Shown: one piece after another, positions 1 through 64,000 of the stretch
Position numbering within the stretch: position 1 is the stretch's first letter
Layout: each line of letters opens with the position of its first letter
NCBI GenBank assembly: GCA_004764695.1
Contig: SMSO01000025.1
Span: 3,472,001-3,536,000, forward strand
Origin: Schizochytrium sp. TIO01
Taxonomy: Eukaryota > Protista > Bigyra: Labyrinthulomycetes
Length of the DNA stretch: 64,000 nucleotides
Direction of reading: 5' to 3'
Translations under genes and position numbers: made by a program
Notes under the pieces: generated by a model
What the model saw: only the letters and a program-made list of their open reading frames with translations
The model's database searches: none
Told to the model about the DNA's origin: nothing

Positions 1-226
1 TCTATCTTTCTCGCGATTCTGACCCGAAGTCCTCAGAACCGATCACAGCCCAACGGTTGACGCACGCAGGCAGACAGAGTCCCAACGCTGGCTGTAAGAA
101 ACAGCGACGCAGGGATTGCCAGGAATTGCCACAGAATCCCCGGAGCAGTTTGACTCCAGCGTTGGCATTGCTGAGAACTTCGTTTCTTCAGTCTGGAACT
201 GGCGTCACCAGAATACATGAATGAAG

Positions 227-256
227 ATCTATCTATCTATCTATCTATCTATCTAT
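227..256. repeat. (ATCT)n microsatellite
   Basis: About 7 perfect ATCT units read directly. Confidence 0.9.
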
Positions 257-3200
257 GAAGCACTCTTAACGTGCGTGCATTGCAGCTCCGCTGGTTCCCA
301 GCTTTACTTGAACACTTGAACTTGAACTTGCGCGGACTTGGTCGAACTCGCCTGCGTGCCTGCCTGCAGGCGTTGCCTTCCCGGCTATCGCCTCTCCGCG
401 TCGTCGCTTGCCTCGAGCAGCGCCTGGTCGCCCCCGCTGGTTTTGAGCCGCTTCGAGGCCCTTGGCCACCTCGGTCTCCCATCAAGAAGCTGGCGACGAT
501 GCGATGTCTCCGTAGCTGCGGCGGCCCAGCACAGCCCCGCGCCGGAGCAAACAAGCAAGCAGGCATGCTGAGGGAGAAGGCGGATCGCGAACCTCGACAC
601 CGGCCGGCCGGCCTTGTCGAGCGAGGCGAATCGTTTGGTGGGTTCGTTTGACTATGGCCCACCGTCATCACCGAGATCTGAGGGCCTAGGAGGTCTTCGC
701 AGGGACTCTTCTTCGCAGGAGACCCCGACGCACCTCCAGCTTCACAAGAAGAGGTAGGCACAGCTATGGCAGGCCGAAGGACGCCCAGGGCCCGACTCGT
801 CGGAGCGTCCCAACAACGAGCGAGCGACGGGCTCTTCAACTGGCTGGGATGGCGCAAGTCGCATTCTCCTCGCTCCTCGCTCCTCCTCCTCTGCAACTTG
901 TGCCACCGCGTTGAGCCACGCCAAGACCGACCGGCCGCGACTCTGGCGAAGCAGACCAAGCAGTTCGCACTTGGATTCCCAGAACATACATACATCCATC
1001 TTCATCGATCGCCGTCGCGACCAGTTGATTCTTCCGAAGAGACCCTTCTCTCGCTGAAGAAGATCCTGGAGAAGCGCTCGGCGTGGGCAGAGCAGAACAG
1101 AGCCCGCCTCGACAGCCAGCTCGCCATAGAGAGCAGCTGCCGCTATTATGCGCACATTACGCCGCTTCTCTCGGAATCGCGCGAGATTCTCACGCACGGC
1201 AAATGCAATAAATGGCCTACTGTGGATTGGGCGAAACCAGGTCAGAAACCGTACGTTGCGTTGTTGTCGTCTGCTGAAAACTTGCGGAGAGGAATCGAAG
1301 TGGAAACTAAGTGGCAGGCTCGGCATTGAGAAAAGGCCTGCGCGGCAGGACCGTTAGGTGCGGACGGAGGGCCCACGTCCGGGCGGCGTAGAAGTCAGGG
1401 TTCGGAGAAAAGACCAGCTCGCAGTCTGTGTCTCATTTGTAAGAGAGCACAGCAGCCGTGGCAGAATGAATTGCGAGTGTCTTTCAAAGTTAGATTTAAA
1501 GTTGAAAGACCTACCTCACGGAGAACGAAAGTGGCTTTCCAGCCAGGGCTTTGCAGGGCTGCTTCTGCTTGCTGTAGAATGTCTATCTACATAGTAGGTG
1601 GACGTACCTCTAGAACTAGCTAGCTAGCTAGAGTAATTATTCGTTTTAGTTGTTTTCTTGTAGTACTTAATTAGGAAGCTAGGTATTTATTTGTGAGTGG
1701 AGTAGTAGTTAGTAGTACAGACTTTCTCATCAGTGGAAGTAAAGGATCGCTTGCACTGTTCGTGTCTGCCTGAGAGTAGGTAGACTTTGAGGCTACAGGA
1801 AAATATCGTAATCTTCGAGAGCAATGAAGGAGGAGATTGGGAAAATAGAAGCACGATTACGCACCGACTCGAACTTGAGGAAGAGCACAGGTATTTTAGG
1901 GTGTTTAGGTACATTTTTAAAAAGGAATAACAATACTCTAGTACCTCAAGCAGCTTTTCCTTGAGTCATGGACGCGATCGACGCACCAGTCGGCTATTGA
2001 GTTTGAGTGGTGAGTTTATTTTGCTTTTTAACGAATAAATTAATAAAATAAATAGGAACACGAAATATTTCGAAACGCTTCGAAGTGAAGAAGATTCCCC
2101 GATTCAAAATATTAACAAAAAGATTAATTTAGATAAAAAGAGTTTGGAGAAGCAAAACAAGGGTTTGACCGTCCCAAGTTTGCGTTCCCCATCTCTTCAA
2201 CTTCATCTATGTTAAAAATTCTTTTTATGTTTTAGTACATTTTCTTTTTGAAAGCTGAGGAGGTAATTTTTTCCGAAGCTAGATTACCTAATTTTTGTAT
2301 AGAGTGCCTTTACAAAAGAATTATCGTAACAATGTTTTTCAGTGTATATTCTTCCTAAATTTGATGTAGAATATAGGAAAAAGATGATTAGAAGCGATGT
2401 ATTTCGTTAGATTCCGCTCAGCATTCAGTATTTGATGAAGTTCGCTGTTAGTTGTTTATCATCAGCAGCAACCGCATAATCTCATAATACTTTCTCTTTG
2501 GAACGAGCCTCATTTGAGTTCTGATTGATGAGTTTGTTGGCATATATATCTTGTGTTTTGGAGGGTTTATTTTACAAAACAATGCGTTCACTCTAGGAAG
2601 TCAGGGTCGGTTTACACCTTAGTACTTTCTGAACTATACATACAAATTAGCTAAAGCTTCAGTGAAGTAAGTCTTAAACCATTTTACTTTTGTAATGCCC
2701 TTGTTTGCGTGTCAGTTACCTGCTATAAATTATTTGTGCTCTCCAAGGCAAGGCAATCGATGATAAAAGTAAAATACTATTAAGACTAGCCAGGACTAAC
2801 AAGAGGGGCTGTAAGACTTTGGGGTTTATCCTGGAACAGTTGATTCTAAAGACGAAAACATTGTCTGAATATCCCAAACTTATCCTAGTATTCTAGAGTT
2901 TTCATAAGCTATGTTTTGATAAATGGTCTGACAAACTTGCTTAGAACGCATGAGCTACTTACCAAGTCGAACGTTTATGCAGCAGATCCTAACCACACAT
3001 TCTAGTCTTACGTCGCTGCATTCTAGCTAGCTCTTATATGAATATGTCAGCCATATACTTTCAGACTTGGCATGTATCAAGTAGAATATACTCTCTAAAG
3101 CATATTTTGATGTCTCTAGCCATAAATGCAGGCAAATGCACCAACGACTCCAGACTAGTGCATTCTCAAAATAATCTTCAAAGTGTTTATCTTAGTATCA

Positions 3201-6200
3201 TTGAAGCTTGGAAAAATGAATTAAATTGCATTCTTCAATACTACCAATCCATATGTTAGCGCCAGAAGCCTCAATAGGCAATGAACGCGAGCCAGGCGAA
3301 CTCAGAGTCAAAGGTAAGCAGCCCCGAGGGTAGAAAGACATATGTATTGAAATATGTATGCAAACTAAACTAATTTAAATGACGGGCAAAGCTAAATAAT
3401 CGAGCATTTGAATGCGAACTACAACTTAAAGTACGTTGAACTTAAAATTCATGAGTCGAATAGTACCATAAGACTAGGCTTCCTTGAACTTACGCGAGGT
3501 AGATTGTGTCGGGGGTTCAGCTAATTGTACAATGCAATACTAGTGATTCCTCCTCCGAAGGTTAGCAAAAGGTGTCTTTAAATGGTACCATGCACTAAAT
3601 CGACTAAACAATCTTGATTTTAGCTTTCCAGTTAGTGCATCCCTGACTTTTAGTCTAGCAAAGCTTGCGGAAGGATAATGATGTTTAGATAGAAATGCTT
3701 TTAGCAAGAGATTTAATCTGGCGATTGCTGAGACATAAATCTGGTCAGTTGGAGATTGACCTTGAAAATGAAGTCAAGAGGCTTTTGAGGAGAGCTTAAT
3801 AAATCTCGGCTTCCAACGTCAGCAATCTGTTATTTCTGGAACTTAATTCCAAGACAAACCGCTTCATGTTATAAAGAGGAGACTGGCATACACTTGATTT
3901 TTACACAACGCAATTGAAGAATTCAGCTTATCTGTCTCTTCAGCCATCAATTCATACTTCACTATGCTTAATTCCAGTGAACGTGTACGTTACCTTTCAG
4001 GTTTTGACTATCTTCGGTTCGTAACCACTCATCGGTTTGGCCAACTTTGATTGTATGTATGTTCTACATTTTGAAGGGCTTAATATGGGATGCCAAGAAC
4101 TTCTGTCATGTCTTGTCCACAAGTTTCCTTGAGTGAGGAGCAACAAACTCAGAGCTTCTGCAGCAAGTCCACAATTTATCAAAGTAGTTTTGTTAAAACA
4201 AACACATTTGGAAGAGCGCTTCGAATTACTTGTTCCATGGGCTTAAACTCATATATTCGGTATTGATGAAACCAACTCATACATTATATAGGGTAGGTGT
4301 CAGTACAATAGTACTGATCACAAGTTTACATGTTGCACTGTAGAATACCAGTTTCGAACTTCAGAGCGTTGCATCTTTGTATGCATTTGAAACTAACTAA
4401 AATATTTATCAACTCTGACTTGAGAAACTCTTCAAGTTCAACAGATGTCCAACATTACAAGCATGAGGTCATTCATATATGAACACCTTTAGAACTAGGC
4501 CTAGTTATTTTGCAGATCCTCGTCCGAAGCATAAGTACTAAAGGTTCGACGAGACTATCACTGTAATACTAGGACAGATACCACCTTTTAAATTAAATAA
4601 AGAATCCACGAGACTTCGAACAGTGCTAAGACATAGCCCACCTGTAGCGTGTAAAAACGAGTGTCTTATTTTTGTGTCAAGACGAGCTCTCTCATTATTT
4701 ATTTTGCATCTTCTGGGGATTGATTTGGGAAGTGATCATCCACGTGCCAGATATGCATTCTGTAAAGCTTCATTTTTCATACGGGAAGAAAACGCCACAG
4801 AAAGTGAGCACTTAGTTATTGTATGACTAGCCGCGCGCTCAACTAATCAGAATATAATCGACTGATTACCTTGGTGAACTATTGAAAAGGAATATCCATA
4901 TTAGTCATTCTAATTCATGCATCCAGCTGCGGAATCATAAGTTACCAATATTGCTAAATAATTAATGAATCATGTGGAAAAGGCTTGTAAAACTTCCTAA
5001 CGTAACATCTGTAAGTCCTGAAGCAAATGGAGAACTTTGTACTACAACGAGGACAACCAGATAGGTGGTGGATAAGCTAAGGGATTCTAGGCTACCGGGA
5101 TAGACACGAGCATAATCGTTTACAATGTTGAATGATGAGATTTAAATTGATGGGGGAAAGGGGGGGAATAAACTGATTTTAACAATTATGAGTTAGTAAT
5201 CTGTAACTCATTCCTTATGTCAGAAACTCAGATTTTATAAAGCCACCCCAAATTGTTTGGTAAAACACACTGCAACTTCCAGCAAATACTTTTAAGTTAA
5301 TATAATTTCCCGATAAAACGTGCAAAACTCACAGTCTCGAATTGGCGCGATGATACACTCCTTTCTTTAAATCTTTCACATAGTATATACAGACAAATGA
5401 TAAGGTACCCATTTTTATCACTCAATAGCATCTTTCCAAAGTCAATATTGGTTCAGGCAAGACACACGCCGCATTCAGTTCTCATTCAACGTTGTTGCTG
5501 AAAGGTGATACTGATTAGCGTGAGGTTGATTGTAAAGATGAAGGCAAGAAGCTTGATGAAGGTTATAAGAAGGTTGATTTAAGTGTTAGCGAACTGCTGT
5601 CCTGGTAAATGAATTCCAGGACAGATGGATTTATGTAGTAGTTTAGGGAGATTAAGACATTCTTGAATGTGGTTAGAGATAATCGATGGGGTTAGGTTTA
5701 TCTACCTTCTCCAACCATCGATTCAAGCTAAACCAAGCTTGGGTATCGGTAATGTGTATTCACACTTCTAGTTCTTGGCTTCAGCAGCCACATGAGTCTG
5801 GCTACCTATTCTTGTTCTAATGCAAACCTTATGTCTAATGGTGTTTTAGAAAGGGACACCAAGAACTCTAGTAATGTCTTATCGACTAGTTCCTTCATTT
5901 GGAGATCTCAGCAGTTGTAAAGGAAGCATCCAAAACATAGAGTGCGTACGCAGGTTTCCAATATATGCAATCAGGCAGCCTGTTTGATCATGTCATCTTC
6001 TCGAGCATCACAAATGAGGAAGCTTTGCGGTTCAACCAATTTGCTGTGGAAAACATAATCTTCCAAGTCTGAAAGGATGAATAGTTTTGAGACAAATCAA
6101 ATATGCGTGTGATTCTAGAAACACAATACTTTCATTTGTAATGAGCTTATCAGAACAAGTCCCGACAAGAGTGTCTTTTGTGATTTTGAATGTTATTTGC

Positions 6201-6298
6201 TTCTGCAACCTATTGTAAAGGTTGGTCAGAGTTGCAGAATCTCTTCGAATCCGTTTTAATTTGAAACCATGAGTGCTGTTGGCGTTGTAATTGGTTGA

Positions 6299-6927
6299 GT
6301 TAATAAAGTGGGGGCTCGTGGAAGGACAGCTTTGTTATACGCCACAATCCCAAGCGTCATTGGCGATTGCAAATGTTCTTATAACAAGAGGAGACGTAAA
6401 TAAAGTGATTCAGGTGACGAACCGCTCTTATGTTTATTTGGGGACATGAACGATTTAAAGAACAGTTTGTTATGGCTGCGTTACTTATTGACCATGGTGC
6501 AGACGTTAATGCCCAAGATAGAGATGGCAAATGTCCTCTTATGACGGTGGTTTCCGGGGGAAGATCGGCCACAGCACTGCAGCTTGGAAACTTGATTCTT
6601 TGTAGTGGCACGAACGTTGATGCTCAAAGCCAAGAAGACGCGACTGCTCTCGTTCTTGTAGCATTTAATAACCGGCTACAAACACCTTCAGAGTTCGCTT
6701 CGCCACTTCTTGACCACGGCAGAGCTGATGTTGATGTACAAGGTGATCTCGGAGTCAATGCATTAATGTATGCATGCATTTGCAATCGTCAGGAGCCCCT
6801 CGAAATGGTAGACTTACTTTTGAAACATGTGGCAGATAGTAGTCCTGAAACTGAAAGTAGGGACACAGCGCTGGGCTTTGCAGTTGATTCTGAAGGAATG
6901 ACCGCATTTCTCAGACACTCTTTGTAG
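6299..6927 (+). pseudogene. Disrupted ankyrin-repeat protein gene
   Basis: ORF 6430-6927 has ankyrin motifs (LLIDHGADVNAQDRDGKCPLM, GTNVDAQSQEDATALVL, LLDHGRADVDVQGDLGVNALMYAC, DTALGFA). Upstream, more ankyrin text is split across three frames (VNKVGARGRTALLYAT / SLAIANVLITRGDVNK / *RTALMFIW), with in-frame stops. Confidence 0.75.
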
Positions 6928-8040
6928 TTTTGTTGTGTTTATGCAGGTAAAATGTTGCTACACTCCATCATGATACCAGTGAAGCTTCTTTCAAAGCTAA
7001 CTATCAGAATGGTCTCTTTGTTTTGCAAGCTCAGCAATCCCAAAGGTTGTTCCGTGATGAGCGACATAATGTTGCTTGGAAAAAAAGTAGTCCATAAATT
7101 CAAAATCAAGAATCATTTTTCTGTTTTATTTTTGCTATCCTAAGGCTTGCGTTCAGTAAGCTGTAACCATCCATTTTTAGTTGGGGTAAAGATTCATAAA
7201 GGCAACACCAAAAGCATCAACAGTACCAACACCAACGCCAGTGGATAAGATGATCTTAATTAATTTGAAGCTAATCCTGATGGCAGGTGCTGATATATGC
7301 CACGCTAACTACAAACTTTAGATAAAATTTGTTCTGTAATCCCTAAAGTTCTTAAAGAATCTCGATAGTCACTCTATTCATTTCCTCTTGGAATATTGGG
7401 CTTGACTTTGATCATTATTTCTGACTTACTTTCAATTAATCAAAACAGAAATGCACACCTGACAGTGTCTCTTATTATGTTCAATAATTGCTGATTCCGA
7501 AACTTATGCACATATTATGCATAAGTGGTAAAGTGCAATGGAGTTGTAATAACCGGCGAACTTCATTTTCTCCTCTCCCTGCATCAGTGTACGATTGCAT
7601 CGTCAAAGCCCGGTAATGTTTGACGGGCGGCTAAATTTATGTCCGCTCAGATAAAAATGCCCATTTCCATGGTCTCACTGCACACAGTTTAGTTAGGAAT
7701 CCCAGTTTCACTTTCTGAAAGCATACACAGCTTTCAAATAGAGCAGATGAAGGCCAGAATGTTTCGACTTCAATATTCTTCAGCTGAGTGCAGAGAGCGC
7801 TCAAGTTGATGGGTGTGTTCTTTAATTTGCAGGTCAGAGACACAAAATTAGTCAAGGTAAGACAGACGTCATGGAAGTAATGGGCACAATTATAAAGAAA
7901 AGAAGAAGGCAATGAATACCGTAGGTACATAGGTATAAGTAACACAGAAGACGCATAGATAGACGTAATGTAGGGAAGAAACGTGAAAGAGAAAAAGAAA
8001 GAAAGAATAAAATCGGAGCAATCTCAAATCACGATCGAAG

Positions 8041-8973
8041 ATGCTTCCGGCGGCAAGTGAGGACGCATGGGCAGCATGGTGGGCCGAGCCTCGTGCGCCG
8101 CCGGTTACGGTTCTTCTCATGTGTGTGCTGGTGCTTGTGAGCGGCCTCTTTAACGTGAAGAACGCCTCGGCCGATGTGGTCTCATGCAACTACAAGGACG
8201 TCGTGCAGCGTCGCGAGTTCTGGCGAGTCTTCGCTGCTCCTCTCGCCCACAAGGAACCTTCGCACCTTTTGGTATCCCTTTTGCTCTTATGGGACTCTCG
8301 CGATGTTGAGCAGTGGATTGGTCCTTATGCCTACGCTCGTCTAGTTTTCCACCTTGTACTTTTAATCGCAAGCCTTCATCTCGGCTACGTGCATTTCGAC
8401 GCGTCCAGGCACCGCGGCGTACGCCCAAACCAAACTTGGTCTTGGCACGGCATGTCTGCGGTCATATTTGCTTTGCTCATGGCTAGGTTCGTCTTGCCTT
8501 ACCTTGACGACAACGCTCAGATCAGTATGGTGGGTTTCATCTTAGTCCCTGCACCCTGCAGCTCTGCTCTTGTTGTCATGCTCTATTCCACCGTGGCGCA
8601 GAGGTCTGTGGCTATGGTTCACGCAATTGGTACTATCGCAGGCACCCTGTATGTCATAGGTGCTCTTGATTGGGTTACGCCGTACCTCACATTTTGCGCA
8701 TTCCAGTGGTGCTGCGTAGGTCTGCTCGCAGGCAAGGGCTTCCCACCGACCTTCGTTTCGGATGAGGTTGTAGCACAGCGTCGCGTGGAGGATGAATTTG
8801 CAGCACAAGCTCGTCAACGGAGACAGCAAGAGGGAGGTAGTGACGACGGATCAAATGGGAGAGGCAATGGTAATGACAGCAATAGATTTAACAGAAATAG
8901 CAACAGGAATAATAACGACGTCGAAGCGGACCTCGAAGCGGGTGAGGGACTAGCTTCAGGGAATAGCAATAGT

Positions 8974-9004
<31 letters not shown>

Positions 9005-9174
9005 GTGTATCTCTAGATGAAAATGAATTAGCCTACTTATTGGACATGCGCATCGATATCCCGCCGCGACTGCGTCCTGGGGCTCGCACAAACAGCCATA
9101 GCGGCAGTAGTGGTAGCAGACAGAGTAGCAACAGGACTTCCAGCAGCTTACAAGAAATCAACTCCCAGACCTAG
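8041..9174 (+). CDS. Rhomboid-family intramembrane serine protease (RHBDD1/plant RBL-like) with N/S-rich C-terminal tail
   Basis: 377-aa ORF. It has PPVT before TM1, a WR motif (EFWRVF), HxxxxH, catalytic GxS (HGMSAVIF), catalytic HxxGxxxG (VHAIGTIAG), several hydrophobic helices and a poly-N tail from (AAC)n. Confidence 0.85.
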
Positions 9175-10584
9175 CTGGAACCTCTTCTGCTGGTCCCGAG
9201 AGTTCGCACGTAACACAAACGAGTAGTTCGCCTCAATGCGTCCTACCGCCGTTGGGAATACAATTCCAGCTCCTACCGACGCCCTCATTCCGTACACAAG
9301 CGATCTCACCGAGGTCTCCCACGCACACAAATTACCCGCATTCGCGTACACATGGCACCTCATTCCCGCCGCATTGAGCGTCGCATGCGGAAACGGCATC
9401 ATCAAATCTGCTCCAAGCTTCCATGTAACGTCTCCTCCGAGCGAATCTCCTCCAAGGGCACCAGGTCTTTTCGGTGACGTTCTCGGCCCTGCTCCTTTGT
9501 GATTGAATCCACGCAGATCCAGCGGACCTCCAAGCCAGAATCGGTCACAAATATGCGTGCTCTCACCAACTCCTGGCAGTTTGTCAGCCTCCGCTGCTCG
9601 AGCTTTTGCGAGAGGGCAAAGAACTCCAGCCTGAAAGGTGAGCCCGAGCGCGACTCCAGGCAAGACATCGGCTAGAATGGGCAGGAACTGCTGCACCTTG
9701 AGCTCTCCCTTTGCAAAGTGGGCGTCACCACCAAGACCCGCAAGCTCTGTCCTGAGTTGCAACAATGAGCCTCGCGAAGGACCAAACGCATTATCGCGTT
9801 TGTCGTTCGTGAAAGTGTAGAAAACGCTGTTCTTCAAGCTTGGCTTCGCCTGTGCCAGAATTAGCCCAGAAGCTGCGAATTCGAACTGGTTTCCGGCACT
9901 GCGCACAGGCATAATATCACGCCAGAAACACCCCGCACCGACCTCGTGGCGGCCACTGTTATGTCTGAGAACTGCCTGGGCTCCACGCACGCGCTCCTCG
10001 TACGAGCTGTAGACCGCGCGACTGACAGTGCTGTGCGAAGCTGACGCTTCAAGTTCTGCGTTGAGGCCTCTAAATCGAGGTTTGTGGACCTCGACGCGAG
10101 CGGAAGCGCTGCTCTTGGTACCGTAGGACCAAGCGGCGTTGACTTTCTCCGTGAATCCCAAAGGATTGTTCAACGAGAGTGCTGTCTCCACACCGCCCTC
10201 AGTACCAGAGCCCTGCACGTAGGTCTCGGCCTTGAGCTGCACCATGCGCTTCTCCCGCACACGCACAGTCACGTCAGTCAGCTCAGAATCACTGTCACGA
10301 TCGCGCTTTCGTCCGCCGGACTTTCCAGCATTCTTAGCAACATCGCAGTACACCTCTACAAACTCGAAGGAGTCCACCTCCTTGAGAGACTTGAGCGCCT
10401 TCATGATGCCTGTGCTCACCTCGCGCACGGTGCGGCCACGACGAGCCTCAGAGAGCTCGTGCTCAACAACGCTACGACGCGTACGGGAGAGTCCAACAAT
10501 GTTCACGCGGCGGATTCGCAAAGGCTTGGAGAAGATGGGATCATCCATGGGCACGTAGCCACCGTCGTCGTCGCGGCCTGCCAT
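9148..10584 (-). CDS. SAM50: Mitochondrial outer-membrane beta-barrel assembly protein Sam50 (Omp85/BamA family)
   Basis: 478-aa ORF. It has an N-terminal POTRA (IRRVNIVGLSRTRRSVVEHEL...VTVRVREK), the Omp85 lid-loop motif FWLGGPLDLRGF, GDSLGGD, GRIEANY, and a C-terminal beta-signal FQLGLGVDFL. Confidence 0.93.
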   Translation of the reverse strand: MAGRDDDGGYVPMDDPIFSKPLRIRRVNIVGLSRTRRSVVEHELSEARRGRTVREVSTGIMKALKSLKEVDSFEFVEVYCDVAKNAGKSGGRKRDRDSDSELTDVTVRVREKRMVQLKAETYVQGSGTEGGVETALSLNNPLGFTEKVNAAWSYGTKSSASARVEVHKPRFRGLNAELEASASHSTVSRAVYSSYEERVRGAQAVLRHNSGRHEVGAGCFWRDIMPVRSAGNQFEFAASGLILAQAKPSLKNSVFYTFTNDKRDNAFGPSRGSLLQLRTELAGLGGDAHFAKGELKVQQFLPILADVLPGVALGLTFQAGVLCPLAKARAAEADKLPGVGESTHICDRFWLGGPLDLRGFNHKGAGPRTSPKRPGALGGDSLGGDVTWKLGADLMMPFPHATLNAAGMRCHVYANAGNLCAWETSVRSLVYGMRASVGAGIVFPTAVGRIEANYSFVLRANSRDQQKRFQLGLGVDFL

Positions 10585-10608
10585 GATTGATGACGGACGA
10601 TGAAGCGA

Positions 10609-10737
10609 CTGATTGATAGCAGAGTTAGCTCGGATCTAACTGAGGCTGCCTGGCTACCTAGTTGCCGGCAGACGATCGATCGCGCGGGGTCGAGCCGACT
10701 CGAGTGCGTCTCCAGGTATGGAGGTTTGTCTAGGTAC
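10609..10737 (-). other. Candidate 5'-leader intron of SAM50 (3' splice site supported, donor uncertain)
   Basis: On the minus strand a GCTAAC branch point (10629-10624) precedes a CAG ending at 10609, 24 nt before the ATG. Possible donors are CAG|GTACCT (10737) or TAG|GTAGCC (10657). Confidence 0.35.
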
Positions 10738-13573
10738 CTGCTCAGTGCCGTGTCTTGAGCGAGGAAAGAAACTCGAGCTGAGAGATCGAGAGAGATCGAG
10801 GGACCCTAACTACTCCTGACTCTATGCCTACTAGTTCTACTTACTATTATAGGTAATACTAGGTTTCTATGAGCAGGCAGCTCTGTGTAAAAGTATGCTA
10901 TCTGCAGCATCTAGCACGTTCTTTTGCCTGCATGGTTGGTGGCTTTTAGGGCACGCCACGATCGTTATGATTGACTGGCCATATCGCATGCTTCCGGCGC
11001 GTTGCGGACATGTAATGTGATATGTCTTGGCGGGAGGATGGATATGGATGAATATTGAGATACCAAATCCCACGGAGAATTCATAGCATCCCCCCTTAGT
11101 TAACTGGATTTGATTAGGCCTGAGTCATCCGCCGGAATTCCGGGAGTGTTGGGAAATACGGAGGCGAGACGAAGCGAGCGATGGTTGCGTTTAAGTAAGC
11201 GCAGAAGTCATCTCGTCGGCATGTGGCGTATGCCCTGTCGCCATGTTAAATTGTGAAGGAGTCCTTGCTCGCTTTCGACCATGACCCTCTGCGCCATGGA
11301 TGGGCTTAAACAAAGACATAGGTATGTATGTATATGTAGTATTGACACGTTGACATATGGATGGCAGGCAAGTTCACTTGTGCAGTATCATGACAGTCTC
11401 ATCCCGATTTGCAGGCTGATCGATGTGAAAGAGAGTTCACACACATTTCATGCTTCATCGTTTAGTGAAAAAAGCAGAAAGAAAATAGACAAAGTAAAGA
11501 AAAGAAAAGATAACTTTCCTTCTAATAATAAACTACCTAGGATACTTCCTTTGGCAATGAGCAACATACCTAGTCTAGCATTAAGGTGATGTGCTTGAGC
11601 ACAATACACTTGAACTCCTGTTGTTTCGGTAATCGTCTCATGAATAAACAAATTAAGTCGAGACGAACAGCCTTGCGATCTTTTGCTCGCCATCTTGTTA
11701 TTATACTCGTGACGCAAGGTGCAGAAAGAGAACTTGAATACCTTGAATCTTACCCTCCAGAAGATAATTAACGATGGCAGTTAACGAAGTGCTTCTTTCC
11801 ATTCGTTGTTCACCAGGGATCTTGCGGCACCTCAGCCGTTTCTTTAACTGCCCACAGAAACACAACTTTAATGACTACGAAAACGACCTGAACTAAAACA
11901 AGGTTGTTGCAAGCGCCTCAATAGATGTATGCTCCGTCCCATCAGATTGCAGTTATATGCAAGCAGATATGTGAGCAAGAAAACTCTGCAATGCGATAAC
12001 ACTATCACATTAGCACCCAGTACTACTTTATTTGTAAAATAAACCTACTTCCTCTATTATCTTCGTCGTTCTCGCCATAATCGTCGTGGCTTCGAGCCTA
12101 ATCCCTAGGTACCCGAGGGTTCACGAAGAGTTCTTGCATGATAACAAACTCTACTAGATGATTAAGGTTCCCTATTAGGCCTTAAATGTAGCGAAGCTAT
12201 GAGGACCCATCTCGCGTTTCTTTCTTCCTTTATTGCTTGTCTCGCGACTCACTGCCTGCTGTCCGTTCCACTAATGGGCTCGCTGGTTGTTAGCTCCAAA
12301 CTGTGTCGTTCCTCCGCGATCAATCAGTTGTCACTGCCTGCAAGACACTATCGACTTGTAAGTCGACATCGAGAATGGGATTTGAAAACCGAACTCAATG
12401 TCAAACTAGTGGATACCTAGGTAGCGAGGTTCTAGCACTACTTTGATTGAAGGCTTTTAAGAATAGGGATCAAGGCCTGCAAGCATGATAGTTCTCGAGA
12501 GACCCCTATCGTGAAAGTGGTAATGATCATCATGATACCCCATCCCACTGAAGATGGTACACAAAAGCGACCGCTGACTAGATATTTTTCCAAGTCTTGA
12601 GCCTCTAACCTCTTTGCCTCTTCCTAAAGGTCGCCGACAGCAACCTCGTGCGCGAGGCAGCCAGCGCAGAATTATTGCGAGTTCCAGAGGAGTCACCTGT
12701 GCTCCAAGAACGCGAAACGACGGATACACTCACCATGGTTGTCCCTAGCAATAACAAGGACAAGAAGAAGAAACTTTCGTCTGTTTCTTGCTAATTTTCT
12801 CCATTAAAAATGTTAATGTCTTGCAGAAAAATAGAGCCGCCTGACTTCAATAAGTCGAAGCCGCAGCTCAGGCTTTTCTTCAGAAACATTCTGAATTATG
12901 CACTACTAGACAACATGGTCGAAAACAAAGAAAGCACAGGAACATCAGTAGTGTAGCTCGCACTCAACCAACAACCAAAAGAAATAGCTCGAATGGGAAA
13001 ACAACCCTAATTAGAGCTTAGAGAAGAGGACGAGTCAACGTTGCGCTGCTGCAGTCGAAAAACAAGACAGGTGGCCGACGGGACTTTAGTGATGGTACTT
13101 GCCCAGTCTCCAGACCTTCACCATTCATCAATCTGAAACTTGTGAGCGTCGAATTTTGTTTCTAGCGAATTCAACCTTCAAGTCCGAATTCAGGCCACCC
13201 CTTCTGACCGACCAGCAGGGCAGCTTGCGGGCTAGCACCTATCGCGTCTAGCCCGCTCCTGCCGCTGCTGCCGCCTCCACAAGAGAAGAGCAAGAAAGCC
13301 AAGAACAAGCCAGAGTTCCACCGGTGAGAAATCACTTTTCTGTCACTCGATCCCGACCCGCAGTAGCTGGCTGGCGAGAGGCTCCCCAAGAGCAACAAGA
13401 TGAGCATGGGATGCGATGCGCCACCGCAGTGGCATCACATCGCGAGTCCGGCTGCCTGCTTCCATGGCGTTGGACCCGCCGCGGGTCTGACATTGTCAGT
13501 TCATCTATTCGGAGGTTTCAATTTTGCAAGCAGCTCCAAACTTGCAAACTTGCAATTCAAATTTGCCAGCAAC

Positions 13574-13677
13574 TTCAAAATTCAAAATTCAAAATTCAAA
13601 ATTCAAAATTCAAAATTCAAAATTCAAAATTTAAATTTCACATTCAAAATTCAACATTCAACATTCAAAATTCAAAA
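13574..13677. repeat. (TTCAAAA)n heptamer tandem repeat, degenerating at 3' end
   Basis: About 8 perfect TTCAAAA units followed by TTCACA/TTCAACA variants. Confidence 0.9.
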
Positions 13678-15950
13678 AACTTTCAAAGAACCTGATTCTG
13701 CGTTAGAAGTCACCTATGCCTTGGTAGCAAGTAGCCCTCCTCTGCTCCAGTTCAGGTCCATTGCCCGAACTTCGAGTTTCATGGCCCGCGTCCCTTCTCT
13801 GCGGCGCCGCAACCAACAAACAAACTCGCTGCGCTGCCCCCGCCTCCACCGTGCAACCCGCACGCGGCGGTGGACCCGCCTCTCGCCGCGCCTGGTCTCG
13901 CCTGCCGCTTCCCGGCCCTGCCTCCCTGCAGGCCAGCGAGCGGCCGGCCCGTTCTCTGCCCAGTTTCAAGGCAGGTCGATTGATTGATGACAGACCATAT
14001 TGGATTGGTCCGCAAATCAAACAAAGCCTTATCAGACGAGGAGAATCCGAGGATGCAAAATCGCTTTCTTCTCGCGACCTAGCTAGCTAGCTCGCTCGCT
14101 GCCGGCCAGCTGAGGCCTCGGAGGCGACGGGGGCGAGATGACGACGCTCAAGCCAGTGGACTGGGGCTGTCCAGCCAGCCAGCCATCAAGCTCAACCTCA
14201 CGCACGCTCGGGTTCAGGTTGAACTCGAAGTTGAACTCGAAGGTGCTGTTTACAACAAACAATCTTTCGAATCGAAATCATCCTCGATTTTCGGAAACTA
14301 GGCACTACGTACCACCGGTCTTGATTGGAAAGCTGGAGCTGAGGCTGTCGTCTGTCTGCTTGCTTGCTTGCTTGCTTGCAGTGGTAGCCTGCGGTCAGGA
14401 GCTCGAGGAGAGCTCCAGGGACCGGTCGGAGATCGGGATCGCCAGCATCTTGAACCTCGCGAGGACGCTGCGAGAACTTGAAAGAAGAAACACTCTGCGT
14501 CCACAGTGTGATGATTGAGTGAGAGTGATCATGGGAAAGCATCAAGAGAGGAAGTGAGGGCTCAGAGAGGAAGGGGCAATGAGGCCCAGTGGGGGAGAGA
14601 GGGAGCACGCAGAAAATCGAGGATCTCCACTGCAGGTCTTGGCAAGAATGACCTCGCTTTGAGAGGAGGTGCGGGGACGCTAAAGATCCTCCTCCTCACA
14701 GCTCTACATTTGGCGACCCAAGCTCATCCTCAAGTTCGCGGGAGCGGTGGCGGTTTCCGGCTGAGCAACCCCGCCTCTGTGTCCCCTCCTAACCTGGTCC
14801 ACAGTCCTCTGGACTTTTCTAGTAAATCCCGTCCCTCTCAAGAATCCATTGAGAAAGAAAGAATCTCTGAATGAAATTTGAAGAGAACAAAACTTGAACA
14901 AATACAACAAACAGACAGACAAACAGACACAAAGAACAGTTGACAATCATTTCACCATTCGCGAAGGGAATCAAAGCGGCTAGAGGTTTTAACAAACAGC
15001 AAACAGACGCGCACGCGCTCGCTCACTCTCCGCACGGACAGAAGTAGCCTCCCACACGCGGTCTTCTTCTACTCCCAATCGCAAGACTCTTCCTCCGCGG
15101 CACTCTTCGTCGCGTCCTCGAGTGCCTTCTGGATTGAGGCAAGTAAGTAGGTACCTGTAGGGAAAGTCGTTCTTTATCTTATTACGACTTCGGGACTCTA
15201 GGAGCTGGTAGGGATAAGATAGTGCTTACCGTAGCACTCTCTTTCGATCTGGTGCCATTGTTGTAAGTAGGCAGCACTATTGGAACTAGGAGGTACTAGT
15301 TTATAGTAATCACAAGTAGGAAGCACTAGGCTTAGTGGCTGGCTAGTCTGAGTATTTCTTGCTTGCAAACTCGAGACGCCAGATTGCAGCAAACGGAGTT
15401 CGCATAGGCCAAGGACGATTTTGCATGCTTGCATGCTAGCTAGCTTGCTTGCTTGTGGGGTGAATCGAAGTGGATAAGCTGGCACCGTTGATAGAGGAGG
15501 TTGTAGCGTGGCGGTAAACAACAGCTCAGGCTTCGAAGTGAATAAGTGAGGATCTCGCGGAAGCGTCCATCGTTCGAGACGCGCTTGTGAACCTGAACGA
15601 AGTGCTCCAAATCCATTCATACATCAGAACGGGGAAGTAGTACTGGGTCTTACAAGCGCTTTGCCATCCTTTCTTTCTACTGCCTTTTACTGACTCTGCT
15701 ATTTTAAAAGCTGAGGACGACTGTAGAGGCAGAACTCTATCACATTCCTGAATCTTTCAGGGACGCTGAGTTGCTCGAGATTAACAGCAATTGTGGCGAA
15801 CGCCCGTGTTTGCATTTCAAAGTAGAGCGAACTAGAACCTTGAGACAAGGTTTTAGCCCATACAAATCGGTGGAACTTGATACTTTCAATTCTAAGGAAT
15901 CTTGAGTAATCAATTAACTGTATTAGAACGCTCGTTTTGAATTAATCAAA

Positions 15951-17027
15951 ATGACCACAGTGACCAACACATTGCAAGGCTTCGTGCATCATTTTGCAGG
16001 AACTGATCTAGAGACCCTTGGCGTGCCTCCTGAAATCATTTGCAATGTCAAAGGTATCATCTTCGCTAACCGTATCATGCCTGGCCGTGTTACTCATAAC
16101 GTGCATGGCGGCATTTTCTCCTGCTTAGACGAGGAGTCAGGAAAGTGGACCTACCCAGTGGCGCTACAATTTCTGTCCGGATTGGTTACCTCTTGGTCTG
16201 CCTATGACAGAGTTGAGCTTCTTGTGCTGATTACAGATCCTGAGGTCTGTCAATTGCTCAAATCGCTCGGCCAAATCGGTTTTGGCGACCACTCTGCACA
16301 CAAAATCGAAAACGGCATCGCTCTTCGATCAGACCGGTTTCTTACTAGCACTTATGAGTCTGCTAAGAAGAACCCAGACTTTGGAAAGGCTTCTTACGCC
16401 TACCATATGGGTCACAAGGTTTTGCATGAAGCTGAGGTGAAGGACATCATCTGGCAGTTCCGCAGCTCCTCAAATGAAAAATTTTATGGCACACGCAACG
16501 GATCCTTGCACAACATTGCAAAGTTGCACGCACTCACCGAAGAGGATAAGTCTGATGTGGCAATCAAGTCAATCCTTACTCGCTGGCCCACCCGAAACCA
16601 TGAGCTTGCTGACAAGTACATTTCGGTGCTGCAAGCAATGATGCATCCTATTGCAAACCCCTCTGGTAAAGAATATGCTGGTGTTCCTTACCATACAACA
16701 TCTACTTCTTCAGCACCCCCGCCTCCTCCGCGTCCTTCTATGGAAACTCGCGATGACTTTGCTCTTGGAGGATTTGGAGGGGCACCAGCTGAGTATCCGA
16801 TGCCAGTGTCCCGTTCACGCGCTTCGACATGGGCGCACGCAGGACCACAGCCAACCTCCACATGGGGTGGAAGCAGTAGTAGCACTAGCAGTGGCTATGA
16901 TAGCTATCAAGAACAGGATAACGATTCTGTGCAGCATAAAATCCCTGCCCCCGTAACCGAATCTCCTGCGGAGGATGAAGTTAAGAAGGTACAGGTCAGT
17001 CGTCAATCATCATTCGAGTTCAACTGA
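15951..17027 (+). CDS. Divergent SYLF/Ysc84 (SH3YL1-like) domain protein with Pro/Ser-rich tail
   Basis: 358-aa ORF. Landmarks are collinear with Ysc84/SH3YL1: VPPEIICNVKGIIF ~ IPPxVLxxAKGLAI; GKWTYPVAL ~ GTWSAPSAI; ELLVLITDPEV ~ DFVFILNxxEA; SYAY ~ VFAY; RSSSNEKFYG ~ RREANRKFYG. The Gly-rich motifs are eroded, no SH3 domain is seen, and the tail contains PPPPPRP. Confidence 0.7.
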   Translation: MTTVTNTLQGFVHHFAGTDLETLGVPPEIICNVKGIIFANRIMPGRVTHNVHGGIFSCLDEESGKWTYPVALQFLSGLVTSWSAYDRVELLVLITDPEVCQLLKSLGQIGFGDHSAHKIENGIALRSDRFLTSTYESAKKNPDFGKASYAYHMGHKVLHEAEVKDIIWQFRSSSNEKFYGTRNGSLHNIAKLHALTEEDKSDVAIKSILTRWPTRNHELADKYISVLQAMMHPIANPSGKEYAGVPYHTTSTSSAPPPPPRPSMETRDDFALGGFGGAPAEYPMPVSRSRASTWAHAGPQPTSTWGGSSSSTSSGYDSYQEQDNDSVQHKIPAPVTESPAEDEVKKVQVSRQSSFEFN

Positions 17028-17943
17028 GTGTTCACATCAATTTCATCATGATGTCTCGCGATCGATTCTCCGTCCCATTTATGTCCAATCCTTAGTTTTG
17101 GCGATCCGGGATCTTCATAGGAAGAATGCTTGTTTGCATCACATTTTCTATCCTCGCTGATGTGGCCTCATTTCCCTTTCTTTGTCTTGCTTTAGCTCTG
17201 GAGAAATAACATTCTCTGTTCTTTAAATAAATTGCGGCTGATACAAAATTTGCACAAGTCTTACCGCATGCGAAGTCCGAAGAGGTTTTCTATTCTTCAT
17301 TTTTATTCACCAAAGTCTAAGTCGCTGTCATACTCTCGTAATCTCGTTTTCATTCTTCATATATTTGCTTCTCTTTTGTCCACATTTCACCCATCTTCAT
17401 TTCTGTAGTTTTTGTACAAGGAACATTTCACTATCTCCCGATTAACATGTCATCATGGACAAGCTCTTTCAGAGATAGAGGGTACCAAAGCTGCTGAAAT
17501 ATATCGTTTGTACTTTTTGTTTGGTTGAAGTTTATCAATACAATAGCAAGGACATACCTAGCTAAATAATACCTGTTTCGCTTGATAGATATTGATTCTG
17601 TAGAGTTCAAAAACTTGTTTGAGTCATCATTTAGAGCTACCCGCAGCGGCTGCATGCTCGCTAGCACGTTCTTATTTTGTGTCGTAATTCCCCTGTTGTG
17701 ATCACATATCACTGTTCAGTAGCCACTTCAATTCTCTGATAGAGCTGCACATATAGAGACGAGCCATTTTTTCTTGTGCAGTGTCGCGATAAGACAAACA
17801 TGTGATAAGGTTCTTTCCTGTGAACATACTTCATTGATGTTGACGTACTCTATCTATTTAACGAGAGCGCATGCTCTATTCCACTTATTCTACTAGTTCA
17901 GCCTGCTCGGTTGCAGCCCACGATTCAAGATTTATCAGATTAG

Positions 17944-18193
17944 GTAAAGGTAGGTAGGTACCACTAAATTTATTTAAAAAAATGAAAACAAAAGCTACAC
18001 CTACTGACAAAAGAAACATTGTTTTGAAAAAATCTACCGCCAGCCCTGTTTTTGAAACGAGCATTATTCCATCTGATGTCAGTCCTTCAGGAGCTCTCTA
18101 CTTTCTTTGGCTGCATTCAAATCATTTATTGATCGCTACTACTATTAGATATCTACTCTCCCTCACTGATGCTAACCTCCATCTTTTATACAG
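17944..18193 (+). other. Candidate intron upstream of the PI3K start (possible 5'UTR intron)
   Basis: AG|GTAAAG at 17944, AT-rich interior, GCTAAC branch point at 18171-18176, pyrimidine tract and TTTTATACAG ending at 18193. Confidence 0.3.
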
Positions 18194-18869
18194 AGGTGTG
18201 CACGTCGATCTCAGTTTGCACGTGTCTGCCTTTTGTATACTGATAGTATTTCCCGTAGCTACACTCTAGACCCGCACGCTCACTCTGACTTTGCTTGCTT
18301 TTCCAAATAAGGAAGAGTGAGAAAGCCGTGAAAATACATTTTCTCTAGAGGTTGCCTGCGATTTTTCGCTGTTACACGCAGCACATAAAGCCGCTTCGTG
18401 ACTAAGTGCGTGCGCGAGGTTTGTGTCGCGACCTCAAATTGCTGCTTTGAAGCAGCGCCAAGGCCGCAGTGAGGGCCTTGTGCGGGCGCGGAGCCCTTAG
18501 AACCGCCCTCTCTCTTGAAGTCTCTAATCCGAGTTTCTTCTTTCGTCCATTGTCCATCGATTGGTTCAACTCGAGCGACGTTGAAGCTGGCGCCGCGCAT
18601 CTTGGGCTTTGTGTTCTTACACCGCTCCTCGAACCGAGCTTGGGTTTGCTCTTGAAAGTTATTTGTACGCGCGGGAAGAAGCTGTCGCTCTCCGCTTTAA
18701 ACTTACAGCGCAAAGCAGTGCCTACACTAGAATTGTAATTTCACGTGGTGGTCTCTCTTCTTTTCCTCACATTGTGCTAAAGTTGCTCTTTCATTCGAGC
18801 CGTCTTGATTGGTTATGTGCTTCATTTAGGAAAGTTTAATCCAGAATATCTACTAAACATCTCGCTATC

Positions 18870-21800
18870 ATGAGTTATGTAGGGTCGCACATTTCGGGGC
18901 GCAACCAAAATGGATATGGTGGCGGGGTATGGCAAGAACACGTTGACCCGCGAAGCGGTTTGACATTCTACCATAACGTAGTAAATGGCATGAGTGTGTG
19001 GAAATTACCTGAAGATCGTTGGCACAAAGCTCGAGACCTGGAGTCGGATCGATTATACTATTTTAACCTCTATCGTCATCAAAGCACTTACGCAGAACCA
19101 ATTGGATATGTTGACGAAGACTTTCAAAAGGTTCAGGTGCTGCCTTACAACCGAGCTGCCCTCGGTATGAGCGGCGAACGCAAAGATAATGTCGGCTTTA
19201 TCCCTGCTTTTGACCCCAGCAGAAACTCTACGTTCTGGCACTCATCTGGGCAAACGGTGTGGCGAAGACCTCGAGGTGCTCAGTACAGCCTGGATCAACT
19301 ACGACCTTCCCAAGAGTACGAGCGAATGGAGCATGCTGCCCGGCAGCTCCAGAGTCGCATTCACGATGTCTCTGATGAGATTTCTAGGCTAGAAATGATT
19401 GAGACACAGATTGAGGAAACTGCAGACGCGCGTTCGAGACGTCTTGCTCGTCTCCGTGGTCAAAGAAGTGAGTCTGAAGCTATGGAAAGACTTACACTTC
19501 GTGAAAAGGGAGTTACACGTTTTCTTGAAACCTCCTTTGGTCACGTAGCACTTCGCAGCTCCTTTCGTGTTAACGTACCAACCGTTGACTCCTTTCTAAA
19601 GTCGGTGCCCATCTTCCATAATCTGGACGAAGAGCAGTTTGAGTTGGTACGGAAATCGTTACGTAAACAAACCTTCGTTCCTAATGAGGTTATTGTGCGG
19701 CAAGATACCAAGGGCGATTTATTCTATCTTATTATTGAAGGTAAGGTCAGAGTTTACGTACAAGGTGCGTGGACCGAGGATCAGGGATTACTACCCGAGG
19801 ATAATGCATTCGGCAAGCTCGTCAATGAGTTGATTCCTGGAGACTTCTTTGGTGAAAAGGCTCTCCTTGAAGACAAAATGCGCACTGCAACAGTTCTTGC
19901 TGCAACTCACGTTGCAACTTACACACTATCTCGGGATGTCTTTTGCAAGGTTATCAAGCCGGATGAGCTCATGGACACTTCCAACACACAATTGTCGCAT
20001 ATGAGCCTCGAGGTTGCAAGTTTTACAAAGCACGTGGGAAATTTCGATGTTTTGCTCTCGTTGAAGCGCCGAGCAAATACTGAACGTGAACGTCGTGTAG
20101 CAGAGGCACTAATGCTTCTAATGACCGCATTTAGCCCTGAGCTGAACGTTGTAGACACTGTTGCACGGATGCGGAAGACTTTGTTTCAGATTTTCAATTG
20201 TGAGCGTGTCTCTCTGTACACTGTGGATTGGGAAAAGCGCCAACTGCAAATGCAATTCGGGCAGGATCTAGAGACGACATTTACTTTGGATATTGGGGAG
20301 GGCATTGCCGGGCACTGTGCCGCGATGAATAAAATTGTCAATGTACCGCATGTACATAAGAATGAGCATTTCTATGGGGAAGTAGAGCCTGCTAGTTCTG
20401 GTTTTGTAACACGGAATGTACTATGCTGTCCTGTTTGCACGGATGATGGTACAGTGATTACTGTGATCGAGCTTTTAAACAAACGTGGCGGTGCTCCCTT
20501 CTCAGAGGAAGATCAAGATGTCATTGCTTCGGTAAGCGAACAAATGAGTGCAACTCTGGCACAAAAGCGTGCCGAGCAGCTGAATGATTTCTCTCTTGTG
20601 CACTACTTGCCAATTTGGCAAATTGATGAGCCTCTCAAGATCAAATTGAATCGTGTTTTGGGAACAAGTCTGCCGGGCCATGTACTGTCGGACTCCTTTA
20701 TTGTCGCCACTTCTATATACTACGCTGGCCAGCCTCTGGCACCAACAAAGTATTTACAATGCACTGCAGAGCGTCTCATGCCATACATGGTTGTGCCGTT
20801 TGAGACAACTGTAACCCTGGACATCACCCTTTCAAACCTTCCGCGTGCTGCACGTGTCATCTTTAACGTGTACTACTCACCTAAGACTGAGGAAACCGCA
20901 GATTCAGATCTGATCAGTGCTATTATTGATGAACAGGCAAAGCGAGATGCGAAGCGGGAGATGGAGGAAGAAGCTGCCATGGAAAAAACTCTGAGCAGCC
21001 ATCACAGACAAAGCTCCACACGCCAACATCCTACTGAGCGAGACAGAATTCGTAAAGAGAAGCAAACACGTCGCAATATAGAGATGGAGCGCTTAGTAAA
21101 AGAGGGCCTAGCGACTCCGATAGGATGGGCAGGTTTGACTCTTTTGGACTTTGACCAAGTCATGCGCAGTGGACACATGCGTCTCAAGCTCTTTCGTGGG
21201 GAGGCAGGACCAGATATGGCTGCTGTAGCAACCTTGCTAAGTAATAATACTCGGGCAAAGGATGCAGTTGACTTTCTCGAAATTACCTTGCCTGCTAGAA
21301 GAAAACCAGTTGTATACAGTGATCACGTGTCTGACGCAGAAAAGCTTGATGCAGATGAAACAGCTGCTCCTCAACGCTCCAACCTTTATAAATTAATGCG
21401 TGCAGAGCTGGAGAAGTTCATTCATAGCGACCCTCTTCGTCCATTGAGCAATGATGAAAAACTTCTTGTTTTACAGACTCGTCGTGAACTTATGGATGAT
21501 CCTGCTGCGTTGCCAAAGTTTTTGCAAGCCATTGACTGGTCAAAGCGGTCTCAGACTCAACTCGCTTATAACATGCTTAACCTCTGGGCAATGCCGGACC
21601 CAGTCGTTGCGTTACAATTGTTAGACTTCAAACATCCAGATCCTAAGATTCGCGCCCTTGCTGTTGCAGCGCTTGAATCCATGTCAGATCTTGATCTTGA
21701 AGAGATCATGCTGCAACTTGTCCAAGTTCTTAAGTTCGAACGCTTCGTGGACTCTGCTTTATCTCGTTTCTTGCTCCGGCGCGCGCTGCGCGCACCTGCT

Positions 21801-22967
21801 GTGATTGGGCATCGTTTGTTTTGGTTGCTCAAGGCCGAGATGCATATTCCAGAGATTGCGGATCGCTATGGTGCCTTACTAGACACCTACTTGCGACACT
21901 GCCGAGCGAGACAAGAACTGGGTCATCAACAATTTGTTAATAGCAAATTTGAGTCAATCGCTGCGGCAGTCAAACTTGAAAAGCCACAGAAACGATCTGC
22001 TTTGCTAAGACAACAACTGGAGTCTGTAACATTGCCTGATGAGTTCCAGCTCCCATTGTCTCCTCACCTGTTCTTCCGAGGCCTGAACGTAGAAAAATGC
22101 CGTGTGATGAATTCTAAGAAAGCACCTTTGTTCCTAGAGTGTTTACAAGCTCGCCCCGGTGCACCGCCGGTCTCGGTGCTATATAAGTCTGGCGATGATT
22201 TGCGGCAAGACCAGCTGACATTGCAACTTTTGCGTACAATGGACAGACTCTGGAAAACTGAAGGGCTTGATTTGCGGTTATCCCTGTATAGTGTCGTGTC
22301 AACAGGCAACGAACGCGGAATGATCCAGATTGTTCCTGATGCGGAAACCTTAGCCCGAATTACAGCTGGGCGCGGAGGCGGCAAGTTTAGCAAAGCTGTG
22401 AAGGTTTTTGATGACAAGAAACTAAAACGGTATTTGCAGAACTCTGGTTATGCGCGCAAGGTTACGGAGCAAAACTTCAAGTGTTCTTGTGCTGGCTACT
22501 GTGTAGCTACCTATGTCTTGGGCATCGGTGATCGTCATGCGGATAACATCATGCTAACACGGGATGGCAAGCTATTTCATATTGACTTTGGTCATTTTTT
22601 GGGCAACTTTAAGTCAAAGATGGGTATCAAGCGTGAGCGGGGTCCTTTCTTATTTTCCAATGCCATGGCAACCGTTCTAGGGCCACAAGATCGCCCCTTG
22701 TTTAAGGAGTTTGAGGATCTGTGCGGTCATGCATACAATATTTTACGTCGCAATGCCAACCTACTGATTACATTGTTTTCATTAATGCTTTCCAGTGGTA
22801 TGCCTGAGTTAACTCGGGAGTCTGACATTGACTGGGTTCGGGATCGTTTAATGCTTGACGCTACCGAGGAGGAAGCTGCTGAGCGTTTTCGTGATCTTAT
22901 TCAAGAAGCCTTGTCAACATGGACAGCAACGCTTAACGACTTTGCACATGTCATGCGTCGGAATTAG
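18870..22967 (+). CDS. Class-I-like phosphoinositide 3-kinase with N-terminal WW x3, coiled coil, cNMP-binding and GAF domains
   Basis: 1365-aa ORF. Kinase motifs: CRVMNSKKAPL, KSGDDLRQDQLTLQ, GIGDRHADNIM, HIDFGHFLGNFKSKMGIKRERGPF. Helical domain: SDPLRPLS...ALPKFLQAIDW. PI3K-C2: LSNLPRAARVIFNVY...PIGW. cNMP: GDLFYLIIEGKV, GDFFGEKALLEDKMRTATV. GAF: CERVSLY, GIAGHCA, LLNKRGGAPFSEED. WW: WQEHVDPRSGLTFYHN..SVWKLP. Confidence 0.95.
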   Translation: MSYVGSHISGRNQNGYGGGVWQEHVDPRSGLTFYHNVVNGMSVWKLPEDRWHKARDLESDRLYYFNLYRHQSTYAEPIGYVDEDFQKVQVLPYNRAALGMSGERKDNVGFIPAFDPSRNSTFWHSSGQTVWRRPRGAQYSLDQLRPSQEYERMEHAARQLQSRIHDVSDEISRLEMIETQIEETADARSRRLARLRGQRSESEAMERLTLREKGVTRFLETSFGHVALRSSFRVNVPTVDSFLKSVPIFHNLDEEQFELVRKSLRKQTFVPNEVIVRQDTKGDLFYLIIEGKVRVYVQGAWTEDQGLLPEDNAFGKLVNELIPGDFFGEKALLEDKMRTATVLAATHVATYTLSRDVFCKVIKPDELMDTSNTQLSHMSLEVASFTKHVGNFDVLLSLKRRANTERERRVAEALMLLMTAFSPELNVVDTVARMRKTLFQIFNCERVSLYTVDWEKRQLQMQFGQDLETTFTLDIGEGIAGHCAAMNKIVNVPHVHKNEHFYGEVEPASSGFVTRNVLCCPVCTDDGTVITVIELLNKRGGAPFSEEDQDVIASVSEQMSATLAQKRAEQLNDFSLVHYLPIWQIDEPLKIKLNRVLGTSLPGHVLSDSFIVATSIYYAGQPLAPTKYLQCTAERLMPYMVVPFETTVTLDITLSNLPRAARVIFNVYYSPKTEETADSDLISAIIDEQAKRDAKREMEEEAAMEKTLSSHHRQSSTRQHPTERDRIRKEKQTRRNIEMERLVKEGLATPIGWAGLTLLDFDQVMRSGHMRLKLFRGEAGPDMAAVATLLSNNTRAKDAVDFLEITLPARRKPVVYSDHVSDAEKLDADETAAPQRSNLYKLMRAELEKFIHSDPLRPLSNDEKLLVLQTRRELMDDPAALPKFLQAIDWSKRSQTQLAYNMLNLWAMPDPVVALQLLDFKHPDPKIRALAVAALESMSDLDLEEIMLQLVQVLKFERFVDSALSRFLLRRALRAPAVIGHRLFWLLKAEMHIPEIADRYGALLDTYLRHCRARQELGHQQFVNSKFESIAAAVKLEKPQKRSALLRQQLESVTLPDEFQLPLSPHLFFRGLNVEKCRVMNSKKAPLFLECLQARPGAPPVSVLYKSGDDLRQDQLTLQLLRTMDRLWKTEGLDLRLSLYSVVSTGNERGMIQIVPDAETLARITAGRGGGKFSKAVKVFDDKKLKRYLQNSGYARKVTEQNFKCSCAGYCVATYVLGIGDRHADNIMLTRDGKLFHIDFGHFLGNFKSKMGIKRERGPFLFSNAMATVLGPQDRPLFKEFEDLCGHAYNILRRNANLLITLFSLMLSSGMPELTRESDIDWVRDRLMLDATEEEAAERFRDLIQEALSTWTATLNDFAHVMRRN

Positions 22968-23699
22968 ATTGAAGAGAGAAAAATCAATGGATACAACGGT
23001 AGACTGTATGCTTTTGATGCCCTTTGTTTTTGTTTAATTAAGTTCAAGTTGTTTCCTTTTGATCTTCTTGTGTCTACTCCGGTGATTTCCCAGGATTTAT
23101 AATGCAGAAAACAGCATCCACTTGGTTTCAACATTATGTAAGCAGTGAGTAAAGAATATTGACGGGCTGGGCGATCGAGCAACTCTTGTATGAGAACTTC
23201 AAAGAAGGATACTTGACAAGAAGAAAGAAGGAATTTCAAGCTGTTTGGGAGCGGTGACAAAAACGTTATAAAGCTTATAAAACATGAATGTAACATAATA
23301 TTTAAAGGGAATACATTGGGGGATAACAATTCATATCACATAACTGAACCATTTTTGGTTATAGTTACGGTTGTCCGAGAAGCGCTTTCAAGGACTGGAC
23401 ACAATCCATGAAAGAAGGAATGTGGTCAAAATGCACACACGACAATAGAAAATATGAACAACGATGATCAAAAGCAGGTGTGAAATAAGGATGGTGTGCT
23501 CTTGTTGCTGCTAGTGGCTATGAGATGCAAACGTGGAGCTATGCAAACATAAACTTGTGTGAAAAAGAATAATGTCAAGAAGTGATGACAATTAATCAAT
23601 ACAGAGGAAAGTCCTGACCCCAGCATTTAATGCAGGCAACTATAATACGTATCAGAGACTGCGTGGGAGCCCTTGGCGCAGTGATTAGGAAGAGTATAA

Positions 23700-25067
23700 T
23701 CACTGATTTTGTTGTCCATTTGAGTTCTGCGTAAATTTTTGCATAATGTACTGGAGGAGTTCAGTGTTAGGCTGGGAGCCAGGCGAGAGCTGGGCAGGGG
23801 CAGTTGATGCGTAGGTTGTAGCGAAGTTTACAGGAACAACCTGCGAAGAGGAGGCAACAGTCAAACGCGGGCTTTGTAGTTTATCATTGACTGATAACTC
23901 CAGGGAACCAGGGTTCTTGTAAAATGTAGGGGGTACCTTGTTTACGTTTGTGGTTGTGGTAACATCAACAGCCTCTACGCCGCTGCAACTCTTCACGTCA
24001 TCCTCCTCAACTTCGCCATAGCTGTGTTGCACTAAGCAAGCCCCCTTACGTGGCATGAAAAGCTCACAAAAGTTGGGAAGGCCGATCGCACCACCACGCG
24101 TAAAGGAGGCACGATAAATGGCCGCTGCAAATGATGCCTCAATATTGCAATTGAAGGAGTGGTGGATGAAGCGTGAGGTGCGATTCTTGCGAGGAAAGTA
24201 CTTTGAGCCTTCCTTTTTAACGTGCATTGGCTTGTCCTTCTTATCTGTGATTTGTACAAGCTGTGCAATCGTAAAGTTCACCGCGCGGAGGTCATCGCGA
24301 AGCTTGGCGACGACACGAGCACAGAGTTCCTCCTTGCTCTTTTCGTCGAGTGGGTTGCGCATGTGCTCACGGATCTTAGGTGCCCAGAAAGGGTAGTGAA
24401 CTTTGCGAATAGGGAGTTCGTCGAGGTCGAAAAGCACTTCTGCATCATCATTGACACTCGGCGGAGACGCAGGTGTCCTAGTGCTGGGTCCGTTGCTGTT
24501 TGCAGCGGTGCTTCGAATGTACTCTGCTTCTGCAACTGGCGTGGGCGGGGCAGTGTCATTAGGCGAAGACGGAGTGGAGATGGGGAATGATGCGTTGGAC
24601 ATGGGACTTGCCATGGGGATTGTGGAGACGAGGGAGCCCGAAGAAATACACAGCTTCTTGTTGTTCTCGTGAACTTGCTGTTCCGTCTTGAAAGCTACTT
24701 CTGAAAAGCGACGCTTCTGCTGCTGTGTGTTGGTGCGGACTTGCTCTGCCCAGGCCTGGGTGGACCAGTTTGCCATGGGCTCGGTTTTGATGTTAGTGAA
24801 GGAAAGCCGACGCTCCTGCTGTGGTTTGTTGTGCTCCTGGTTGAAGTTAAAGGTGGCAGATTGGTATTGCTGTTGCTGTTGCTGATGTTGTTGTTGTTGT
24901 TGGCGAAAAGTCTGCAAGAATGCAGCATCAAGCATGCTCTGCATTGCTTGTGCCTGATGAGGTTGGAACTGATGTGTGGAGAGTCTTCTGTTTGCGGCGT
25001 GGAATATAGGCGATGGTGGACTCCAGTTAGGGGAGTTGGCTGACTCATTTGCGTTGTTTGCCGGCAT
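23700..25067 (-). CDS. Uncharacterised Q/S/P-rich protein, probable transcriptional regulator with a central basic globular domain
   Basis: 455-aa ORF with poly-Q, many S/T-P sites, three RRxS motifs, psiKxE motifs and a ~135-aa basic/aromatic core (aa ~211-346) that I cannot assign to a family. Coding status is well supported; function is inferred. Confidence 0.7.
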   Translation of the reverse strand: MPANNANESANSPNWSPPSPIFHAANRRLSTHQFQPHQAQAMQSMLDAAFLQTFRQQQQQHQQQQQQYQSATFNFNQEHNKPQQERRLSFTNIKTEPMANWSTQAWAEQVRTNTQQQKRRFSEVAFKTEQQVHENNKKLCISSGSLVSTIPMASPMSNASFPISTPSSPNDTAPPTPVAEAEYIRSTAANSNGPSTRTPASPPSVNDDAEVLFDLDELPIRKVHYPFWAPKIREHMRNPLDEKSKEELCARVVAKLRDDLRAVNFTIAQLVQITDKKDKPMHVKKEGSKYFPRKNRTSRFIHHSFNCNIEASFAAAIYRASFTRGGAIGLPNFCELFMPRKGACLVQHSYGEVEEDDVKSCSGVEAVDVTTTTNVNKVPPTFYKNPGSLELSVNDKLQSPRLTVASSSQVVPVNFATTYASTAPAQLSPGSQPNTELLQYIMQKFTQNSNGQQNQ

Positions 25068-27725
25068 TTTCCAAAGACTGCTTAAGTGTCAAGTACTTTG
25101 CGATTCTGTTAACGCGCTTTGGGTTTTGGATTTGCTTTGTCTCCACTTCAAGTTCTTCGCACACCTTGGTAGTGCTTGGTTAATAAATGCTAGCTGGTCC
25201 TTCTTTCTTCTTTACTTCTGTAGCGAACGAGGGATATGCCACGAGCAGGTCTCTCAAGTCCCGACGTGACTTTGGGGACCTCTTCTGCGGCACGTCACGG
25301 CGAGCTTTCTCCACACGCGCTTGATGACTGGGGCAGCAACCGCAAGTTTGTCTCGCGTGCGTGTTATATTGTGCAAGTGACTGCTTCTCCAAGTAGTTCT
25401 CGCGAACTAAAGCTACCTTTGGCGGATCTCTGATTGACGCCTTGCTTTGCTACGCTCTTTTGCTCTTCGTGCTATTTGCTTTCGGCAGTCTGTCTTTTCT
25501 GCTTCTTTTTCTACTCGCGTCGAGAGGCTCGATGAGTTTCTGATTTGCTGGGCTCCTGATCGGGTTTGCTCGACGTTTGGCGTTTGCTGCTCGAGTTGCC
25601 TTGCTTCCTCGCGCTCCTCTGCTCAACCTATTTATCTCTGTTTTGTTTTGTTTTGTTTTGATTAATTTTGTTTTTCTTTTACCTTCCTCCTTTCTTTTTG
25701 TTTGTTTGTTTGTTTGTCTGTTTGATTGTTTGCCTTTTGGCTCGTGTCTCCCTCTCTCTTCCGATTCCTCTTCTTCTTCCAAAGCAAAGTAATAATGAAG
25801 CAATTGAGCGATAGACTGACCGATTGTTTGATTGAGGTTTTTGTTAATTTTCAATTCAAGCACCCACATCCCTCCTCTCTCATCCTTTCGACTTATTTCT
25901 TTTACCTACGATTTCCTTTCGATGTTGAAAAAGCATTTCATTAACAATAGAAAGCAACAACAACAACAAAAACCTTTAAAAGAAGGGAGCCCCCTGTTGC
26001 GCCTTAGTTCTCCTCACAGAACAGGGCGTAATGCACACTAAACTAAAGTGCAAAGGCACTCAGAAATAAAACAGCAGTAGAGAAGAAGCCATGTTGATCC
26101 CTAATGTGGCAAAAAGGCAATAAGTGCTCCAATTATTCATTTCTTTCTTCTTTCATCAGAAATGGTGTTTCTTCTTTATATATAAATTAAAAATAATAAT
26201 GCAATGGATACATTTCGCATTATCTTCTTTAAAAAAAAATGCTCAAAATGAAAGCAGGAATCCCCATTAGATGACAGTGCATTTTAGCCGGCTTGCAATT
26301 CTTGCCTTGAAACCATTTTCATAGATTCAGCACTTCTGTTTCAAAAAGCACTACAAACCAGTATTGGAATCGCCTGCGACACAGAACCAACTCTTAAGAG
26401 ACGTTTGCGAGCCAGCTGTCCTTCCTTTAAGTGCCTATGCCCGCGCTATGCGAGTCCTACTGGCAAGCAAAGTAATTTTTTATTCCATGGCTATTTTCTT
26501 CTCTTGAATGGGAAAGGCGTTTACATGCTCATCAATAACTTGAACGAAAACTGGGCTAAACATCAAAATGCCCACCCCATTTAGCATTTCCTTTTTACAT
26601 TAAATTGTTTATTATTATTATTTTTTTTAAAAGTAAAAAAGTTATGCCAACGAAACTAAAAAACTGAAGGAAGGTGTCGTGGGATTCTGTTTCGAATAAA
26701 GTGAAATAGTTGTTTCTGCTGTATTTTAAAAAATAAAAGTTTTGTTTTTAAATCTAAATCGAGGCGCACGCGCGAACGGGCGGGGGAACCAGTCAGTCGC
26801 GGCCGTGAAAAATGGCAATAATGCCTTCTTCGATACAGCCAACGAGAGAAAAGAGGGAGCGAAGAGAGAGAGAGAGAAAGCGAGACAGACAGGGAGAGCC
26901 CACGTAGCGGCGAAAAGGCTTTCTTTTTTCTTTCTTTCTCGCTGTGTCTTGCTTCTCTCCTTTCCAATCCTGTTGCATCTTGAAAATAGTTTAATCTCAT
27001 TGCGTGGCCATTTCTGTCTGTCACGGCACAAAGTTTTGCATACACGGGTCCCTTATAGAAGCACCGACCCGGTTCCTCCTTCTCGCCTAGGTCTTCCATT
27101 TTCAGTCTGCTAAGCATTTATTTTCAAGTGTATTTTAAGTTTATAACTCATTCGAATAGACGCGTAGACAATGAAAAGATAACGGAAGGCCTTTATGTTC
27201 TCTTGAGCAATAGCAATCGACAAAATTCTTCTTTCTTTTCTTTTCTCTTGTTGGCCAGGCTGCTGCGAAGCTGCACAGGACTTCCGCCAACGGTCTCTCA
27301 GGGAAGCGCTGGGCTAATGAAAACAGCGCTGTCTGTCCTGGGAAGGTAAAGTCTCCTTGACCTGTAGCACGAGAAAGGAGAAAGAAAAAGAGAAAGAAAG
27401 TGCGAACTAAGAGATTTAAAAAATCAGACTGTCTCTCTTTGCTTTCTTCCTAGTTCAAATGGCGGGAAACTTTTTCCAAATGGAGCAACTTTTTTGTAGC
27501 AGGCAAGGTCCCTATAATGAAGACACAGAGACACCTTTAGCGATATCATTCGCGTCAGGAGATCCGTCCACATATTGAAAGTCAACACAGTGCCTCGTTT
27601 CAAGAAAGAAATGGTGCTGCGTCAATGCCATGCAAGAGAAGAATCACAGCTCCAATTTGTTTTCGGAAGGTCGACTTTTCAGTATTCTTTTTCTTCTTCA
27701 TCTATGATCTACTAAATACCACTAG

Positions 27726-27775
27726 TTCTTCTTCTTCTTCTTCTTCTTCTTCTTCTTCTTCTTCTTCTTCTTCTT
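27726..27775. repeat. (TTC)n microsatellite
   Basis: About 16 TTC units. Confidence 0.9.
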
Positions 27776-27895
27776 TTAAAAATAAATAACTAAATAAAAT
27801 AACAATACACTACATTTCTATTATGATTATGATGATTATTATGTTATACAAAAATAGTAAGCTATTATAATCTCCACGGGAGCTCTAGCTTTGAC

Positions 27896-28399
27896 TCAGC
27901 GACTAAGATGACCACACACGCCCAAGTGAAAAATCGGAGAGGCATCCGCAAGTCTCTCCATAGGACATCTACAGAGGCCTTGGCCAAGGTTTGTGAACCT
28001 CCACGCCCTCAACCTCTTCGTTTTGCCGATCAAGCCCATCAAAGTCTCCTCTAAGAATGCTGGTACCGAGAGTTTCACGAGACTTGCCTTCTTAGGTGCC
28101 CTAGCACCTGCATATTCCAGTCCTAGTGCATCCTTAGCAGGAACAACAACATGCCGCTATTCCTAATAAGAGGCTTCCAGCAACAGGTGTAGTGTTTTCC
28201 AAACTGCTTGGTATCCGGGTAGTTTGAGCAAAGATTCTGCGTCATCATTTCGCCAAGGCCTGAAATAGTTGCCATTCCTGGCAAGAGCAGCCTCATATCG
28301 CATGCTGCGCAGTAGCAGCTCAACTTCGTTTTGATTGCCTGGTACAAACCTAAAAGTGCTCCACACCCGACTTATCGCCATATATCTCAAGAGCATCAT
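27896..28399 (-). pseudogene. Possible decayed coding fragment of unknown family
   Basis: ORFs 28163-28399 and 27896-28078 are in the same frame and form about 167 codons interrupted only by TAG-GAA-TAG. Composition is protein-like, but I recognise no motif. Confidence 0.25.
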
Positions 28400-28624
28400 C
28401 TAGCACATAGGTAGGTAGGAGCGGCATTATTGAAGAGCGCCAACACACAATCTATGTTAATAGCAGGGGCACTCATGCCAGGCCCAAATAATCGCAGGCA
28501 TCAAGCTTAGGTCGATGCTTTGAACAACGACTTGTGCTCCAATCGAAGCTGACTAAGAATCTGCCGAGTATAGATTTGTTCAGATTTATGAAATTGGGCT
28601 ACCCAATTTTGTCTTCGCACACCA

Positions 28625-28697
28625 TAGCTAGCTAGCTACCTAGCTACCTAGCTACCTACGTAACTAACTTACTAACTAACTAACTAACTAACTAACC
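28625..28697. repeat. Compound (TAGC)/(TACC)/(TAAC) microsatellite
   Basis: tagctagctagctacctagctacc...actaactaactaactaactaactaacc read directly. Confidence 0.85.
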
Positions 28698-31408
28698 ATT
28701 TAACTAAAAAGATGAATAACTAACTAATTGCCTTGAACTTGAGCCACTCTGGGCGGCACGATCGCTGGAGGAAGAGGTCGAGCGATCGATCTCTGATCTT
28801 TGTGATGACCAAAGTTGGCGCATTAAACCAATGCTTGTCGCAAAACTGCATCGCTCCGTGTGTCGTTCAGGTCATCGTCCTTGTGAAGGGTCTCGCCATC
28901 TTTCTTGATTGCATGATCCTTCGTCGAACCTCCGAGTTCGTCTCGGCTCATCTCGCTCTCGCTCGGTGCCTGCATTCTGCATTTTGCGATTCCTGGGTGT
29001 GTGCACGAGCAATAATCCCTACTCCGACTTAGAGTGATCACAATCATTGGTGACTACCCGAGTCTTCACTCCTGTCAACTCCGTCGTTGAAGTCGAGCAT
29101 CATCTCGCACAGGAACAGCGTTCAATTGGACCAGACGAAACGTGTCACGCACCATCATGAATCATGCAGTACTTCTGCAGCAGTGCTGCTGCTGCCGCTG
29201 CTGCTGCCGCTGCTGCCCGAGCTTGAAGCAACTGCCCGCGTCATCTCTAGCCCATGCACAACATACATTGGTTTTCGTAGCTAGCTGGCTAATCATTATC
29301 GGGCGACGAATCGAGCCTCGTGCGAATTGTCTCCAAAGCCCCCTGCTGCTGCGCCACCAAGGCTCTTCTCATGCAATTCCACACTGCGCAAACGAGCGTC
29401 GCATGGCAATAATCCAGCATGCCTGCATGGGCGAGTAAAAGAATGCATTTTCAGCTTTTCGATCAACGAATACCAATCAGATCGAATCGATCCATCAACA
29501 TAGCGTATGTGTGTGCGCTTTTGGGCTGAAAAGAGTTCATGATCTCGGTCTGCAATGGTTCCTAGCTCTCCGTGCTGCCATTGCTTTTGGCTCGTTCACG
29601 TGCCACTGGCGGTGTATTCGTTTTTCTCGTAAGCTCCTCAGTTGAGAACCTGGCGCCAAGGTTGAGCACAACCTTGGCGCGTGTCCGAAACCTCTTGAAA
29701 AAGGCCTTCAAGACCAACTAACTCGAAGATCGCTCGCTCGGTACGCTCCTCTGACCTGTTCCCTCCTTGAACAAATCTGCATGCGTCTGCTGTCCAATCG
29801 AGGCGCCGAGACCTCACAGGTTTCCCTCGCAGGCGCGCTAGATCGAGCTCATGTCTTTGATTCGCTGGTATTGGTCAAGGTGCTTTCTTCATTCTTGAAT
29901 CACCCGGTGTCACCAAGCTGCTGCTGCTACTGGCTCGCCGACCCTGCTCAACAGGCTTCGTTCGCTTCATTCTCTGGAGCTCGCCTGGCCTTCTTCGATT
30001 CTTCGACCTTCTTCGACCTTCTTCGAGCGCCTTGGAGCGCCTTGGAGCTAGCTCCTTCGGGTCAGCAGAGTGGTGTGCTCGAGCTGTAAGTCCTGAGCTC
30101 GTGTGCGTGAGGCAGCTACGGCCGCAGGGAGTGCGGGACATCTGTACCTATCAGTGAATGTACTCGAAGCCGCGAGTCCTGTCTGTCCAGCCTCGCGTTT
30201 GCTGCAGGTACCTAGCTAGGTGCCTGCCCCGTGCGCAAGCCCTTTGCAGCGCAGGGGGTGCCATCGGCGTGTCCACGTCTGTGTTCCCAGCGCTCTCATA
30301 TGCTGTCTCTCTGCAAAGAAGACACGACTTGCGATCATTGACAGTAAAGTCCTAAGCATCCATGAACTCAGAGGTGTCCACGTAACCAAAACTGATTACC
30401 TTATTTTTATTTTTATTATTTTTATTATTTTTTAATGACCCTTATTTAAAGAATTAAAAAACTAAAAAATTAAAAAATTAAAAAATCAAAACATTAAAAA
30501 TTAAACAAAGACCAACAAGGTACTAAATAGGTGCTACCTACGAAATGGAGCTTTCTTCCAGTTTCCTATAAACGCGGCTGTGCCTTCGTTTACCTAGCTA
30601 GGCAGTACTACTTATTGAGATTACAAGATACCACTACCAGGCAGTACCTAGCGCCTAGGGCCGAAGGACTATAGTTTTGAATCGAGATCTATTTTAGTTT
30701 GTTTGTTTGTTTGTTTCAAATATATATGTAGTTTTGGCAACAAACACACTTTTGTAAAGGTGCTTTCTTTTCAAAAGAAAAGACAGGCTGCTCCCCAATC
30801 TCGGGAATCGTTGATCCTCTGTCACAACAAGTCCTAGTTGCTTCTTTTGATAACTCAATTTTGCTTGTTTAAACAAAAACTAATTAATTATGGTTTTCAA
30901 AAAGTTGTAAAGTAAAAATTCCAATAAAAATGAGAGAGCTGTGCCTACCTACCTAATTCACTAACGAACTAACCAAAAGCTGGGAAGCGATCCTGATTGC
31001 CATTTGCATACTGAGCCTGCTACCAATTTGGGAGAGATTGGTTTCTAATCAAAATAAGTAAGACCCACTCAGATTTCAGCTGTGCACAATCTTTTGCAGG
31101 AAATGGGCAGTTGGCGCAGAGCTTTGAGGACTTTTCCCGCTTATTCAACAAAAGTGTAATGTTGCGGAGCCTTTCCAGGCTGAAAGAAGATCATGCTCTC
31201 AGTTACCGCCATGGCTGTGGCATAAATTTATATATTATGTATACGTGAGTTTATTAATTCTCAAGAGGGTCCGTGCAAGCGCTGCGCTGCGCTGCGAATG
31301 GATATGCTCTGCGGCATCGGGGATTTATATCGAAGGAGCTCGTGCTTTTAGGGTCTGCTAATGACCACAAGCTTTTGCTGTTTTCAACTCTTATTCTACG
31401 ATAAATGA

Positions 31409-31410
<2 letters not shown>

Positions 31411-31442
<32 letters not shown>
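31411..31442. repeat. (AT)16 microsatellite
   Basis: Direct reading. Confidence 0.9.
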
Positions 31443-31445
<3 letters not shown>

Positions 31446-32580
31446 TCACTGGGGAAAAGCTTTCTTCGGCACCGATGCGTCGCACTTCGAGTTCTTTTTG
31501 TACTTCTTGCGTAGAAGTGCATCAAAGAGTTTGAAACTATTACCACTGCTAGGTACGTGAGTAGCATATGTAGCTGGAGCCGTCACACTTAGTGATACGT
31601 AGGTGGTAGCGGACTTTCATTTATGTATTTTAGCTATTTTAATTTTTATAATTATCATTTAAAAAAAAAAAAATAACATATGAAAGTAAAAGGTTATTAA
31701 GTTGATTCATCTCGCCCCAGGTCTGGTATTTGTCCACGTTCAATTTCCCAATCTCATCAAAATTAAAATAAATAAATCAACGAGTTACCGCAAGAGGCAA
31801 ACTTAACATTAAAACAAAAAAGTGTGGAAGTAACTTTTAACTTCTTTGTTGCTATTTATTTACAATAAAACAAAACAAAATAAAACAAAACAAATCTATT
31901 TTACGAGAGGGCGTTTCAGGAGAGGAAGAAGGGGAAAAGAAGAAAAAAGTTTCAAGTTTCAAATACTCAAAGCGCGATGCTTCTCTGTAATTACACGGTA
32001 CTACTACTTCGTTAGCAGCATTTGTTTCCCTTCGTCAAGGGTGTTGCAAAGGAGGCCTTATCCCCAAACAAAAACTCAGGCTCCGCCACTGCACTGCATT
32101 CGCCCATCTCGCCCCAGGAAGGGAAATCAAACTTTTTTTCACGACGCAAAGAATGGAGCTAAGAGAAGGCAAATCAAAGAAAAACTCACAACAACAGTGC
32201 TCCCAAACAGCCAAAACAGCCCAGGCAAACGAGGCGTCGGCAATAATGAATGATTGATATGTGCAATGAGCTTTCGTTCCCCTCTTTCCCTCTTTCCGCG
32301 ACCTGAACTTGAAAGTTGCGCGTCTTCGATCGCAGAAGAGGAAACACAGGAACACAGAGAGAGAGAGAGACTGCTCAGTTAGTTCTCTGCCCTCTTCAAT
32401 GAATCTAAGGAGCGCGGCCTTGGGTTCTACCAGAACCCGCTGCGGCCTCCCTTCCACACGATCTGTATGTCTAAGTTATCCCGACTTTGCGCAGGCTCGC
32501 GCCGGCTGGCAAGCAAGCGAGCAAGCTTAAGCGAGCGAGCAAGCGCTGACAGCGAAGAAAGTTGAACTTAAAGCGAAACG

Positions 32581-32774
32581 AATGAATCGTTCGATGAGCG
32601 AATCAATGGCAATGAATCAGTGAAAGAATGAATCGTTCAATGAATCAGTGAGTAAATAAATGAAAGAATGAATCGTTCAATGAATCAGTGAGTAAATAAA
32701 TGAATGAATGAATGAATGAATGGATGGATGGATGGATGAATGAAGGAATGGATGGATGGATGAATGAATGAATG
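32581..32774. repeat. 40-bp tandem duplication grading into (GAAT)/(GGAT) microsatellite
   Basis: tgaaagaatgaatcgttcaatgaatcagtgagtaaataaa occurs twice (32621-32700), with a degenerate copy upstream, followed by GAAT/GGAT units. Confidence 0.85.
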
Positions 32775-35700
32775 AGTGTCAACAGCTCAGCACTCACAAA
32801 GAGAAACAGGAAACGGGACACAGCGGCGATGGTTCGGAAGGAAGTGTTGTCTTTGCCTTAATTCTGGCCTCTTTGACCTTTTGGCGAAAACTGAGTACCA
32901 GACTGCTTGCCTACTTCAAGTTATTAATATATAAAGAGGAGGCCATGAAAACTTCCGCGACTTCGAACGAAGTCTTGAGCCCGTCTCGTGTGTATGTGTG
33001 TAAGTAAACAAATGCGTGAATGTATGTGTTGAAGATGATCCATCCATAGAAACTGCGCCCAACGAAGGCGAAGAAACAGCTCCAAAGCCGTGGCGCTGCG
33101 CAACGCCGTAAAAGGCAAGGCAATCTAACACACCAGTGCAGTGCAGATAATTATTTAATCATTAACAACTTACTTTCTTTCTTCTTACTCAAATCTTTCA
33201 TGTTTACAGAAGAACAATATCATTCGCAGCTCCCGCCCCTGATCTCAACTCTTTGGTCATTCCGCAGCCGAACCAGAGTTGAAGCAGTGGGGTAGAAGAG
33301 CCGTAGCACTTTAAAAAGTGCACTCTCGAAGTCGCTTGGAGCGTGCAGAACCGCGTAACTCGAAGTGAATGGATTAAAGGAGTGGGCGTCGACATGGCCA
33401 TCCTTTCCTGGAGCTGCTTTCCATGTTAGTCGCGACTCGTCATTTCATTTCAAAGATCCCATCTCTCTGAGACGCGGCTCAGGACCAGCCCACCTTAAGT
33501 TTCGCCTAAAGGTCGCTGTGCGGCCTATCTTATTGCCGTTCCTGGTGCCGGCTCAATTTCGTTCGACTAGTTTGGGATTAGAGGGATTCGTAGCAGTCGT
33601 AATCGAACACCCGAAAGACGAAATAGGGATGACATTTGCGAGTTAGCATGTACATGTATGTATGTATGTGAGTGTATATGCTTACGCCACGGCTTTTACT
33701 CAGGATACTTACTCGCAATTTTTAAAAGTGCGTTCGCGCTGCTTTCTAGCAGAGGAAAAACAAATGAAGGCAATTTGCGCCACAAATTTTGACAAATAAC
33801 AGAATCGCGGAATTTTGTAGAGACGGCGGCGCGTAAAGAAAACAAAACAACACGCGCAAAGCATTGTGCACGCCTCATGAAGAAGACTTCTTCGCGCGGG
33901 TCCACGTATATACAAGTATTGCCAACTTCGCATCTTTCTTCCACATTTTCTTTCTCCAAATGCGCCCAGTTGTCCAACATTCCAAAGACGTCTCAAATAG
34001 ATTGTTTGAATGTGCACGTGCGGCATGGAGCGCGTGGCCCAAAGCTTTGCGTGGCTTAGCTGGGCCTTCGTGAAATTCTGAACGCTGGCTGCTAGTCTCT
34101 AGAGCAATCTGGACAGGGCAGCCAACCCAAATCGCTCACGCAATTATCACCAGCCAGCTTGAATTCCAAACGCAGCTGCGAAGCCGACTTCTAAAGCCCC
34201 TCTCGCCCAAGTCCCGGAGCCTCTCTGCATTATTGACGCGGGGTGCTCAAAATCAATCCTCGCAGACACACACGTGCGCATTGCATTTGGCATAAATTTG
34301 CCCCAATGACAGATTGCGATCTTTGCCATCATCCTTTCGCTGCTCATTCTCCTCTCCTTCTGCAGTTCCCAGGACAACTGCTGTTTAGCGCCGACGACGA
34401 TTGCGCATCTCAGATCATAATAAGAGAATTCGTCGCTCTCAAGGTCGGCATTCGCTCGAGGATTTACAGCAGACGGGTCAGAATCCGCGATCGTTTGCGA
34501 TTTAATAATGCGCTCCTCTCAAAGGACCCACTCCAACAAAAGAAGCTCCGCGGCGTGCAGATCGAGAGGAGCAAAAGGAGGCGTTACCGCGCTTACCGCG
34601 CTGCGGCGAGTCGGCCGTCTTCTCCAAAGATGCCACACGCCTCATTTGGCGTCGTCCCAGTCGCTCTTTCTTCGTCTCCGCGTTTTTCAGCCACCGCCGC
34701 TTTCCCCGGCTGTCTCTCCTGTAAAGCAGACCGAGCTTGATTGGATCTCTTGAGCTCCGTCAGCAGCAGCAGCAGCAGCAGCAGCGTCAGCAGCGCCGCA
34801 GTCTTCTTTCTTCGGTGGATCCGCCCTTCGAATCTGCTGTGCCATTTTATACCGCTTCGTTCTTTGGCGCCTCGAGAAATGCATTCCTGTGAAACTAAGA
34901 CAGAATGGATACGCAGTGTTTCTTTCTTTGTTTCTTTGTTTCTTTGTTTCTTTGTTTTTTTGTTTACTTATTGGGGTCCTACGATTTTCAGAGAAAGGGA
35001 AAAAGAAAACAATCAGAAGAAAACACTCTTTCGCGAGCTGTCTCTTTTTTCGGGGGCTTAGGAGCCGCTAGCCTACTCCTAACCCGTCCTCGCTTCGCCT
35101 TCTCTAAAGTGAACTAACTAACTAACTAACTAACTAACTAAGTATCTACTGGGTACTTCAAGTTGTTTTGGTTTTTGTTCTGTTTCTCGCTTTCCTTTTT
35201 CTCAGAGGCAGGTCTTCTCGAGCAGCCTCCTTTGTTAGCCGTCCGTGAGGACATCGGTCTGGTGGCGGCGGTGGCGGTGGCGCAGCTTCTGAGCGAGATT
35301 TGAGGGAGGGAGGGAGGGAGGCCTCCGTCTGTTTCACGCACGGAGATGATGCATCCTCGTCATTCCATGGGTGCCACGTGGGCATCCACTCACTCCCTTC
35401 CTCTTCCTTTTCCATTCACTTTCAACTTTCTCTTCGTTTTGTCTCTCTCTCTCTTCTTCTCTTCTCTCACAGTACATACATGGGTAGTACTAGCTAGCTA
35501 GCTAGCTAGACAGACAGACAGACAGACAGAAACTTTTGTTTTCCTTCTACTTTTGTAGAGGTTTGTATAACTGGAAAAAATAGAAATTAAAGTTAAGGTG
35601 AAAATATGGCACTAGGTCGGTACTACAGCCAGCCAGCAACTACTTCACTAGCTAGAAAATCGATTATGTTCATTATGAAGAACCTCCCAATTAAAACGCA

Positions 35701-37208
35701 GGCAGCTAATCAGTTGCTACCTCTACACAAGTTGCCACTACAATGTTTTAACTCGTTGCCTCTGATACTGAGTGATTTTGAGTCTTTAAGTGAGTTTGTT
35801 TTACTTTATTTCATTTCATTTCATATTTAATTTTAAAAAAAAAGAAAAGAAAAGAAATCAAAATCAAAATCAAAATCAAAATCGAAAGTAAATACTGGTA
35901 TGTATTAAAAGTTTGTTTGAGAACATAAATAAATCAAAAATAAACTTCAAAGTTAAAACCGACCTTCAAGTCGATAGAACGAGAGAAGGAGAGAGTACTG
36001 ATTGATGCTGTTCTGGTAAAATGAAAAGAGGGTCAAGACTGCGTGATGTTGACTCTCTCTGAGATTCCAGGATAATGAAGAAGAAGAAGAAGAAGAATGA
36101 AGAATGAAGAATGAAACGAACTCCGTTTCCATCGTTCCATCGTTTCCATCGTTTCGTCATCGCCATCACTTACATTGAAAACATTGACAAAGAGCCTCTA
36201 CCTGCATGAACTTTCTATTATTATTATATCGCTCGTTCTGCGCTTTCAGAAATCCAAGTGCTCCGGAGAATTGGATGACCAATCTTTTCTGAAGAACCTC
36301 GAGAGAGCTGCTGCGTGGCTGGTCGCCGGAGGGAGCTAGCTAGCTAAGCTTGCAGAGCCAAAGAAGAAGAAGGCGACCGAGGCTGCGAGAGACGCCCTCG
36401 GTTTTGACCGCTTCCGCTTTGGGCACGGAGTTTCGTTCCCCACTCGAAGCAGAGAAATGGCGAATCGATTGTTCTCCCGTAAACAGAATGGACAAAGCAG
36501 ATGGATCGATGAGGCTGACTTTGGCGCCTCTTTTCTTCGCATGTTTGTATGTATGTATGTATCCATCCCTCTCTATTATACATCCTTTCAAACTATTCAT
36601 ATCTTCAAATAAATGTTTAAATTAAAATTAAAAATAGTTAAAAGGAGGCTATCAACAGAAGAAGAAGGAAAAGAAGAAAGGGGATAACTTGAAACGAGGA
36701 ATCTTCGGGTTTTCAGCTGTAAAATGAACTATCCTTCGTTAATCGAGTGCTGCGGATTGAAGGCACTTGTGAGTCACGCGTCGCCTTCTTCAAAGCAACA
36801 GCCCTCAAAGACAAAATCCTCAAAGACAAAAGCAGCGGGGAGGAAGGTTTAGGCTGCTGCCAACTCGCCGAAGAAAGCATCATAAAGTTTTAAAGCTTCT
36901 TCGTGAACGAACGTTCTGTCTGCGACAGCGCTTGCTGAGACGATTCTTATTTTCCATGAAGAAGACGGTCGATCGACTTCTCCCTCCCTCCTCTTCGGGT
37001 CGCGCTTGAGACTACTCCTGAGCTGAGACTCTTGAGGCGCCGCCGATTGGCTCCTGCTGCCGACCTCCTCTTGTCTCTGCGAGCGGCACACAGACACACA
37101 CACAGACAGACAAATAGATAACTCGTTCGAGTCTTGACGATGCCCTGAGGTCCTCCAAGTTCTTCGAGTCGCTGCGTTCTCTGCCGTTGCGCAGCGCGTG
37201 AGAAAGAG

Positions 37209-37453
37209 AGAATGAATGAATGAATGAATGAATGAGTGATTAAGTGATTAAGAAATTAAGAGATTAAGAGATTAGGAGATTAAGAGATTAAGAGATTAAG
37301 AGATTAAGAGATTAAGAGATTAAGAGATTGCGTGGGCCACTTTGGTGTCGCATTCTCTTCGGTTCAATCACTCTTTAAGTAAGTAATGAAGTAATTAAGT
37401 ACGTAATGAAGTACCTAAGTACCTAAGTAAGTAAGTAAGTAAGTAAGTAAGTA
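37209..37453. repeat. Compound repeat (GAAT)n, (GATTAAGA)n, (TAAG)n
   Basis: Direct reading; about 8 GATTAAGA units near 37260-37329. Confidence 0.85.
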
Positions 37454-39625
37454 TGAGTAAGTTTGCTCAAGACTTGAAGAGCGGGTTCTTCTCTACTAGA
37501 GACAGACAGACCTACAGGTACTACTGCGCGAACCCGGGTTTGCGCTCCCGCTGCTTCAGGCGTGCTGCGAATGCTTCGTACTGCTTCTGATCGCGCGGCG
37601 TCCCCTCAGACTGCTCTCGCGGAGCAACGGGCGATTGATCGATTGATCCATCCGCCGGTTTGCTCGAATTGTTCAAACAGTTACTGGACGCTGACCCGAC
37701 TCGCTGACCGGTACCAGCGAAGCAAGTGTGGCCGTTCCAGCCCCAGAAAGCCTGCCTCGCGAGCGACCTCGAGCTCTTCTGGATGATCAAGTCCACGAAC
37801 TCTCAGAAGATTGACGCCGCTGCGTCATTCATTCATTCTTTCATTCATTCATTATAGTTCATTCATTATAGTTCATTCATTCGTTCCTGCGTCGAGAATG
37901 ATTGATTTGATTTCGCTCGTTGAAGCAAAGGATGCTTAGAAGAGGTCTGTCTGTCTGTGTGTCTGCTCGCGTTCGATCTGCCTAGTACCTTCCTTCACTT
38001 CGCTATAGCCACAGTTCTGCATGAGTGTGTTTGGCTGGCCGACTCGTCAGAGGAGAAAGGGATGATGCGGGCAGATGGCTAAAGAAAGGGTCGAACTGCA
38101 CGAGGGAGGAGTCGAAGGCGAAAAGAATGAACTCGGGCAAAGAAACAAACATGTAAACGAACGAACGAACAGGCCGCCTTGAGTTTTGATCCTTTGACTC
38201 AAAATAAATAATAATAGACTTGAACTTGGAATCATAAATACAATATGTATTATTAATTATTTTTTTAATTTGTATTTTTACCAAGAAAGATAAGGTTGAG
38301 GGGAAACAGAATTATTGAAAAAGAAATGATGTGATGACTCGCGAGAGAGCCTGCGTTTAGGGCATTTCTGAATGGATAAAGCTGATACCACACCTGTTGA
38401 ACGCTTAGAAACTTGTTTTGATAATCCCCCGAGTATAGGTTTTGTAGTAGGTGAGTAATTTCGAAGAAGAGCTTGAAGAAGAGACTTGATCAGCCTTTTC
38501 AGGACCCAGTTCTAGGAAGCCTTCAAAGGGAAAGAAAGAGTGGCAGGCTCAAGTCTAATTCTTTCATTTCATTTTCTCTCTCTAGAGAGAGAGAGAGGTA
38601 GTAGGATTTATTTACTTATCATTGGTTTTAAAACATTCCTCTTTTCCTCTACTTACTTCTTGGAAAGACTGCAGGCGCAAACACAGAGCGTCAGTGTTTA
38701 GCAATTACATGCACAAAGACACTGCTCTGCACAAGGTTAACTGATGTCGAAGAAACATCCATGATCATGATGGTATCCCATCCAGGTATCTGCTTTGGTC
38801 GATTCAATCTCCGCCCACTCTCTGCAAGCGAACAGGACCTCACAGGGATCCTCGCTTTGGCTATGCAACGTCAGAGAGGGTCTCTGTGAATCGTCGAGGC
38901 TGGTTTAAAGGAAAAGCAAGCGAGCAAGCGCTTTCGCGGGATGGAGAGAGAGAGAGAGAGAGAGAGATAATCATTCCCCTCGTGTGCTATGTTAATTAAA
39001 ACATGGAGTTGGTACAGTAGCTAGGCACTACCAGTGCCGCTACTGTGTGGAGGGTTTACGTAGTTTACTTTAAGTAAAGATAAAGTAAGAATGAAGAGAA
39101 ACTCAAGACTTCACTCTTTTCATCCTTTTCATCCCTTTTCCGGTAACATGCAAGCTTTTTTGCTTCGAATCTTAATTTTAAAAACAACTCTGGTGAAATG
39201 AAATACCTCTCTCTTTCTTTCTTTCTTTCTTTCTGTTATACAACTTTTAAAAAAAATATATATATATTTAAATAGATAAGAAGAAATAGTAAGCATAGCA
39301 CACCACCTGCACTTTAATTTTCTTGTTTAATTTGTCTGTACTCGTCTGTGGAGCAGTTAAAAAGGATCAAATACACTGCGAAGTGCGCGATTGCACCTGG
39401 GAGACGCCGGCATCGATCAATAGGGCGGTCATACCGCACCCACTTCAGGTCTACCTAGAAATGCGCTGCTGCTGCCGTTCCACAGCCTTAATTCGCTTTC
39501 TCTTCGAGCCTCTTCGAACTCCTTCGAACTCCTTCAAACTCCTTCGAGTCAGCTAAAAAGGCGGCCCACCCCGAGTCGCTTCCTTGGCGCCTCTCTCACC
39601 AAACGCAGCGTATCAGAAGACTGAC

Positions 39626-40045
<420 letters not shown>

Positions 40046-43000
40046 AGGGCACTCCGACAGACCTGAAGGCAGCGGCAGTAAGCGCCAACTTATTAGCAGC
40101 AGATCTCATGATGTCATGTCCCCTCTTTGGCTCTTACCGAACCAAAGCTGCGCATGGTGGATGTGTATTCAAGAAGTCGTGTGCATGGAGTTGTGGAATA
40201 ACGCAGACCTCCACGCTCTGCAAAGATCCCGCACAGGAGGAAGTCGCAAGCGTTCCTGTTCGGACTCAGAGAGAGGTGCAGAGGTGATTGATTATTGGCA
40301 TTGAAATGAATGGGGTCTGTCTCAATACTCGCATTGCAGTGAGTCGCATGCCGCATTTGGGAAGCACTTGGGTTAAACGCCATTGCTCCGTTCGTAACGA
40401 ATTGCCTACGAAGAGGACCCTACCTATAACAAAGAAAGAAACGCCAATGATGAATGGAATGAATGACGATGCCTCCTTTGACTTTTTCGATTTCTTTCAT
40501 GGGTATTTGTTTGTTTATTTTGGCCTGGTTGGTTGGTTGGTTTGGTGCGAACATCATCACTGGTTCTTTTGTACCCTGTTCTACTCTATTCTGCTCTGCT
40601 CTATGGCTCTGCTCCGGGATACATGATTGATTGAATACTCAAGTGCTCTTCGTCAAAGCACATAAATGAAACCAATATCAGCGAGAATGGTGTACTCCGA
40701 ATGTTCTTCAGAGTACAGCAGGCAGGTCATCATGCAGATACAGGACTTTTCTCAGCCTGTTTGCTGATCGTGCCTTCCGGTGTGTACTGCCATCATGGAG
40801 GCTCGATCTCTACTAAAGTTCGGCAAAGGAAAATAGCTTTTCTTCTTTGTGATACAAGGGAGAAATGAAAGAAAGCGGGACAAATGAAGTTTGTGTTTTC
40901 AACCATTTCCCTTCTTCTTTTTTTATAGTAAGATTAAATGCAAGCAGGAGTAGACACTCTTGAGTTCCACTCATGAGACAATACTCCGCTCTGTTTGTCC
41001 AGATTCAAGCTGTTTATCATTTTGATCGTTGACGTCTCGTGTGTGCGCGTGAGCTCATCGTCTTTTGTGTAAAGTGTTTTCCCTCACTATTTCAAGTAAT
41101 CGCAGTCCTGTTTTCTCGCATGATTATACTGACTGTACCAGGGTGCAAACTACAAGTATGCATCTCGATCGAGCGGAAGAAAGTCTTGCTTGATCGTGCC
41201 ACGAGGTCCGTCGTGTCTGTATTTGACTTCACCATCACTGAGAAGGCGCACTCAAGAGCTTCGGAGCTAAATACAGCGAAAACAATGCTTCCCTCATGCA
41301 TCAAAGTTGTCAGCGCGAATTGAAACAGCGCTCGCGTTGGGCCTTCAATCATCGGGCTCTCAATCGAGCATTTGTATGAATCACTAAATCTAAAGATATT
41401 GATGTGTAGATTTCATTTTCTTTTTTAAATAATTGGAATACATTAGGAAAAATAAAAATAAAAATACTCAACGCTTCTGGTGTGTCCTTCAACCTGTAAA
41501 GAGTCAATTGCTGAAAGAATCACATGAGATTCTCAACTTCAACTTTTCCGAATTGAGCTCATTCTCTAAACCAGAAAACCCTCCTTCTCTCCTTTCGCAT
41601 TAAAATGTTCTAGCACTTACTATGCACGACGCGTGCCGCGTTAAAAAGGTTAGTAAATTTATAATCTTCATTTTCAAAAATAAATTTAAAACGTTGTTAA
41701 TTTAATTTAAATTAATTAAGAAAGTATATACATCAAAAAATCTTGTAGAAACTAATAAGATACTGATAAATAAAGAAGCAGGAGGAGCTCAGCTCACCCC
41801 TTGCCTAGTGTTTCCTGTGACAGAATTCTACCCATGCTCAGTCCTTGTGTAGATTGAAATGAAAAGAAAGGAAGAGATAGAAAAAGGGAACACGGTTCGG
41901 GAGCACGTGCAGCCCCAACGCAAGCGTGGCTGCCCAAGAACATCGTGCGCCGCAGCGGCGGTTTGGCGTGTGGCACTCGCCATAGCCACCGATTTCATGT
42001 TCGCTCGAACGATGCTCGCCCCTGTTCCTGGCTGGGCTGGCTGCGTTGCTTTTGCTTCGCTTGCCTTGCTTTGCTTTGCTGCTTGACTGACTGACTGACT
42101 GTGACTGACCCTGGGCAAGTGGTTCTCTTTTTGTTTTTAGCCTTTTAGCCTTTTAGCCTTTTCGGTACGTGCCGTCACAGCAGCTTTAGCAGTCGATCAA
42201 AAGGACTTTCTTTCCAGGCTCTCGCAGAACTGCAAGCTCGGAATCTCGGACTCCGGCGAAGAGCATAGCGGAGCTTGTCAAGATCGCTGACGTGGTGCCA
42301 GACAGAGCGCTGTTGAATCAACAACGGTCCCGACCCGCATTCACAGTCGCCCGCTAGGGTCCGCTGTTTTGCGGCATGCAGCCACTGCTGGGTCGTCTAC
42401 ATCGCCGCAAAGGGAGCGCGTGGACAATTTTGGGGCGTGTGCCATGTATGATCATTCAAGTTCATGGAGTCGTGGATTCAAGTTGAATTGACACGCTCTG
42501 TGTGCCTGCCTCTCAGCGCGAGTGAGCGAGCGAGGGAAGGTCTGCAGGAAGGAATACACAGAGACCGGAAGTGCAACGCTCGAAAGAGGTAACGGCGGCC
42601 TCGCAGGCAACTCGCACAGGCTGTGAGTCTGTGAACCAACCTCCATTACTCATAGGTATGCCTGGCTGTTCTGAAGGAAGATCGCGCAAAGGAAGTAAGT
42701 ATTTAAGCTGAGCACTGAGTGCTGAGTGGTCCGGGCGCAAGGCTCAGGATGCTATCTGACAGCCTAGGGTATGCATTGCTTCATTCTGCGAGGATAATTG
42801 TAGAATAATGGTACATGGGTTAAATTACACGAATAGCACGAAGGATGATACTTGACAAGAAGTTGGTTATTGAATATTTATTGATGGGAAATACAAGCTG
42901 CCTTGAAGTGCAGCCTGGGTGCTTGCACGAAGGGTGCTACAAATGTCAAAGTGCAATAAAGACCATCTGAAGGTCCTTACAGAATAGCTCGAGCATGTTT

Positions 43001-43303
43001 AATATGAGCAATGTGTTATAGGCGCAGATCGCCATAGCAACTCTGTATTCATTTAGACTATCATATTACGTATAGAATATGCGCAAACTGATTTATTGAG
43101 GTTGTGATTGTATCTACTTTCGTACTCTTCTTCACTTTCACTCTTAGGATATCTATCATGTATGGGGATGACTTCTTCAGCCAATGTGATGCCTCTTCGG
43201 CCTGCAATTAAAAGTCCGCATTTCTGATCATGTTTGCATCATGAGTTCAGTCAAATTCTAAAACATTATAGTCTTATGTAATATAACCACAATTTGAGTG
43301 TGC

Positions 43304-43337
<34 letters not shown>

Positions 43338-43900
43338 TTCTTCAAATCACTACAACCCCTGTTCCCTTCATCAAGGTAGATACCCTTCCAAACATTATGA
43401 CATTTTATATTAGCATGAATGCATTCACAATTCATTCTATGGAAGAGGCCCTTCTCTGATATATAATAGGTAAGAGAGAGTCATCTCGCTTCTTCTGAAA
43501 TGAACTCTAATGTGCCTACGCTCATTTGTCCACTCTCGTTGGCGAGCATTTCCGAGCGCACGCTCAGGACTTGTTCATACACTCGTTATTTCCCCAGAGC
43601 TGGCTGGTTGTTTCATTAACCTATACTTTATTTTATTTTAAAATTGAAAATATCTTTTTTTCAAAGTCCTAGTGATGTCGCGTCTTCCAAGTTATTTCTT
43701 TTTCTTTTAATTTCCTTATAGTAAAGTAAATAAATAATGAAATATCTATTCTTTAAAATTAAAAAATGCAAATATAATTTTTTAATATAATAAAAACAAT
43801 TTCTACTTTAATAAAGAAAAGATAGAAGAATGGTCACAAATATTGGAGAAACTTCCACGTACTTAATATTACATCAATAGTTTCCTTTCTAGCAATTTAT

Positions 43901-43902
<2 letters not shown>

Positions 43903-43961
<59 letters not shown>
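43903..43961. repeat. (AAC)n microsatellite
   Basis: About 19 AAC units. Confidence 0.9.
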
Positions 43962-44240
43962 AACACCTTTCTTACTTATCACCTAATATTTGTAGAATAT
44001 CTTCAACAAATTAAACATCATTGTGGTGTTTTATTATTGAAATCAGCAAAGTCTTCGCATCTTGAATATCAGTCCATACAACCTACTACCAACCCTACCG
44101 CCCAAAGTAAAACCTTGAAAGGTTACAGGTCGACCCTCGCCTCTGCAGTTGCCATCCATTCCTCGTCAACATCTGCTACGCAATAAAAGGCAACTCAAGC
44201 TGCCTCAAAAGGTGCCCACCCCACCTTCTAAATGTGTATA

Positions 44241-44325
44241 TTGCTATCAGTCGCCTTCAGTCGCCTTCAGTCGCCTTCAGTCGCCTTCAGTTGCCATCAA
44301 TTGCTATCAATTGCTATCAATTGCT
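44241..44325. repeat. 10-bp tandem repeat (TCGCCTTCAG x4 flanked by TTGCTATCAA/G variants)
   Basis: Direct reading of the 10-bp periodicity. Confidence 0.85.
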
Positions 44326-45467
44326 CCAGCTCGCTTTTGTATGAAATCCCATGACTGGCACTAGTACACCCTTAGTTTCTCTTATCGCATCTTCTCTCTC
44401 TTCACACCCTTCGCGACTCGACTCGACTCCCGCTCCGCTAGTGCTGAGTCCTTGCGAATCACAAGAACGAAACAGCTCCGCCAACAATGCGAACGAAGAG
44501 CGTAAACATGAGGGCTTTCTTTCACCTGGTTGAACCGCGCACCCAAACGTTCTGCGCTCTCGTGGCGCTGGTTCGCTTGTGGATAAGCGTGAACCGGAAC
44601 GTCATAGGTAGAAGCCCTAAATGAGACACGCATGCGCGGCCCTCACCAGTCCCCTTCTTCTGCATATGATCCAAGAGTTCCGCAGAGTCGAAGAGAGATA
44701 GATAGATAGTAGATAGATAGATACCCATGAAGAGGGACTCTCCTGAGTCGCTGCCAGAGACCACGATGAATCAATCAATCAATCAATCCTTGCTGCTGCA
44801 GTTCCTGAGGCTGCGAAGAGTCCCTGCAGACCCGCGAGGCCGCAGCATCCATTGCAAGCGAACCAAGTCAACGCCTTAAATGTACGCGCCGCTCACGCAC
44901 TCACTCAGCTCGCAGATCTCAAGACCCAACAAAGGAGCCTGAACTGCACGTGCATGCGAGCACCTTCAGGGTGTGCACTCGCCCGGTTCCGCTGCTGTCC
45001 TACCCTTATGCCTAGGTGGCCGTAGGTACCTTCGAAGGAGCGAGTTACAGCAGATTTGAGCCGTCGAGCCACAGGTGCGTCCGCAGAAACCTCGGTTCTG
45101 CAGCTCCAATCAAGCTCTGCACTTCAAGCTCTGCGGCTTCGAGACCCGTTCTGCGTGCAGCGGTGCATGCGCCCTCGCCAGGCGGACAGACATGGACGCC
45201 GCTGCCGGCGCCGGCAGGAAAGAGGTTGCTTGCTCACGCGAAGACTCGCAGGCACAGAAGTTCTGTGCCTGTCTACGAGGGGTATCGCCGCTCGAAAAGC
45301 GGCCAATAGGGCGTGCGGAGCCCCCTTCAGAAGCTGGCTGCTACGTCGAATAAGCGCGGTCCATTAAGCGGCTTTGATATAAGCAGGCGCGTACGACATA
45401 GATGGCGCTTCGGGGTCTGCGCCTTTGCGGAATTACGGCCCTTGAAACGCTACTCTTAATTGGGGGC

Positions 45468-45469
45468 GA

Positions 45470-45529
<60 letters not shown>

Positions 45530-45553
45530 AGGAAGGAAGAAAGAAGGAAGGAA
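45468..45553. repeat. (AAAG)n/(AAGG)n polypurine microsatellite
   Basis: Direct reading. Confidence 0.9.
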
Positions 45554-48500
45554 AGCTGCTAAGTTCCTTGGCTAGCATAGCACTGGAATTATTATGCTGG
45601 TTCGCAGTGGAGCAGGACGCTTTTATATATTTATTCTATTTATTCACTTCGCACTGTATCGTAGCATCGACGCAACGTAAAACCCCTTCGAAGCCCTTGC
45701 TTTGAGGAAATAATTTTAAGCACCTTTTCAACAGCCAAGTGCCGCGTTGTTTATTTAAAACTGTTTTTTTCTAATATACTATTATGGTGATAATAACTAA
45801 CACTTTATAAAACGAGGTCCGTACAATTAAAAGTTTGCTTATTCGTCCATTATCTCAAAACGAACTTTTATTTTCGCCCCTCGCGCTTCTCTACTATCAC
45901 TAATAGTAGCGGTGCTTTGATGTTTCATAGGAAAAGAAGAAGAACTTGAAACATATGGTGATTGACGGCCTCTAAAAGCTTTTGGTTTACCTGTTCACCT
46001 TTATAAAATATGCATTTTCCTCGGGAGCTGGTGGCATCAGAAGAGACAAGGCGAGGCGGGCTTCCTCGCGGACGTCCTTAGACACCGTGGCGCGAGCAGC
46101 CCGCGAGCAACAGGCCCAAGGCAAGGCAGTCAAGGGCGAGATCGAGCTTCGCTGAGCCTGGTCCCAGCGCGAGATCGAGTTCTCCGAGGAGCTTACGCTC
46201 ACAAGCCACGAACGAGGCTCCTCCCTTTGGCTCCACCATGTCGCTATTGTTTACATACATACATACATACATACTTATTGAAAGCAAAGGAATTGAGAGA
46301 CCAACTAGAATCTTGAAAGCATCTGATTCGGGCGAGCGATCACGAGTTATTTTCAATCAAAGTTGTCTGATCCAGTTGGAGCCACAGCACTGGCGTCAGA
46401 GTGGTTCTTTTGATTGACAGGGATTTACGTGCTCGTGTGTTGTGCAGCCAGCCAGTCAGTCTTCTTGGCACGTCTTGTTCATGTCGACAGAAGACGAGAA
46501 TCAAGGACCTTGGCATAGAACAGCCAGATCAATCAGAACAACCAGAACAATTAGGGTGCATAGGAATTTCATAGCAATTTCTAGGGAGTCTTACAGGGAA
46601 GAAGTGGGCATTCTGCGGCAGAAATGCTTCATCTCGGTACTCTGCATGACGATGACTAAGTTTAGCCATCTTCATTGCATGCGGTGTTATTAGGGCTGCT
46701 CAGAGAGCAAGTCAGCACTAGCATGATGGTGCTGAGGAGACTATCGACTCTGCAAATTTCGAGCAAGATGTTTGGTTGATCCCTTATTACACCTGGATGT
46801 GAAGAAGAATTCTCTTTAAAATTGCGCATTTGCCAAGTTCTCAAGCGAGGCGTATTAATGATGTCAGGTTTAATGACGCAATCCGTCGCCGAGGATAAGG
46901 AACGATCTGTGAGATCAATTTTCTTTTCTTTTTTAAAGGCTCAAGAATGGTTTCAGGCCGCCAAACCTAAAGGAACAGGATACAGGAAGCAGTTGCGCTT
47001 TCAGATGAATAGCCACAGCCCTTAGCCACCTCTACTACGTTTATTTTAGTCCTCAGCAATTGATTGTCTAGTTGACTGAAAGGAAGAACGATAAAACATT
47101 GTCGAATAGGAAGGTAGCCACTGGGCATTTTGAGAGTCTGTTCTATTCGTTCGCTTTGCGGAATTACAAAGGACCTTCTGGTAACTCGCCTTACTCGGCG
47201 TTGGTCTCTGTTACTATTATGTTGCTTCTCATTGGTGAGGGCGACGCTTGGGATTTTTAGGCCGAGGCATAGCGACATTCCGCGGTAACTCGCTTCATGA
47301 AGCCGAGCGTGCATCCCTCTGATACCTCTCGATTGTCTTTGCGTTGTTAGCTTAATTTGTATTTCTGAAAGAAAATCAAAGGGAAAATCAAAGAAGAGGA
47401 ATATAGACAGTCAAAATCAAAGGGTCGAAAAGAGAAGCACAATTAGCCAAAACTAACAACAAGTTTTAATCTCAAATCATGCTACTAAATTCCTAGCTTG
47501 TTAATTGGTTTTGTCCAAAAACTAAATGTGCTTCACTAGTGAGAAAAAATATCATGTTAGGGGTAGCTAAACCAACTACGCGATACCTCTAAGAAAACTA
47601 AACGAAGACCACGAAGACTGCTCATTCGTCTATTTTCTCTTCTCATCAGCAAAATTGATAGCTTCTACTTCGCCGCGTTTAAATAAGGTACTGCTGATCC
47701 TCTAAGTTATTATTCTTATTAGTAATTCTTCTTATTATTAAAACTTAACGATGAAAGACTAAAATTAATTTGTTTTGGGAAATAATAATAATAACATAAA
47801 TGTTGTAATTTTATTTTTTAAATAACTTTTTCATCATCGTGTTTTGCACGCACCATTGGTATCTTCCAAAAGGTCGCCGCTTCTGCGACTCGCACTGAGA
47901 GAGGTATATGCCACGCGCCCTTAATCGACGGATCCGCGTTTAGATCAAAGACGAGCTCATTCTGTCCCCACTAAAAATACCAATTGGAAGTGTGGCGAAA
48001 GTGAGGCATGTGGTGTCTGGATACGAGACCCGTGTATACAACTTTTATATTTATTTTTACTTTCTTTAAAACACATCAACTACGTCGGCCCCAATGCGAA
48101 AGAATTGCTCGACTTAATTATTTTATTTTTAAAGTAAAGCTGGGGCTTTCGATTGTATTCTTTCGGTACGAGGGGGACTAACAAAACTTTTTATTAAAAC
48201 TTGAGCAAATTGAAAGTAATCAGAATAATTAATTGAAGGAGTAGTTGAAGGGCTTTCAACGAAGCCCGAGGGCAGCACAGCCTTCCTCAGCGTGCTGCTC
48301 ATTTTTAACCAACTCAACAATTCATTCCTCAGATAGAACAAAATCATCCTTCTCCGCACTCTGACGATTGTTTTTCCGCACATGAATGGCATGGAAAAAA
48401 GGCAAAGCTACAGATAGATAGCTAGCTAGCGAGGTCGAAAAACGAACCAGACGTTCGAGAGGGCACTTCTCCTCCTCCTTTGCCCATAATAGCGTGCGGA

Positions 48501-50202
48501 TCCCAAGGCGCCCAAGAGCTGTGGCCTCAGCAGTCTTCACGGCCCTGATTTGGACTGTCTCTTCGCAGCAGCCGATCTATGCACGTGTAGATGAAAGCTG
48601 CGTCTCCTCGAAAGCTCTCTGCGGAGGCCAGAGAAATGCACCGAAAGCTGAGCGCTGCATGGCTAGCTAGCTGGCGAGCGAGCTAGCGAGCTAGCGAGCG
48701 AGGCGCATCTCTGATGTTGATGCTGCAATGTCCTGCGAGCATTCCACACCCACCGACGGAGACGACACAAGGGCCCACGAAGGTACTGACTGGGTTGGCT
48801 CACATTCGATCGAAACGACGGCACACGCCACAGAATAGGTTTGCTGGCAGGCAGTGGATTGACTGGCGTGGCGGCGATGGGAGACAGGACTTGGGCAGCG
48901 GGATGTGACCTGCTTACTTCGCGTGAATGCCGTAAGATCGACTCTCGTTGTAGAGAAGTGGCACCGCCCGCTCCGGTCCAGGCTTAAGGCGGCATTGGTG
49001 AGCGGCATTGGTGAACGGAGTGAGTTCGAGTCGATCTTCGGCTGTGCTTGCTTGGCTATCGCAGAAGCTGGCGAGTTGCCAAGTCGAGCGTGATCTTTGA
49101 GGTTCGACTTGCGAAGAAGAAGAAGAAGAAGAAGAAGGCCGACGGTGGCTACCTTGCGCATACAGCAATGCAGCAGAGGTGCATGCGTCAGAGAGGAAAC
49201 GAGATTTCACAGGCTAGCTAGCGCAGGGCACGATCTGTTGACCGAGATCAAGGTGGCGCGGCGAGATCGAGATGCTTGCACAGGGTCGCACGGCGGAGCC
49301 TTCCTCTCTCTGATACGCTGGCTGGCTAGATGAAGGATGGATGCCATGCTGCCCCGTGCTGTGCTGTGATGTGCTCGGCGAGCGAGACGCCACTAGCCGG
49401 GCAAGAACTCGAGCTTCGAGGGTGCCATCATGCACGCAGCTCTCCCGCTATGGCTTGCAGTGAGGGAGCTTTCTTGAACTGGTGCCACGCCCTGTACGCA
49501 ATGGCGGCTCCCTCAACTCAATCTCTCTGTGGACCGACGCAAAGAGAGCTGTGCATTTCCAGCGTGCCTGAATGTGCAGAGGGTTTGGAGACTTGAGAAC
49601 GGCAGAAGGCAATACGAGAAAATGTGAAACCTGGAGGCATGCATCGCCGGTCTTCTCCGCGGAGCGAGCGGCCTCAGCGATTAGCACACCGGCCAGTGCC
49701 AAGCTTGATCCTGGCCTGTTCACAACTGCTCCAGCAGGAACCTCAACTCTCTGCCCTCCTCAAGCAGTCGTCGGAGACTGCAGCTTCTCTCGTGCCTCAT
49801 GCCCCGGCCGCAGCTTCATCTCTGCTTCTGCGCCGGCTACTCCTCGTACGGAGGAAGGTCTCTTCCCGGTGCCTGCATTGCGACTCCGCAAGAGCAGACT
49901 TCGAAACTCACCCACCCGCTGTGCGCGCGAGCGGCCTCGCGACAGCGATGCTGCAGCCACAGCGCTCGACGAAGGGCTTCGGTTCTTGGTTCTCAATTCT
50001 TGAAAGTGCTCGAGAGCTTTGCCAGGTCCTACCTCCTTCAATTGCCCCTAGCTACTACCTAGCCTGAACACTTAGTCTTTGCAGAGGCAGTAATTCCTCA
50101 TAGCACTACTCCTTAGGATATTTTTTCCATCCATGGTTTTATTAACAGGTGTAGACTCTGTGACCTCAACGAGCGCCCTTCTACGAGCGTTCGAGCGCGT
50201 CT

Positions 50203-50319
50203 GGGATGATGCCGGAGTGGTCTAACGGGTTGGACTTGAACTAGTAGCGTTTCCTAGTGAATACGGCTACTTGTGATCCAATGGCTTCGGCCGCGCAGGT
50301 TCGAACCCTGCTCATCTCG
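50203..50319 (+). tRNA. tRNA-Ser(UGA) with a 35-nt canonical intron (50241-50275)
   Basis: Acceptor stem GGGATGA/TCATCTC with discriminator G. A-box region TGCCGGAGTGG. Anticodon stem TTGGA/TCCAA with loop CT-TGA-A^A. Long variable arm TGGCTTCGGCCG. T arm GCAGG-TTCGAAC-CCTGC. The intron sits at 37/38, and C32 can pair with the intron -3 G. Confidence 0.95.
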
Positions 50320-50333
50320 AAAATCCACAATTC

Positions 50334-50354
50334 TTTTTTCCCTTTTTTTTTTTT
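50334..50354 (+). terminator. RNA polymerase III oligo-T terminator of the tRNA
   Basis: T6 starting about 15 nt after the tRNA 3' end, followed by T12. Confidence 0.8.
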
Positions 50355-50731
50355 CTTCAAGTCTGAAGAAGAAGACTATTCTATTGTGCGCTAAGGCTCT
50401 TCTTTTTGTGTCGCCTTTTTAGATGGATGGATTGATTTTGTTGTTGTTTATCTGTGCAGGAGCTGGCGTCCCTTTGAGGGCTTCATAAGTTTTTATGTTT
50501 GTTTGGTTATATACATTGTATTGCTTCGGTCATGATCGCGCTTAGGAGCACCTGCTTCCACTCGACTAGCTCGAATAGAGTTCGTGGGACTTAGGCAGTT
50601 CTAACTAGCGGGTTGTTGACACTTTAAACACAAAATAGTAGATATTCTTTTAACCTTTCAAGTTCTTTTTTTGAAGTCACGGTGTTGTATTATTTATTGT
50701 GGTTGAGAAAGAAGAAGAAGAAGAAGAAGAG

Positions 50732-50763
<32 letters not shown>

Positions 50764-52984
50764 AAGAGGAAAACTTGTTCCCCGCAAGATTCGTTCCCTG
50801 CAGCCAAGGAAGAAGAGCGTTTCTATCTACAGGGAAAACAAGCAAAGATAAGTCCGCCGCCCTCTATTTACTCCACCCTACGCATTCTAAATTCTAAAGG
50901 GCGGCGCCGGCCCAGAAGACAGCACAGAAGGAAGAGGCCGTTCTCCCGCTACACGTGTGCAACTGTCACGTCTCTCGCCAAAGACGATCGCAGGAGAGCT
51001 GAGACGGACACTGAAGAGGAAGTGTGCGTGCCAGGTACCAGTAACAAGCCCAAGAGTACGAACAAAAACAAAAATTTAGACATTATAAATTATAAATTAT
51101 AAATTCAAAGTACAAAAAATATTTTCAAACGTCACACGTCAAAAGTAAAACTTTTACATTTTCAATCCAAAAGTAAAAAAGTGAGAAGTAAGTAAAAAGC
51201 AAAACTAAAAGCCTTGCCACTAGTACCTAGTCAGACTATTCATTCACTCATTAATTCACACTCAGTCACTCACTCACTCACTCACTGCGCTGACTCTATT
51301 CGCTTTGGTCTGTGGTCTGTTATGGCTGTGGCCGTGAGAGAGAGAGATGGACCGCTGTGATCAATCAATCAAAGCCGTCCATGAAAAGGCGAAAGCTAAA
51401 CTTGAAAAGGCCAAGAGGCGAAGAATGGCGACGGAGGCTTCGACAGCGAGAGAATGAGGATGAGGATGATATATTGAGGTAGATATCTGAGACCTTCGCT
51501 GGCGGCGGGTGCGAGAGAAGGCCGCCACGACGCAAGCAAGCAAGCAAGCAAGTGCTGCTCAGCAGCGGCTCCAGCCTCCGCGTGAAAGATTGGAAGAGCT
51601 CGCTCGCCCGCCTTCCGCAATGGTTCCCGACCGAGTTTGGTATCAGGTATCATGATGGATGATCGTGCCGGTAGATCGTTGGCTTCTCAGAATAGATGGA
51701 GACCGGTTGGCCTCGAGATCGTGGCCTTGCACTGCACAAGTAAGTGTCCACGGGAGCCACGAGCAGGTCCAAGGTTGAGCTCGCCCGGCACTCGACGAAG
51801 CGGGTGCAATGCCGCATGGAAGGCGCTCTGGAGCAGAGGAGAAACTCAGGCAGGACTATTATTGAGGGAATATCAAGATCTTCTCGTATCATTTCGTCTC
51901 AAAGCCGCCGGCTCTGTTGGAGGCAAGTTAGCAGAGATCTCTGTTTTGGCTGTGGCTTGAGATGGCTGTGAATGGAGAAACCAAGACAGACAAAGGAGCG
52001 AAATTGATACGCCACGGAGAGGATTCTGATTATCCCAAACCTGGAAATGAATAGCTCTGGTTGAACTGGGGAGAACAAACAAATAGACAAACAAACAAAC
52101 AAATAGTCACTGGCGGTCTGAAGCGTGTTTTACTTTGCTTGTGAGTTACTCGCGTTCGACATTCATAGTCGCTAGCAGCGCCAGTTTAACCCAATTCTCA
52201 AGTCGTTGAATGCACAAGGACAAGGACAGCTAATGGCCAGGATCCAAGAGGGTTAGGCTTTACGGTAGCAAAACCCTAGCGGCCTGGGGTACAGTCAAGG
52301 GTGCCTTTGCTGGCCTTTTTCAGAGGCTCTGTGAGAGAGTAAAGGGCAGAAAGAGAGCAGTCGAAGGTGATACGTGGCGCCTTTTCGAGTCATGCTCGAT
52401 CAGAACGCGTGCAAAACGTGGCCTCTGCCGGCTCTCTCTCTCTCTCCCTCTCTAAATTACCGCTTAATCAGACAGGATCTTTGCCAATTAAAAAAGCAAA
52501 AGATGTGAAATTTGCCGTAAACTAATATTAGGAGGACGTACGTAGTAGCATTTCTAACACAGAAATTGCCGGCTTCGTAAATGGAAATGGAATTCCCGAC
52601 CGATGGGTTTTGTACCTTGTTTTTTGTTTCTTGTTTTTCTTTGCCAACTTGAAATAAATATATACGTGCGCATTAATTTATTGGAAATAGGGTCTGAGGT
52701 ACATACGTACTTGGATAACGAACGAGGTGGCCGAGGTGAGCCACTGCTTTGGACTTAGCTCGTTGTAAGCCCACGAAGGAGATGCCCGAAAGCGGGAAAT
52801 GCGACGATAGGTCGATGGAAATTCGTAGATAGATCATCTTAGCTGGACGCCCAAGTTGGACCAGAAACCAGCGAGCGTCCCGTCCTTCACGCCAAGGTCT
52901 TCGGGAAACGCACTCGTACCCAGTAAGTTCTTATTCGATTAAGGAGTCCCTCGAAGTCCCTTTTCCCCTCTGCTTTGTTTTAGC

Positions 52985-53225
52985 ACAAACAAACAAACAA
53001 ACAAACAAACAAACAAACAAACAAACAAACAAACAAACAAACAAACAAACAAACAAACAAACAAACAAACAAACAAACAAACAAACAAACAAACAAACAA
53101 ACAAACAAACAAACAAACAAACAAATAAACAAACAAACAAACAAACAAACAAACAAACAAACAAACAAACAAACAAACAAACAAACAAACAAACAAACAA
53201 ACAAACAAACAAACAAACAAACAAA
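52985..53225. repeat. Long (AAAC)n microsatellite, ~60 units
   Basis: Direct reading, with one AAAT variant. It explains the FVCL-repeat ORFs. Confidence 0.97.
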
Positions 53226-55211
53226 AAGAAAGCCTCCGAGTCGTAAAGTTCCTCTCCATTTCCCGGAAGATGGCGAGTCCAAGAGCCTTCTTACCTAGTA
53301 CCTATGTACCTCCTAGAACGAATTTCATAATGATAATAAAAATTATACAAGTAGGGATCGATCCATCCATCTATCTCTCGAGATGCAGTACCAGACAGAA
53401 AGCTCCGGCTGCTCTGAAGGAGCTCAGGAATACAGGAACAGGGGTGCAAAGGAACGAAAGAGCCTCCACGGCCGCGGTCGGTGCAGCCTTGACCTGCTCC
53501 GGTTCATGCAATTCTCCCTGAGCCCCCAGGGCGCCTCCTCTCTCGTTCATATTTCTTTAAATTTATTTTAAATTTATTTTAATAGTAACAATAAATAAAA
53601 TTATATATAATATATAATAAAAGTAAACACCATGACATCACACAAATAAAAGCTCTTCTATTTCTTCTTTCATTTTCGGCGTTGATCACGATCGTAAGTG
53701 GGTGGAGCCATCATTTGATTTTCAAATGGAACAAGTTGTCTGTGTATGATCTGAAGCTTCAAAAATGGTACCTGGTGGGTAAGAAGGAAAGGCTGTTTTG
53801 TCCGCAGAGAGGGCTTATTATAGGTAGTAACTTTCTAATTCTTTCATTTCATTGCATTGCATTGTATTGTATTTTTTTTTTTCTTTGGTGCCTGGGCAAG
53901 ACTTCCTGACTCGCGAGTGTCCACTAGAATTGGTAGTTCGTTGCCAGCATTATCATAAAGTAAGGAGGGACTCGGACGCAGGAGCGTCGCATTTCGTAGA
54001 CAAATTTGCAAATTGGTGTGCTCCGACGGCTGTCTTGAACCATTAACACACCGTTTGCTCTCGCTTTGGCACCATGGAGAACTACTTTGATTTGATTTAT
54101 TTATTTTAATTCACTTTGTTGAAGGGAAGGAATCTAAGCTTTCCTTGTCTTCCTCGTTTTCTCCTTCTCCTTCGCTTTCGTCTCACTTTTCCTTTATATA
54201 GAACTAACTTGAAGGCCCAGCTTGAAAAAAATAAAAATTCGCCACCCTGAACCTCGTCCGTGTCTCGTATTACCGGCTTCAGCGAAGTTGGGGTATGGCC
54301 ACTTTGAGGCGCCTGCGTCAATCTTAACCCGCCACCGTCAATCTCATTGATTGAAGAACTGGCCAAACCAGCAAATCGACCAATTCGACATCTCTGCGCA
54401 AACGGGGAAGAATCAAGTTGGGAAGCGCCAAAAGAAAACGGAAAAGGGATCCTTAGGCTGCTCCGCAACAGCGCTTCTAAACGCTTTTTTTATACTACAA
54501 TGCGTTCCAGAATGATGATTTGTTGATTCCTCAAATCGAATTAGTTTTCGGGTCAAACTCTAAAGTAGAGGAAAGCCCGGCTCCCGAAGCAAGCACCGAT
54601 GAGGATTGGCGCCTTCAAGTTGAAGAACCCGGGAGACGCCGATGGCCCATCATGAAAAGGTGCTCCAGCTTACGAAGTCATCTCTTTGTCTCTGGCATCA
54701 ACTAGTTCTGTGGTGGACTTTTTTCAAAGTCGCCAATGCTGCAGAACACAACGCAACGCAGTGGCTGGAGGAGGAGGAGGAGGAGGAGGAGGAGGTGTGT
54801 TCTTTCACATGTAGTACTATGGCGATATTATGAGTGGTGTCAGCAGTCAGTGATCAAGGCTTTCTTTCGGGTTGAGAACGAACTGTGGAATGCAGGGCTC
54901 ACGATCGCCAAACAAACCCACTTGGACTTGGAGGAACAAGTGCTGCCTGCCTTCGATTAGGAAGACCGAAAGGTCCGACTTGAAGAGAGCAGACTGTCGA
55001 AGAAAGGAGAAAGCGCTGATTTTGTCCCGTCAAGAATTAAGAAAGTAGTGTCGTCCTGCATTGTCCATGAGTTCTTTCCTTTTAGTTCGGATCTCGTACA
55101 AAGATCTCAAATTCCCCAAAGTTTCTTCGACCTCAAGATTTGAAGGAAAACAATTTTTATTTTTATTTTTAAATGTAAAACAAATAGCGTTATGATTAAG
55201 CACACTTGTAC

Positions 55212-55345
55212 AGCCAGCCGGCCCTTCTATTATATATCAATTTTCTAAAGAATCTTCATCTCTTTTTCTGTTTCTATTAGCCAGCCGGCCCTTCTATTAT
55301 ATATCAATTTTCTAAAGAATCTTCATCTCTTTTTCTGTTTCTATT
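55212..55345. repeat. Perfect 67-bp tandem duplication
   Basis: agccagccggcccttctatt...tttttctgtttctatt occurs at 55212-55278 and 55279-55345. Confidence 0.9.
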
Positions 55346-56229
55346 TTGTTTTATTTTGTTTTGCTTTGTTTTGTTTTGTGAATATTAAAATAATTATTAT
55401 ATCTGGAAAATAACTTACCCATGTTTTCTGAAAGTGAGATTCGAAGACAAGAGTTTGATTTCTGCCACCCTTTAATTTAATAAAAATAAAATATAAAATT
55501 AAAAGCAACTTTAAATCAAAGGTCTGGGCTACTTTAATTTAAAAGAGTGATGTCGAAACTATTCTAGATCACTTTCCTCTAGACTTAAATACTAACTTCC
55601 TTGCGCACTCTCGGAGCCCCCCTCCATTTTCTTCGCCTTCGAACTCATAAACTTAGTACTGGTATTTTTAATCTTAATTTGTTTTTTTAATTTAAGAAAA
55701 TACATTCAATCATATTATACCTGCGTATATTTCTTTTATAAAAATGTAAAACATCATCACTTTTCGTTTTTCTTTTTTAAATAACACCTCTTTCCACCTA
55801 AAACTGTAGTGTAGTGTAGGCCGATACCTAAATGTTGACAAGAGATGCATGCGTGGTGCGGATACACCCGACCCGGCAGCTCGCTTCAAAGAGCCTGTTC
55901 AAGCAAACACTTTAAGTGCGTGCCCAAATGATGGAAACTGTAGGGTACGTACGTACTAGTAATAAGAGAAGCATCCGCAGCGACTCAGCATTAGAAGCAA
56001 TGAAAGCTCGCAAGTGATAGATCCAAGAAGCCGCCCGCTCGAGCAGAGCTGACGCCGATTGAGCTCGATTCTATAGAGGACCTGCAGAGCCGACACGGAG
56101 CCCCTTCGTTTTCAAGCGTGTGTGAAAGTCGTAATTTGATGAATGTGGGCTATCACGCACCTCGTGTCGTCGCATATCAGTTGAATACTAATGACTCTAC
56201 GCACCGCATGTATGTATTTATGTATGTAT

Positions 56230-56301
56230 GTTTGTTTGTTTGTTTGTTTGTTTGTTTGTTTGTTTGTTTGTTTGTTTGTTTGTTTGTTTGTTTGTTTGTT
56301 T
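56230..56301. repeat. (GTTT)n microsatellite
   Basis: About 18 units. Confidence 0.9.
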
Positions 56302-56677
56302 GTGGGGGTGTTTGTTTGTGTGTATGTTAGCTCGGAAAAGCCCTGCTGACAAGATCCAACTCGCACGAATGGCCTTAATGACGTGTGTGTTTATCTATCT
56401 ATCTATGATCTATCTCTATCCATTTATCCATCTGCGAATGTATTTATCTATGCATGTGTTGAATAGGTGTCGGTTTTGATTTGTGTGTGTATGTACCCAC
56501 AATGAGAAGGACCACTTGTAAATGGATGGACTAATGCAAGGAGGATTAGTTGGGAGAGCAGGCAATGGATTCTTTCATGTCGTAGCAAAGTACTTTGCTT
56601 TTCTGGACGGCTCGCGAAGCAAATGGCTGCGAATAGCACCGCCGATGGTTTCCAGAAAGTTGATCCAAGAGTGAGTG

Positions 56678-56712
<35 letters not shown>

Positions 56713-59700
56713 CGTCAGTTGTCGAAGAAAGGTCGCCGAGGGAACAAACAAGAAGTGGTCAAGATGAAGGTCAATCGACACGAAAGGCAGCTCCAACAGC
56801 GCTTTGCTGTAAGACTGGTGCCAAAGATTGGCTCACCCCTCTGCTCCACTGTAATGTCTGTGAACAACTAACTCGCTCGAGGCTGACGAACTGAGCGTGG
56901 AAATGCGAGACGCCATCCAATATTACCCTGACCACTGGTATTGAGTCAATCGACCAAGAGCGCCGCTTCGTGGGCCTGTGCAGAAGAAAGCGGAGACTTG
57001 CAGGACTCCTCGGAGTGCCTCCGGAGCAAATGACCTTTGCACGCAAGTAAATCGAAGGCATGGAAAGCAGATAAGCTCTCGGCACCAAAGACAATGAGCT
57101 GGAATCGATCGCAATATTACGCTTCGCGCTTCGCAGATCCCAAAGACCTTTCTCGGAGGCGATGCCATGTCCAGCTTGATGGAGCTTGCATGTACGGTGT
57201 AGCTGGAGTTCTTTGCATCGCTCGGAGGCGCTGACGTTGCTGGCCTCCTCAGAAGAGTATAGCAGCTGGGTCTTTGGCACCAGCAGGAACGGAAGCTTGT
57301 CAAGGGAGATTCCAAGTCCCGAGGCCCTCAGCTGACGTAGCCTGCAATGAATGTCGCTTATGCGTCGTGCATTGCTGCATGGCTAGCAGAATTTGTGCGA
57401 ATAGAACAGACTTGACTACTCTTTAGGCGGAAAGGTCTATGGCTAGGTACTTTGTCGAACCTCAGGGCACTCGCTGCGTTTCTTCAGCGCGACATGCGCC
57501 TATCTGGTTTAATGATCTAGGAGTAAGGGGGCGCTTGCGCAAGCAATCTCATGTTGAAGTTGAAGTTGGAGTTGAAATTGACAACAGTCATTATCGTTAT
57601 TATCGTAAATATGGTGTTTCGGAAAGCCGTAGTTCACTGAAAATGGTCGATCTGCCTGCTCCGTAGAGGGTCTCGTAGGCTGCAGATTGAACAAGTGAGC
57701 TGTAACAACCTCTCGAAATGGAGAACATGATGGCAAGCACAAGAACTTTCACCCAGTTGCAAAACAACCCTAAGGCAGTCTCGACGAAAGGGCTTCCGAG
57801 CGCGTGCGGAGGTCTTCGCCATTCCCTCCGCTCCAGCAGCTCGTACCTGGCTTAAGTAGCATGGCATTCAAGTTAAGTTAAAGAAGCAAGCAAGCTTCCT
57901 TTGAAACGCTACGCACGCCATTTGCCTCTTTCTACAAGGCACAGAGTAAGTACTTCACAAGCAAGAAGCCCTCGCTCGAGCCGAGGCAGAAGAAAATTCC
58001 TGACTTAGCTTTTTGATGAACTAGGAGCAATCAGACTTGGATGTGTGAGTAAGCCGGAAGATCGTGAGAGCCGGAATTCGACACAGTCGCAACGAATCTC
58101 CAAGCTGCACGAGACTGGGCAATGTATAGTGTCTGGTATCAAGTGCAGTCCAGCTATATCGATATCGAGCTGGACATTCCCTAGTAATCCGCAAACTTGC
58201 GGGCGGCCCGCCTAGCAGAAGCGGCAAGGTTCTATGCCTCTCAGGACTGTCTGTCGACGGAAGTGGTGGCCTATAGGACTTCCCAAACACACTCGCACAG
58301 CTCGTTCTTTTAGGTGAACAAACACATAGTAGAACCCACGACAGAAGGAGAACTTGACTCAGGTGCAGGTGCCGATGGCGATGCTTCTGACGCTGGCTGG
58401 TTCTTCAAGGTAGCGAGGGCGTGAGTGATTTAGCTCCAGGAAAAGCTGACCTCAGAGAGCCTCCCTTGGAGAGTGAGGGGATATTAGAGTACTCGACTCC
58501 TTCGCTAATTTGCCCATTTCGTAGTGGTCTTGACGTGGGGGAGCTGAGTCCAAAGTCCTGTCCGTCGAAGAAGCAATCTTTCCCTCGCTTGAAGATAATC
58601 CACAGGAAACCTCCTGCTAAACCCCCACTAGCGGAATCTATAAGACTTCCTGAGCTTACAATTACTTGTTTTTTTTCATTTCGAACATGACAAGATCTAG
58701 GATTTCTGCCAAAGTCGTGCATAAATAACGAACATAGTATAGCTAAAAACGCTTAGACGAGTGCCTTTCGTTTGTAGCTTTGTGTAGGGCCTATACTGAA
58801 TCGAATAGATTTTTCATAACTCGAAGGTTTAGTCTAACATCTTATGTAAAGTGTGATTATGATCTCAACGAACAGGTGCCTCAGCAAGAAGAAGCTACAA
58901 TTTGCATGTTGCTTGGGGAATCAAGCCAATCACAGGTTCGGTATGGGGAGTAAAAGCGTTCGTCCAGACTTGCTTTTGACGAGCCGGATTCTCTGTTTTC
59001 AGGGCGCTGCCCTCTACAACCAACCGACTTGCCGCAAACAATCCAGGTATCTAGTACTTGGTAGTTGCTGGGAAGAGGCAACTGTGATTTTTACTTTTGT
59101 TTTTTTAGCACTTAGACTTTGGTGTGAGCCTTTAATTTTACCCGACTGAAGTACAAGTTTCGATTAACAGGACTTATGAAAGTGAGTGATTGAGTAATAC
59201 AGAGGAAAAAACAAATGTGTGAGTGATAGGTAACAAGTAAGCACTACTTTGTAGGTGCTAATTGTCGCATGAGTTCAATATCTTGGTAGCTTTACTGTTA
59301 GATAGCGAAGGAGACGTTCATTTGCGAGCAAACGATAAAACAAATCTAACTTGTGGACCTGCAACACCAATTGAACATGTATGTTGGGCTTACGAAATTG
59401 GATGTAGAACAACCTTATGCAATTGACTTAGTACTTCGCATCATAACAGGTGAACGATATCTTTAATGTCAGCACTAGAAATCTGAACAACCATTTGGCT
59501 CTAGCTACTTGAATTTGTTGAAGCATAAATTTGCATATCATAAACTCCATCAAGAACCAAGAGTTGGTGTAAGCAAATTGAAGTATCTCTGCCATATGTA
59601 TTCATATTAATTCTAGAGTATGAGAGTCTCCCGACCACCCTAAATTGATTGTGCATCCACCCTGGTACCACCCATATTATATATTTATATTTATATCTTT

Positions 59701-61322
59701 TATTCAACCAAACTCTAGGCACCCTCTAGCCCCAGCTACAAGTTTTTAAGTACTTAGCGATGGCAGATGCAGACCCTGCCAAGCTTTGAAGAAATCCTGA
59801 CCTAAATTGGATAACTCAAACAAGAATGGAGACGACCTCGTGAACATGATCTGCTGGCAAACCATACAATGAAGAACCCTGACACGTCATGTACTCACTT
59901 ACCGCTGCACAATACTGAACAAGATCATAGCTCTTGGCAAAGGCATGCCCTGCCGTGGAAATGTGGGCCATTTTTTCTTAAACTCTAGTTTTATTTCATT
60001 CGCACAGGTAAGCTTAAATTAAATCTTCGATCAAACGATGACCTCTTCCTTTCCTTCCTATCAGTTGTTGCGCGTCAATCCTTTGCTTGAAAGTCTTTCG
60101 CGGGTTCCTGCCTTACTCCAAATGCTCGTGCACATGTATATATTGGGCTAGTTGATACAAACAACGAATTATTGCCTCTACAAACACTCGTTTATGCATC
60201 GAAGATCTCACTATATGCGAGCTATATTTGCTCGACAGGCAGAATTATGCTCATTTCAAAGTGTCTAAACTCATTAAAGCAGCAACGTTTTAACCTATTA
60301 ATGGCAGAGCATACATCTAGCCTTGCTTGTATGGTGCACTAATTTTTTCTGGCCGAACAGTTTGCTTTCCTCCCTGGTGCGGAACTAGTGTATCCGAGTT
60401 AACATTTATGTTTCATGGTCTCTGCCCTTGTAGGTCAGTCTCCTGAGTATTGCTCATGAGAGAAATGCCACACGCCTTAAATTAGTGGTACAGCAAGCAA
60501 GAATATCTTCAAGATTTTAGGTTTGAGCGCGTATTGAAATCGATATTGATGGATTAGGAAGCAACAGACAAACGTTGTAATCTCCAAAGCCACTGAACAT
60601 GAGTTTTGTATGCTATTTTGTCTTCTGCGGGCAAGAAACACTTCCTAGACGAAATTCTGAATACTGAATGAAGATTAGTAGCTAGCAATTTAGCCAGGGA
60701 ACGACCATGAGGTTTGGAGAATCCGAAGGATACGATACAACTGATCTAATTTGAAAGTAAATTGAGATTCCAGATAATGGGATTGTTTAACAAATAATGG
60801 CAGATCTCTAAGCTATAATAACTCTAGTAAGAGGGGAAATTACAGCATTACTGAAACTCCAACAGTCGACGCAAACGCATTGAGTCTACGGAAGTCTATG
60901 AAATTATTCTTTTAAAAATACAAAAATTAGTGTTGCCCTTTACCTTCTCTAAAGAGTGCTGTGTAGCTTTCGCATATTGCAATATCAGAACTGTAAGGTT
61001 CTGAAAAACATTTGCGTGCTCTTAACAAGATCGTGGAACGACACATTTAATCATAAATGTAGCCTACTTATGATGGGAAACTGACAATCAAGGGAGGAGA
61101 TAAAACGATCTAGGTGCGCCCTTGAAAGTCTGAATACGGCTAAAATACATGTACTTTAATACCTCCAACTATGGTAAAAAGCATGAGTTCTTTGCTACTG
61201 CTTTCCTAGCGGGAGAGCCTGTTTGTTGGTTGTTGCTATATTTGTATAGTTTTACAATTCAAAGTTACTAGTTTTGGCACTGCTTTACAAACTCATCGCG
61301 TTCATTGTTCTCAAAAGTTCAT

Positions 61323-63998
61323 TTACTCGGCAAGAGAGGATTCATCTGCATCGAAAAACGCATCTGTTTGCTCAACAACTGTTTGAAATACGTTTTCAAG
61401 CCCAGTTGTGCAGAGAGCATAAGATCGAATAAGTAAAGATGCGTGGTTTGTCTCCAAGAATTCGAACATATCAGCCACAGAAGCAGTGGCATTTACGATA
61501 CTAAATTGTAGATAAGATTCATGTCTGTCTTCCAGAGCAACCACTTCTTCACCACCCCAAGCTTTGGCCAGGTGCTGCTGTAAGCGTGTTACTGCATCCT
61601 CCTGCAACCACCAGCGCTGAAATTCGAGCCAGCTCACACGAGCAATCGATGGCAGATTGAGCATAAAGCCCACCGTACTAGACGCTGCCTCGCCCTTTGG
61701 TTGCAATGCTTGAAATCGTAAAGCATTGCCTAAGAATTCGCACACTTCATAGAGATCAGTTTGGTTTACATAACCATCCGCTACACAAGGTGGCGTTGGC
61801 AGACGAGCACTTTCGTCGACACGCGGGTTAGCCAAAGTTACTTCCAAAGATACAGCAGATCCGTAGAGTTTCTTCAAATGAGTGGCTGTACCTATTGCTC
61901 GCAAGCGACCCCCAATTAAAATGCCGATGCGGGTACTTAACGTTTCCACTTCAGGCATACTGTGGCTTACCAACATCACTGCTGACTGGGTCTGTCTTGT
62001 CGTATCACGAATCACATCCCACATAAACCGTTGAGACAGTGCATCGACTCCGCTCGTAGGTTCATCCAGAATGATTACTTCGGGAGACCCAAGCATTGCA
62101 ATTGCTGCTGAAAGTTTACGCTTATTTCCTCCGGACAGGTGCTTTGCAATCACATTTTTGAACTTCATAAGTTGCATTCGCTCAATACTTGTGCGCACAG
62201 CTTTATGTACATCAGACAGTCCACGAATCTGCGCGTACATGGTCAAATGTTCCTGAACAGTCAGAAGATCATACAGAGCATCGTGTTGAGGGCAGTAGCC
62301 AAGAGATCTTCGCGCTTTAGTAAGTTGAGTTCGCACACTGGAACCTAAAATTGTTGCTGTACCAGCTGTGGCGGTTTCTCCACCTGTTAGAATGCGGATG
62401 GTTGTACTCTTACCTGCGCCATTCACACCGAGATAGCCAAATACTTCACCTCGACGAATACCTAGCCATAGGTCATCAACAGCTACCTTCTGATCATATC
62501 GTTTCGTAAGTCCAAGAATTTGAACGGCATCATCCTTTGTGGAATTGACGCGAGCACGCTCTACCTGGACATCTAAAGATCCTTGAACCATAAGCCTGTT
62601 CTCTAATACCTCCATACGCGTAGGAACATGGTTTTCGGGCTTTGGATGAGACATCTCATCGTCCTTCAATGACGCGGAGCTATCACTAACTTCAACTTCG
62701 ATTTCATCAAATTCTTTGGAAAAAGTAGCAGGCACAATCTCAGTACCTCCTGTTCCTACGCTATGTCTTGGAGAAGATCCTAAGGCTGCTACTGTTTGTG
62801 CAGGCGCTGCATTTGCAGTGAGACTGCTGTTGTTAGCAATCACTTCAGTAGAAACAGGAGGTTCCTCCGCTACTAGGGCAGCTGCAGCAGCGTTAACATT
62901 CTTGAGATGCTTTTTTGCAATGGCGTCCGACCGAAGACAGGAAACACTCGAAGGCAACTCACGAAACGTAACATACAGCCAGCAGACAACACCGACACCT
63001 AGTAGATAGCCTACACTAATAAGGGTATTATCAAATGATGGCTCGTATCTGCCTTCAATACTTGTCATGTTTGTCACATTCGCCAGAGCCAAGGTAACGG
63101 CTGTCTGAGACGCATCCGAAACCGGTTCTGGAAATAGGTTTGTGCAAAGCCCAAAGGTTGCCCAGGGATTGTTTGATGCACAATCGGTGACAACCTCAGT
63201 TTGTAACCGGAGTAAGCCATCAGCAAACGCGTATCCCGGGAAGAATGAGAAGCAATACCGCAGATAGTCATCTGCAAGTGTTACAGAGGATATCGAACCA
63301 ATATCCAGATGAACCACCTTCAAGACATAAACTAACACAGAAAGTGCCCCACCGGTAATGATTTGAAATAAAACCATCACAACCAAAGCATCTGCATGAT
63401 TCCGGAAGGAGAAACTCATCGCGTATGCCAAAGGCACGCATACAAATACAAATGCAAGAGTCAGAACGGTTGCTTGCTGAATCACTGTTGTTGCATATGT
63501 AAGCGAGCTCAAACTTGCGTACATAAGCACGAAAGGCAAAGAAACAACAGGTAGGACAGTAGAAAACTGATCAAAAACATAATGAGCTCCCCAATATGTA
63601 GAACGATATACACCATTGACAAGTTGTTGAAATTTAGTTTGCCGGTCAGCTTCAGTCTCAAGCACGGCAAATGCGATCACTGAACCTGGAGGAAAGAGAA
63701 ATCCCAAAAACAGAACTAAGGTACGTACAAATGCATTGACATACTCTTGAATCACACCGAGAGAGCGATAATTACAATACTCATTGTAATTGAGTTTTCC
63801 AGTATTGCTAAAGAGATAGATAGGGTCTAGCGGCGTAGCAGATTGACAAAGATAGAAGGGCGACTTATGGTTTCGAGGATTGCAACATTCACTTGCATCA
63901 CAAAGCCATGGCAATGCATAACAGTAACTATATGTATGTACATAACAATTGAGCTGCTCCCGCTGTGCATCTTGAACCTCGACACATTGCGGAAGTTC
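61323..63998 (-). CDS. ABCA-subfamily transporter, 3' part (ECD/TMD + NBD + regulatory domain); 5' end lies beyond the window
   Basis: The frame stays open to the window edge (ELPQCVEVQ...YALPWLC). Motifs: ABCA-type ETEADRQTKFQQLVNGVYRSTYW, Walker A GVNGAGKST, Q-loop GYCPQHD, signature LSGGNKRKLS, Walker B IILDEPTSGVD, H-loop VSHSM, HLKKLYG and terminal TGLENVF. Confidence 0.93.
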   Translation of the reverse strand, partial: ELPQCVEVQDAQREQLNCYVHTYSYCYALPWLCDASECCNPRNHKSPFYLCQSATPLDPIYLFSNTGKLNYNEYCNYRSLGVIQEYVNAFVRTLVLFLGFLFPPGSVIAFAVLETEADRQTKFQQLVNGVYRSTYWGAHYVFDQFSTVLPVVSLPFVLMYASLSSLTYATTVIQQATVLTLAFVFVCVPLAYAMSFSFRNHADALVVMVLFQIITGGALSVLVYVLKVVHLDIGSISSVTLADDYLRYCFSFFPGYAFADGLLRLQTEVVTDCASNNPWATFGLCTNLFPEPVSDASQTAVTLALANVTNMTSIEGRYEPSFDNTLISVGYLLGVGVVCWLYVTFRELPSSVSCLRSDAIAKKHLKNVNAAAAALVAEEPPVSTEVIANNSSLTANAAPAQTVAALGSSPRHSVGTGGTEIVPATFSKEFDEIEVEVSDSSASLKDDEMSHPKPENHVPTRMEVLENRLMVQGSLDVQVERARVNSTKDDAVQILGLTKRYDQKVAVDDLWLGIRRGEVFGYLGVNGAGKSTTIRILTGGETATAGTATILGSSVRTQLTKARRSLGYCPQHDALYDLLTVQEHLTMYAQIRGLSDVHKAVRTSIERMQLMKFKNVIAKHLSGGNKRKLSAAIAMLGSPEVIILDEPTSGVDALSQRFMWDVIRDTTRQTQSAVMLVSHSMPEVETLSTRIGILIGGRLRAIGTATHLKKLYGSAVSLEVTLANPRVDESARLPTPPCVADGYVNQTDLYEVCEFLGNALRFQALQPKGEAASSTVGFMLNLPSIARVSWLEFQRWWLQEDAVTRLQQHLAKAWGGEEVVALEDRHESYLQFSIVNATASVADMFEFLETNHASLLIRSYALCTTGLENVFQTVVEQTDAFFDADESSLAE

Positions 63999-64000
63999 AT

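What the first reader, a model, noticed from the sequence alone, without database searches (positions are those of the whole stretch)
18870..22967. PI3-kinase fused to two cyclic-nucleotide sensors (cNMP-binding domain + GAF): candidate cGMP-gated PIP3 kinase
Seen: one uninterrupted ORF with WWx3, coiled coil, CNBD (~19590-19955), GAF (~20140-20550), then C2, helical and kinase domains. I see no Ras-binding or adaptor-binding domain. Established: the basic activation loop KSKMGIKRER resembles class I p110 (KSKFGIKRER), which uses PI(4,5)P2. In CNBD phosphate-binding cassettes FGE..AL....R-T-A is PKG/cGMP-type, whereas R-A-A is PKA/cAMP-type. NKxnFxxxD(E), here NKRGGAPFSEEDQ, marks PDE-type nucleotide-binding GAFs. 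Inference: the sensors occupy the place of the ABD/RBD, so cyclic nucleotide could switch PIP3 synthesis directly. I know of no such architecture among characterised animal, fungal, plant or Dictyostelium PI3Ks, but could not check databases.
Basis: partly seen in the sequence, partly recalled or inferred. Interest (0 to 1): 0.9.

Follow-up and report, generated by a model that had tools for sequence, protein, structure and literature searches.

The report
PI3-kinase fused to cyclic-nucleotide sensors
A thraustochytrid (marine protist) gene encodes a class-I-like PI3-kinase in which a cyclic-nucleotide-binding domain and a PDE-type GAF domain replace the usual Ras- and adaptor-binding domains; the design is conserved across stramenopiles and uncharacterised, and it suggests that cAMP or cGMP switches 3-phosphoinositide synthesis directly.

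Summary
Window 18870-22967 (+) is one uninterrupted 1365-aa ORF. Pfam finds WW, cNMP_binding, GAF, PI3K_C2, PI3Ka and the PI3/PI4-kinase domain, and no Ras- or adaptor-binding domain.

The gene is real:
- 22 of 23 strain differences inside the ORF are synonymous.
- Single unspliced contigs in two transcriptome-sized runs span the whole ORF.
- Full-length orthologues exist.

The catalytic half is closest to class I p110 and keeps the basic activation loop. The CNBD has an intact phosphate-binding cassette. The GAF matches only cNMP-binding GAFs in PDB.

The "cGMP-type" call is not supported. The Thr after the cassette Arg varies among orthologues, and the PKG guanine-reading β5 Arg is Asn here.

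The architecture is not unique. It defines an RBD-free clade of stramenopile PI3Ks (Hondaea, Thraustochytrium, Mucochytrium, Cafeteria, Triparma, Paraphysomonas and many metagenome proteins). Databases carry only automatic names, and seven literature searches found no description.

The genome's only other non-Vps34 PI3K carries four CNBDs.

Most likely this is a cyclic-nucleotide-gated class-I-like PI3K. The ligand, the direction of control and the lipid product are untested.

The parts
18870..22967 (+). Complete intronless gene: 1365 aa plus stop
   Evidence: Orthologues of 1336-1410 aa share the domain order. 22 of 23 strain differences are synonymous.
18930..19010 (+). WW domain 1 (aa 21-47)
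   Evidence: Pfam PF00397, 3.5e-8.
19020..19271 (+). Two further WW-like repeats (aa 51-77 and aa 110-134)
   Evidence: Seen by eye and conserved in alignment A1. They are below the Pfam threshold.
19317..19514 (+). Predicted long helix or coiled coil (aa ~150-215)
   Evidence: AF2 helix at aa 167-212, pLDDT about 60-75. A weak bZIP-like hit sits at the same place in P0180.
19602..19994 (+). Cyclic-nucleotide-binding domain (aa ~245-375), with a β4-β5 insertion
   Evidence: Pfam PF00027, 2.3e-14. PDB sequence hits: Plasmodium PKG 1e-29, PKG I 1.6e-20, PKA R 3e-20. Foldseek: PKG Iβ CNB-B 4qxk, TM 0.84, rmsd 2.5 Å, 35% identity.
19839..19895 (+). Phosphate-binding cassette GDFFGEKALLEDKMRTATV (G328, E329, R338, T339, A340)
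   Evidence: G328, E329, R338 and A340 are invariant in 8 labyrinthulomycete orthologues. In the 30-sequence family alignment R is kept in 22 and G in 30.
19995..20156 (+). Helical connector between CNBD and GAF (aa 376-429)
   Evidence: The most conserved N-terminal segment: 98% identity to Hondaea and 83% to P0003. AF2 predicts long helices.
20157..20564 (+). GAF domain of the PDE/CyaB type (aa 430-565)
   Evidence: Pfam PF01590, 3e-10. All 20 PDB sequence hits are cNMP-binding-type GAFs or close kin: CyaB2 8.6e-23, PDE6, PDE2A, PDE10A, PDE5.
20478..20516 (+). NKFDE-type motif NKRGGAPFSEEDQ (N537, K538, F544, D548, Q549)
   Evidence: N537, F544 and D548 are invariant in close orthologues. 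Across 30 family members: F in 30, D in 26, N in 24.
20622..21359 (+). PI3K C2 domain (aa ~585-830) with a charged, poorly conserved insert (aa 669-745; nt 20874-21104)
   Evidence: Pfam PF00792, 1.6e-10. The insert is 13-45% identical among orthologues and has low pLDDT.
21390..21911 (+). PI3K helical (PIK) domain (aa 841-1014)
   Evidence: Pfam PF00613, 2e-50.
22077..22964 (+). Lipid-kinase domain (aa ~1070-1365). The ATP-binding Lys (K1106), the catalytic loop DRHxDN (aa 1221-1226) and the DFG motif (aa 1239-1241) are intact.
   Evidence: Pfam PF00454, 3.6e-55. VIA-align against p110γ gives Z 34.8, rmsd 3.1 Å, 672 residues aligned.
22584..22655 (+). Activation loop DFGHFLGNFKSKMGIKRERGPFLF, with both basic boxes (KSK and KRER)
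   Evidence: Conserved through the whole clade. Aligns to p110γ GNYKSFLGINKERVPF, and the top 60 PDB hits are all class I.
22968..23062 (+). Probable 3' UTR. Contigs of two transcriptome-sized runs end at 23062.
   Evidence: table 8: X3 and X7 end at 23062 and leave 23063-23270 uncovered. RNA status of these runs is a guess.

Best explanation
This is a genuine single-exon gene of a thraustochytrid close to Hondaea. It encodes a class-I-like phosphoinositide 3-kinase. Its C2-helical-kinase core is preceded by WW repeats, a long helix, one cyclic-nucleotide-binding domain, a highly conserved helical connector and one PDE/CyaB-type GAF domain. The usual adaptor-binding and Ras-binding domains are absent.

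Shown here:
- the architecture;
- its conservation under purifying selection;
- intact catalytic and activation-loop residues;
- an intact CNBD phosphate-binding cassette;
- a GAF domain that resembles only cNMP-binding GAFs;
- membership of an RBD-free, stramenopile-wide PI3K clade.

Inferred:
- cAMP and/or cGMP binds the GAF domain, and in this lineage also the CNBD.
- Ligand binding repositions the connector helices and the GAF-C2 junction, as cNMP does in PDE2/5, CyaB and PKG.
- This switches 3-phosphorylation of PI(4,5)P2 (or PI4P/PI) on or off.
- The WW repeats and the helix supply localisation and/or dimerisation.

The organism would then have a one-protein relay from cyclic nucleotide to 3-phosphoinositide. 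Which nucleotide acts, whether it activates or inhibits, and which lipid is made remain open.
For: A real, single gene:
- Searches show one uninterrupted ORF.
- 22 of 23 strain SNPs are synonymous, 13 of them in codons 43-641.
- Single joint-free contigs cover the ORF in X3 and X7, end 95 nt after the stop, and the next contig has a 7-fold different depth in X3.
- The CNBD (86%), connector (98%) and GAF (89%) are as conserved against Hondaea as the helical (82%) and kinase (93%) domains.

Catalytic half:
- Pfam domains.
- PDB sequence hits to p110β/γ/δ/α at 1e-127 to 1e-107.
- Foldseek 1e-47 to p110α/δ.
- VIA-align Z 34.8 for p110γ, about 28 for PI3KC2α and 28-29.5 for Vps34.
- Activation loop GNFKSKxGxKRE[RK] conserved in the clade and aligned to class I loops.

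Sensors:
- CNBD cassette G-E...R-x-A intact.
- CNBD fold close to PKG Iβ CNB-B and PKA RIα CNB-A.
- GAF hits only cNMP-type GAFs.
- The segment GIAGH...FY..V[ED]..S[ST]GF.TRN.LC.P...E..NK..G..FS..D aligns position by position with PDE2A GAF-B.
- D/E506, S/T510 and T514 are kept in 22-28 of 30 family members.

Model:
- The AF2 model of aa 166-1365 has pLDDT 81.3 and pTM 0.81.

Same cassette elsewhere:
- CNBD-GAF cassettes drive HD-GYP, SpoIIE/PP2C and cyclase outputs in other proteins.

Cellular context:
- The genome has at least 14 cyclase-domain loci, at least 11 PDE loci and 5 PTEN_C2 loci.
- The only other non-Vps34 PI3K in the genome carries 4 CNBDs.
Against: - No binding or activity data exist.
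- Part of the family has lost the cassette Arg: the Triparma group, P0184, P0186 and P0150. The P0180-P0187 subgroup has a degenerate GAF with large inserts. Oomycete members have no detectable sensor domain. Cyclic-nucleotide sensing is therefore not obligatory for the clade.
- The NKFDE motif has Q for the final E in this protein.
- The co-folding test of the CNBD against the catalytic core gave no answer.
- Class I versus class II placement was not resolved with animal reference sequences.
- RNA evidence rests on contigs from runs whose RNA status is a guess.
Confidence: 0.55

Rival explanations
1. The CNBD and GAF are ligand-independent. They serve as a scaffold, dimerisation module or autoinhibitory module, and other inputs regulate the kinase, for example WW-domain partners or phosphorylation of the charged C2 insert.
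For: Several clade members have lost the cassette Arg or have a disrupted GAF yet keep the domains. Oomycete members have lost recognisable sensors altogether. From general knowledge, pseudo-CNBDs and non-binding GAF-B domains are common.
Against: In this protein and its labyrinthulomycete orthologues every canonical cassette residue and the PDE2A-like GAF pocket segment are retained. These domains are under purifying selection as strong as that on the kinase domain.
Confidence: 0.2
2. The sensors bind ligand, but the enzyme is not a PIP3 synthase. It would make PI3P or PI(3,4)P2 like class II or III enzymes, or act mainly as a protein kinase.
For: The clade is separate from the RBD-type class-I-like clade. 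Structural Z-scores for class II and III cores are not far below class I: about 28 against 35. No class IA or IB regulatory-subunit interface (ABD) is present.
Against: Best sequence similarity is to class I throughout. Both basic boxes of the activation loop are present and conserved. From my recollection of the literature (Pirola et al. 2001), these boxes are needed for PI(4,5)P2 use. PTEN-type phosphatase domains exist in the genome.
Confidence: 0.2
3. The GAF domain binds a small molecule other than cAMP or cGMP, and only the CNBD, or neither domain, senses cyclic nucleotide.
For: From general knowledge, GAF domains as a superfamily bind many ligands. The final residue of the NKFDE motif is Q here, and position 502 (Tyr in PDE2A) is variable in the family.
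Against: All 20 PDB sequence matches are of the cNMP-binding PDE/CyaB kind or near kin. No bilin, haem or NO-type GAF was matched.
Confidence: 0.1
4. The long ORF is an assembly or annotation artefact, or it is transcribed as two separate units.
For: RNA status of the runs is only a guess, and contigs cannot show transcript starts.
Against: The same uninterrupted ORF appears in 4 independent runs from 4 studies. The architecture is the same in more than 30 proteins from independent genomes and transcriptomes, including MMETSP transcripts. The synonymous-only variation runs continuously across the domain junctions.
Confidence: 0.03

Closest known systems
Class I PI3K catalytic subunits (p110α/β/δ/γ; Dictyostelium PI3K1-3)
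   Same: The C2-helical-kinase core, the catalytic residues and the basic activation loop. Best sequence and structure matches are to these enzymes.
   Different: There is no adaptor-binding domain and no Ras-binding domain. WW repeats, a long helix, a CNBD and a GAF stand in their place. The protein lies in a separate clade from all RBD-bearing PI3Ks sampled.
cGMP-dependent protein kinase (PKG) and the PKA regulatory subunit
   Same: A CNBD of the same subtype (35% identity to PKG Iβ CNB-B, TM 0.84) lies N-terminal to a kinase in one polypeptide, preceded by a helix that could dimerise.
   Different: The output is a lipid kinase of the PI3K fold, not an AGC protein kinase. There is one CNBD, not a tandem. 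The PKG β5 Arg is Asn here.
GAF-regulated PDE2/5/6/10/11 and cyanobacterial cyclases CyaB1/CyaB2
   Same: A GAF with an NKFDE-type motif and a PDE2A-GAF-B-like pocket segment lies N-terminal to the catalytic domain via helical connectors.
   Different: There is a single GAF, not a tandem. It is paired with a CNBD. The output is PI3K instead of cNMP hydrolysis or synthesis.
CNBD-GAF(-GAF) sensor cassettes in front of HD-GYP, SpoIIE/PP2C and class III cyclase domains
   Same: The same CNBD-then-GAF order and detectable sequence similarity over both domains.
   Different: The outputs differ. The source organisms of those proteins are not given in the library searched. No PI3K core is present.
Second PI3K of the same genome (G000:C30; 3×SH3, 4×CNBD, RBD, C2, helical, kinase) and haptophyte-like CNBD+RBD PI3Ks (P0209, P0253)
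   Same: CNBDs are fused upstream of a class-I-like PI3K core.
   Different: These keep the RBD, have no GAF, and lie outside the CNBD-GAF clade. They therefore look like independent fusions.

Membership tests
Class I PI3K catalytic subunit | C2 + helical (PIK) + PI3/PI4-kinase core with intact catalytic residues | tested here: met
   Pfam. Invariant K1106, DRHxDN and DFG. p110γ Z 34.8.
Class I PI3K catalytic subunit | Activation loop with two basic boxes, linked to PI(4,5)P2 use (from my recollection of the literature) | tested here: met
   GNFKSKMGIKRER is conserved in the clade. It aligns to p110γ, and the top 60 PDB hits are all class I.
Class I PI3K catalytic subunit | Ras-binding domain | tested here: not met
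   No PF00794 hit. The genome-wide RBD search hits only the C30 paralogue. The GAF-C2 gap is too short for an RBD.
Class I PI3K catalytic subunit | Adaptor-binding domain (class IA) or p101/p84 interface (class IB) | tested here: not met
   No PI3K_p85B hit. The N-terminus is occupied by WW, helix, CNBD and GAF.
Class I PI3K catalytic subunit | Phylogenetic placement with class I rather than class II or III | tested here: inconclusive
   Rooted on the genome's own Vps34 (checked), the protein falls in a 96%-supported RBD-free clade beside the RBD-type clade that holds Capsaspora, Naegleria and Amoebozoa. No animal class I or II references were available.
Class I PI3K catalytic subunit | Makes PI(3,4,5)P3 from PI(4,5)P2 | not testable with these tools
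   Needs a lipid-kinase assay.
Ligand-competent CNBD (PKA/PKG/Epac type) | β-roll fold with cassette Gly-Glu ... Arg-x-Ala | tested here: met
   Pfam 2.3e-14. Fold match to PKG and PKA CNBs. G328, E329, R338 and A340 are invariant in close orthologues.
cGMP-selective CNBD (PKG type) | Thr/Ser after the cassette Arg plus a guanine-contacting β5 Arg | tested here: inconclusive
   T339 is present here, but the position is T/S/N/A/K/M in the family. The β5 position aligned to the PKG 'LRTL' Arg is Asn319. The role of that Arg is from my recollection of the literature.
cNMP-binding GAF (PDE2/5/6/10/11, CyaB1/2) | GAF fold with the NKFDE motif | tested here: met
   N537, K538, F544 and D548 are present; the final E is Q549. 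All PDB sequence hits are of this kind.
cNMP-binding GAF (PDE2/5/6/10/11, CyaB1/2) | Pocket residues equivalent to the PDE2A GAF-B cGMP contacts | tested here: inconclusive
   The tool alignment pairs I479-A480, Y502, E506, S510, T514 and E534 with PDE2A residues. I recall these as I458, A459, Y481, D485, T488, T492 and E512. That contact list comes from memory and was not checked.
cNMP-binding GAF / CNBD | Actual binding of cAMP or cGMP | not testable with these tools
   Needs ITC, DSF or a crystal structure.

The most novel reading that the evidence does not exclude
Stramenopiles have a PI3K subfamily in which Ras and adaptor input has been replaced by direct cyclic-nucleotide gating through a CNBD-GAF cassette. 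In thraustochytrids both non-Vps34 PI3Ks are cNMP receptors, so cAMP or cGMP is converted into PIP3 by a single polypeptide. This regulatory principle is not known for any characterised PI3K.
Probability: 0.45. Interest if true: 0.85.

Novelty: new variant of a known kind. Interest (0 to 1): 0.72.

Why it matters
All characterised class I PI3Ks are switched on by receptors, Gβγ, Ras-family GTPases or adaptor subunits. A PI3K with built-in cyclic-nucleotide sensors would be a direct, one-protein link between two of the main eukaryotic second-messenger systems.

It would also show how signalling was rewired in a major and little-studied eukaryotic group: stramenopiles, including heterotrophic flagellates, labyrinthulomycetes and ochrophyte algae.

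The hypothesis can be tested directly, and Aurantiochytrium and its relatives are, to my knowledge, transformable. If gating is confirmed, the module could serve as a cNMP-controlled PI3K tool. The fact that the only other non-Vps34 PI3K in the genome carries four CNBDs suggests the coupling is biologically important rather than a one-off fusion.

Tried and rejected
- Co-folding of the CNBD (aa 235-400) with the C2-helical-kinase core (aa 581-1365) gave "no answer", score 0.01. It is not evidence either way.
- Seven literature searches and a look into the Phytophthora kinome paper found no description of a CNBD/GAF-PI3K. This covers only the held open-access library.
- The search of earlier findings returned only an unrelated ABCA note.
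- Read laying offered only contigs, so transcript start, strand and expression level could not be shown. The RNA status of X1, X3 and X7 is a guess.
- No animal class I or II reference sequences could be brought into the tree, so the class I versus class II question was addressed only by PDB similarity and the activation loop.
- The idea that the C30 gene was PI4KIIIα was rejected. It is a second PI3K.
- The idea that the 'RTA' motif marks cGMP specificity was rejected as unconserved.
No spliced model was needed.

Full report
**Observation**

Window 18870-22967 (+) is a single ATG-initiated ORF of 1365 codons. Only ten more in-frame codons lie upstream before a stop. Pfam finds, all above the curated cut-offs:
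- WW, aa 21-47
- cNMP_binding, aa 267-363
- GAF, aa 430-562
- PI3K_C2, aa 608-781
- PI3Ka, aa 841-1014
- PI3_PI4_kinase, aa 1101-1315

There is no Ras-binding or p85-binding domain, and the GAF-to-C2 gap is too short to hide one. Only one of the "three WW" passes Pfam; the other two are WW-like and conserved in orthologues.

**Is it a real, single gene?**

Four public runs from four studies carry the stretch at 99% identity or more. Of the 23 differences inside the ORF, 22 are synonymous, and they are spread from codon 43 to codon 1239.

In two transcriptome-sized runs (about 31-37 Mb of contigs against a 64 Mb genome; RNA status is a guess):
- one joint-free contig covers the whole ORF;
- it ends 95 nt after the stop;
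- 23063-23270 is left uncovered;
- the neighbouring contig has a 7-fold different depth in one run.

This looks like a transcript but is not proof.

Eight labyrinthulomycete proteins of 1308-1521 aa share the architecture. Against the Hondaea orthologue, the CNBD (86%), the CNBD-GAF connector (98%) and the GAF (89%) are as conserved as the helical (82%) and kinase (93%) domains.

**Organism**

The best hit is Hondaea fermentalgiana "Phosphatidylinositol 3-kinase 3", at 79% identity. The window therefore comes from a thraustochytrid. The assembly has 64 Mb in 37 contigs.

**Catalytic half**

- The best PDB sequence matches are p110β (1e-127), γ (1e-118), δ (1e-113) and α (1e-107).
- An AF2 model of aa 166-1365 has pLDDT 81.3 and pTM 0.81.
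- Foldseek matches that model to p110α/δ at 1e-47.
- VIA-align gives Z 34.8 (rmsd 3.1 Å, 672 residues) for p110γ, about 28 for the class II PI3KC2α core and 28-29.5 for Vps34.
- The ATP-binding Lys, DRHxDN and DFG are invariant.
- The activation loop GNFKSKMGIKRER carries both basic boxes, is conserved through the clade and aligns to class I loops; the 60 best PDB hits of that segment are all class I.

PI(4,5)P2 use is therefore plausible but untested.

**CNBD**

- The best PDB sequence hits are Toxoplasma PCR12, Plasmodium PKG, PKG I CNB-B and PKA R subunits.
- In the AF2 model of aa 225-580 (pLDDT 82.3) the CNBD superposes on PKG Iβ CNB-B (TM 0.84, rmsd 2.5 Å, 35% identity) and on PKA RIα CNB-A.
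- The cassette residues G328, E329, R338 and A340 are invariant in close orthologues.
- The residue after the Arg is T, S, N, A, K or M across the family.
- Asn319 occupies the position aligned to the Arg of PKG "LRTL".

A cGMP assignment is therefore not justified.

**GAF**

- All 20 PDB sequence hits are PDE/CyaB-type GAFs or close kin: CyaB2 8.6e-23, PDE6, PDE2A, PDE10A, PDE5.
- An 81-residue stretch aligns with PDE2A GAF-B without large gaps. It includes GIAGH, FY, [ST]GFxTRNxLCxP and E..NK..G..FS..D.
- I recall the aligned PDE2A positions as cGMP contacts. That list is from memory, so it is a lead and not a test.
- D/E506, S/T510 and T514 are kept in 22-28 of 30 family members.
- The only non-synonymous strain variant is S510T, at one of these positions.

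**Distribution and phylogeny**

A HMMER scan of 1.84 billion representative proteins with aa 230-830 found further CNBD-GAF-C2-PI3K proteins at 26-43% identity. A search with the catalytic half gave named members:
- Thraustochytrium sp. LLF1b
- Mucochytrium quahogii
- Cafeteria roenbergensis
- Triparma strigata and T. verrucosa
- Paraphysomonas

Many metagenome proteins also appeared, some auto-named "CRP-like cAMP-binding protein".

The tree used 121 helical-plus-kinase regions (IQ-TREE quick search, SH-aLRT support), rooted on the genome's own Vps34 (checked). In it:
- All CNBD/GAF-bearing, RBD-less PI3Ks form one clade of 57 rows (96% support). The clade also contains the oomycete PI3Ks and no RBD protein.
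- All RBD-bearing PI3Ks sampled, except the own-genome paralogue and its partner P0242, form a second clade (98% support). It includes Capsaspora, Naegleria, Amoebozoa and a haptophyte.

Four rows with poor coverage were left out.

Within the sensor clade:
- the Triparma group, P0184, P0186 and P0150 have lost the cassette Arg;
- the P0180-P0187 subgroup has a disrupted GAF;
- oomycete members show no sensor domains.

The sensors are therefore ancestral to much of the clade but are not universally kept intact.

**Genome context**

- The genome has only four PI3Ka-domain loci: this gene, Vps34, a weak sub-threshold hit, and a 2230-aa gene on C30.
- The C30 gene encodes 3×SH3, 4×CNBD, RBD, C2, helical and kinase domains. 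It has a Hondaea orthologue and contains the only RBD in the genome.
- Both non-Vps34 PI3Ks of this organism therefore carry CNBDs.
- The genome also has at least 14 class III cyclase-domain loci, at least 11 PDE loci and 5 PTEN_C2 loci. Both messenger systems are in place.
- CNBD-GAF cassettes similar to this one precede HD-GYP, SpoIIE/PP2C and cyclase outputs in other proteins. It is a portable sensor module.

**Mechanism**

Most likely, cyclic nucleotide bound to the GAF (and here also to the CNBD) acts through the very conserved helical connector and the short GAF-C2 junction to gate the lipid kinase. This would be analogous to PDE2/5, CyaB and PKG. I put this at about 0.55. The main rivals are ligand-independent pseudo-sensors (0.2), a product other than PIP3 (0.2) and a non-cNMP GAF ligand (0.1). 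The last two overlap partly with the main model.

**Novelty**

The architecture sits in public databases under automatic names. I found no paper describing it or testing it. The scan's earlier notes hold nothing on it. I class it as a new variant of a known kind.

**Limits**

- The co-folding test gave no answer.
- The reads tools gave contigs only.
- No animal class I or II references could be put in the tree.
- Model coordinates could not be inspected.

Noticed in passing
G000:C30:1920256-1926948 (L021:2757-9449, minus strand): A second PI3K of the same genome, about 2230 aa: 3×SH3, 4×cNMP_binding, PI3K_rbd, C2, PI3Ka and kinase. An identical protein (P0297) and a Hondaea orthologue (P0298, 73% identity) exist. 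It lies outside the CNBD-GAF clade on a long branch with P0242, so it looks like an independent fusion of CNBDs to a PI3K.
   Followed up: partly
proteins P0209, P0253, P0211: CNBD+RBD PI3Ks nest in the RBD-type clade next to the haptophyte Calcidiscus. This suggests a further independent gain of CNBDs by PI3Ks.
   Followed up: no
proteins P0237, P0246, P0272, P0273 (oomycetes): PI3Ks of Pythium, Lagenidium and Globisporangium nest inside the CNBD-GAF clade but have about 490-690 N-terminal residues with no Pfam hit. These may be relic sensors. The Lagenidium model also carries a C-terminal phosphatidylserine-synthase domain, which may be a gene-model fusion.
   Followed up: no
window 20397: The only non-synonymous strain difference in the ORF is S510T, seen in run X7. 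It lies at the GAF position that aligns with a Thr of the PDE2A GAF-B pocket segment.
   Followed up: partly
window 1-64000: Gene density is low: only six ORFs of 250 aa or more in 64 kb. GC-poor stretches (0.36-0.40) alternate with GC about 0.5.
   Followed up: no
window 8041-9174 (+) and 9148-10584 (-): A rhomboid-domain ORF and an Omp85-superfamily ORF (2.3e-45) converge, and their ends overlap by 27 nt.
   Followed up: no
window 61323-63914 (-): An ABCA-type transporter piece with ABC2_membrane_3, ABC_tran and the ABCA1 R1 domain.
   Followed up: no
window 15951-17027 (+) and 23700-25067 (-): Both ORFs flanking the PI3K gene (358 and 455 aa) have no Pfam family.
   Followed up: no
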